Shown here: in pieces, positions 1 through 8,581 of the stretch
Position numbering within the stretch: the stretch's first letter is position 1
Layout of the letters: each line of letters begins with the position of its first letter
From: a virus
Lineage: Duplodnaviria > Heunggongvirae > Uroviricota > Caudoviricetes
Reading direction: 5' to 3' (one strand)
Length of the DNA: 8,581 nucleotides
Virus record (IMG/VR): IMGVR_UViG_2740892423_000012
Notes under the pieces: model-generated
What the model saw: only the letters and a program-made list of their open reading frames with translations
The model's database searches: none
Told to the model about the DNA's origin: nothing
Translations under genes and position numbers: made by a program

Positions 1-30
1 CGCTGTCGTTTTCAAAATCGGTGGAGCTGC

Positions 31-208
31 ATGACAAAGTCATCGGGCATTATCTGAACATAAAACACTATCAATAAGTTGGAGTCATTACCCGAAACGC
101 TCCAGAAATAAACGCAAGCCAATCCCAAAAGAATCTGACGTAAAAACCTTCAATTACACAGCTCACCTGTGGGATATCCGGTGGCTAAGATATCGTGCGA
201 GGAAATGA
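31..208 (+). pseudogene. ninE: ninE-like gene, apparently frameshifted (ATG at 31 reads MTKSSGII then stops at 55-57; the NinE-like reading continues in the next frame to the TGA at 206-208)
   Basis: Frame-2 translation 35..208 ends ...[39 protein letters not shown], matching the lambda NinE C-terminus as I remember it. That frame has a stop at 32-34 and no ATG/GTG/TTG after it. The only nearby ATG (31-33, overlapping the upstream stop as ATGA) is in frame 1 and terminates after 8 codons. Confidence 0.5.
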
Positions 209-552
209 CAATGGATTATTCACAGTTAAGTGATTTTGAAATTAACAGAATGGTAGGAGACATAATTTTTAAAGGCCTTTGGGCAAGTAAACCGGAAACA
301 TCAGGGAATAACACCAACAAATGGTATTACGGAAATGCTGATACAACTTTTGAGCCATTAAATCATTTGCCTGATTACTGCAATGATCCGAGCGCTTCAT
401 GGCCGATTATTGAGAAATACAGGATTTCTATCTTAGACCAGTTAACTGAATGGTGTGTGGATGCAAAAGGCGTAAGCCCAATATTTGATACCAGACCTCT
501 CCGCGCCGCCATGATTGTCTTTCTCCTGATGCAGGAGGCCAATAATGCTTAG
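205..552 (+). CDS. nin-region protein of unknown function, possibly NinX/DUF2591-like (115 aa from ATG 205; alternative start ATG 211)
   Basis: Open frame to TAG 550-552. ATG 205 overlaps the ninE stop (ATGA); GAGGAA at 198-203 could serve ATG 211. Position between ninE and ninF matches the P22-type nin order. Family assignment is from memory and uncertain. Confidence 0.6.
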
Positions 553-656
553 CCCATCTCAATCCCTTCAATACCTGAAAGGAAGCATAGAGCGGGCTTC
601 AATGTGCACAGAGTGGATTCTATCTAGGTTTAGCGCATACAGAAGATTGCCGGTAA
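545..656 (+). pseudogene. ninF: ninF-like gene, frameshifted and degraded
   Basis: From ATG 545 the translation [18 protein letters not shown] matches the lambda NinF N-terminus as remembered, then diverges. The next frame (603..656) gives CAQSGFYLGLAHTEDCR*, which resembles the NinF CANCG... segment with the CxxC motif degraded. The 64-aa ORF 545..739 in the track is a chimeric read-through. Confidence 0.5.
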
Positions 657-762
657 AGGGCATGCCAAGCAAGTCGATGCTGCATATGCAAAAGAATGCG
701 CGCTGGAAGGTATGGCGAAAACACAGGTTATGTGGCTGAAAGAGGGGATTATTAAGGCGTGA
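634..762 (+). pseudogene. ybcO: C-terminal fragment of a YbcO-like (DUF1364 putative nuclease) gene; 5' part missing
   Basis: Frame-1 translation [42 protein letters not shown] ends with TGA 760-762 overlapping the rusA GTG start (GTGA). In-frame stops lie at 625-627 and 631-633 with no start codon after them. The C-terminus resembles DLP12 YbcO from memory. Confidence 0.5.
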
Positions 763-1121
763 ATACCTACAGCATCACATTACCCTGGCCTCCGAGCAAT
801 AATCGCTATTACCGCCATAATCGCGGGCGCACGCACGTCAGCGCAGAGGGGCAGGCATACCGCGATAACGTCGCCAGAATCATTAAAAACGCAATGCTGG
901 ATATCGGCCTGGCTATCCCTGTGAAAATCCGCATTGAGTGCCACATGCCGGATCGCCGTCGCCGTGACCTGGATAATCTGCAAAAAGCCGCTTTTGACGC
1001 ACTCACTAAAGCAGGTTTCTGGCTGGATGATGCTCAGGTCGTTGATTACCGCGTTGTGAAGATGCCTGTTACCAAAGGTGGGAGGCTGGAACTGACCATC
1101 ACCGAAATGGGGAATAAATGA
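759..1121 (+). CDS. rusA: Holliday junction resolvase RusA (crossover junction endodeoxyribonuclease), GTG start
   Basis: 120-aa translation [38 protein letters not shown]... is recognisably RusA of DLP12-type prophages. Stop TGA 1119-1121. Confidence 0.92.
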
Positions 1122-1258
1122 TGTTTGAGTTTTATATGGCAGAACTTCTTCGCCACCGCTGGGGGCATCTGCGCTTATATCGTTTCCCCGGTTCTGTTTT
1201 GACCGATTACCGAATACTGAAGAATTACGCCAAAACCCTGACAGGAGCAGGAGTATGA
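1118..1258 (+). CDS. ylcG: small phage protein YlcG-like (46 aa)
   Basis: ATG 1118 overlaps the rusA stop (ATGA). Translation [46 protein letters not shown], stop 1256-1258. Too short to appear in the ORF track. Gene order rusA-ylcG-Q matches DLP12. Confidence 0.7.
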
Positions 1259-1343
1259 AGTCAGAGATAACAATCAACTAATACTGTTTTGTTGATTTTT
1301 GCTTGTAATTGGCGTTCTGGTCTGATTTTTGTGGAGTAAGTTG

Positions 1344-1727
1344 ATGCGTGATATTCAGATGGTTCTTGAGCGTTGGGGAGCGTGGGCGGCTAATAATCAT
1401 GAAGATGTGACCTGGTCGTCCATTGCCGCCGGTTTTAAGGGATTAATTACTTCAAAAGTAAAATCTCGCCCGCAATGTTGTGACGATGACGCGATGATTA
1501 TTTGCGGGTGCATGGCCCGTCTGAAAAAGAACAACAGCGATTTGCACGATTTATTAGTAGATTATTATGTAGTCGGTATGACATTCATGTCACTGGCAGG
1601 TAAGCATTGCTGCTCTGATGGTTATATCGGGAAAAGGTTACAGAAGGCTGAGGGCATAATTGAAGGGATGTTAATGGCATTAGATATCCGGTTAGAGATG
1701 GATATCGTTGTTAATAACTCTAATTAA
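1344..1727 (+). CDS. quuD: late-gene antiterminator Q (phage 82 / QuuD type), 127 aa
   Basis: ATG 1344 preceded by GGAG at 1333-1336. Translation [26 protein letters not shown]...DIVVNNSN*. The track's TTG start at 1329 is an upstream extension. Confidence 0.9.
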
Positions 1728-1760
1728 TATGCCAATTATTTACTAAAACTTATTAAAAAT

Positions 1761-1778
1761 GGGGCGTTGAGACGCCCC
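1761..1778 (-). terminator. putative rho-independent terminator for leftward (nmpC) transcription
   Basis: 7-bp GC-rich stem GGGGCGT/ACGCCCC with loop TGAG. On the - strand the hairpin is followed by AUUUUUAAUAAG. It lies about 140 nt downstream of the nmpC stop. Confidence 0.45.
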
Positions 1779-1866
1779 CAAAAATAAAGGGTAATATATA
1801 ACAGAAGGTTTATATAGTTAGAAGCAAGGTTGTGCTTCTAAAGGAAGTGGCTTGAGGGAGCCACTT

Positions 1867-1907
1867 ATATGTTGGGGAGGCAACGCCTCCCGCAACATAT
1901 CTTTTTC
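1867..1907 (+). terminator. long imperfect palindrome followed by a T-run; candidate + strand terminator (tR'-like or Q-operon terminator)
   Basis: ATATGTTG-GGGAGGC-AAC-GCCTCCC-GCAACATAT (1867-1900) followed by CTTTTTCG. Two further stem-loops sit just upstream (1819-1840, 1845-1866). Confidence 0.4.
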
Positions 1908-1916
1908 GTAATCAGA

Positions 1917-3014
1917 TTAGAACTGGTAAACCAGACCTACAGCAACGATGTCATCAGTGCTTACACCGAGTGCTTTAGTGAAGTCATTTTTGTCAAGCAG
2001 GTTGATTTTGTAATCAACGAAAGTAGACATATTTTTGTTGAAGTAATAGGTTGCACCTACATCAACATATTTGACTAAGTCCTGATCGCCCCATACTCCA
2101 AGATCCTTACCTTTAGATTGCAGGTAAGCAACGGACGGACGCAGACCGAAATCGAACTGATATTGTGCAACAGCTTCGAAGTTTTGGGCTTTATTAGCAA
2201 CGAAGTGATCAGCAAATACAGTCATATTCTGGGTTTCAGAATAGGTAGTGGCCAGGTAAATGTTGTTAGCGTCATATTTCAGACCTGCGGCCCAAACTTC
2301 TGCATTTTTACCGGAAGCAAATACTTCAGGAAGAACTTTCCCTGCATTAACTTGAGTGTCGGTACGATCAGATTTCGCATAAGTTGCACCGATACCGAAT
2401 CCTTCGTATTCATAGGTAGCAGAGAAACCGAAGCCATCACCGTTACCTTCAGTGTAGTTATCGAAATCGCTACGATCGTTTTTGCCTTGGTACTGAGCAG
2501 CAAAGTTCAGACCATCAACCAGACCAAAGAAGTCGTTGTTACGATAGGTTGCAACACCAGTTGCACGTTGAGTCATGAACACGTCGGTTTGAGTCCAAGT
2601 GTCACCACCGAATTCTGGCAGGACGTCAGTCCACGCACCGATGTCGTATGCTACACCGTAGTTACGGCCGTAATCGATGGAGCCGTAGTCACCGAATTTC
2701 AGGCCAGCGAAGGCAAGACGGGTTTTATCTTTGGAGGAACCTTGAGATTCAGCGCGGTTGCCTTTGAATTCATATTCCCACTGACCGAAACCAGTCAGTT
2801 GATCGTTGATTTGGGTTTCACCTTTGAAGCCAAGACGGGCATAAGTAGTATCACCATCATCTGCATCATTAGAGGAGAAGTAGTGCTTAGCATTAACTTT
2901 CCCGTACAGATCCAGCTTGTTACTGTCTTTATTATAAATTTCAGCTGCCTGAGCAGACATCGCCATCAGTACTGATGCAGCTACAGCAGAAATTGCCACT
3001 GTTAATTTTTTCAT
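1917..3014 (-). CDS. nmpC: outer-membrane general porin, OmpC/OmpF family (NmpC/Lc-like), 365 aa with signal peptide; intact
   Basis: ATG at 3012-3014 (complement) gives [23 protein letters not shown]|AEIYNK... (cleavable signal peptide) and ends ...VGLVYQF* with the C-terminal Phe typical of beta-barrel porins. The ORF track's 385-aa version begins at an upstream in-frame ATG. No interrupting insertion is present. Confidence 0.9.
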
Positions 3015-3441
3015 CGTGAGCCCTTTTTTTGAACTATTATTAAAAAATGATGTCACTGCGCGATAAATATTCATCTAATCAATGTGATTATTTCAAGATG
3101 TAAGTTTTGGTTTCTCGTTTGATTTGTGAAGTAGATCTCTATTTTTATCTGAACTTTTTTCTATCGAATCCTATTCATGGCTCTTGGCTGAATAAAAATA
3201 AATCTATTAGCCAATTTATATTAACGGCTGTTATTTATAAGTGCTCTATAATTTGAAGGTTCAATTTAAATTGGCTAAAAATAACGCTGGAAATTATTTG
3301 TTGGTTATTTGTTGAGATTTGCTTATGTATTTGTAGTGGTGTTTTCAATACTCGGTAGCATTCTCGCAAATATCATTTAGTGGTTTACGTACGTAAAAAA
3401 TTGGTTATGCTGTTAAGAGTGGTTACTTCGTCACACAGCTT

Positions 3442-3474
3442 AAACCCGCCGTCGAGCGGGTTTTTCCATTTTTT
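3442..3474 (+). terminator. strong rho-independent terminator upstream of the lysis genes (tR'-like)
   Basis: 8-bp stem AAACCCGC/GCGGGTTT with loop CGTCGA, followed by TTTTTCCATTTTTT. It lies about 110 nt upstream of the holin start. Confidence 0.6.
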
Positions 3475-3586
3475 GAGTCTCGATATTAGCTGATAACCCA
3501 ATACCTGAGTTATTCACTGACTCCGAGTCTGTTACGTTTCGTAGTATTCCCTCAATTTACACCCGCTTTGTCTGCGAGGTGGGGTT

Positions 3587-3802
3587 ATGAAATCCATGGA
3601 TAAGTTAACAACGGGTGTCGCCTATGGCACCTCAGCAGGTAGTGCCGGGTACTGGTTTTTACAGCTGCTCGATAAAGTCACGCCCTCACAGTGGGCAGCA
3701 ATAGGTGTGCTGGGTAGCCTGGTATTTGGCCTGCTGACGTACCTGACAAACCTTTATTTCAAGATTAAAGAAGATAAGCGCAAGGCTGCGAGAGGTGAAT
3801 AA
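3587..3802 (+). CDS. essD: class II holin of the phage 21 S (pinholin) type with dual-start motif; 71 aa from ATG 3587, 68 aa from ATG 3596
   Basis: Translation [71 protein letters not shown] has two hydrophobic segments and a charged C-terminus. SD GAGGT at 3576-3580. The Met-Lys-Ser-Met start is the classical antiholin/holin pair. Confidence 0.9.
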
Positions 3803-4299
3803 TGCCTCCATCATTACGAAAAGCTGTTGCTGCTGCTATTGGTGGCGGGGCTATTGCTATAGCATCTGTGTTAATCACTGGCCCAAGTGGTAACGATGGT
3901 CTGGAAGGTGTGAGACATAATCCTTACAAAGACATAGTTGGTGTATGGACTGTATGTTACGGGCATACAGGAAAAGACATCATTCCCGGTAAAACGTATA
4001 CCGAAGCAGAGTGCAAAGCCCTCCTGAATAAAGACCTTGCCACTGTCGCCAGACAAATTAACCGGTACATCAAAGTCGATATACCGGAAACAACGCGCGG
4101 CGCTCTTTACTCGTTCGTCTACAACGTGGGTGCTGGCAATTTCAGAACATCGACGCTTCTTCGCAAAATAAACCAGGGTGATATTAAAGGCGCATGTGAT
4201 CAGCTACGGCGCTGGACATACGCTGGCGGTAATCAATGGAAAGGACTGATGACTCGCCGTGAGATTGAGCGTGAAGTCTGTTTGTGGGGGAAACAATGA
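3802..4299 (+). CDS. rrrD: SAR endolysin (T4 E-like lysozyme with N-terminal signal-anchor-release domain), 165 aa
   Basis: ATG overlaps the holin stop (TAATG). The N-terminal Gly/Ala-rich hydrophobic stretch [20 protein letters not shown] is followed by E-x8-D-x5-T catalytic spacing ([16 protein letters not shown]). Ends ...CLWGKQ*. Confidence 0.9.
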
Positions 4300-4754
4300 G
4301 CAGAGTAACCGCGATTATCTCCGCTCTGGTTATCTGCATCATCGTCTGCCTGTCATTGGCTGTTAATCATTACCGTGATAACGCAATCGCCTACAAAGAG
4401 CAGCGCGATAACAAGGCCAGTGAACTGGAGAAGGCGAACGCCACCATCGCTGACATGCGGAAGCGTCAACGTGATGTAGCAGAACTCGACGCAAGATACA
4501 CAAAGGAGCTTGCTGATGCTAACGCGACTATCGAAAGTCTCCGTGCTGATGTTTCTGCTGGGCGTAAGCGCCTGCAAGTCGCCGCCACCTGTGCAAAGTC
4601 AACGACCGGAGCCAGCGGCATGGGCGATGGAGAAAGCCCAGGACTTACAGCAGATGCTGAACTCAATTATTACCGTCTCCGAAGTGGAATCGACAAGATA
4701 ACCGCGCAGGTTAACTACCTGCAGGAATACATCAGGACGCAATGTCTGAAATAA
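4296..4754 (+). CDS. rzpD: Rz i-spanin (inner-membrane spanin subunit), 152 aa
   Basis: ATG 4296 overlaps the endolysin stop (ATGA). N-terminal [21 protein letters not shown] followed by a charged helical periplasmic domain. The track's start at 4284 is an upstream extension. Confidence 0.85.
4516..4701 (+). CDS. rzoD: Rz1 o-spanin (outer-membrane lipoprotein), embedded in the +1 frame of Rz, 61 aa
   Basis: AAGGAG at 4503-4508 sits 7 nt before ATG 4516. Translation [20 protein letters not shown]|[16 protein letters not shown]... has a lipobox Cys and a Pro-rich mature region. It lies wholly inside Rz. Confidence 0.8.
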
Positions 4755-4785
4755 TTTTTTTGCAAATCACAAAGTCCATTTAATG

Positions 4786-4810
4786 AGCCTCGCGATGCGG
4801 GGCTTTTTTG
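4786..4810 (+). terminator. rho-independent terminator after the lysis cassette
   Basis: Stem AGCCTCGC/GCGGGGCT (one G-U wobble) with loop GAT, followed by TTTTTT. Confidence 0.7.
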
Positions 4811-4816
4811 CAATAA

Positions 4817-4843
4817 ATGCGTACCGCAACGCATGTTTTTTTT
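4817..4843 (+). terminator. second tandem terminator
   Basis: Stem ATGCGT/ACGCAT with loop ACCGCA, followed by G and an 8-nt T-run. Confidence 0.55.
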
Positions 4844-4958
4844 ACACCGAACCTGCCCCTTTGGAATGGGCCTTTGAGGATACCAGTTAGTGCTGGCGAG
4901 CCTCGGTGGGCTGGTTTCCTGTGCGGCAAAGGTTCATTTCAAATGGTAGGTAAACGTT

Positions 4959-5480
4959 ATGAATATCGTGCCACTTAATTACAAAGGTGAAATTGTCAGT
5001 TTCAACACTGATGGTTGGATCAACGTCACAGGTGTTGCTGAGAGATTTGGGAAACGCATTGATAACTGGATGCGTTTGGCAGAAACGCTTGAATACGTTC
5101 GTGCTTTAGACGAAGCGTTGACCGGGAAAGAATCTCAAATTTTACATCCCTCACAATCGAGGTATGTAAAAACCAGCAAGGCACGAAAGGACAGGGGTGG
5201 TGGTACGTGGCTACATCCAAAACTTTCAGTTGCATTTGCCCGTTGGTGTGATGCTCGTTTTGCTGTGTGGTGCGATCTGCACATTGATAGTCTGCTTCGC
5301 GGTGAACTGACTGAGCAGCAGAAATATGAGCAAGCATGTCGCATTCGCGATGACCGGAAATCAAAAGCCAGCAATGGGGCAAGAGAGATGGCTCGCTGGC
5401 GATGGGATAAGCCGGTTATTGAAGCAAATGTTGAGTACTGGCGCGAGCAACTGCAGTTGACTCTCGATATCGCGTGCTGA
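4959..5480 (+). CDS. KilA-N domain protein, 173 aa
   Basis: ATG 4959 with a weak SD (AGGT, 7-nt spacing). The segment GGTWLHPKLSVAFARWCDARFAVWCDLHIDSLL matches the conserved core of the KilA-N DNA-binding domain as remembered. The C-terminal third is charged and helical. Confidence 0.7.
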   Translation: MNIVPLNYKGEIVSFNTDGWINVTGVAERFGKRIDNWMRLAETLEYVRALDEALTGKESQILHPSQSRYVKTSKARKDRGGGTWLHPKLSVAFARWCDARFAVWCDLHIDSLLRGELTEQQKYEQACRIRDDRKSKASNGAREMARWRWDKPVIEANVEYWREQLQLTLDIAC

Positions 5481-5697
5481 TGGCAAACGCAAAACTGCGT
5501 TATCGAAAAAATCAAAGCATTACTAGAACTGAGCAACGGCTATCCATTACAAAGCCCATCTACGGGTGGGCTTGATAATGGCTTATACCCTGCACGGGAT
5601 AACTTAACTGATATCCCTTTTAACGGATAAAGGCATTCAAGCCTGACACATCATGCGCTGTATCGTCGCCGTATTCCCGCATTAACCATGACCGTAG

Positions 5698-5949
5698 CCC
5701 GACGGGGAATTCCTTCTGCGTGAGTGTGCGGGAATAATCAAAAACGATGCACACCGAGTTTTTACCGCGTTTATGGTTCGCGGGTTTGTCTCTCATGCTC
5801 CCCGTTCTGCTGCTTGGTTCTTCACGTTACGTGGTTGTCTCCTTTACCCGGAAGATCTGGAGCGCGTCACGCAGATTATTAATGGTGGGAAAAACGGCAT
5901 TAAAGACCGCCGTGAACGTTACGTCAAAGCTAAAGTCGCATTGGTGTGA
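5698..5949 (+). pseudogene. C-terminal remnant of a GH19 (chitinase-like) endolysin
   Basis: Frame-1 translation ...SHAPRSAAWFFTLRGCLLYPEDLERVTQIINGGKNGIKDRRERYVKAKVALV* carries the family-19 IINGG..G motif and a degenerate AWF motif. In-frame stops lie immediately upstream (5689-5697) and no N-terminal catalytic half exists in any frame between 5481 and 5697. Confidence 0.4.
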
Positions 5950-5968
5950 GGTCTATGTGGGAATTGAA

Positions 5969-6247
5969 ATGATTGTCGGCCTGATTGCTGCCTTGCTGGC
6001 AGTAATAGCCGGTGCTTTTGGTCTGGGTAAATCTCGCGGTGCAAGTATCGCTGAGACAAAAGCGAACCAGCAACGCACTAAAGAACGTGCAACTGCTACT
6101 GAAGTCGTTGCAATACGCCGGGTAGAAACAACAAAAGGAGCCTGGGATGTACAGCAGATTGTTAATCATCTTCCTGATGGCGATGTTGACCGTGAGTTGC
6201 GCGAAAGATTTACCCGAAAAAACTGCAGTAACAGACACGGCTTGTGA
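5969..6247 (+). CDS. i-spanin-like protein (N-terminal TMD plus charged helical domain), 92 aa
   Basis: ATG 5969 lies 20 nt after the endolysin-remnant stop. Translation MIVGLIAALLAVIAGAFGLGKSRGASIAETKANQQRTKERATATEVVAIRR.... The 166-aa track ORF from 5747 is an upstream extension through the endolysin remnant in another frame. Confidence 0.5.
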   Translation: MIVGLIAALLAVIAGAFGLGKSRGASIAETKANQQRTKERATATEVVAIRRVETTKGAWDVQQIVNHLPDGDVDRELRERFTRKNCSNRHGL

Positions 6248-6362
6248 CTGGGTGAACATCATCTACCTCACTGAGCACGATATTACCGTGCAGGATAAGC
6301 AGACGAAGCGGGACATATTGGCGCATAACAAATCAGTGCAGGCTAACTGTAGAATGTATTGA
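6147..6362 (+). CDS. o-spanin-like outer-membrane lipoprotein, overlapping the 3' end of the previous gene in the +1 frame and extending beyond it, 71 aa
   Basis: Strong SD AAGGAG at 6135-6140, 6 nt before the ATG. Signal peptide with lipobox MYSRLLIIFLMAMLTVSC; the mature part contains two further Cys residues. The overlapped (P2 LysB/LysC-like) architecture is typical of spanins. Confidence 0.55.
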   Translation: MYSRLLIIFLMAMLTVSCAKDLPEKTAVTDTACDWVNIIYLTEHDITVQDKQTKRDILAHNKSVQANCRMY

Positions 6363-6515
6363 AACTAATACTTTTGTAAGCGAATGTGTGTAAGTGCGAC
6401 ATGGTTGTGTGTTTTATCTAAGAATTGTTTTGCCGTAAAAGAGCATTTTGTGGTTGTAAAAAATGTGGGGAACTCGCTATAGTTCAGCCATAGAAAGCAG
6501 CTTTTCATTTTTTTT

Positions 6516-6536
6516 AAGCCTCATTTGAGGCTTTTT
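6516..6536 (+). terminator. putative rho-independent terminator
   Basis: Stem AAGCCTC/GAGGCTT with loop ATTT, followed by a T-run, and preceded by a T-run. Confidence 0.45.
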
Positions 6537-6561
6537 GCACATTTAGAAATTGAGTAAATGG

Positions 6562-6599
6562 CACATATAGTGTTTTCAGTGTTAAAAAAACACTATATG
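6562..6599. promoter_or_regulatory. perfect 14-bp inverted repeat (operator-like) with overlapping -10-like hexamer
   Basis: ACATATAGTGTTTT (6562-6575), 10-bp spacer, AAAACACTATATGT (6586-6599). TATAGT at 6566-6571 lies inside the left arm. The repeat sits 26 nt upstream of the 66-aa ORF start. Confidence 0.45.
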
Positions 6600-6624
6600 T
6601 AGCACTACAATAGGAGATTCCACT

Positions 6625-6825
6625 ATGAGCCCGGCTGAGTTCTACGATTTCTATGGCATTAAACCTGCAGAGATGATGACTGGAGAAACTGTTAACAACT
6701 TTGCTTCCAGGGTACTTGCTCAACAAACGAGTACGAGTGGTAGTACCGGCGTTTGGTACTCTCAAGGTACTGCAGCGCAGGCTAAGCAAAATCAAAGTAC
6801 ACATCATCAACTTTACACCTACTAA
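6625..6825 (+). CDS. small hypothetical protein (66 aa), first gene of a two-gene operon
   Basis: Good SD AGGAG at 6611-6615, 9 nt before ATG 6625. Translation MSPAEFYDFYGIKPAEMMTGETVNNFASRVLAQQTSTSGSTGVWYSQGTAAQAKQNQSTHHQLYTY. The stop is 5 nt before the next ATG. No family recognised. Confidence 0.55.
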   Translation: MSPAEFYDFYGIKPAEMMTGETVNNFASRVLAQQTSTSGSTGVWYSQGTAAQAKQNQSTHHQLYTY

Positions 6826-6830
6826 ACACC

Positions 6831-7733
6831 ATGCCTAATTGGAGTGACGTACTGGGCGAGATGACGGCTCTCGCCCAGAAGAGTCCGATGGATGAGGTTC
6901 GCCGTAAATATTTATTACAACTGTCTAATCACACTGGAAGAAATGTAATTACATATTATTCCGGATGGTTGCAACATGGTGGTGCAGAAGTCCGACATCT
7001 CACCCTGATGACAGATGATGATAAAAATGGATTAATGACTGTTATTAATGGTTTAGATGTTACAAAGGGGGTGGATTTAATATTACATACCCCTGGAGGT
7101 GATATCGCTGCCTTAGAGTCTATTGGTCATTATCTGCGTTCTAAGTTTGGGACTGATATCAGAGCTATCGTTCCTATGATTTCAATGTCATGTGGTACCA
7201 TGCTTGCGTGCTGTGCTAATGAAATCATAATGGGTAAACAGTCCAATATTGGCCCGATTGACCCTCAGTTTAATGGATTTTCTACACATGCTATTATTGA
7301 GGAATGGAATAGAGCTCAGGCGGAAATTTTTAACAATCCAGCAGCTGTGCAAATGTGGCAGTTTATACTTCAGAAACTCAACCCCACTATTATCGGAGAG
7401 TGTGAAAAAGCTATCCAATGGGCGAATGAGATTGTCAAGCACTGGCTTATGACGGGTATGTTTGCAAATGATCCGGAGTCAGAAACAAAAGCAACTCATG
7501 TATGCTCAGAGCTGAACAATCATCATACAACTTACACTCATTCGAGACATATCCATTTCGATAAAGCTCAGAAAATTGGATTGAATGTTACAGAACTGGA
7601 AAGTGATCAAGTCCTCCAGGATTTGGTTTTGACCATACATCACAGTTACATGCACTCGTTTGGTGGAGCCCCGATCGCAAAGATCATAGAAAACCATAAT
7701 GGGAATGCTATGATTTGGAATATGCAATCGTAA
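6831..7733 (+). CDS. ClpP/SppA-fold serine peptidase (S49 / SDH 'serine dehydrogenase proteinase'-like), 300 aa
   Basis: LILHTPGGD motif (compare ClpP/SppA ...SPGG) followed by ISMSCGTMLA with a candidate nucleophile Ser. The gene is visibly AT-rich relative to its neighbours. There is no SD before ATG 6831 (suggesting coupling to the upstream ORF); alternative in-frame starts exist at 6861 and 6888. Confidence 0.75.
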   Translation: MPNWSDVLGEMTALAQKSPMDEVRRKYLLQLSNHTGRNVITYYSGWLQHGGAEVRHLTLMTDDDKNGLMTVINGLDVTKGVDLILHTPGGDIAALESIGHYLRSKFGTDIRAIVPMISMSCGTMLACCANEIIMGKQSNIGPIDPQFNGFSTHAIIEEWNRAQAEIFNNPAAVQMWQFILQKLNPTIIGECEKAIQWANEIVKHWLMTGMFANDPESETKATHVCSELNNHHTTYTHSRHIHFDKAQKIGLNVTELESDQVLQDLVLTIHHSYMHSFGGAPIAKIIENHNGNAMIWNMQS

Positions 7734-7755
7734 GAACCTATTTACACACCATATT

Positions 7756-7781
7756 AGCCTCGCAGTAGCGGGGCTTTTTTA
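7756..7781 (+). terminator. rho-independent terminator; near-duplicate of the 4786-4810 terminator
   Basis: Stem AGCCTCGC/GCGGGGCT with loop AGTA, followed by TTTTTT. The stem arms are identical to the terminator after Rz. Confidence 0.7.
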
Positions 7782-7904
7782 TGCGCATCGCACGCGCACA
7801 TCAAAGAGAGTCTTTCAGTAATGATTCTGGATATCATAGCTATAAATACAATTGATAGTTATTTTCATTTTGGCGGGTCCTTTCCGGCGATCCGACAGGC
7901 TACG

Positions 7905-8093
7905 GGGCGGAAGGCGCGCGGGTTTTCGCTATTTATGACAATTTTCCGGTTTAAGGCGTTTCCGTTCTTCTTCGCCGTAACCTAATGTTTTTATTTAAAA
8001 CACCCTATGAAAAGAAAGGAAACGACAGGTGCTGAAAACGAGCTTTTTGGCCTCTGTCGTTTCCTTTCTCTGTTTTTGTCCGTGGAATGAACA
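7905..8093 (+). other. cos packaging site: cosN-equivalent 12-mer (7905-7916) plus cosB (terminase small-subunit and IHF binding region)
   Basis: 7917..8093 (CGCGGGTTTTCGCTATTTATGA...GTCCGTGGAATGAACA) closely matches the lambda left-end cosB sequence as I remember it, and ...CGATCCGACAGGCTACG upstream matches the lambda right end. The 12-mer between them is GGGCGGAAGGCG. Confidence 0.65.
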
Positions 8094-8581
8094 ATGGAAG
8101 TCAACAAAAAGCAGCTGGCTGACATTTTCGGTGCGAGTATCCGTACCATTCAGAACTGGCAGGAACAGGGAATGCCCGTTCTGCGAGGCGGTGGCAAGGG
8201 TAATGAGGTGCTTTATGACTCTGCCGCCGTCATAAAATGGTATGCCGAAAGGGATGCTGAAATTGAGAACGAAAAGCTGCGCCGGGAGGTTGAAGAACTG
8301 CGGCAGGCCAGCGAGGCAGATCTCCAGCCAGGGACTATTGAGTACGAACGCCATCGACTTACGCGTGCGCAGGCCGACGCACAGGAACTGAAGAATGCCA
8401 GAGACTCCGCTGAAGTGGTGGAAACCGCATTCTGTACTTTCGTGTTGTCGCGGATCGCAGGTGAAATTGCCAGTATTCTCGACGGGCTCCCCCTGTCGGT
8501 GCAGCGGCGTTTTCCGGAACTGGAAAACCGACATGTTGATTTCCTGAAACGGGATATCATCAAAGCCATGAACAAAGCAGC
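8094..8581 (+). CDS. nu1: terminase small subunit Nu1 (lambda type), 5' partial: 162 codons, runs off the window
   Basis: Translation MEVNKKQLADIFGASIRTIQNWQEQGMPVLRGGGKGNEVLYDSAAVIKWYAERDAEIENEKLRREVEEL... is recognisably lambda Nu1 with its N-terminal winged-helix DNA-binding domain. It is absent from the ORF track only because no stop occurs within the window. Confidence 0.9.
   Translation, partial: MEVNKKQLADIFGASIRTIQNWQEQGMPVLRGGGKGNEVLYDSAAVIKWYAERDAEIENEKLRREVEELRQASEADLQPGTIEYERHRLTRAQADAQELKNARDSAEVVETAFCTFVLSRIAGEIASILDGLPLSVQRRFPELENRHVDFLKRDIIKAMNKA

Follow-up and report, generated by a model that had tools for sequence, protein, structure and literature searches.

An antisense porin unit with an ipeX-type 3' UTR between the Q gene and the probable late promoter of a DLP12-type lambdoid phage

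The porin segment of the stretch of phage DNA analysed here (8,581 nucleotides of the Caudoviricetes record IMGVR_UViG_2740892423_000012; hereafter the window) is very probably best explained as a cargo porin unit seated in the slot between the antiterminator gene Q and the late promoter pR', with late transcription starting downstream of the cargo. The late promoter is most likely situated between the porin and holin genes and not beside Q, because positions 3383-3465 are homologous to the pR'-qut-terminator block of phage 933W and the Q protein of the window is 78% identical to that of 933W; late transcription would therefore have no need to run backwards through the porin gene. Judged by sequence similarity, the region is the known and already described quuD-nmpC(lc)-essD segment of DLP12/qsr'-type lambdoid phages and prophages. 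The anatomy, the identities and homologies, the fold stabilities and the conservation given below come from the present analysis. The central gene is an intact ORF for a 365-aa general porin (1917-3014, minus strand), flanked by Q and the lysis cassette and oriented against both, and here the full-length Pfam match and the flanking gene calls uphold what the earlier note had read from the sequence. The features concerned are the following.

1344-1727, plus strand: Q antiterminator gene of the QuuD type, 127 aa (PF06530, E 4e-53; the mechanically called ORF starts at TTG 1329)
1753-1916, minus strand: 3' UTR of the porin transcript, the ipeX region, with five hairpins and an intrinsic terminator at its end
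1755-1778, minus strand: intrinsic terminator of the porin/ipeX transcript (stem 1761-1778, U-tract 1760-1755)
1795-1816, minus strand: hairpin 4, with a 7-bp stem of A and U only, the weakest of the five
1818-1841, minus strand: hairpin 3, with a 9-bp stem (inverted repeat and fold)
1845-1866, minus strand: hairpin 2, with an 8-bp stem (inverted repeat and fold)
1867-1906, both strands: hairpin 1, with a composite, bulged 15-bp stem (stem 1867-1900, inner stem 1875-1891)
1917-3014, minus strand: porin gene nmpC/lc (Pfam, exact-sequence records and PDB alignment; stop codon 1917-1919)
3015-3382, minus strand: AT-rich region upstream of the porin gene, 28-29% GC
3384-3411, plus strand: candidate pR' (-35 TTTACG at 3384-3389, 16-nt spacer, -10 TATGCT at 3406-3411)
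3414-3441, plus strand: conserved initial transcribed region of pR', TAAGAGTGGTTAC..., covering the 'qut' position of 933W
3442-3470, plus strand: candidate terminator tR', an 8-bp G+C stem (3442-3463 in the terminator scan) followed by TTTTTCCATTTTTT
3587-4754, plus strand: late lysis cassette of the phage-21 type (PF04971, PF00959, PF03245)
3587 or 3596 to 3802, plus strand: holin/antiholin S
3802-4299, plus strand: SAR endolysin (lysozyme)
to 4754, plus strand: Rz, with Rz1 embedded at 4510-4701

The exact 127-aa Q sequence is found on at least 1000 contigs as QuuD or REQ1_ECOLI, shows weak similarity to Q21 (E 7e-7), and closes a series of genes upstream of the junction (ninX, rusA, ylcG and Q) that all lie on the plus strand. 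The lysis genes are of the phage-21 type, but the Q/pR' pair appears to be of the 933W/DLP12 type. Over positions 1300-3620 the window is 99.6% identical to phage 434B (a DLP12 segment with IS5 in the porin gene), whose annotation agrees with the lysis cassette calls, 99.1% identical to mEp332, and 99.7-99.8% identical to the quuD/porin/essD regions of many E. coli; at least 80% of this stretch is present in 2398 of 5426 complete E. coli genomes. The cryptic K-12 prophage DLP12 (qsr'), in its quuD-ipeX-nmpC-essD/rrrD/rzpD segment, has the gene order and orientations of the window, with the porin in the position of b0553, and the identities are 99.7% for Q, 98.9% for the junction, 100% for the pR'-terminator block and 99.1% for the holin. 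The two differ in that nmpC is split by IS5 after codon 346 in K-12, as in 434B, but is intact in the window, and in that Rz is followed by borD/ybcV/ybcW in K-12 but by a KilA-N gene, a second spanin pair and an SDH protease in the window.

The porin ORF taken from 3074 (1917-3074, minus strand, 385 aa) matches the Pfam family Porin_1 (PF00267) over the entire profile (1-337 of 337, E 5.6e-157). The start is almost certainly ATG 3014 rather than 3074, because a GGG-containing ribosome-binding site lies upstream of the former, whereas 3074 is without one. The protein has a 23-aa signal peptide followed by AEIYNK and a C-terminus reading GLVYQF, the final residue being aromatic; the alignments of the mature OmpC, OmpF and PhoE chains of the PDB begin at residue 24, and OmpC, OmpK36, PhoE and OmpF structures were recovered with E values from 1e-137 to 1e-109 (about 1e-137 for OmpC and OmpK36). 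The identical 365-aa sequence, named 'outer membrane porin protein LC' or 'NmpC', occurs on at least 1000 contigs; both halves of the IS5-split K-12 nmpC are 98% identical to it, and the best 80 relatives from viral contigs are all 99-100% identical. Amino-acid differences between relatives are grouped in a few short patches and not spread at random. Chromosomal porins of the OmpD/OmpC family in Salmonella, Citrobacter and Enterobacter share the fold family and are 73-78% identical to the window porin, but their genes lie outside prophages and, in a genome scan, were without an ipeX-like 3' UTR or a similar upstream region. The porin's own promoter must sit in the AT-rich region at 3015-3382, in which a consensus promoter scan found no porin promoter and which displays no homology to the upstream regions of the chromosomal OmpD-type genes. 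A likeness of positions 3111-3092 on the minus strand to an OmpR box was set aside.

The pR' candidate, whose -35 is overlapped by the palindrome TTTACGTACGTAAA, corresponds column by column to the pR' annotated in 933W and VT1-Sakai, and the stretch 3383-3472 is 99-100% conserved in relatives whose flanks drop to 85-90%. Its initial transcribed region is invariant in the window, 933W, SfII and PhiR40_1, and the core TAAGAGTGGTTAC is found once in the window, at 3414-3426. A transcription start near 3418 is suggested by differential RNA-seq of the Stx phages of strain Sakai, taken together with the annotated feature coordinates of 933W and VT1-Sakai; in the Sakai phages the pR' start was placed 258 nt before the 3' end of tR', which fits the annotated promoter. 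The homologue of the candidate tR' in 933W is the first terminator annotated downstream of pR'. However, since the mapped 3' end of the Sakai pR' transcript is the second terminator and not the hairpin homologous to 3442-3463, we can only infer how efficiently the latter acts as tR'. The block made up of the pR' core and the terminator (3384-3470) is situated 117 bp upstream of the holin gene. The hexamers of the candidate match the consensus at 8 of 12 positions, the consensus promoter scan did not flag pR', and the pR' of 933W is itself annotated as 'putative'. The phage-21 Q binding element, TGAGCA-N2-TGAGCA, has no match with two or fewer mismatches anywhere in the window; a Q system of the phage-21 type was rejected, there being no TGAGCA repeat beyond chance and the Q protein being distant from Q21.

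The window thus departs from the canonical layout in which pR' adjoins Q: Q ends at 1727, the -35 of pR' begins at 3384, and the porin unit lies between them, a displaced layout that is also found in K-12 DLP12, PhiR40_1 and SfII. Homology of Q with 933W and PhiR40_1 stops at ...LEMD and begins again precisely with the -35 of pR', the pattern that marks an insertion separating Q from its promoter. In PhiR40_1, whose Q is 85% identical and has the same ...LEMD breakpoint, minus-strand cargo other than the porin lies directly upstream of the pR' core, and SfII, too, carries other minus-strand cargo directly upstream of the same core. The slot between the end of Q and pR' has, by these comparisons, been used repeatedly. 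The lysis operon of DLP12 is reported to be under a phage Q-type antiterminator, the regulatory region having been cloned from directly upstream of essD.

The convergent junction between Q and the porin gene (1728-1916) is 189 bp long and contains five inverted repeats that fold into stable hairpins, in agreement with the earlier note, which had described about 190 bp with four or five stem-loops. Folded as porin-sense RNA it reaches -64.1 kcal/mol, where shuffled sequences average -33.8 (z = -8.4) and none of 200 does as well, and as plus-strand RNA -63.8 kcal/mol (z = -6.1); the structure is far above chance level. The note's further claim of one terminator for each direction also stands at the level of sequence, as the two outermost hairpins are terminator-like structures that face in opposite directions. 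The terminator of the porin transcript consists, according to the terminator scan, of GGGGCGTCTCAACGCCCC followed by ATTTTTAATA, with a fold of -13.9 kcal/mol, and its stem is unchanged in 21 distinct sequences, in which substitutions are confined to the loop. Hairpin 1 is, on the minus strand, the 5'-proximal hairpin of the porin 3' UTR; on the plus strand its fold of -21.3 kcal/mol (z = -5.7) is followed by CUUUUUCG, the T-run at 1902-1906 giving a terminator-like end for transcripts leaving Q that lies 9-11 nt before the porin stop codon.

Substitutions are depleted in the stems: 12 of 92 columns vary there, compared with 16 of 48 among the unpaired columns (Fisher p = 0.007). A single stem polymorphism of the junction is common, an A-to-G change in hairpin 3, present in 9 of the 21 distinct sequences, which gives a G-U pair on the porin-sense RNA and an A-C mismatch on the other strand. 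Two singleton substitutions in hairpin 4 disrupt porin-sense pairing, three singleton changes in the junction favour the plus strand, and hairpin 1 shows one compensatory change, from C:G to U:A, in E. albertii. The covariation score, with one compensatory pair, was matched by 39 of 500 shuffles (21 distinct sequences, about 97% column identity), so that covariation lends the hairpins weak support, the sequences being too nearly identical; a further 120 loci from viral contigs, giving 52 distinct variants, were again near-identical. A REP-like or otherwise repeated element was rejected, as the hairpins are not copies of one another and the junction occurs 1-3 times per genome.

On the porin strand this junction is, on the evidence of position, length and similarity, the known ipeX 3' UTR of nmpC/lc. 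It is located between the porin stop codon and a rho-independent terminator, and the stop codon and the end of the U-tract are about 165-167 nt apart, which may be compared with the 167 nt reported for ipeX. Published work places ipeX in the 3' part of the nmpC/lc porin transcript, describes it as lowering OmpC and OmpF, and reports that ipeX expressed alone from a plasmid has this effect in the case of the near-identical K-12 sequence; the lowering of OmpC and OmpF is accordingly adopted here from the literature. The junction of the window and the nmpC-quuD junction of K-12 DLP12 are identical at 187 of 189 bases, both differences lying beyond the terminator. In phages whose porin coding sequence is 85-88% identical the junction is 94-97% identical, and in an E. 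albertii prophage remnant the porin, UTR and terminator are kept as one unit, with homology stopping right after the terminator. Of 5426 complete E. coli genomes, 2510 (46%) contain the junction, a number close to the 2398 that carry the Q-porin-S module, and it is annotated in none of them. A search of Rfam at a permissive threshold returned no ipeX or StxS family and two spurious miRNA matches to long hairpins elsewhere.

These observations can be assembled into a model in which the porin gene, preceded by an AT-rich promoter region and followed by a structured 3' UTR with a terminator, makes up a self-contained minus-strand cargo of about 1.67 kb (approximately 1710-3380). Transcription of the porin in the lysogen would start from a promoter of its own and end at the terminator 1778-1755, leaving about 25 nt to the Q stop codon. 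The ipeX 3' UTR, whose activity is known from published work, would lower host OmpC and OmpF, and the lysogen might thereby swap its outer-membrane porins. Q would act in trans at pR' (about 3384-3411, with a start near 3418) and carry RNA polymerase past the terminator at 3442-3470 into the holin, endolysin and spanin genes; such Q-dependent read-through has been reported for the DLP12 lysis operon. Q-dependent late transcription would thus start downstream of the porin and never have to cross it, and unmodified Q and porin transcripts would each stop just before the opposite gene, overlapping only in the hairpin cluster of about 150 nt. Precisely where the promoters and the transcription start lie, and what each individual hairpin does, is inferred in this model. 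The suggestion of the earlier note that the porin is a lysogenic-conversion cargo draws support from the ipeX literature and from a prophage gene of LF82 annotated as NmpC, linked to the window porin by name, which was reported to be expressed 10-fold above the local prophage background in the lysogen; in NRG 857C, a relative of LF82, the junction is found at 93.6% identity.

A late promoter adjoining Q, as in lambda, 21, 82 and 933W, would instead send Q-modified polymerase through the hairpins and the porin gene in antisense, silencing the porin on induction. This was the main thrust of the earlier note, which held that Q-dependent late transcription must cross 1.1 kb of the porin and shut it off, and offered a late promoter downstream of the porin as an alternative in parentheses. 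The canonical cassette indeed has pR' directly after Q, and as Q-modified polymerase ignores terminators a read-through of 1.7 kb is mechanically possible. Yet nothing like the 933W-type pR' core occurs in 1728-1916, its sole copy in the window being downstream of the porin; the promoter scan finds no promoter-like site in the junction; and both the divergence of the flanks around the conserved pR'/qut/terminator block and the insertion signature at ...LEMD argue against it. The obligatory crossing and the antisense shut-off by the late operon are thus not borne out, the homology at 3384-3470 favours the parenthetical alternative, and a promoter beside Q is scarcely credible. Little better can be said of the view that the porin gene, like that of K-12, is a relic that is no longer expressed and plays no part in the element. 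The IS5 insertions in K-12 and 434B and an upstream GC content typical of silenced foreign DNA speak for such decay, but the window ORF is uninterrupted and encodes a signal peptide, its Pfam match spans the whole profile, the identical protein recurs on at least 1000 contigs, differences among relatives are clustered rather than random, and the gene annotated as NmpC is expressed in LF82 lysogens, all of which make a relic very unlikely.

The hairpin cluster, for its part, might be a mere stack of terminators insulating convergent genes, devoid of any trans-acting role. Its two outer hairpins are terminator-like in opposite directions, the covariation falls short of demonstrating a functional RNA structure and no Rfam family matches; but three internal hairpins that termination does not need are conserved above the adjacent coding sequence across 2510 genomes, and published work assigns repression of OmpC and OmpF to the ipeX RNA, so that pure insulation is improbable. 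A bolder and rather doubtful proposal makes the cluster a two-way antisense switch between the Q and porin/ipeX RNAs that couples lysis-lysogeny to the porin set. Given the opposed terminators, the two transcripts would share about 150 nt of full complementarity (1755-1906). In lysogens, porin RNA that bears ipeX, or read-through of its terminator, would base-pair with stray transcripts of Q and keep Q low; upon induction, abundant early Q transcripts would titrate ipeX and the porin mRNA or bring about their destruction, and so release OmpC and OmpF. Antisense traffic from the early operon is a tentative possibility that would add to the cargo model and not replace it: N-antiterminated pR transcripts might pass the terminator at 1867-1906 and cross ipeX and the porin in lytic growth. 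In lambda, N-modified rightward transcription continues past Q; in the window ninX, rusA, ylcG and Q are all on the plus strand, with no need for an intervening promoter, and the plus-strand terminator is merely 9-11 nt ahead of the porin stop codon. Against this, the N/nut system of the phage lies outside the window, and the strong hairpin (-21.3 kcal/mol) with its U-tract would stop any unmodified polymerase. That collision or RNA duplex formation would then dampen the porin and ipeX is possible in the same tentative degree.

The cargo model places the window among several known systems. OmpC is the receptor of phage PA-2. The lc porin of that phage, with its ipeX 3' UTR, is connected to the window porin by the shared source name 'outer membrane porin protein LC' and by the literature, which has Lc appearing and OmpC falling upon PA-2 lysogenic conversion and describes PA-2 IpeX as lowering OmpC and OmpF. 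The Q-pR'-qut-tR' cassette of the Stx phages 933W and VT1-Sakai, the source of the small RNA StxS, aligns with the window in its promoter, initial transcribed region and first terminator; according to published work its pR' fires constitutively, with early termination in lysogens. However, pR' overlaps the end of Q in these phages and is 1.66 kb from it in the window, and the 258-nt StxS precursor region has no counterpart in the window beyond the first hairpin. Their cargo (tRNAs, stx), moreover, is in sense, downstream of pR' and expressed late, whereas that of the window is antisense, upstream of pR' and insulated. The unit is also reminiscent of lambdoid 'morons' such as lambda bor and lom, which have their own promoter and terminator and are expressed from the prophage: it is likewise self-contained, has a terminator of its own and AT-rich DNA upstream, and is presumably expressed in lysogens, and other phages carry different cargo in the same slot. 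It differs from them in that its 3' UTR, according to the ipeX literature, itself regulates host genes.

Thus, in conclusion, phages of the DLP12 type appear to define an arrangement in which cargo separates the late promoter from Q. Antisense cargo upstream of pR' would be expressed in lysogeny and insulated from late transcription, whereas cargo downstream of it, like stx, becomes a late gene. The junction itself is widespread, in 46% of complete E. coli genomes, yet unannotated in their RefSeq records. Were the antisense switch real, it would tie the set of outer-membrane porins to the lysis-lysogeny state, and antisense cargo expressed in lysogeny would have a preferred site in the slot between Q and pR'. 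For the host, a prophage porin combined with an RNA that reduces the host's own porins would amount to lysogenic conversion of the textbook type, altering the permeability of the outer membrane and the receptors that it offers to other phages.

Gene calls and profile matches identify the 8.6-kb window as the right end of a lambdoid (pro)phage, with a porin gene lodged between its late regulator and its lysis cassette.

Principal features of the window
169-552: ninX
759-1121: rusA
1118-1258: ylcG
1344-1727, plus strand: Q antiterminator gene (PF06530)
1761-1778, 1795-1816, 1818-1841, 1845-1866 and 1867-1900: five hairpins of the Q-porin junction
1917-3074, minus strand: porin ORF, between Q and holin and opposite in strand to its neighbors
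3384-3389: candidate pR' -35, TTTACG, by alignment to 933W and VT1-Sakai
3406-3411: candidate pR' -10, TATGCT, by the same alignment
after the -10: strongly conserved initial transcribed region, TAAGAGTGGTTAC...
3442-3463: hairpin with T-run, after the initial transcribed region
3587-3802: phage-21-type holin
3802-4299: SAR lysozyme
4284-4754: Rz, with Rz1 embedded at 4510-4701
8097 onward, after further cargo: lambda-like cos region and start of nu1

The porin ORF matches the Pfam porin profile from end to end (E 5.6e-157), in agreement with the earlier note, which had called an intact porin gene on the opposite strand between Q and the lysis genes. Its true start is almost certainly the ATG at 3014, which yields a protein of 365 aa whose first 23 residues form a signal peptide; the mature OmpC, OmpF and PhoE chains align to it from residue 24. 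At least 1000 contigs carry the identical 365-aa protein, where it is called 'porin protein LC' and 'NmpC'. When the gene (1917-3014, minus strand) is compared with its variants in four related phage records (L166, L169, L170 and L087), the amino-acid differences fall in about five short patches beyond residue 148 (about 149-151, 182-190, 219-232, 268-272 and 340-352), while residues 1-148 are almost invariant, with one substitution each in two relatives. At the sequence level this pattern is consistent with surface-loop variation. The porin's own promoter, expected inside 3015-3382 (28-29% GC), was not located in that interval. Between the porin and pR', the divergent AT-rich DNA contains an exact 10-nt direct repeat, TTATTTGTTG, in two copies with 11-nt spacing (3294-3314), and a 16-nt inverted repeat, TTAGCCAATTTATATT / AATTTAAATTGGCTAA, 94% complementary (3207-3278), both of which may be regulator sites.

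The stretch 1300-3620 is 99.6% identical to phage 434B, 99.1% to phage mEp332 and 99.7-99.8% to quuD-porin-essD regions of many E. coli, and at least 80% of it is present in 2398 of 5426 complete E. coli genomes. The DLP12 cryptic prophage of E. coli K-12 has the same arrangement, namely quuD (plus), nmpC (minus, split by IS5) and essD (plus), and 187 of the 189 junction bases are identical to K-12, both mismatches lying beyond the terminator. Published accounts know precisely this stretch as ipeX, a 167-nt DLP12-borne RNA that is transcribed from the phage porin promoter within the porin transcript, then processed out, and that acts as a repressor of OmpC and OmpF, two porins of the host; phage PA-2 is likewise reported to carry it. 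In the window, 165-167 nt separate the porin stop codon from the end of the terminator U-tract. Reportedly, ipeX was localized to the untranslated stretch from the nmpC stop to its rho-independent terminator, and the PA-2 lc gene is said to have it in identical form. The junction and porin are the already known nmpC/lc-ipeX cargo of DLP12/PA-2-type phages, and the proposal that the porin serves lysogenic conversion is reasonable. Chromosomal OmpD-type porins, with 73-78% protein identity to the window porin, differ in having no ipeX-like 3' UTR. The annotators of 434B label its matching stretch as non-434 DNA with IS5 in the porin: in the sequenced stock (L001, OL657227; 2437-6028) the K-12 DLP12 Q-nmpC::IS5-S segment replaces the phage's own late regulatory region, making this stock, per the annotators, a product of laboratory recombination with the cryptic prophage.

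The junction itself (1728-1916, 189 bp) folds as porin-sense RNA at -64.1 kcal/mol versus -33.8 for shuffles (z = -8.4), and as plus-strand RNA with z = -6.1; its five hairpins bear out the four or five stem-loops suggested earlier. On the minus strand a U-tract (ATTTTTAATA) follows only the last hairpin, 1778-1761, which is the porin/ipeX terminator. On the plus strand only the hairpin at 1867-1900 (-21.3 kcal/mol) has a T-run behind it (1902-1906), forming a terminator-like end for transcripts leaving Q. The sequence bears out the idea of one terminator per direction. As each terminator adjoins the stop codon of the other gene, the terminated transcripts would overlap at ~1755-1906 without entering the other coding sequence. 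Across 21 distinct junction sequences the stems are paired in 99.1% of cells and variable columns are rarer in stems (12/92) than in unpaired positions (16/48; p = 0.007). Variation is sparse, though: a single compensatory C:G to U:A change is present, and the observed score is reached by 39 of 500 shuffles. The sole common stem polymorphism, an A to G change in 9 of the 21, leaves a pair (G-U) on the porin-sense strand alone; the opposite strand is favored by three singleton changes. The junction is 94-97% identical even in phages whose porin CDS is just 85-88% identical, and 2510 of 5426 complete E. coli genomes contain it, with 1-3 copies each and no annotated feature beneath it among the matches listed. 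In an E. albertii prophage remnant the porin, UTR and terminator are kept as one unit beside chromosomal genes, and homology stops directly after the terminator.

The principal inference of the earlier note, that late transcription must read antisense through the porin and shut it off, is not supported by the predicted position of the late promoter, which favors the alternative offered there in parentheses. A sensitive DNA search with 3230-3590 matched 3383-3465 to a short stretch of DNA that hundreds of Stx phages share, annotated in 933W and VT1-Sakai as pR' (overlapping the Q end), qut and a rho-independent terminator. The pR' core motif is present once in the window, and the block 3383-3472 is conserved at 99-100% in relatives whose flanks drop to 85-90%. 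The window Q is 78% identical to Q933W and only distantly related to Q21, whose binding repeat is absent from the window. Published work on the DLP12 S-R-Rz operon describes control by a phage Q-type antiterminator, using a regulatory fragment from directly upstream of essD. The late promoter is thus predicted to lie between porin and holin; Q would act in trans at pR', and Q-dependent late transcription would avoid the porin. Putative antisense transcription of the porin could still come from N-antiterminated early transcripts running through Q.

In strain Sakai dRNA-seq mapped a distance of 258 nt from the pR' start to the 3' end of tR'; combined with the 933W and VT1-Sakai feature coordinates, this would have transcription begin 7 nt past the annotated -10, which corresponds to ~3418 in the window. 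Since the mapped 3' end of the short Sakai pR' RNA is at a second terminator, which is missing from the window, the efficiency of 3442-3470 as tR' is something we can only infer. The short transcript from pR' to terminator (3418-3470, plus) would be the DLP12-type equivalent of the 5' portion of the pR' RNA in Stx phages, the source of the StxS small RNA. The window has nothing equivalent to the 3' portion that produces StxS and extends to the second terminator. A palindrome, TTTACGTACGTAAA (3384-3397), overlaps the -35; its 933W counterpart, TTTACGATCGTAAA, differs at the center and remains palindromic. Within the spacer, three of four phages share CGTAAAAA, and SfII has CGCAAAAA. The palindrome and this spacer element are a candidate site for binding by Q proteins of the 933W/DLP12 type.

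Elsewhere in the window, a hairpin with T-run (atcaac...gttgat tttt; 1272-1300, plus) between ylcG and Q, close ahead of Q, was seen by eye and is absent from the terminator-scan output; its position is like that of the lambda terminators making Q expression N-dependent. Inside Q an antisense promoter-like site (GTGACA-18-CATAAT; 1593-1564, minus; 10/12 consensus matches) has a placement resembling that of lambda paQ, with no CII-type repeat evident at the site. A KilA-N/Rha-like regulator gene (4959-5480, plus; PF04383, phrog_129) occupies the place of borD/ybcV in K-12 DLP12. It separates the lysis cassette from a second, overlapping spanin-like pair, an Rz-like i-spanin (5957-6247, plus; phrog_1026, E 2e-27) and an Rz-like o-spanin/lipoprotein (6147-6362, plus; phrog_1275, E 1.5e-27), with the canonical Rz/Rz1 lying ~1.2 kb upstream of it; it is unusual for a single late region to have two spanin systems. 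A long near-perfect hairpin (6550-6618, plus), which caused a spurious mir-223 Rfam match, precedes a 66-aa ORF (6625-6825, plus; phrog_25714) and a 300-aa ClpP-like SDH serine protease (6831-7733, plus; PF01972, phrog_11747). Together, 6550-7733 looks like another cargo unit directly before cos.

Homology of the window Q with 933W and with PhiR40_1 (85% identical) ends at the same point, ...LEMD, and restarts at the pR' -35; therefore ~1.67 kb (roughly 1710-3380) looks like DNA inserted between Q and the Q promoter. In PhiR40_1 and SfII this slot is filled by unrelated minus-strand genes (phrog_3152, phrog_9879), which sit just upstream of that same pR' core. The cargo of Stx phages lies on the other side of pR', downstream and in sense orientation, and is expressed late. 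Cargo that is antisense and upstream of pR' is positioned for expression in lysogeny, and consistent with this, a prophage gene of strain LF82 annotated NmpC, linked to the window porin by name, is expressed 10-fold above the prophage background.

Follow-up and report, generated by a model that had tools for sequence, protein, structure and literature searches.

In the late operon of phage lambda, internal terminators are read through by Q-modified RNA polymerase. A terminator of the type considered here is already known from other lambdoid phages: the records of phi80 and HK544 mark one downstream of Rz (Table 1), those of HK639, mEp235, mEpX1, HK106, ES18 and N15 mark related copies, and HK97 and HK022 also carry them. 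Morons (Juhala et al. 2000; reviewed in PMC3594210) are additions to a phage operon that are transcribed independently, each having a promoter and a terminator of its own, and that show a deviant GC content. For the exchange of modules among lambdoid phages, short conserved "boundary sequences" or linkers have been put forward as mediators (earlier work, as cited in PMC3029335).

The window, i.e. the whole analysed stretch of 8,581 nt of a Caudoviricetes prophage (IMG/VR record IMGVR_UViG_2740892423_000012), contains two such hairpins, T1 and T2. A pattern search of the whole window for AGCCTCGC-loop-GCGGGGCT-T6 returned exactly two matches, both on the + strand, in agreement with the original prediction of two hairpins with the same stem and a difference in the loop only; their starts had been placed correctly, but their ends (4810 and 7781) each one base too far. 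The motif was found in none of 200 dinucleotide-preserving shuffles of the window. The stems are identical, including a U·G wobble at stem position 5, and a repeat finder reported the pair as family D4. Judged by sequence, both look like rho-independent terminators of the ordinary type, with 6–7 G-C pairs per stem, loops of 3 (T1) and 4 nt (T2), a T6 run abutting the stem, and a location on the late-transcript strand 31 nt (T1) and 22 nt (T2) past the stop codons of Rz and of the SDH protease. The predicted RNA folds reach −14.1 kcal/mol (z −3.35) for T1 and −15.2 kcal/mol (z −5.14) for T2, with no equally stable shuffle for either. Occurrences of the hairpin elsewhere have the placement of a generic terminator: 70 of 110 viral and 77 of 105 genomic ones have the end of a same-strand ORF no more than 80 nt upstream, as compared with 13 and 29 in the converging-strand control. 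A consensus terminator scan ranked T2 at the top and did not list T1 with its 3-nt loop. An Rfam search at E≤1 that covered the window in full returned nothing at T1, T2 or the ~90-nt leader behind T1, its only matches being two spurious miRNA ones (that to mir-223 arising from the palindrome upstream of orf66).

Table 1. Features of the window and the corresponding terminators of two reference phages (window positions unless an accession is given).
Feature	Position	Strand	Remarks
S (lysis cassette gene upstream of Rz)	3587-3802
R (lysis cassette gene upstream of Rz)	3802-4299
Rz spanin gene	4284-4754	+	End of intact lysis cassette; Pfam Phage_lysis 2.1e-39
T1, predicted intrinsic terminator hairpin	4786-4809	+	8-9 bp stem, GAT loop, T6
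Second small hairpin	4817-4843	+	ATGCGT-ACCGCA-ACGCAT, then T8; conserved partner of terminator
Structured leader	4861-4951	+	Long imperfect hairpin; ends ~8 nt before KilA-N start
KilA-N / Rha-like regulator gene	4959-5480	+	Pfam KilA-N 8.2e-22; PHROG 129
Backbone piece	5544-5762	+	Common to most lambda-type relatives, with or without hairpins
GH19 endolysin remnant	5794-5949	+	N-terminus missing; left end of second, truncated lysis cassette
Spanin-like gene pair	5957-6247 and 6147-6362	+	Second lysis cassette; PHROG 1026, 1275 "Rz-like spanin", E ~1e-27
Terminator-like hairpin	6517-6537	+	AAGCCTCA-TT-TGAGGCTT plus T-run; upstream of protease moron; -10.1 kcal/mol, z -3.75
AT-rich region, candidate moron promoter/operator	6542-6618	+	Sigma-70-like matches, 13-bp-arm palindrome, GC 0.35
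orf66	6625-6825	+	Moron cargo
SDH/ClpP-like serine protease gene	6831-7733	+	Moron cargo; Pfam SDH_protease 3.7e-22
T2, predicted intrinsic terminator hairpin	7756-7780	+	8 bp stem, AGTA loop, T6
Stub of terminator-small hairpin-leader unit	7782-7821	+	Small hairpin 7782-7798 plus ...GAGAGTCTTTCAG; stops where long leader hairpin would begin
Lambda-type cos block	7853-8093	+	Conserved block begins 7850-7853 in 71 loci
Nu1 small terminase gene	8094-8581	+	Runs off window; 99-100% identity in 80 loci; annotations
phi80 post-Rz terminator	NC_021190 43609-43631
HK544 post-Rz terminator	NC_019767 38175-38197

Base for base, T1 is AGCCTCGCGATGCGGGGCTTTTTT, the sequence annotated as "terminator" in phi80 and HK544, and it occupies the same place after Rz with a rha/kilA-type gene next to it. 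T2 is one loop base apart from the copy in HK639, and the stub to its right is 91% identical to HK639 2725–2790. While phi80, HK544 and their kin have a single copy behind the lysis genes, the present prophage has a second one behind the protease moron and, unlike in the reference phages, all that follows this second copy is a truncated form of the downstream unit. As with the terminators of the lambda late operon, T1 and T2 share strand and operon context, with a Q gene (1329–1727, Pfam Phage_antitermQ) upstream of them; the read-through of T1 and T2 themselves is putative.

The gene pair in front of T2, orf66 and the protease (PHROG 25714 and 11747; GC 0.40–0.42), resembles morons in its lower GC, its polymorphism among relatives, its two alternative sites and the terminator always found at its end. 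GC is 0.35–0.42 over 6350–7850 as compared with 0.47–0.50 over 3500–6200. The moron is absent from most of the 80 lambda-Nu1 loci, and the full T2 context occurs in 7 of 5426 E. coli genomes. Every protease homolog examined (63–100% amino acid identity) has a terminator 20–40 nt downstream, at either site of the moron (after or before the lysis cassette), and the stems behind homologous protease genes include compensatory variants (AGCCTCAC/GTGGGGCT, AGGCTCGC/GCGGGCCT and AACCTCGC/GCGGGGTT); a further compensatory stem variant is AGCCTCGG/CCGGGGCT. The pair departs from described morons in its promoter, a putative one that is only a consensus match, and in its putative expression in the lysogen; three sigma-70-like matches fall at 6454–6611, and across the window matches of this kind are no commoner than in shuffled sequence. 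The prophage sRNAs of Tree et al. 2014 (PMC4104026) were considered and set aside, as they concern a moron site just downstream of pR' and not the Rz–cos region.

The region between the two hairpins (~3 kb) had been described as holding all the non-canonical cargo. The KilA-N gene, the lysis remnants and the protease are indeed located there, but a porin gene (1917–3074, − strand) lies outside the bracket, between Q and the holin gene. Moreover, the region is composite, and its KilA-N and protease parts are inherited separately. Cassette 1 (4810–5542) consists of 4810–4958 plus the KilA-N gene, and one relative (L124) presents its empty site, in which the terminator is followed by 4 nt (ATTG) and then by the window sequence from 5543 onward. 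The backbone piece comes next, with alignments spanning 5544/5654–5756/5762 in most of the 80 loci. A third block (5763–7852) is made up of the truncated second lysis cassette, the protease moron, T2 and the leader stub; its GH19 remnant is assigned from the RefSeq annotation of three loci (L001, L313 and L314) that are 99% identical here, and this part has 64% nucleotide identity with the endochitinase region of HK639. Alignments terminate within or just past the stub, at 7816–7824, in 28 loci. Further right is the cos block, in which we take ~7866–7915 to be cosQ/cosN by comparison of the sequence with lambda cos.

Overall, T1 and T2 are very probably members of one widespread late-region lambdoid terminator family, each in its own transcription unit, and the hairpin would be present twice in the window because two cassettes of separate origin have met there. 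By the same assessment, the repeat was in all likelihood neither created by nor used for the insertion of one island. T1 would close the S-R-Rz cassette and at the same time be the first element of a unit composed of terminator, small hairpin, leader and a rha/kilA-type gene, whereas T2 would close a low-GC moron behind the truncated second lysis cassette, with no more than a 40-nt stub of that same downstream unit left before cos. Going by what is established for lambda, in a lysogen, or with polymerase lacking the Q modification, both hairpins should stop transcription: T1, together with the hairpin/T8 element, would keep the potentially toxic KilA-N gene silent, and T2 would block moron transcripts from crossing cos into Nu1/A. 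During lytic growth, Q-modified polymerase coming from pR' would pass through both. The hairpin may additionally act as microhomology for exchange.

The alternative that survives best, albeit as an unlikely one, is convergence, i.e. that T1 and T2 are unrelated and share a very common GC-rich stem without ancestry or exchange. The exact stem with its T-run does occur in more than 120 species (Bacteroidota, Bacilli, Pseudomonadota, Acidobacteriota and others), it is found in many unrelated viral contexts too, and other stems can occupy the terminator position upstream of the small-hairpin motif. On the other hand, the similarity of T1 and T2 runs beyond the stem into the same trailing small hairpin (ATGCGYA...YGCRCA, ~70% identity between the copies), the HK639 unit matched by the T2 stub runs on into the same leader family that follows T1, and the association of one stem with at least 14 left flanks in the lambdoid pool argues for spread and not repeated invention. 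Common descent of T1 and T2 would rest on the flanking small hairpin and the family context and could not be proved from the stem alone, because the exact stem occurs in unrelated phyla.

Still less probable is the reading proposed originally, by which the ~3 kb would be one accessory island that entered, or was exchanged, by recombination between the terminator copies, so that island-free genomes keep one copy. The hairpin edges are real homology breakpoints, as this reading expects, and the hairpins hold up as module boundaries: in the fetched loci 22 window alignments end at 4808–4809 and 27 begin at 7753–7757, and, of the 980 E. coli genomes with T1 (among 5426 complete ones), about half lose homology exactly at 4809. 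Furthermore, phi80 joins the left flank and loop of T1 to a right flank of the T2 type, and in many phages flanks reassort around the hairpin. But the two halves of the cargo separate in relatives, each with its own hairpin only: T1 and KilA-N occur without T2 in L135, L143 and HK544, and the protease and T2 without T1 in L142, L315, L317 and E. coli EC14 and E47, precisely the kind of genome (same cargo, other copy missing) that had been named beforehand as contradicting a single island. Joints also lie away from the hairpins, internally at 5542/5544 and ~5762–5795 (inside the truncated endolysin gene), while the cos block is joined at 7852/7853, 72 nt past T2 and not at T2 itself. Contrary to the expected single copy, the 64 lambda-Nu1 loci have no hairpin between Rz and cos in 42 cases, one in 22 (each with other cargo) and two in none, where the loci are non-independent events and the hairpin itself had served to retrieve some of them. 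Neither the 5426 E. coli genomes nor the fetched viral loci yielded a T1×T2 deletion product or a locus linking the T1 left flank to the T2 stub-plus-cos junction; both hairpins in the present arrangement were found in one of these genomes. The stretch between the direct repeats does not behave as a single element, since its halves separate and the L124 empty site covers cassette 1 only. The exact stem is, besides, that of a generic terminator, as its spread over more than 120 species shows. The partial-cargo relatives already go most of the way to refuting the single-island reading. A target-site-duplication or mobile-element model was rejected as well, there being no unit-wise presence/absence and no transposase.

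Local duplication, by which T2 was copied from T1 inside the present prophage (e.g. by slipped or ectopic recombination), would fit the identical stems and T-runs but retains a practically negligible probability, as the two hairpins have different loops, T2 and its flanks are 99–100% identical in the five T1-less prophages listed above, and the T2 right flank resembles HK639-type units and not the right flank of T1.

With T1 and T2 regarded as members of one terminator family, their relation to the proposed boundary sequences can be considered. The 159 unique hairpin occurrences fall into 80 types by their left flank and 71 by their right flank; one of the right types is combined with 14 of the left ones, and the left flank of the Rz type with 3 right types. 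The 24-nt hairpin resembles the boundary sequences in that it is short, stands at module junctions and is kept between otherwise unrelated flanks, both of which reassort. It differs from them in having an obvious terminator function of its own, and therefore its conservation needs no recombination role, while crossing-over within it is putative. The loop mostly tracks the left flank, and the AATA loop is combined with many left and right types, a pattern which, at the level of sequence, is suggestive (no more) of crossovers inside the hairpin. Its recurrence at mosaic joints would follow from its use at the ends of many different units.

The structured leader beside T1 belongs to a family confirmed by covariance model R1, which was built on a manually supplied structure and scores 71.8 bits here; covariation and the folds of individual sequences add to the evidence. 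RNAalifold on a plain MAFFT alignment gave the inner stem only, because of a one-column shift in that alignment. A promoter scan between T1 and the KilA-N start found no promoter-like site, and the small-hairpin motif, considered as a sigma-70 promoter, has by eye no convincing −35/−10. We tentatively suggest that terminator, small hairpin and ~90-nt covarying leader might form a conserved composite adaptor that precedes interchangeable late-region accessory genes (rha, kilA-N, a GIY-YIG-like gene, an N15 gp59-like ORF) in lambdoid phages.

As originally posed, the question of the hairpins matters little, these being ordinary terminators. What emerges is a base-level map of how an Rz-to-cos region was put together from three or more pieces with separate inheritance, and a case showing that a single insertion cannot be deduced from identical short repeats flanking the cargo. 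The repeated coincidence of a terminator with mosaic joints is relevant to the long-standing "linker sequence" view of modular evolution in phages. The part most deserving follow-up is the structured leader beside T1. Two further suggestions that go with the composite adaptor would be new if true: that phage recombinases use it as a portable patch of homology for shuffling such cassettes, and that the leader is a hitherto undescribed cis-regulatory RNA controlling the expression of these often toxic genes, perhaps as an RNase III site or through translational control.

The window covers the end of the late region of a lambdoid prophage. Parts of it are matched by hundreds of phage records and, among 5426 complete E. 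coli genomes, by 4471; its cos, read against lambda cos, is taken to be lambda-type. A pattern search with AGCCTCGC-N(2-6)-GCGGGGCTTTTTT returned exactly two matches, both on the plus strand, one following Rz (T1) and one following the SDH/ClpP-like protease gene (T2), and none in 200 shuffles. The two hairpins, which differ only in the loop (GAT in T1 vs AGTA in T2), fold stably (-14.1 and -15.2 kcal/mol, respectively, with no shuffle equally good), are directly followed by T6 and lie on the late-gene strand, 31 nt past the Rz stop and 22 nt past the protease stop. The original prediction of a duplicated hairpin differing solely in its loop is thus borne out, as is its placement, except that both end positions had been set one base too far.

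Features of the window and of related phages discussed in the text
Feature	Position	Strand	Remarks
Q antiterminator	1329-1727		
Porin gene	1917-3074	-	Pfam Porin_1, E 5.6e-157; between Q and holin
Holin, lysozyme, Rz	3587-4754		
T1	4786-4809	+	terminator hairpin
Cassette 1	4810-5542		small hairpin, leader, KilA-N
Small inverted repeat after T1	4817-4834		ATGCGT-N6-ACGCAT
Structured leader	4861-4951	+	~90-nt imperfect hairpin
KilA-N gene	4959-5480		
Backbone piece	5544-5762		in most relatives
Replacement of usual pre-cos sequence	5763-7852		GH19 endolysin 3' end, two spanin-like genes, moron, T2, 40-nt stub
Spanin-like ORFs	5957-6362		
AT-rich palindrome	6550-6618		13-bp arms CATATAGTGTTTT..AAAACACTATATG
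Small ORF (orf66) and SDH/ClpP-like protease	6625-7733		
T2	7756-7780	+	terminator hairpin
Small inverted repeat after T2	7782-7798		TGCGC-N7-GCGCA
Lambda-type cos block	from 7853		alignments start at 7850-7853 in 71 loci
Nu1	from 8094		
Leader in phi80 (locus L203)	2180-2270 and 3775-3848		
Leader in HK544 (L205)	2248-2338		
Leader in HK639 (L206)	2784-2874		

In phi80 and HK544 the identical 24 nt of T1 carry the annotation of a rho-independent terminator; they stand directly behind Rz and a rha or KilA-N gene follows. Annotated relatives of this terminator occur in HK639, mEp235, mEpX1, HK106, ES18 and N15. T1 together with its left flank is present in many lambdoid phages, and T1 itself in 980 of the 5426 E. 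coli genomes. The exact stem with its T-run is shared by over 120 viral contigs of diverse kinds and by over 120 bacterial species spread over unrelated phyla. Across the viral and bacterial sets, an ORF ends on the same strand within 80 nt upstream of the stem in 64-73% of cases, vs 12-28% in a converging-strand control. This placement bias, combined with the wide occurrence, marks the sequence as a generic, efficient-looking terminator rather than a specialised site; the feature is real, of an ordinary kind and of low general interest. Two or three copies of the exact terminator sequence also stand close together, over a few hundred to 1600 nt, in unrelated bacteria, namely a Hyphomonadaceae MAG (L359; 7-29, 121-143 and 1571-1593) and a Chitinophagaceae MAG (L372; 174-198 and 379-403), so that phages are not alone in having this stem several times in one place.

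The ~3 kb between the hairpins had been proposed to form a single accessory island. Comparison with 80 loci carrying the window's Nu1 gene, with annotated relatives and with protease loci points instead to a composite interval, the halves of which separate in relatives, each with its own hairpin only: T1 and KilA-N occur without T2 in L135, L143 and HK544, and the protease part with T2 occurs without T1 in L142, L315, L317 and E. coli EC14 and E47 (EC14 having bor in place after Rz). The left edge of cassette 1 is the exact end of the T1 T-run, and its empty site in loci of the L124 type consists of a terminator of the T1/T2 family, 4 nt (ATTG) and window sequence from 5543 onward. L136, L161, L195 and phage Chlobot follow the window at 98-99% identity until 4809 and then diverge. 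L136 (4759-5300), like L161 and L195, keeps the terminator, small hairpin and leader but has a different gene after them, which from its translation looks GIY-YIG/T5orf172-like; these three loci illustrate cleanly how a cassette is replaced at T1. The backbone piece (core 5654-5762) is non-coding-looking and 82-99% conserved in most lambda-type relatives whatever the surrounding cargo; a similar sequence lies downstream of bor in lambda itself. The GH19 remnant and the spanin-like genes, which match PHROG spanins, represent an HK639-like lysis cassette (64% nucleotide identity).

Nor does the interval hold all of the non-canonical cargo, as had been claimed, since the porin gene lies beyond the bracket as a second insertion of accessory DNA; a terminator-like hairpin (1778-1761, minus strand) lies alongside it. 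Genomes lacking the island had been expected to carry a single terminator copy between Rz and cos; 64 lambda-Nu1 loci, non-redundant and extending 4 kb upstream, contain no copy in 42 cases, one in 22 and two in none. The window's arrangement of both hairpins recurs in only one of the 5426 complete E. coli genomes (NZ_AP027764). It is also found, with the same spacing, in L316 (IMGVR_UViG_2648501669_000006), which matches nine of nine window proteins compared at 100% identity and probably represents either the prophage from which the window comes or a clone of that prophage. The product expected from T1 x T2 recombination was found neither among the fetched loci nor in the 5426 E. coli genomes.

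Because it occurs across phyla, the stem alone cannot settle whether T1 and T2 are related. Both are followed by a small inverted repeat, the family motif of which (GCGCATCKCACGCGCA) is found a few to ~20 nt past a terminator in many lambdoid phages, with arm changes that keep pairing and with variable spacing; the copy after T1 bears its own T8 run. In a sample fetched by this motif alone, most members had a terminator hairpin immediately upstream, usually with the T1/T2 stem and sometimes with another. The right flank of T2 (7782-7821) is 91% identical to an HK639 unit continuing into a long leader and rha, and it stops exactly where the leader hairpin would start, while the leader after T1 belongs by covariance model to the same family as the HK639 leader. 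Judging from these sequence comparisons, T1 and T2 are very probably positional homologs that both head one composite unit (terminator, small hairpin, leader and rha/kilA-type gene).

The leader, whose 3' end lies just ahead of the KilA-N ribosome-binding site, has two stems (outer and inner), a 6-nt internal loop on the 3' side and an apical region. The same architecture was obtained from different sequences when 17 diverse relatives were folded singly, and a covariance model gave 93 instances in 100 sources; among them, phi80 and HK639 each have one ahead of rha, and phi80 has another ahead of a second ORF. The leader covaries strongly. In the model-fitted alignment, where fitting biases toward structure, 78% of cells pair (vs 31-45% with partners slid by 1-3 columns), double changes affect 16 of the 23 pairs, and pairing reaches 88% in the two inner helices. 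No match to the leader was found in Rfam.

T2, for its part, belongs to the protease moron. A terminator hairpin stands ~20-40 nt past the protease homolog in all 33 viral loci compared (63-100% amino-acid identity), at either of the two alternative sites of the orf66-protease pair, past the lysis cassette or ahead of it (pR'-proximal). The latter site is occupied in L334, L338, L340 and L343-L347 among the homolog loci L318-L347. Stem variants at this position (AGCCTCAC/GTGGGGCT, AGGCTCGC/GCGGGCCT and AACCTCGC/GCGGGGTT) show compensatory changes, a drift that argues for selection on pairing. GC content is 0.35-0.42 over 6350-7850 vs 0.47-0.50 upstream. Morons are defined by their own promoter and terminator and by deviant GC (PMC3594210), a definition that the orf66-protease segment fits in its GC deviation, polymorphic presence and T2, the promoter being a consensus match only. 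The AT-rich palindrome overlaps promoter-like sites upstream of orf66 and could be an operator for the moron; it is also the source of a spurious mir-223 match in Rfam.

Among loci aligned to the window, 22 have alignments ending at 4808-4809 and 27 have alignments starting at 7753-7757; of the 980 E. coli genomes with T1, roughly half lose homology at exactly 4809. Clustering of the 100-nt flanks of 159 unique hairpin occurrences yielded 80 types on the left and 71 on the right; a single right type occurs with 14 left ones, and the Rz-type left flank occurs with three right ones, these breakpoint and flank counts referring to loci, not independent events, in a sample partly retrieved via the hairpin itself. 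In phi80, the left flank and loop of T1 are joined to a T2-type right flank. Such breakpoints and flank reassortment indicate that the hairpin marks mosaic joints, elsewhere as well as here; the predicted module boundary therefore stands, but not the insertion or exchange of an island through the repeat. Crossovers inside the 24 nt are a candidate origin of the joints; alternatively, the units may simply end with a selected terminator. The hairpin resembles the 'short conserved boundary sequences' that PMC3029335 cites in connection with phage mosaicism.

Where the terminators lie, how they are built, how far they are conserved and how their stems vary in a compensatory way are observed here; beyond this, their action may be pictured by analogy with the established biology of the lambda late operon. 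Polymerase unmodified by Q would stop at T1 and at the hairpin with T8 (4817-4843), leaving KilA-N silent in the lysogen; a promoter scan found no promoter-like site between T1 and the KilA-N start codon. The conserved leader immediately ahead of rha/kilA-type genes could, speculatively, serve as a site for RNase III or as an element that controls translation. T2 would halt moron transcripts before cos and prevent run-on into Nu1/A, and during lytic growth Q-modified polymerase would read past both T1 and T2.

Follow-up and report, generated by a model that had tools for sequence, protein, structure and literature searches.

A remnant of a GH19-type lysis module with a putative spanin pair behind the complete lysis cassette of an Escherichia coli lambdoid prophage

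The late region of an Escherichia coli lambdoid prophage, available as IMG/VR virus record IMGVR_UViG_2740892423_000012, raises the question of what the reading frames that follow an already complete lysis cassette represent, and whether any of them still serves in lysis. Within the window (the whole stretch of DNA analysed, 8,581 nucleotides), Pfam searches agreed with the initial annotation of an intact phage 21-type cassette with an embedded Rz1 (S21 holin, phage lysozyme, Rz and Rz1). The remnant of a second lysis module that had been placed 3' of this cassette was likewise recovered with PHROGs, blastn and tblastn, albeit within corrected limits (5794-6362). All of the elements described are encoded on the plus strand (Table 1), and their PHROG, Pfam and blast matches are far beyond chance. 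Taken as a whole, this DNA is very probably best explained as a scar composed of three parts of one colinear piece (5794-5949, 5957-6247 and 6147-6362). Comparison with intact relatives showed this piece to correspond to the distal end of a module with the order holin, holin, GH19 endolysin, i-spanin and o-spanin, the two-holin order having been read in two GH19 modules only (those of E. coli DA33137 and phage mEp390).

Table 1. Features of the two lysis regions and of their flanking DNA in the window
Feature	Coordinates	Strand	Evidence
Holin, phage 21 S type	3587..3802	+	Pfam Phage_holin_2_1, E=2e-35
Endolysin, T4-lysozyme/GH24 type, hydrophobic N-terminus	3802..4299	+	Pfam Phage_lysozyme, E=2.3e-48
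Rz i-spanin	4284..4754	+	Pfam Phage_lysis, E=2.1e-39
Rz1 o-spanin, fully embedded in Rz	4510..4701	+	Pfam Rz1, E=2.4e-20; coordinates within 4284-4754
Conserved lambdoid segment	5541-5813 (left-parent DNA 5541..5793)	.	megablast
Left recombination junction, CATGC common to both parental sequence types	5794..5798	.	Alignment with intact-GH19 DA33137, mEp460 and 2B8
GH19 endolysin 3' remnant, codons 154-204 of 204 plus stop; pseudogene	5794..5949	+	tblastn; phrog_181; RefSeq
i-spanin-like gene	5957..6247 (GTG 5957, 96 aa; alternative ATG 5969, 92 aa)	+	phrog_1026; homology to mEp390 gp51
o-spanin-like lipoprotein gene	6147..6362 (71 aa, ATG 6147)	+	phrog_1275 'Rz-like spanin', E=1.5e-27
Right end of intact-module homology	6349..6350	.	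blastn to L003 and L004 stops at 6349
66-aa hypothetical gene and SDH-family Clp-fold serine protease gene	6625..7733	+	Pfam SDH_protease, E=3.7e-22; phrog_25714
Intrinsic-terminator hairpin closing the block	7756..7780	+	Terminator scan

The first part of the piece is a stub of 51 codons and a stop codon from a SPN1S-type GH19 endolysin. When an intact 204-aa GH19 endolysin from an E. coli prophage was utilized as a tblastn query, residues 154-204 aligned to 5794-5946 with 82% identity, and a match to the PHROG endolysin family phrog_181 (E=3.3e-13) was confined to residues 33-82 of the 83-aa open frame. RefSeq labels the identical stretch as a pseudogene, 'glycoside hydrolase family 19 protein, incomplete, missing N-terminus'. 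Among solved structures, the intact parent-type endolysin, which also matched Pfam Glyco_hydro_19, came closest to PDB 4OK7 (E=3e-79 over residues 2-203), which we take to be the GH19 endolysin of Salmonella phage SPN1S; relative to 4OK7, the stub encodes the last 51 residues only. The proposal of a C-terminal GH19 fragment was thus upheld by the PHROG and tblastn matches and by this structural relative, but not the length of 84 aa assigned to it, as the true remnant comprises 51 aa and 5698-5793 is unrelated lambdoid DNA in the same frame. No homologue of endolysin residues 1-153 was found by blastn, tblastn or alignment, and to the left of 5794 only lambdoid non-GH19 DNA and a KilA-N gene were present, in agreement with the earlier statement that neither a holin nor the N-terminal part of the endolysin of the second module is retained. 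The stub has neither a start codon of its own nor a full-length frame, and is open from 5698 solely through the unrelated DNA. Because it lacks a start and the N-terminal three quarters, and hence the catalytic region, the endolysin stub is presumably dead; in GH19 enzymes the catalytic glutamates are located in the N-terminal third.

The '84-aa' frame begins inside a conserved lambdoid segment that gave megablast matches in 3,956 of 5,426 complete E. coli genomes and is also found near the right ends of phages ev099, 2B8 and mEp460, its usual place being between the lysis genes and cos. The alignment across the junction followed the lambdoid sequence as far as CATGC and the GH19 sequence beyond it, revealing a 5-bp microhomology inside the endolysin gene, although its position is certain only to a few bases, the closest intact module being 88.5% identical. 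Homology to intact modules covered exactly 5794-6349 (88.5% by blastn), ending directly past the codon for the final conserved Cys of the o-spanin, and tails beyond that Cys vary naturally. The junction alignment, together with an Rz/Rz1 pair to which the second-module spanin pair bore no detectable similarity upon direct comparison, supports the suggested recombination between lambdoid phages with non-homologous lysis modules. The left end of the remnant is joined at the microhomology to conserved lambdoid DNA trailing a complete phage 21-type cassette, and the join itself would have been formed by illegitimate recombination between two such phages. An ORF of 166 aa (5747-6247) begins in the lambdoid segment and continues in the i-spanin frame, with no ribosome-binding site seen ahead of it.

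The endolysin stop codon is separated from the start of the i-spanin-like gene by 7 nt, equal to the gap in the intact module of DA33137, and the spacing expected between an endolysin and a spanin gene was thereby confirmed. The encoded protein matched phrog_1026 ('Rz-like spanin') with E=4e-26. It had been described as a 92-aa ORF with an N-terminal transmembrane domain; the membrane segment (residues 5-23) was recovered, whilst the start was not, since translation most likely begins at GTG 5957 to give 96 aa. This codon is preceded by a Shine-Dalgarno sequence (GAGG, 5948-5951) 5 nt upstream, and corresponds to ATG in the two annotated intact copies (DA33137 and mEp390). An upstream in-frame ATG (INGG codons), which would confer a positive N-terminus, was ruled out as the start, as it is absent from the intact DA33137 module. 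The hydrophobic stretch at residues 5-23 has a Kyte-Doolittle mean of 2.6 and is matched by an AlphaFold helix at 3-20, and a single N-terminal transmembrane segment is kept across 22 aligned homologues. Further helices were modelled at 31-69 and 75-87, with a mean pLDDT of only 57, too low for a fold search. The protein is short, with approximately 70 residues past the membrane segment. Its N-terminus carries no positive charge (being negative or neutral) and K/R residues follow right after the membrane segment; an N-in/C-out topology is therefore assumed, the charge rule giving no support.

The o-spanin-like gene starts within the i-spanin gene and ends past it, in the +1 frame ((6147-5969) mod 3 = 1) and with an overlap of 101 nt, such that the overlapped i-spanin/o-spanin architecture had been recognised correctly. 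It is preceded by the Shine-Dalgarno sequence AAGGAG at 6135-6140, and the lipoprotein signal reads MYSRLLIIFLMAMLTVS followed by CAK, with the lipobox Cys codon at 6198-6200. Each of the 61 distinct homologues listed had the signal peptide, the lipobox Cys and two further Cys residues, many of them with a canonical lipobox (IASC or LASC); the two Cys of the mature protein lie at positions 33 and 68. In two-component spanins, homotypic disulfide links require one or more cysteines in the periplasm (PMC6139136). The mature lipoprotein is predicted to be sorted to the outer membrane, because residue +2 is Ala and not Asp, the latter being an inner-membrane retention signal.

A small lipoprotein with a good Shine-Dalgarno sequence, encoded in the moron-rich region from the lysis genes to cos, which is the location of bor in lambda and the EC14 copy, could also be a Bor/Cor-like lipoprotein for lysogenic conversion or exclusion with an unrelated membrane protein beside it, an alternative that had been put forward previously. 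However, no Pfam family, Bor included, was matched by 6147-6359 at E<=1, and no PADLOC model matched either. Moreover, in 80 of 80 intact relatives the gene follows the endolysin and overlaps the same membrane-protein gene, and no sigma-70-like promoter, which would permit expression from a repressed prophage, was found within 4700-6362. We consider a Bor/Cor-like identity highly improbable.

The evidence instead supports the downstream ORFs as the putative cognate, overlapped spanin-type pair of the GH19 module. For the three ORFs (stub, i-spanin and o-spanin) no Pfam or NCBIfam family scored above threshold, and RefSeq names both spanin-like genes 'hypothetical proteins', so they were assigned from PHROG matches, from synteny and from their homology to curated phage pairs. 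The matches to phrog_1026 and phrog_1275, and homology to the mEp390 pair, agree with the spanin identity initially given to the 92-aa and 71-aa ORFs, and comparison with prophages carrying the intact module placed the pair directly 3' of a full-length 204-aa GH19 endolysin in 80 related loci (tblastn). For instance, E. coli DA33137 (NZ_CP029579.1, locus L003) shares 88.5% nucleotide identity with the window over 5794-6349, along with the 7-nt gap. Modules of the DA33137 type differ in encoding the full 204-aa GH19 endolysin after two holins, identified by Pfam as Phage_holin_8 and Phage_holin_3_7, and on their 3' side carry an HNH endonuclease and a P27-family terminase, whereas the window carries the SDH protease, a lambda-type cos and Nu1. 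In another instance, locus L089, the spanin-type pair sits after a GH108 endolysin.

The cassette of phages mEp390 and HK639 comprises holin, holin, GH19 endolysin and the gp51/gp52 'Rz-like spanin' pair (the RefSeq name for mEp390). The window resembles mEp390 in gene order and in the overlapped +1 architecture, with identities of 65% for the i-spanin (gp51) and 62% for the o-spanin, and its stub is homologous to the C-terminus of gp50. It differs from mEp390 in the absence of both holin genes and of endolysin residues 1-153, in the GTG start and 7-residue C-terminal extension of the i-spanin, and in the o-spanin tail past the last Cys, which is RMY in the window and a charged tail of approximately 8 residues in mEp390. 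The pairs of mEp390 and HK639 were included by Kongari et al. (2018) among curated two-component spanins, the i-spanins forming a family (HK639, mEp390) and the o-spanins being assigned to that of BcepNazgul (PMC6139136). The spanins of SPN1S and epsilon15 belong to a different family (Bcep176), given under 'Embedded' in the table of identical families (PMC6139136).

A literature search retrieved no experimental report for this mEp390-type spanin family. To our knowledge none of its members has been tested experimentally, the name being derived from position, architecture and curation, and it could be argued that the pair is not a spanin pair but another accessory of the GH19 module, such as a membrane-anchored regulator with a cytoplasmic C-terminal domain accompanied by a lipoprotein. 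The very short soluble domain would suit such a role, as would the lack of a Pfam or NCBIfam family and the RefSeq naming, and the negative or neutral N-terminus with K/R past the membrane segment would, under the positive-inside rule, favour a C-in orientation. This charge argument is weak given the charge distribution of lambda Rz, in which the membrane segment is followed by more positive charge than precedes it. Furthermore, the definition of a two-component spanin is matched by the location directly behind the endolysin, by the overlap in the +1 frame, by the lipobox and by the pair of conserved Cys residues in the periplasm, and no other spanin candidate was seen in those intact modules whose genes were read. 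The occurrence of the pair behind a GH108 endolysin in L089 is also as expected for a self-contained lysis function, and a non-spanin accessory is hence considered improbable.

As a spanin pair, the second-module proteins would be presumed to have the same job as Rz-Rz1 of lambda and phage 21, to which they are alike in pairing an inner-membrane protein with an outer-membrane lipoprotein, the overlapping frames of the two closing the cassette. Rz1 is, however, embedded, whilst the second-module pair is overlapped; the i-spanin of the latter has 89-96 aa in comparison with 156 aa in the Rz-Rz1 type, and its o-spanin, unlike Rz1, has two conserved Cys residues in the periplasm and is not rich in proline.

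The truncated form constitutes one near-identical lineage, found in seven of the 5,426 complete E. coli genomes and in three IMG/VR contigs. Among the loci fetched, the 154-204 stub was confined to six near-identical copies, namely the window, L001, L002 and L009-L011. All copies of the remnant are at least 99% identical and differ at 5 of 569 positions, too few for a selection test within the lineage. A search of GTDB genomes for related loci returned two Citrobacter loci only, none of the 80 IMG/VR loci exceeded 83% in the i-spanin besides the remnant's own lineage, and a search of 5.8 billion proteins yielded nothing closer than 82%; the parent phage thus remains unsampled.

Within the lineage the right flank is constant, whilst the left flank is one of three different complete lysis cassettes (essD-rrrD-Rz-bor, class II holin-YdfR-rrrQ-Rz-KilA-N, or the S21-type-KilA-N cassette of the window), and the divergence between the window and EC14 ends approximately 35 bp to the left of the junction. 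These cassettes have since come to precede the remnant through homologous exchange within the conserved DNA to its left. The remnant was shown to travel with the DNA on its right, comprising the 66-aa gene, the SDH protease gene, cos and Nu1; the first two of these genes accompany it in the four other copies compared (L001, L002, L009 and L011). PADLOC gave no match to the spanins, to the 66-aa protein or to the SDH protease. The hairpin that closes this block is a near-twin of the post-Rz hairpin at 4786-4809 (folds of -15.6 and -14.1 kcal/mol), and a short conserved segment at the block-closing hairpin is common to many intact-module loci. In the LZSFT34 prophage, the same left and right flanks enclose DUF1398 and YlcI genes, and a deeper remnant of the same module type, consisting of 50 bp of the o-spanin gene, was observed in many other E. 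coli prophages, including those of the ST131 type.

Since the same strand carries cos and Nu1 further downstream, the genes were placed in the late operon. The spanin genes would be carried on the Q-antiterminated late transcript and, given this transcript and their good ribosome-binding sites, are probably produced late in infection. Both keep a start codon, a Shine-Dalgarno sequence, the transmembrane segment or lipobox and the conserved cysteines, and neither a frameshift nor a premature stop was present in any of six copies. If expressed, the pair would form a second inner-to-outer-membrane bridge, redundant with Rz/Rz1, and the chances that it is still competent in lysis appear about even.

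It is also quite possible, in our view at somewhat below an even chance, that the pair is a neutral, decaying relic without activity and that 5794-6362 is junk in which disabling mutations have yet to accrue. The first cassette already provides Rz/Rz1, and the identity of at least 99% between the copies points to a young event, after which intact ORFs would survive by default. ST131-type prophages hold the module trimmed to 50 bp with no apparent harm. The i-spanin, moreover, has a GTG start where DA33137 and mEp390 have ATG, and differed from the family consensus by 12 non-synonymous and 7 synonymous codon changes, in comparison with 164 and 392 pooled across the others (Fisher p=0.004), among them E49I at a position that is invariant across the other 78 loci compared. 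It has also lost its usual stop, the ancestral position (6224-6226) reading TGC and adding seven C-terminal residues. The same extended 96-aa form is nonetheless carried by L089, an intact cassette with a GH108 endolysin, which ruled out the loss of the stop codon as a marker of decay. The excess of amino-acid change, assessed by pairwise dN/dS and by counts against the consensus, was not taken as proof of decay either, since one intact-module i-spanin copy showed a similar non-synonymous ratio and the GH19 stub showed no excess (p=0.47), indicating a test of little power. In addition to the absence of frameshifts and premature stops in the six copies, the non-overlapped part of the o-spanin gene, with 3 non-synonymous and 3 synonymous codon changes, lies within the range of intact-module copies, which also counts against a decaying relic.

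No evidence for an independent role of the spanin pair was seen. That the orphan pair, or the o-spanin lipoprotein alone, has been kept by selection, as a second and mechanistically different outer-membrane disruptor that would render lysis more robust in different hosts or conditions, or in another envelope role, seems unlikely, though it would be compatible with a remnant that outlasted at least two exchanges of the upstream cassette and in which the o-spanin is well conserved whilst the i-spanin has drifted.

The remnant is routine, and a partial GH19 pseudogene is already marked by RefSeq in the identical sequence. In the Hendrix/Juhala model, gene fragments at the module boundaries of lambdoid phages arise when illegitimate recombination is succeeded by homologous exchange. 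The gene fragments of this model are alike in having an in-gene junction at very short microhomology, with conserved flanks where later homologous exchange shuffles modules. On the basis of sequence comparison, the second-module remnant is a putative recombination scar and a product of everyday phage mosaicism, adding one more example, nothing different in kind, to the gene fragments at lambdoid module boundaries.

The significance of the locus is modest: it provides a textbook example with a dated and bounded in-gene junction at 5 bp of microhomology, in which the scar now stands behind three different lysis cassettes through homologous exchange in adjoining conserved DNA. For annotation, the two RefSeq 'hypothetical proteins' past the GH19 pseudogene can be named as an i-spanin and o-spanin of the mEp390/HK639 type, and orphan spanin pairs are to be expected in surveys that count lysis genes. 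If the pair works, this phage would be a natural example of the coexistence of two spanin systems that are not homologous, and would offer a compact i-spanin (89-96 aa) for mechanistic study.

The window comprises the late region of an E. coli lambdoid prophage, the features of which are listed below, apart from those of the remnant itself. IMG/VR contig L010, which carries another copy of the remnant, was identical to the window over 4700-5800 and 6340-8507 in blastn searches, and at each position compared over 5700-6699. A gene annotated as a porin also lies directly upstream of the essD holin gene in the LZSFT34 prophage, and the KilA-N protein had a weak PADLOC match to a candidate defence family, PDC-S22 (E=1.2e-5).

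Features of the window surrounding the lysis-module remnant
Feature	Coordinates	Strand	Remarks
RusA	759-1121		
Q-type antiterminator	1329-1727		
Porin gene	1917-3074	minus	385 aa; between Q and holin genes
S21 holin, first cassette	3587-3802		Pfam Phage_holin_2_1, E=2e-35
Phage lysozyme, first cassette	3802-4299		Pfam E=2.3e-48
Rz, first cassette	4284-4754		Pfam E=2.1e-39
Rz1, first cassette	4510-4701		Embedded entirely within Rz; Pfam E=2.4e-20
KilA-N gene	4959-5480		Between the two lysis blocks
66-aa gene	6625-6825		phrog_25714
SDH-family Clp-fold serine protease gene	6831-7733		300 aa
Terminator hairpin	7756-7780		
Lambda-like cos region	near 7900		
Nu1/nohD terminase gene	start at 8094		

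The remnant of a second lysis module downstream of the complete phage-21-type cassette is real, and the initial annotation had interpreted it correctly. The open frame 5698-5949, ending in SAAWFFTLRGCLLYPEDLERVTQIINGGKNGIKDRRERYVKAKVALV before its stop codon, had been described as an 84-aa C-terminal fragment of a GH19 endolysin. PHROG endolysin family 181 matched this 83-aa frame with E=3.3e-13 over residues 33-82 only, and window 5794-5946 aligned to residues 154-204 of the 204-aa endolysin in the intact module of E. coli DA33137, which itself matched 4OK7 (E=3e-79) and Pfam Glyco_hydro_19. The GH19 assignment was thus upheld but the length was not, as the GH19 part amounts to 51 codons and the first 32 codons of the frame are unrelated DNA. 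A conserved lambdoid segment occupies 5541-~5813; 3,956 of the 5,426 complete E. coli genomes searched contained it, as did phages ev099, 2B8 and mEp460, close to their right ends. In a six-way alignment the window followed lambdoid sequence up to GTCTCTCATGC and then GH19 sequence starting CATGC, which places the junction at a 5-bp microhomology (5794-5798). DNA homology to the intact module covered 5794-6349, with 88.5% identity. In strains EC14 and 2017-02-2CC, RefSeq annotates the identical sequence as 'glycoside hydrolase family 19 protein; incomplete; missing N-terminus', with limits that agree with the 51 codons, and then two hypothetical proteins (96 and 59 aa).

The proposed overlapped pair of i-spanin-like and o-spanin-like genes was likewise confirmed to follow the stub. 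The i-spanin-like gene starts with GTG at 5957, preceded by a GAGG (5948-5951) that overlaps the endolysin stop (5947-5949), whereas the two annotated intact copies, of phage mEp390 and DA33137, have ATG at this start and a protein beginning MGLE. Its product, of 96 aa from GTG 5957 or 92 aa from ATG 5969, is hydrophobic at residues 5-23 and otherwise charged, and matched phrog_1026 'Rz-like spanin' (E=4e-26). The usual stop, TGA, is replaced by TGC at 6224-6226, adding seven residues, and a low-confidence AlphaFold model (pLDDT 57) has a membrane helix and two more helices. The o-spanin-like gene (ATG 6147 to 6362; AAGGAG at 6135-6140) lies in the +1 frame with a 101-nt overlap, and its product begins MYSRLLIIFLMAMLTVS followed by CAK, giving a lipobox Cys with Ala at +2, and matched phrog_1275 'Rz-like spanin' (E=1.5e-27). 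Homology to intact modules stops at 6349, directly past the last conserved Cys codon; since anything from 1 to 14 residues follows this Cys in the homologues listed, the RMY tail encoded in the window is unremarkable. No similarity was detectable between these two proteins and Rz/Rz1 of the first cassette, and a Pfam search of both matched no family, Bor included. A 166-aa ORF (5747-6247) also runs from an ATG in the lambdoid segment, at about the start position of mEp460 gp59, out of frame through the GH19 stub and into the i-spanin frame. It is conceivable that this ORF fuses a hydrophobic N-terminus to the i-spanin; no ribosome-binding site was seen before 5747.

With the i-spanin as bait, IMG/VR yielded 80 loci and GTDB genomes two, besides the annotated loci of E. 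coli and phages. The gene directly 5' of the spanin pair encoded a full-length GH19 endolysin in 80 loci, with one further locus ending at a contig edge, and the stub of residues 154-204 occurred only in six near-identical copies (the window, L001, L002 and L009-L011). Among the 5,426 complete E. coli genomes, seven carried the remnant, at 99.0-99.7% identity. The order in the two annotated GH19 modules read was holin, holin, GH19 endolysin and spanin pair, the DA33137 holins being Phage_holin_8 and Phage_holin_3_7 by Pfam and the mEp390 pair being annotated 'Rz-like spanin'. The i-spanins of phages HK639 and mEp390 are listed as one family, and their o-spanins have been assigned to the BcepNazgul family (Kongari et al. 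2018, PMC6139136). In Logan contig SRR33388672_96 (L089, 1163-2769), a GH108 endolysin with a PG_binding_3 domain stands in place of the GH19 enzyme, flanked as before by holins of these two families and by this spanin pair, indicating that endolysins are exchanged within this cassette type and that, within lysis cassettes, the spanin pair behaves as an autonomous unit.

In favour of retained function, no remnant copy contained a frameshift or premature stop, the ribosome-binding sites, membrane segment, lipobox and two periplasmic Cys are all in place, and the non-overlapped part of the o-spanin gene has an ordinary pattern of change (3 non-synonymous and 3 synonymous codons). Against it, the i-spanin gene departs from the family consensus at 12 codons non-synonymously and at 7 synonymously, compared with a pooled 164:392 in the other distinct i-spanin sequences (Fisher p=0.004), and has E49I at a site invariant in the 78 other loci compared as well as the lost TGA stop; no relative closer than 82% was found among 5.8 billion proteins. 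These signs of decay are tempered in that the dead GH19 stub has no non-synonymous excess (p=0.47), one intact-module i-spanin copy has a ratio similar to that of the window, and the i-spanin of the intact L089 cassette has the same extended 96-aa form. The chances that the putative spanin genes are still functional appear roughly even.

The remnant genes share the strand of Q, cos, Nu1 and the lysis genes, and are therefore placed in the late operon. Between Rz and the remnant there are terminator-like hairpins at 4786-4809 and 4817-4834. In lambdoid phages, polymerase modified by Q transcribes through such sites. No sigma-70-like promoter was found in 4700-6362. The genes should therefore be expressed late in the lytic cycle but not in the lysogen. 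The hairpin at 4786-4809 (-14.1 kcal/mol) and that following the SDH protease gene (-15.6 kcal/mol) are near-identical, each consisting of AGCCUCGC, a loop and GCGGGGCU, then a U run. Around the latter, a 40-75-bp segment is 81-97% conserved 3' of the spanin pair in numerous intact-module loci that have otherwise diverged, and may serve both as a common element closing the block and as a site of homologous exchange.

Copies of the remnant were variable at only 5 of 569 positions and have a common right flank of 66-aa gene, SDH protease gene, cos and Nu1, the first two accompanying the remnant in all four other copies compared. PADLOC gave no match to either protein, and an 81%-identical version is found behind a different lysis cassette in strain 492 (L093). 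The left flanks differ, comprising the S21-type cassette and KilA-N in the window, essD-rrrD-Rz and bor in EC14, and a class II holin, YdfR, rrrQ, Rz and KilA-N plus an additional gene in 2017-02-2CC. The window and EC14 have 15 differences in 5701-5757, and this divergence ends ~35 bp before the junction, indicating that later homologous exchanges in the lambdoid segment swapped the upstream cassette. The LZSFT34 prophage has both flanks of the window with DUF1398 and YlcI genes between them, its homology stopping at 5756 and restarting at 7853. A rare illegitimate join inside the endolysin gene, survivable because a complete lysis cassette remains, would have been followed by homologous exchanges in nearby conserved DNA, the sequence of events reportedly proposed in the Hendrix/Juhala model.

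Many other E. coli prophages, those of the ST131 type among them, have retained nothing but the last ~29 o-spanin codons, as an unannotated piece of 50-53 bp that is 98-100% identical to window 6300-6349 (for instance, 3501-3553 of L092, from ST131 strain 4993). A complete class II holin-YdfR-lysozyme-Rz cassette directly precedes the piece and an HNH/P27-terminase module follows it, and this piece-only type accounted for about two-thirds of the 283 complete genomes matched. Here the same type of module has been truncated independently a second time, and more deeply.

The remnant is an ordinary finding, and RefSeq already marks the sequence as a pseudogene; this analysis adds corrected limits, the junction and a name, orphan spanin pair, for two 'hypothetical' genes. 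The scar is a classic outcome of lambdoid mosaicism.

Follow-up and report, generated by a model that had tools for sequence, protein, structure and literature searches.

A small protein and a ClpP-fold serine protease encoded together as mobile cargo of a lambda-like Escherichia coli prophage

The window, by which we mean the whole stretch of 8,581 nucleotides that was analysed, stems from a lambda-like E. coli prophage that carries a two-gene cargo cassette for a 66-amino-acid protein and a ClpP-fold serine protease. The whole module, with candidate promoter, leader, two genes and terminator, fits into 1.4 kb. It comprises the following features:

6442..7830, + strand: mobile block with about 80% identity to a different lambdoid prophage, that of E. 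coli YPE10 (blastn)
6454..6483, + strand: candidate promoter P1, sigma-70-like (TTGTAA, 18 nt, TATAGT; consensus scan)
6516..6541, + strand: hairpin with T-run, a terminator-like leader element about 30 nt downstream of P1
6563..6600, + strand: dyad or hairpin of 38 nt whose 14-nt arms match perfectly; the small ORF starts about 25 nt further downstream
6612..6616, + strand: AGGAG resembling a Shine-Dalgarno site, with the ATG of the small ORF 8 nt downstream (read from the sequence)
6625..6825, + strand: small partner protein of 66 aa, with a predicted N-terminal two-helix part followed by a disordered tail
6831..7733, + strand: SDH-type (PF01972) ClpP-fold serine protease of 300 aa, with Ser120 as the predicted nucleophile
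7756..7781, + strand: intrinsic terminator closing the cassette (scan match with a stem of 8 pairs including 6 G-C and a T-run behind it)

Both open reading frames lie on the + strand as an earlier note on this DNA had described, with the second frame beginning 5 nt after the first. The junction reads TAA-ACACC-ATG, and this short gap bears out the proposal that the two genes are translationally coupled. The cassette is also as AT-rich as had been noted, with a GC content of 0.411 compared to 48–54% in the flanks (0.477 at 4959–6362, 0.496 in the lysis genes and 0.537 in nu1). Its location between the lysis genes and cos could be confirmed. Upstream we find a complete lysis cassette and the remnant of a second one; downstream follow a lambda-like cos, which we place at about 7903–7916, and nu1/nohD starting at 8094.

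The YPE10 copy provides a measure of selection on both frames. The small ORF differs from it by 22 synonymous and 10 non-synonymous codons, with 27 of the 41 base differences at third positions; judged by this substitution pattern, the small ORF is coding. Within the first 20 codons of the protease gene (81% identical to the YPE10 copy), all five differences fall on third positions. The N-terminal motif MPNW..VL.E is kept in 22 of 24 aligned homologues, and the remaining two rows do not include the N-terminal stretch. On the basis of this alignment the start codon of the 300-aa frame is correct. The corresponding PGAP product is shorter (281 aa), and GenBank records often carry the label "S49 family peptidase", which invites confusion with head proteases. 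Current annotation shortens the protease and often misses the small gene.

The suggestion that the larger protein is an S49/SDH-like peptidase was upheld by a Pfam search, which returned PF01972 with E = 3.7e-22 and 79.1 bits (cut-off 31.3). The NCBIfam model NF047768 ("SDH family Clp fold serine proteinase") scored 92.7 against an equivalog cut-off of 250. Since the protein lies above the Pfam and below the NCBIfam cut-off, it appears to represent a divergent PF01972 subfamily. Its fold is of the ClpP/SppA/1510-N type. To this the family adds a pair of helices at the N-terminus and, at the C-terminus, about 110 residues among which invariant His and Arg are found. Within the motif ISMSCG, Ser120 takes the same alignment position as the catalytic Ser of both ClpP and the NfeD protease 1510-N. 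Lys136, Asp144, His237 and His240 are invariant (Asp144, His237 and His240 in 24 homologues), and the alignment suggests either Lys136 or Asp144 with His237/His240 as candidate catalytic partners of Ser120. Judged by eye, Lys136 probably takes the position of the ClpP His. Residues 234–237 were modeled with pLDDT values below 50.

Several properties set this protein apart from ClpP (MEROPS S14). It gave no PF00574 match at E ≤ 1, contains about 130 additional family-specific residues, and is not linked to an AAA+ unfoldase; Pfam scans of the neighbouring genes also revealed no recurrent AAA+ family. With lambda gpC and SppA (S49) it shares the same broad ClpP/crotonase fold. A weak resemblance at the superfamily level to NF045542, the model for ClpP-related head maturation proteases (E 4.5e-4), and likewise to phrog_53 (E 1.3e-4) would be the starting point for reading it as a prohead maturation protease or a scaffold-protease. 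The scores for head-protease profiles are far below their cut-offs (NF045542: 20.2 vs 120 bits; TIGR00706: 15.9 vs 155.45). Among viral structures, PF01972 proteins of giant viruses match best, with TM scores of about 0.6, while phage head proteases reach about 0.3–0.4. Nor is the gene part of the head gene cluster; it either follows Q or stands between lysis genes and cos. We examined five carrier prophages in genomes of E. coli, and each encodes a separate head protease of the S49 or ClpP type next to the portal gene. The earlier note had argued against a capsid-maturation protease from position; profile scores, position and resident head proteases agree with this view and, as far as sequence and context reach, refute the head-protease identity, to which we assign next to no probability.

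A functional precedent is offered by 1510-N and the stomatin PH1511 of Pyrococcus horikoshii (PDB 2deo, 3bpp, 3viv), in which a ClpP-fold protease cleaves the product of its operon neighbour. The likeness has limits. The NfeD1b_N profile matched the cassette protease with 25 bits (cut-off 40), and no Lys equivalent to that of the 1510-N Ser-Lys dyad could be established. The partner in the present pair is soluble, counts about 60 residues and has no membrane segments, unlike the membrane-bound SPFH/stomatin protein.

This partner contains no Pfam domain, signal peptide or transmembrane segment, and it matches phrog_25714. AF2 predicts helices at residues 3–10 and 23–37 with pLDDT values of about 85–89, and values of about 50–60 for the remainder. 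The tail contains the motif hydrophobic-x-Tyr-Ser-x-x-Ser/Thr, represented here by V43-W-Y45-S46-Q-G-T49, in which the Tyr-Ser pair is nearly invariant across the family. No conserved sequence follows the motif, and tails vary in both length and composition. A profile search started from the 66-aa protein retrieved 43 relatives among 9250 ORFs, all of which adjoin the protease, so that none was found away from it. Among 1.84 billion proteins the family accounts for 314 matching cluster representatives. Identity falls to 33–53% already within Enterobacterales, and beyond this order the relatives are recognisable by profile only. By these profile matches, the 66-aa protein is a member of a fast-evolving family of small partners that is newly recognised here. 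We found no natural fusion of partner and protease; the long matches turned out to be repeat proteins.

The partner's disordered tail keeps a short linear motif, and a dedicated protease is encoded beside it. Together with the 1510-N/stomatin precedent for cleavage of an operon partner, this could mean that the small protein is the precursor of an effector or signal, and that the protease cuts at the Tyr-Ser site to release an active peptide. We think this scheme quite improbable. The partner shows neither a signal peptide or transmembrane segment nor conserved sequence after the motif, its tails are variable, no export or modification genes accompany the pair, and the strongly conserved component is the protease rather than the peptide.

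The region upstream of the small ORF is organized as a leader of its own. The −35 and −10 elements of P1 are recognisable in most of 11 aligned variants, most clearly in about seven, and its spacer contains a conserved CTGTGGnTAA-like motif. In the Nissle and CK450 variants the site equivalent to P1 scores 10/12. These two variants also led us to reject the idea that P1 and the following hairpin are the phage's late promoter pR' and terminator tR', because directly behind Q, and ahead of P1, they have a separate promoter-like site and terminator. In the cassette variants the Shine-Dalgarno position is taken by AGGAG or GAGG.

Terminators on both sides of the cassette had been proposed to insulate it. 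A hairpin with a T-run is indeed present on either side, and only the role of the upstream element as a mere insulator had to be given up. Its stem (6516–6534) followed by T5 folds with −10.1 kcal/mol (z −3.97) and is 100% paired across 9 variants, with four of seven pairs changed on both sides, although a consensus terminator scanner did not match it. Because the conserved P1 lies upstream of this hairpin within the same mobile block, we assign 6516–6541 to the cassette's own leader; eight T residues precede the hairpin, so it may also serve as a terminator for the other strand. Such a promoter-proximal terminator occurs in 9 of 9 enterobacterial-type cassettes. As a universal trait of the family it was rejected, since elsewhere its frequency is about 14% compared to 11% in controls (18 of 75 loci overall). 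The downstream stem (7756–7775) folds with −15.6 kcal/mol (z −4.3). This terminator is kept in YPE10 and in mEp- and HK639-type phages, and is annotated as such in HK639.

The second leader element is the inverted repeat pointed out in the earlier note, which proved to consist of fully complementary 14-nt arms (6563–6576 and 6587–6600). As an RNA it would fold with −17.2 kcal/mol (z −5.3). The dyad is kept in 9 enterobacterial and pseudomonad variants with compensatory changes, such that the arms co-vary as ACATATAGT/ACTATATGT, CTACATCT/AGATGTAG and CTACATGT/ACATGTAG. In the alignment 85% of cells are paired, and the observed covariation score was reached in 0 of 500 shuffles. Comparison of the leader with known RNA families gave only sub-threshold hairpin-like miRNA matches. 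The dyad could be an operator or a stem in the 5'-UTR.

To judge how general the pairing is, we surveyed 88 loci from many bacterial phyla and from archaea for co-occurrence of the two genes. A partner that can be assigned to the family lies beside the protease gene on the same strand in 70 loci. It is located upstream in 63, where in most cases it overlaps the protease start (27 loci) or ends 0–10 nt (21 loci) or 11–30 nt (13 loci) before it, and downstream in 7; thus, the pair has stayed together through changes in the order of its genes. Among 495 neighbouring genes we found no conserved third gene. Sequence identity of the protease between E. coli, Firmicutes, CPR bacteria and Methanosarcinaceae amounts to 48–57%. 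The cassette is present in 80 of 5426 E. coli genomes. In cellular genomes, including those of archaea, the pair is widespread without phage genes nearby. The pair adjoins HicAB in Porphyromonas phages, and in a Mu-like Shewanella phage it separates the late activator C from the lysis genes. Elsewhere, some of the neighbouring genes encode integrases, restriction-modification proteins, BREX BrxL or AbiP2/DRT. Defence genes make up the smaller share, with many housekeeping genes among the neighbours, which counts against a role in phage exclusion.

This layout resembles that of type II toxin–antitoxin (TA) systems, which likewise consist of two adjacent coupled genes, here 5 nt apart, with a dyad near the promoter. 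The protease might accordingly be the toxin of an addiction module and the partner its labile antitoxin, possibly acting as an autorepressor at the dyad, with stabilisation of the prophage or island as the main benefit. The small first gene, the overlapping or abutting stop and start codons and the conserved dyad between promoter and start codon would all be expected of such a module. The variable genomic context without a third gene, the proximity to HicAB and a spread across phyla that suggests frequent transfer point in the same direction. We nevertheless regard this explanation as unlikely. Neither protein matches a TA family in Pfam, NCBIfam, PHROGs or PADLOC, and the predicted partner, two short helices and a disordered tail, offers no recognisable DNA-binding domain. 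The dyad tolerates G-U cells, which suits an RNA stem no less than an operator. A TA module could also act in defence, as the two roles do not exclude each other.

The idea that the cassette is horizontally exchanged prophage cargo is supported by its occurrence in unrelated lambdoid prophages. As delimited by alignment with YPE10, the exchanged cassette is bounded by 6442 and 7830. The DLP12-like prophage LWY6 is devoid of the segment corresponding to 5757–7852 of the window and contains other genes in that place. Close variants occupy three classic moron sites, namely those downstream of Q, of the lysis genes or of the tail-fibre genes. The cassette has further traits in common with lambdoid morons (bor, lom, stx and the nmpC-type porin), namely an independent unit with promoter-like site and terminator, a lower GC content, insertion at Q-to-lysis, lysis-to-cos or post-tail-fibre sites, and presence in some relatives only. 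It differs from them in that the cargo is a cytoplasmic protease pair instead of a surface protein or a toxin.

Most enterobacterial copies are located directly after the antiterminator Q, between Q and holin, a position that suggests strong expression in the late phase of the phage's own cycle and that fits a lytic-cycle role too. Q-modified polymerase of lambda reads through terminators. If the pair were made late under Q antitermination, the protease could process or destroy a host protein (for example one for defence or stress) or a phage protein to the benefit of the phage. The insertion between activator C and the lysis genes in the Shewanella phage would suit this role, as does the cassette in the window, whose position ahead of cos and nu1 still falls inside the late transcription unit. 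Other observations make us doubt this possibility about as strongly as the addiction module. The cassette has a conserved promoter-like site and a terminator of its own, closely related prophages do without it, and the pair occurs in cellular and archaeal genomes as described above. Among 50,697 phage records it was found in only 7, none of which is clearly virulent.

The earlier note knew of no described system with this composition and called the cassette undescribed. This claim is not supported, because DefenseFinder lists a system named FS_HP_SDH_sah with the gene SDH_sah (PMC13532340). The cassette has the same two-gene make-up, and its protease scores well above the PF01972 requirement of that system (79.1 vs 31.3 bits). 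We take FS_HP_SDH_sah to stand for a hypothetical protein (HP) together with a PF01972 protease, a family formerly called "SDH_sah". The system reportedly originates from a study of anti-phage systems borne by PICIs (Fillol-Salom et al., 2022), in which phage restriction is said to have been shown. We know of no published mechanism for it. The adjacent small partner conserved in our survey may be the counterpart of HP, and the copies examined here reside in lambdoid prophages and not in PICIs. A PICI context was rejected for the enterobacterial homologues, as every copy inspected belongs to a prophage. Judged by its make-up and Pfam domain, the module would correspond to FS_HP_SDH_sah. Neither protein has a match in PADLOC-DB v2, and a literature search found nothing relevant that links PF01972/SDH-family Clp-fold or ClpP-like proteases to anti-phage function. 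The Tai system was considered as a matching PICI defence and discarded, since PMC11364771 contains no protease or SDH content.

Taken as a whole, we give about even chances to the proposal that the module is a partner-gated protease for phage exclusion, carried as two-gene cargo by temperate phages and other mobile DNA. For the present copy we infer a complex, its inhibition, a trigger, a target and an anti-phage phenotype along the following lines. Partner and protease, made from the same message, would form a complex in which the partner docks via its N-terminal helical hairpin. Its disordered Tyr-Ser tail would occupy the substrate groove, either as a pseudo-substrate or as a slowly cleaved substrate, and thereby keep the protease idle. 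Infection by another phage could remove or out-compete the partner, either because a phage protein binds the partner directly, or because the resupply of a labile partner comes to a halt. The freed protease would then cleave a protein, of host or phage, on which phage production depends, and the resulting exclusion or abortive infection may protect the population of lysogens.

A more far-reaching version holds that the partner family is distinct from the listed HP. The pair would then be a hitherto unrecognised, near-universal protease switch of bacteria, archaea and temperate phages, based on a Tyr-Ser pseudo-substrate tail; its control in enterobacteria would lie with the terminator close to the promoter and the leader hairpin whose arms co-vary. 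We advance this version tentatively and consider it rather less probable than the exclusion proposal itself.

The protease keeps about 50% identity among E. coli, CPR bacteria and methanogens, as would be expected of an activity that is under strong constraint and passes readily from host to host. The partner evolves much faster and is a candidate for the specificity or sensor element. Handles on the module are provided by Ser120, by Tyr45-Ser46 of the partner, by the gene-order permutations and by the structured leader. To our knowledge, no mechanism has been published for a protease-based anti-phage module of this kind. If the exclusion reading is right, the cassette would be a compact native example of one. 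Should the partner indeed differ from the listed HP, the pair would represent a new class of TA-like or abortive-infection module with a proteolytic effector.

The window comes from an E. coli prophage of the lambdoid type and corresponds to its late region. Genes and elements are arranged as follows.

RusA gene, followed by a gene for a Q-like antiterminator
1917-3074, minus strand: OmpC/NmpC-type porin gene, oriented opposite to the flanking Q-like antiterminator and holin genes
holin, endolysin and Rz-type spanin genes, followed by a gene for a KilA-N protein
5654-6362: second, remnant lysis cassette, lying just 5' of the protease cassette, with an endolysin fragment and an overlapping spanin pair (C-terminal part of ORF 5747-6247, phrog_1026, and ORF 6147-6362, phrog_1275)
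6454-6483: candidate cassette promoter (P1)
6516-6541: hairpin with T-run
6563-6600: dyad
6625-6825: first cassette gene, 66-aa protein
6831-7733: second cassette gene, 300-aa protease
7756-7781: downstream terminator
lambda-like cos region, between cassette and nu1/nohD
8008-8075: strong hairpin between cos and the start of nu1
start of nu1/nohD

The porin gene is a known DLP12-type moron. In the lysis remnant, the endolysin fragment corresponds to a partial GH19 endolysin in the annotation of EC14, an identical prophage, and ORF 6147-6362 contains a lipobox-like LTVSC. The hairpin at 8008-8075, which corresponds to the lambda cos/nu1 leader region, was matched below threshold by several models of miRNA precursors.

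The two-ORF layout of the cassette, with a 5-nt gap, was borne out. Since synonymous codon differences (22 versus 10 non-synonymous) and third-position changes (27 of 41 base differences) prevail in the small ORF, this gene evolves as coding sequence. For the protease, conservation among homologues identifies the start of the 300-aa product as correct: 22 of 24 aligned homologues keep the N-terminal MPNW..VL.E, the other two rows being without that stretch, and a copy with 81% identity differs at five places in the first 20 codons, every one of them a third position. The 281-aa product in RefSeq/PGAP (EC14) starts 19 codons too late (window 6831-6887; 12432-12488 in locus L001). PGAP leaves the 66-aa gene unannotated in E. 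coli YPE10 and many other genomes, and GenBank names the protease variously "S49 family peptidase", "SDH family Clp fold serine proteinase", "serine protease" or "hypothetical protein".

With 79.1 bits against a threshold of 31.3, the protease passes for a member of Pfam family PF01972 (SDH-type ClpP-like serine proteinases). It scores 92.7 against the NCBIfam equivalog with a cut-off of 250, and therefore represents a divergent subfamily. Profiles of SppA/S49, ClpP-related head maturation proteases and NfeD produced faint matches far under their cut-offs. A profile search of PDB sequences found no solved structure of a close relative; the sole matches were ClpP and the NfeD protease 1510-N, and the catalytic serines of both align with Ser120 (ISMSCG). 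Features peculiar to the family are an N-terminal helix pair and the C-terminal ~110 residues, and the invariant residues include Lys136, Asp144, His237, Arg239, His240, His270, His271 and His275. Among viral structures (BFVD), the protease model best matches giant-virus "serine dehydrogenase proteinase" over nearly its full length (TM ~0.6), the viruses being Marseillevirus, Mimivirus, Klosneuvirus and Hyperionvirus; phage ClpP-like or head proteases match more poorly (TM ~0.3-0.4). Relatives in Methanosarcinaceae, Methanimicrococcus and CPR bacteria (Peribacteria, Saccharibacteria) share 49-55% identity with the E. coli prophage protein, an unusually high value across domains, which suggests that these genes have frequently been transferred.

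The cassette is mobile. It is carried by 80 of 5426 complete E. coli genomes, and the block 6442-7830 recurs with ~80% identity in another lambdoid prophage (YPE10), where it again lies between the lysis genes and nu1. In a DLP12-like prophage with otherwise 98% identity to the window, this site is occupied by other genes; window 5757-7852 stands in place of ybcV/ybcW-type genes of a DLP12-like prophage. A Klebsiella copy is surrounded by prophage genes, and in Proteus the pair lies 3' of tail-fibre genes. Three Proteus mirabilis prophages, which differ in their tail modules and occupy more than one site in the chromosome, have a DNA polymerase III theta (HOT-like) gene before the pair. In E. 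coli genomes, five carrier prophages were examined, and each encodes a head protease of its own. The recurrence of the block in other prophages supports the claim of the earlier note that the cassette is mobile cargo; the profile scores, the position and the resident head proteases effectively exclude a role of the 300-aa protein as head protease. Variants with 68-74% identity sit directly between antiterminator Q and holin in several unrelated lambdoid prophages, including one of E. coli Nissle 1917. This frequent position directly after Q would suit a late-expressed accessory of the carrier phage, a reading to which we assign a small probability.

Among 50,697 phage records the protease occurs in only 7: a Mu-like Shewanella phage (between late activator C and lysis genes), five Porphyromonas prophages (beside HicAB) and Gordonia phage BeeGee (few kb upstream of the integrase gene). 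In one Porphyromonas phage (locus L089, 3855-5882), the pair and a 112-aa upstream ORF directly follow the HicA/HicB toxin-antitoxin pair, and both pairs are inserted between head and neck genes. Neighbours in cellular genomes are very diverse (integrases, methyltransferases, type I R-M subunits, BrxL, AbiP2/DRT, type ISP and MvaI enzymes, also housekeeping genes); they point to mobile or defence-associated DNA without settling the matter.

The main new result concerns the small protein, which by comparative sequence analysis is a conserved partner of the protease. A direct search with the 66-aa protein found only nine close enterobacterial clusters. We describe the family from 80 loci with protease relatives (48-83% identity to the window protease), drawn from Methanosarcinaceae, CPR bacteria and a wide range of bacterial phyla, where a same-strand ORF of 50-100 aa adjoins the protease in almost every case. 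An iterative profile search seeded with the window protein converged on 43 matches among all 9250 ORFs of the loci, and 43 of 43 adjoin the protease (31 upstream, 7 downstream, 5 in the window and close variants). A second seed recovered a related group of 20, sharing three members with the first. As a whole, the co-occurrence survey assigns a partner of the family to 70 of 88 loci. Upstream partners (n = 63) overlap the protease start in 27 cases and precede it by 0-10 nt in 21 and by 11-30 nt in 13. The seven downstream partners, from Lachnospiraceae-type, spirochaete and similar loci, lie 25-83 nt past the protease (L018, L032, L047, L049, L068, L080, L082). No third conserved gene was found among 495 neighbouring ORFs.

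Among 1.84 billion proteins the partner profile matched 314 cluster representatives, nearly all of 52-90 aa. A separate word-indexed search, which returns source names and precomputed domains, yielded relatives that are all unnamed and without Pfam domain. The family pattern comprises two helices, the first short and N-terminal (hydrophobic-x-x-Tyr/Phe-x-x-Phe/Leu-Gly/Asn-Ile), the second with Phe-Ala-x-x-Phe, and the motif hydrophobic-x-Tyr-Ser-x-x-Ser/Thr. AlphaFold predicts helices at 3-10 and 23-37 (pLDDT ~85-89) and disorder for residues 38-66, Tyr45-Ser46 included.

The earlier note had also described the cassette as insulated by terminators on both sides. The downstream terminator is clear and the upstream hairpin with T-run is real and co-varying, but the latter lies ~30 nt downstream of a sigma-70-like promoter site (TTGTNA, 18 nt, TATAGT) and is therefore not just an insulator. 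We predict that it is a promoter-proximal terminator/attenuator, or that a short RNA of ~45-50 nt ends there. The promoter-like site lies within the mobile block, is kept in most variants and shares a CTGTGGnTAA-like motif in its spacer; equivalents of window 6454-6541 occur in L002-L005, L051, L084-L086, L090 and L092. Since a separate promoter-like site and terminator precede the cassette in the after-Q prophages, P1 and the hairpin belong to the cassette. In the 38-nt dyad directly before the Shine-Dalgarno sequence, 85% of cells are paired despite changes on both arms, and its covariation score was reached by 0 of 500 shuffles. Because several G-U cells are tolerated, an RNA stem is no less likely than a protein operator. 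The leader is restricted to the enterobacterial and pseudomonad lineage and matches no Rfam family.

PADLOC-DB v2 contained no match to the cassette, and a literature search on PF01972 and its names turned up nothing relevant. DefenseFinder, however, lists a system FS_HP_SDH_sah with gene SDH_sah, a name that appears in PMC13532340. The cassette fits this system on composition and Pfam domain, so that its description as an undescribed system could not be upheld. We take HP to stand for hypothetical protein and SDH_sah for the former Pfam short name of PF01972; we know of no published mechanism. Fillol-Salom et al. reportedly demonstrated phage restriction with accessory genes that they had cloned from phage-inducible chromosomal islands, and the FS systems presumably stem from that work (2022, Cell 185:3248).

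The nearest mechanistic analogue is the NfeD-type protease 1510-N, which cleaves its own operon partner, stomatin, but both profile and partner place the cassette outside that family. A precursor-maturase pair, in which the protease would process the small protein, seems improbable to us, somewhat more so than a purely addictive, toxin-antitoxin-like module, which is itself unlikely. The two proteins are tightly co-translated; the protease is strongly constrained, and the partner evolves fast and consists of a small docking element and a disordered tail in which a single short motif is invariant. These features need explaining, as does the lack of further components. The simplest model is a complex in which the partner would keep the protease inactive, its tail filling the substrate groove. 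Infection would remove or deplete the partner, and the released protease would cleave a target needed for phage production. Pairing, fold, nucleophile, mobility and regulatory elements follow from the data presented here; the complex, inhibition, trigger, target and phenotype we infer, giving the model about even odds. The cassette is probably a new, prophage-borne member of a listed defence-type module, to which this analysis adds a partner family that spans phyla and a leader with conserved structure.

Follow-up and report, generated by a model that had tools for sequence, protein, structure and literature searches.

In the cohesive-end site of phage lambda, the nicking site, cosN, is functionally asymmetric (Feiss et al. 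2015, PMC4669245). Mutations at bp 7-12 have a minimal effect, C11G giving no phenotype, whereas the left-half change G2C lowers the yield ~10-fold. The asymmetry depends on the nearby cosB, where TerS bound at R3 positions TerL for the bottom-strand nick (PMC4669245). Natural cosN sites also differ within bp 7-12, N15 and phiD326 at positions 9 and 12 and Gifsy-1 at positions 8, 9 and 11; cosQ, which serves as the packaging-termination signal, is conserved, as are the CG pairs that flank cosN, the latter highly so (PMC4669245). Lambda carrying the cosN of N15 yielded 132 pfu per cell as against 120 with its own cosN, and the authors concluded that bp 1-6 are under sequence selection and bp 7-12 are not (PMC4669245). 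The spacing between cosN and cosB, finally, is critical (PMC9026076).

The locus described here lies in an 8,581-nucleotide stretch of DNA from a tailed-phage record (IMGVR_UViG_2740892423_000012), which in its full length is called the window below. An earlier note on this DNA had placed between 7860 and 7930 a cohesive end that departs from lambda's by five changes in the right half amid lambda-like flanks. These observations hold. The 12-mer GGGCGGAAGGCG is present as a single copy at 7905-7916 on the + strand (expected number 0, from 200 shuffles), and lambda (J02459) does begin with GGGCGGCGACCT, its last letters being ...CCGACAGGTTACG (final GGTTACG). The surrounding cosQ, CG pairs and R3, R2 and R1 sites match lambda, as do the 162 visible residues of Nu1 (162/162). 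The elements of the site are the following:

7875-7881, + strand: cosQ heptamer GGGTCCT, the packaging-termination signal; identical to lambda's, with a 23-nt spacer to the cohesive end as in lambda
7903-7904, + strand: CG dinucleotide at the top-strand nick (7904/7905), as in lambda
7905-7910, + strand: left half of cosN, GGGCGG, identical to lambda's
7911-7916, + strand: right half of cosN, AAGGCG (CGACCT in lambda); five of six bases changed, C11 retained
7917-7918, + strand: CG dinucleotide at the bottom-strand nick (7916/7917), as in lambda
7919-7953, + strand: spacer from cosN to R3, of lambda length, with one substitution (A>C at 7939)
7954-7969, + strand: cosB site R3, AGGCGTTTCCGTTCTT, the critical TerS binding site; equal to lambda bp 50-65, at offset +50 as in lambda
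7970-8012, + strand: interval from R3 to R2 (IHF site I1 in lambda), of lambda length, with five substitutions (7975, 7977, 7982, 8001 and 8007)
8013-8028, - strand: cosB site R2, AGAAAGGAAACGACAG, inverted relative to R3 and R1; equal to lambda bp 109-124
8054-8069, + strand: cosB site R1, CTGTCGTTTCCTTTCT; equal to lambda bp 151-166
8094-8581, + strand: 5′ part of Nu1, the small terminase subunit TerS (Pfam Phage_Nu1, E = 1.5e-99), running past the end of the window

Positions 7903-7918 thus read CG, GGGCGG, AAGGCG and CG, so that the left half and both CG flanks of a lambda-type cos are in place; what AAGGCG lacks is identity with lambda in the right half, which the literature does not count as defining. 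On the cosB side, all three sites of a lambda-type complex cosB are identical to those of lambda, R1 lying 1 nt nearer than in lambda through a 1-nt deletion between R2 and R1 that is common to K-12 DLP12 and the prophage of E. coli E47. A simple cosB of the N15 type has one R3-type site, no I1, R2 or R1, and a TerS start at about +89; the window has R2 and R1 and the ATG of Nu1 at 8094, +190 from the left end, and is not of this type. Neither does it look like a decayed cos, with subsites lost or scattered and terminase truncated, for the subsites and the visible part of Nu1 are intact.

Relative to lambda, the cohesive end carries C7A, G8A, A9G, C10G and T12G, so that C11 alone is retained in the right half. 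Counted from bp 1 of the cohesive end through to 8581, the window departs from lambda at 14 places, five of them in the 6-bp right half and nine in the other ~670 bp, and these nine are inter-site spacer or synonymous changes. The earlier note had left two interpretations side by side: a variant cohesive end of this lineage, or a damaged cosN that prevents packaging. Under the second, the clustered changes would be decay in a cryptic prophage, the site uncuttable and the element unpackageable. Decay, however, would scatter changes over the region rather than gather five of them in 6 bp, and it would hardly leave every functional element intact and the Nu1 protein 100% identical. The clustering in the right half far exceeds chance and, on the alignment, marks the patch as a block allele rather than as scattered decay.

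Comparison with close relatives leads to the same patch from the other side. Against the E47 prophage, to which window 5544-8581 is 98.8% identical, there are no mismatches at 6433-7910 and then 12 within 7911-8038, and the cosN of E47 is canonical, as it is in K-12 DLP12 and eight further relatives. Polymorphisms on the cosB side (GCCGTAACCTAATG and AAAACACC) were considered as companions of the variant 12-mer and rejected, PhiR47_2 and Stx1_9793 pairing the same haplotype with a canonical cosN. Because this cosB haplotype also accompanies canonical cosN, the five-base patch appears to be a tight block allele and no part of a long diverged tract. The 21 nt that follow the 12-mer (7917-7937, CGCGGGTTTTCGCTATTTATG) are unchanged beside at least three cosB types, a recurrence on which our later scans bring no independent check since they required CGCGGGTTTTCGCTATTTATG.

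The rest of the window reads as a segment of a mosaic lambdoid prophage. At 1-92 the window carries the right end of an IS1 that has gone into ninE; this end is 100% identical to plasmid IS1A/IS1B copies and has the C-terminus of InsB in frame 3; homology to phage ev099 begins at 93. From there to 5756 the window matches this isolated phage one gene to one gene (NinX, NinF, RusA, YlcG, Q, a porin on the minus strand, holin, lysozyme, Rz and KilA-N). Within this part, the block running from Q through the porin to the lysis genes (673-4565) is 96-99% identical to K-12 DLP12, and the nmpC/OmpD-type porin gene (1917-3074, minus strand, a 385-aa open reading frame) is intact in the window, in contrast to its K-12 counterpart, which is split by IS5. 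Positions 76-8507 (8,432 bp) are 100% identical to a second IMG/VR contig, IMGVR_UViG_2648501669_000006 (L150). One end of that contig lies in IS1, which accounts for the break, and the other inside Nu1, so that the prophage is visible only to Nu1 residue 162 and gpA falls outside it.

Directly upstream of cos, at 6831-7733 on the + strand, lies a 300-aa open reading frame for a ClpP-like, SDH-type serine protease (PF01972). In the contig collection the exact protein is indexed in 268 blocks, and in every one of the eight places listed it directly precedes Nu1. The eight relatives listed with it all have a canonical cosN. Placed between the lysis genes and Nu1, the protease looks like a cargo gene.

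This setting bears on the damage reading from both directions. The IS1 end interrupts ninE, so that one insertion at least has entered the prophage; both the window and contig L150 stop inside Nu1, with any later genes of the prophage out of view; and the close relative DLP12 is a known cryptic prophage. Yet DLP12, cryptic as it is, is itself canonical at cosN, and the late genes visible in the window match those of an isolated phage. The earlier note had also seen support for damage in frameshifted nin genes. That argument carries little weight: the genes match ev099 one for one, the only lesion seen in the window is the IS1 end at 1-92 within ninE, and this insertion is probably what gave the nin genes their damaged appearance. 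The nin region of lambda is, moreover, dispensable, as the nin5 deletion illustrates.

The allele was sought elsewhere with a 46-nt query centred on the 12-mer, in which every 28-nt megablast seed necessarily spans AAGGCG. Among 5,426 complete E. coli genomes, 156 carry the allele, as compared with ~4,047 E. coli genomes in which a lambda-like cos region is present, whatever its allele. Sixteen of the E. coli places are on plasmid records (~36-68 kb each among the matches listed), carriers that include ~46-kb extrachromosomal records and come from human, chicken, cat, dog and wild bird isolates. In E. coli A10, a prophage adjoining ttcA has an AAGGCG cosN and is annotated as intact from int to J, save for one frameshifted hypothetical gene. 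In the phage collection, the same 46-nt query matched two records and no others, PhiR46_1 (PV340565, host E. coli ECOR13) and YDC107_1 (CP025712), both with the identical 12-mer between lambda-type flanks. PhiR46_1 (L125) is an N15-like linear plasmid prophage with telL/telR, ParA/ParB and a large primase, combined with a complete lambda Nu1-A-W-B-C-D-E...J module and a lambda-type cos and terminase. We presume that the 16 places on E. coli plasmid records are N15-like elements of the same kind.

Like PhiR46_1, YDC107_1 (L002) is an N15-like linear plasmid prophage, and in both the lambda terminase, head and tail module is 99% identical to that of lambda. A ~46.7-kb phage, 1H12, had been considered as sharing the allele with YDC107_1 and was discarded, its cosN being canonical.

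In IMG/VR, the 17-mer ACGGGGCGGAAGGCGCG is present in 93 contigs, 83 of which are genuine lambda-like cos sites. Around these 83 sites the 34-nt left flank takes 28 different forms and the right flank 27, and at least three cosB/TerS classes are represented. A scan of the contig collection with the same 17-mer gave, among the matches listed, only chance matches in unrelated and mostly G+C-rich genomes (Streptomyces, Sorangium and others). Whether the 12-mer could be an error of sequencing or assembly in G+C-rich DNA is quickly settled: it recurs in hundreds of independent assemblies, complete genomes included, and a separately derived IMG/VR contig agrees with the window without a mismatch across 8,432 bp, so that the probability of an artefact is negligible. 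As to damage, an uncuttable site would have to have been carried by 156 genomes, 83 contigs and two phage records, on dozens of flanks and next to intact gpA genes. To the extent that database records can tell, the 12-mer is found in viable lambdoid phages, PhiR46_1 and YDC107_1, the plaque-forming status of PhiR46_1 being read from the 'host' field of its record. We consider a damaged, unpackageable cosN very improbable; of the two interpretations in the earlier note, the variant cohesive end of a lineage is the one that stands.

No genome among the phage records and IMG/VR contigs examined starts or ends at GGGCGGAAGGCG. Among experimentally packaged elements we likewise met no instance of the allele, cos1 and cos2 of EcCICFT073, phi80 and phage 1H12, a phage with cos at the beginning of its record, all being canonical. 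Use of the AAGGCG site, cut by terminase to become a virion end, is what we infer from its anatomy and distribution.

The allele is not confined to one type of cosB. In a tally of the IMG/VR allele contigs that also includes PhiR46_1, 60 contigs have the lambda R3 cosB, 18 have another cosB with a Nu1 82% identical to lambda's and a cosQ-cosN spacer of 22 nt, and four have a satellite-type cosB and no gpA, their TerS-like protein being 35% identical to Nu1. The class with the 22-nt spacer (17-18 contigs, among them L129, L131, L135, L138 and L147) typically combines a Nu1 of ~82% with a gpA of ~99% identity, the exceptions being two contigs with the same cosB in which Nu1 is 53% and gpA 65% identical to lambda's. 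From its sequence, this class looks like one with a chimeric TerS of different DNA-binding specificity.

An ~11-kb satellite-like element has inserted into the gene for the major capsid protein of a lambda-like prophage at 483-11195 of L376 (E. coli strain 550, NZ_CP058223.1), and is also found in L122, L143, L194, L204 and L154. It splits the capsid gene of the host prophage into two annotated fragments. Its genes encode an integrase, an HTH regulator, a TIR-domain protein, an Icd-like protein, a primase, an SSB and an Abi protein, together with a major capsid and decoration proteins of its own, a second HTH regulator encoded shortly before cos, and a TerS-like protein with 35% identity to Nu1. 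The cosQ-cosN is the element's own and the cosB a distinct one. Some copies have AAGGCG as their cosN and others GGGCGTCAGGCG; the copy in L154 is canonical, and there the cos of the host prophage is AAGGCG.

The GGGCGTCAGGCG allele (L354, L356-L358, L360, L361 and others; 12 IMG/VR contigs) carries a G>T change at position 6, in the supposedly conserved left half. It occurs with both lambda-type and satellite-type cosB, though left-half changes have been reported as deleterious.

Five changes in the right half could also mean that the endonuclease has changed with its site, i.e. that the variant cosN works only with a correspondingly altered TerL and is unusable by the standard lambda terminase. 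The gpA of PhiR46_1, at 638 of 641 residues identical, is three residues off lambda, one of the three (T466I) falling in the C-terminal part, and the allele is without the central symmetric pair of cosN. Set against this, the large subunit beside the AAGGCG cosN is full length and 98-100% identical to lambda's in ~45 full-length loci (nearly all contigs that are long enough), with no substitution common to them that would be required, and in L177 a gpA identical to lambda's at 641 of 641 residues lies directly beside the variant cosN. In L154, moreover, the prophage has the variant cosN but the satellite lodged in it a canonical cos, and lambda TerL showed no preference between the lambda and N15 alleles of cosN (PMC4669245). 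Co-adapted specificity is accordingly a very unlikely explanation.

The reading that we regard as highly probable is that 7875-8581 is a lambda-type cos with a natural right-half allele, nicked by a TerS-anchored terminase, and spread by recombination. TerS (Nu1) would bind R3, R2 and R1 and anchor TerL (gpA) at a fixed distance, and TerL would nick the top strand at 7904/7905 and the bottom strand at 7916/7917. The product would have 5′-GGGCGGAAGGCG overhangs, each of which pairs again without mismatch to its complement upon entry into the cell. As the nicking protomer on the cosB-proximal side would owe its position to TerS at R3 rather than to contacts with bases, bp 7-12 would be free to vary; cosQ, bp 1-6, the CG flanks and the cosN-R3 spacing would be held constant. 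The allele itself would be an old block, moved by recombination into many lambdoid backgrounds, the mosaic prophage of the window among them. The window conforms exactly to the model of Feiss and colleagues (PMC4669245), with the constrained elements conserved and only the unconstrained hexamer changed. Published tests of the right half comprised one to three changes, as compared with the five of AAGGCG.

The number of changes has a counterpart in the symmetry of the site. Within the 16-bp core, eight of 16 positions are rotationally symmetric in the AAGGCG allele as against ten in lambda: the G2:C11 pair and both CG flanks are retained and the central G6:C7 pair is lost. Ten symmetric positions are kept in the lambda, N15, Gifsy-1, CAGACG and CAGGCG alleles. 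With this loss, some drop in the nicking efficiency of AAGGCG may occur. Annealing of the ends to themselves is predicted to be as stable as in lambda (-18.6 kcal/mol for the AAGGCG end vs -19.0 kcal/mol for the lambda end, with DNA parameters).

It is another matter when unlike ends meet. Annealing of an AAGGCG end with a canonical end is predicted at -9.6 kcal/mol, against about -19 for matched ends. Between lambda and N15 ends, which mismatch at two of 12 positions, the prediction is -15.2 kcal/mol, and this mismatch (2/12) costs four-fold in yield (PMC4669245). Phages with AAGGCG and CGACCT would share terminase specificity (the same R sites, gpA up to 100% identical), and mixed concatemers could therefore be cut at both. 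One may speculate, as a tentative and on balance doubtful idea, that right-half cosN alleles act as cyclization-compatibility groups. If so, when a packaged chromosome took one end from a variant cos and the other from a canonical cos, pairing of the two would be limited to the 6-bp left half, and the allele would partly isolate lineages or form a frequency-dependent barrier to recombinants. Such groups could also explain why there are few discrete dominant alleles and not a smear of neutral variants.

The distribution of natural right halves has been sampled in two ways. An IMG/VR scan with the pattern cosQ-N23-GGGCGG-N6-CG gave, among the matches listed, 92 of the canonical CGACCT, seven of the Gifsy-1 type CAGCGT, four of the N15 type CGTCCG and three of the AAGGCG allele of the window, besides several other right halves. 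Two further IMG/VR scans chose non-canonical 12-mers at the lambda-type right flank, and their results, pooled with loci fetched earlier, comprise 78 AAGGCG, 12 GGGCGTCAGGCG, four CAGGCG, three CAGACG and a few singletons. AAGGCG, next to this flank by far the most frequent, is the commonest non-canonical lambda-type cohesive end in the sampled IMG/VR loci. The alleles can be arranged in a series, CGACCT, CAGACG, CAGGCG and AAGGCG, in which the window allele is terminal and CAGGCG one substitution away from it.

For biology at large the finding has little weight; it amounts to a large-sample confirmation of the genetics of Feiss and colleagues for the cosB-proximal half of cosN. For annotation, a mismatch to GGGCGGCGACCT within bp 7-12 is no ground for calling a lambda-like prophage packaging-defective, and terminus tools that match the lambda 12-mer miss ~3-4% of the lambda-type cos sites of E. 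coli. With seven of 12 bases canonical and a lambda-identical terminase adjoining, AAGGCG is also a convenient natural reagent for studying how far the lambda chromosome tolerates cohesive-end mismatches.

The exact 12-mer or its complement was not found in the searchable text of the phage literature, which excludes the dedicated survey by Vahanian et al. 2017 (Virology 509:140). Natural right-half variants as such are well documented, namely GGGCGGCGTCCG in N15 and phiD326, GGGCGGCAGCGT in Gifsy-1, GGGCGGCGCGCT in mEp213/LLS and GGGCGGCAGACG in PICI-B/C (PMC4669245, PMC12315714 and PMC9026076 Table S1, jointly). Like these variants of N15, Gifsy-1, mEp213 and the PICIs, the window allele keeps bp 1-6, the CG flanks and cosQ, with changes limited to bp 7-12. 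It differs from them in degree, five of six right-half bases being changed rather than two to four, and it is the sole tabulated allele without the central G6:C7 symmetric pair, having eight symmetric positions where the others have ten.

Compared with lambda cos, the window is alike in cosQ and its 23-nt spacing, the CG flanks, GGGCGG, the cosN-R3 spacing, the R3, R2 and R1 sites and Nu1, and unlike it at bp 7, 8, 9, 10 and 12, in seven spacer substitutions between the R sites and in the 1-nt deletion between R2 and R1. K-12 DLP12, whose cos lies upstream of nohD, shares with the window rusA, Q, the nmpC-type porin, essD, rrrD, Rz, cos and a Nu1 homologue. Unlike the window it has the canonical GGGCGGCGACCT, an nmpC split by IS5 and a packaging module truncated after nohD. 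Right-half cosN variants are already known from nature in lambda-type complex cos sites, and among these the allele of the window is an ordinary one.
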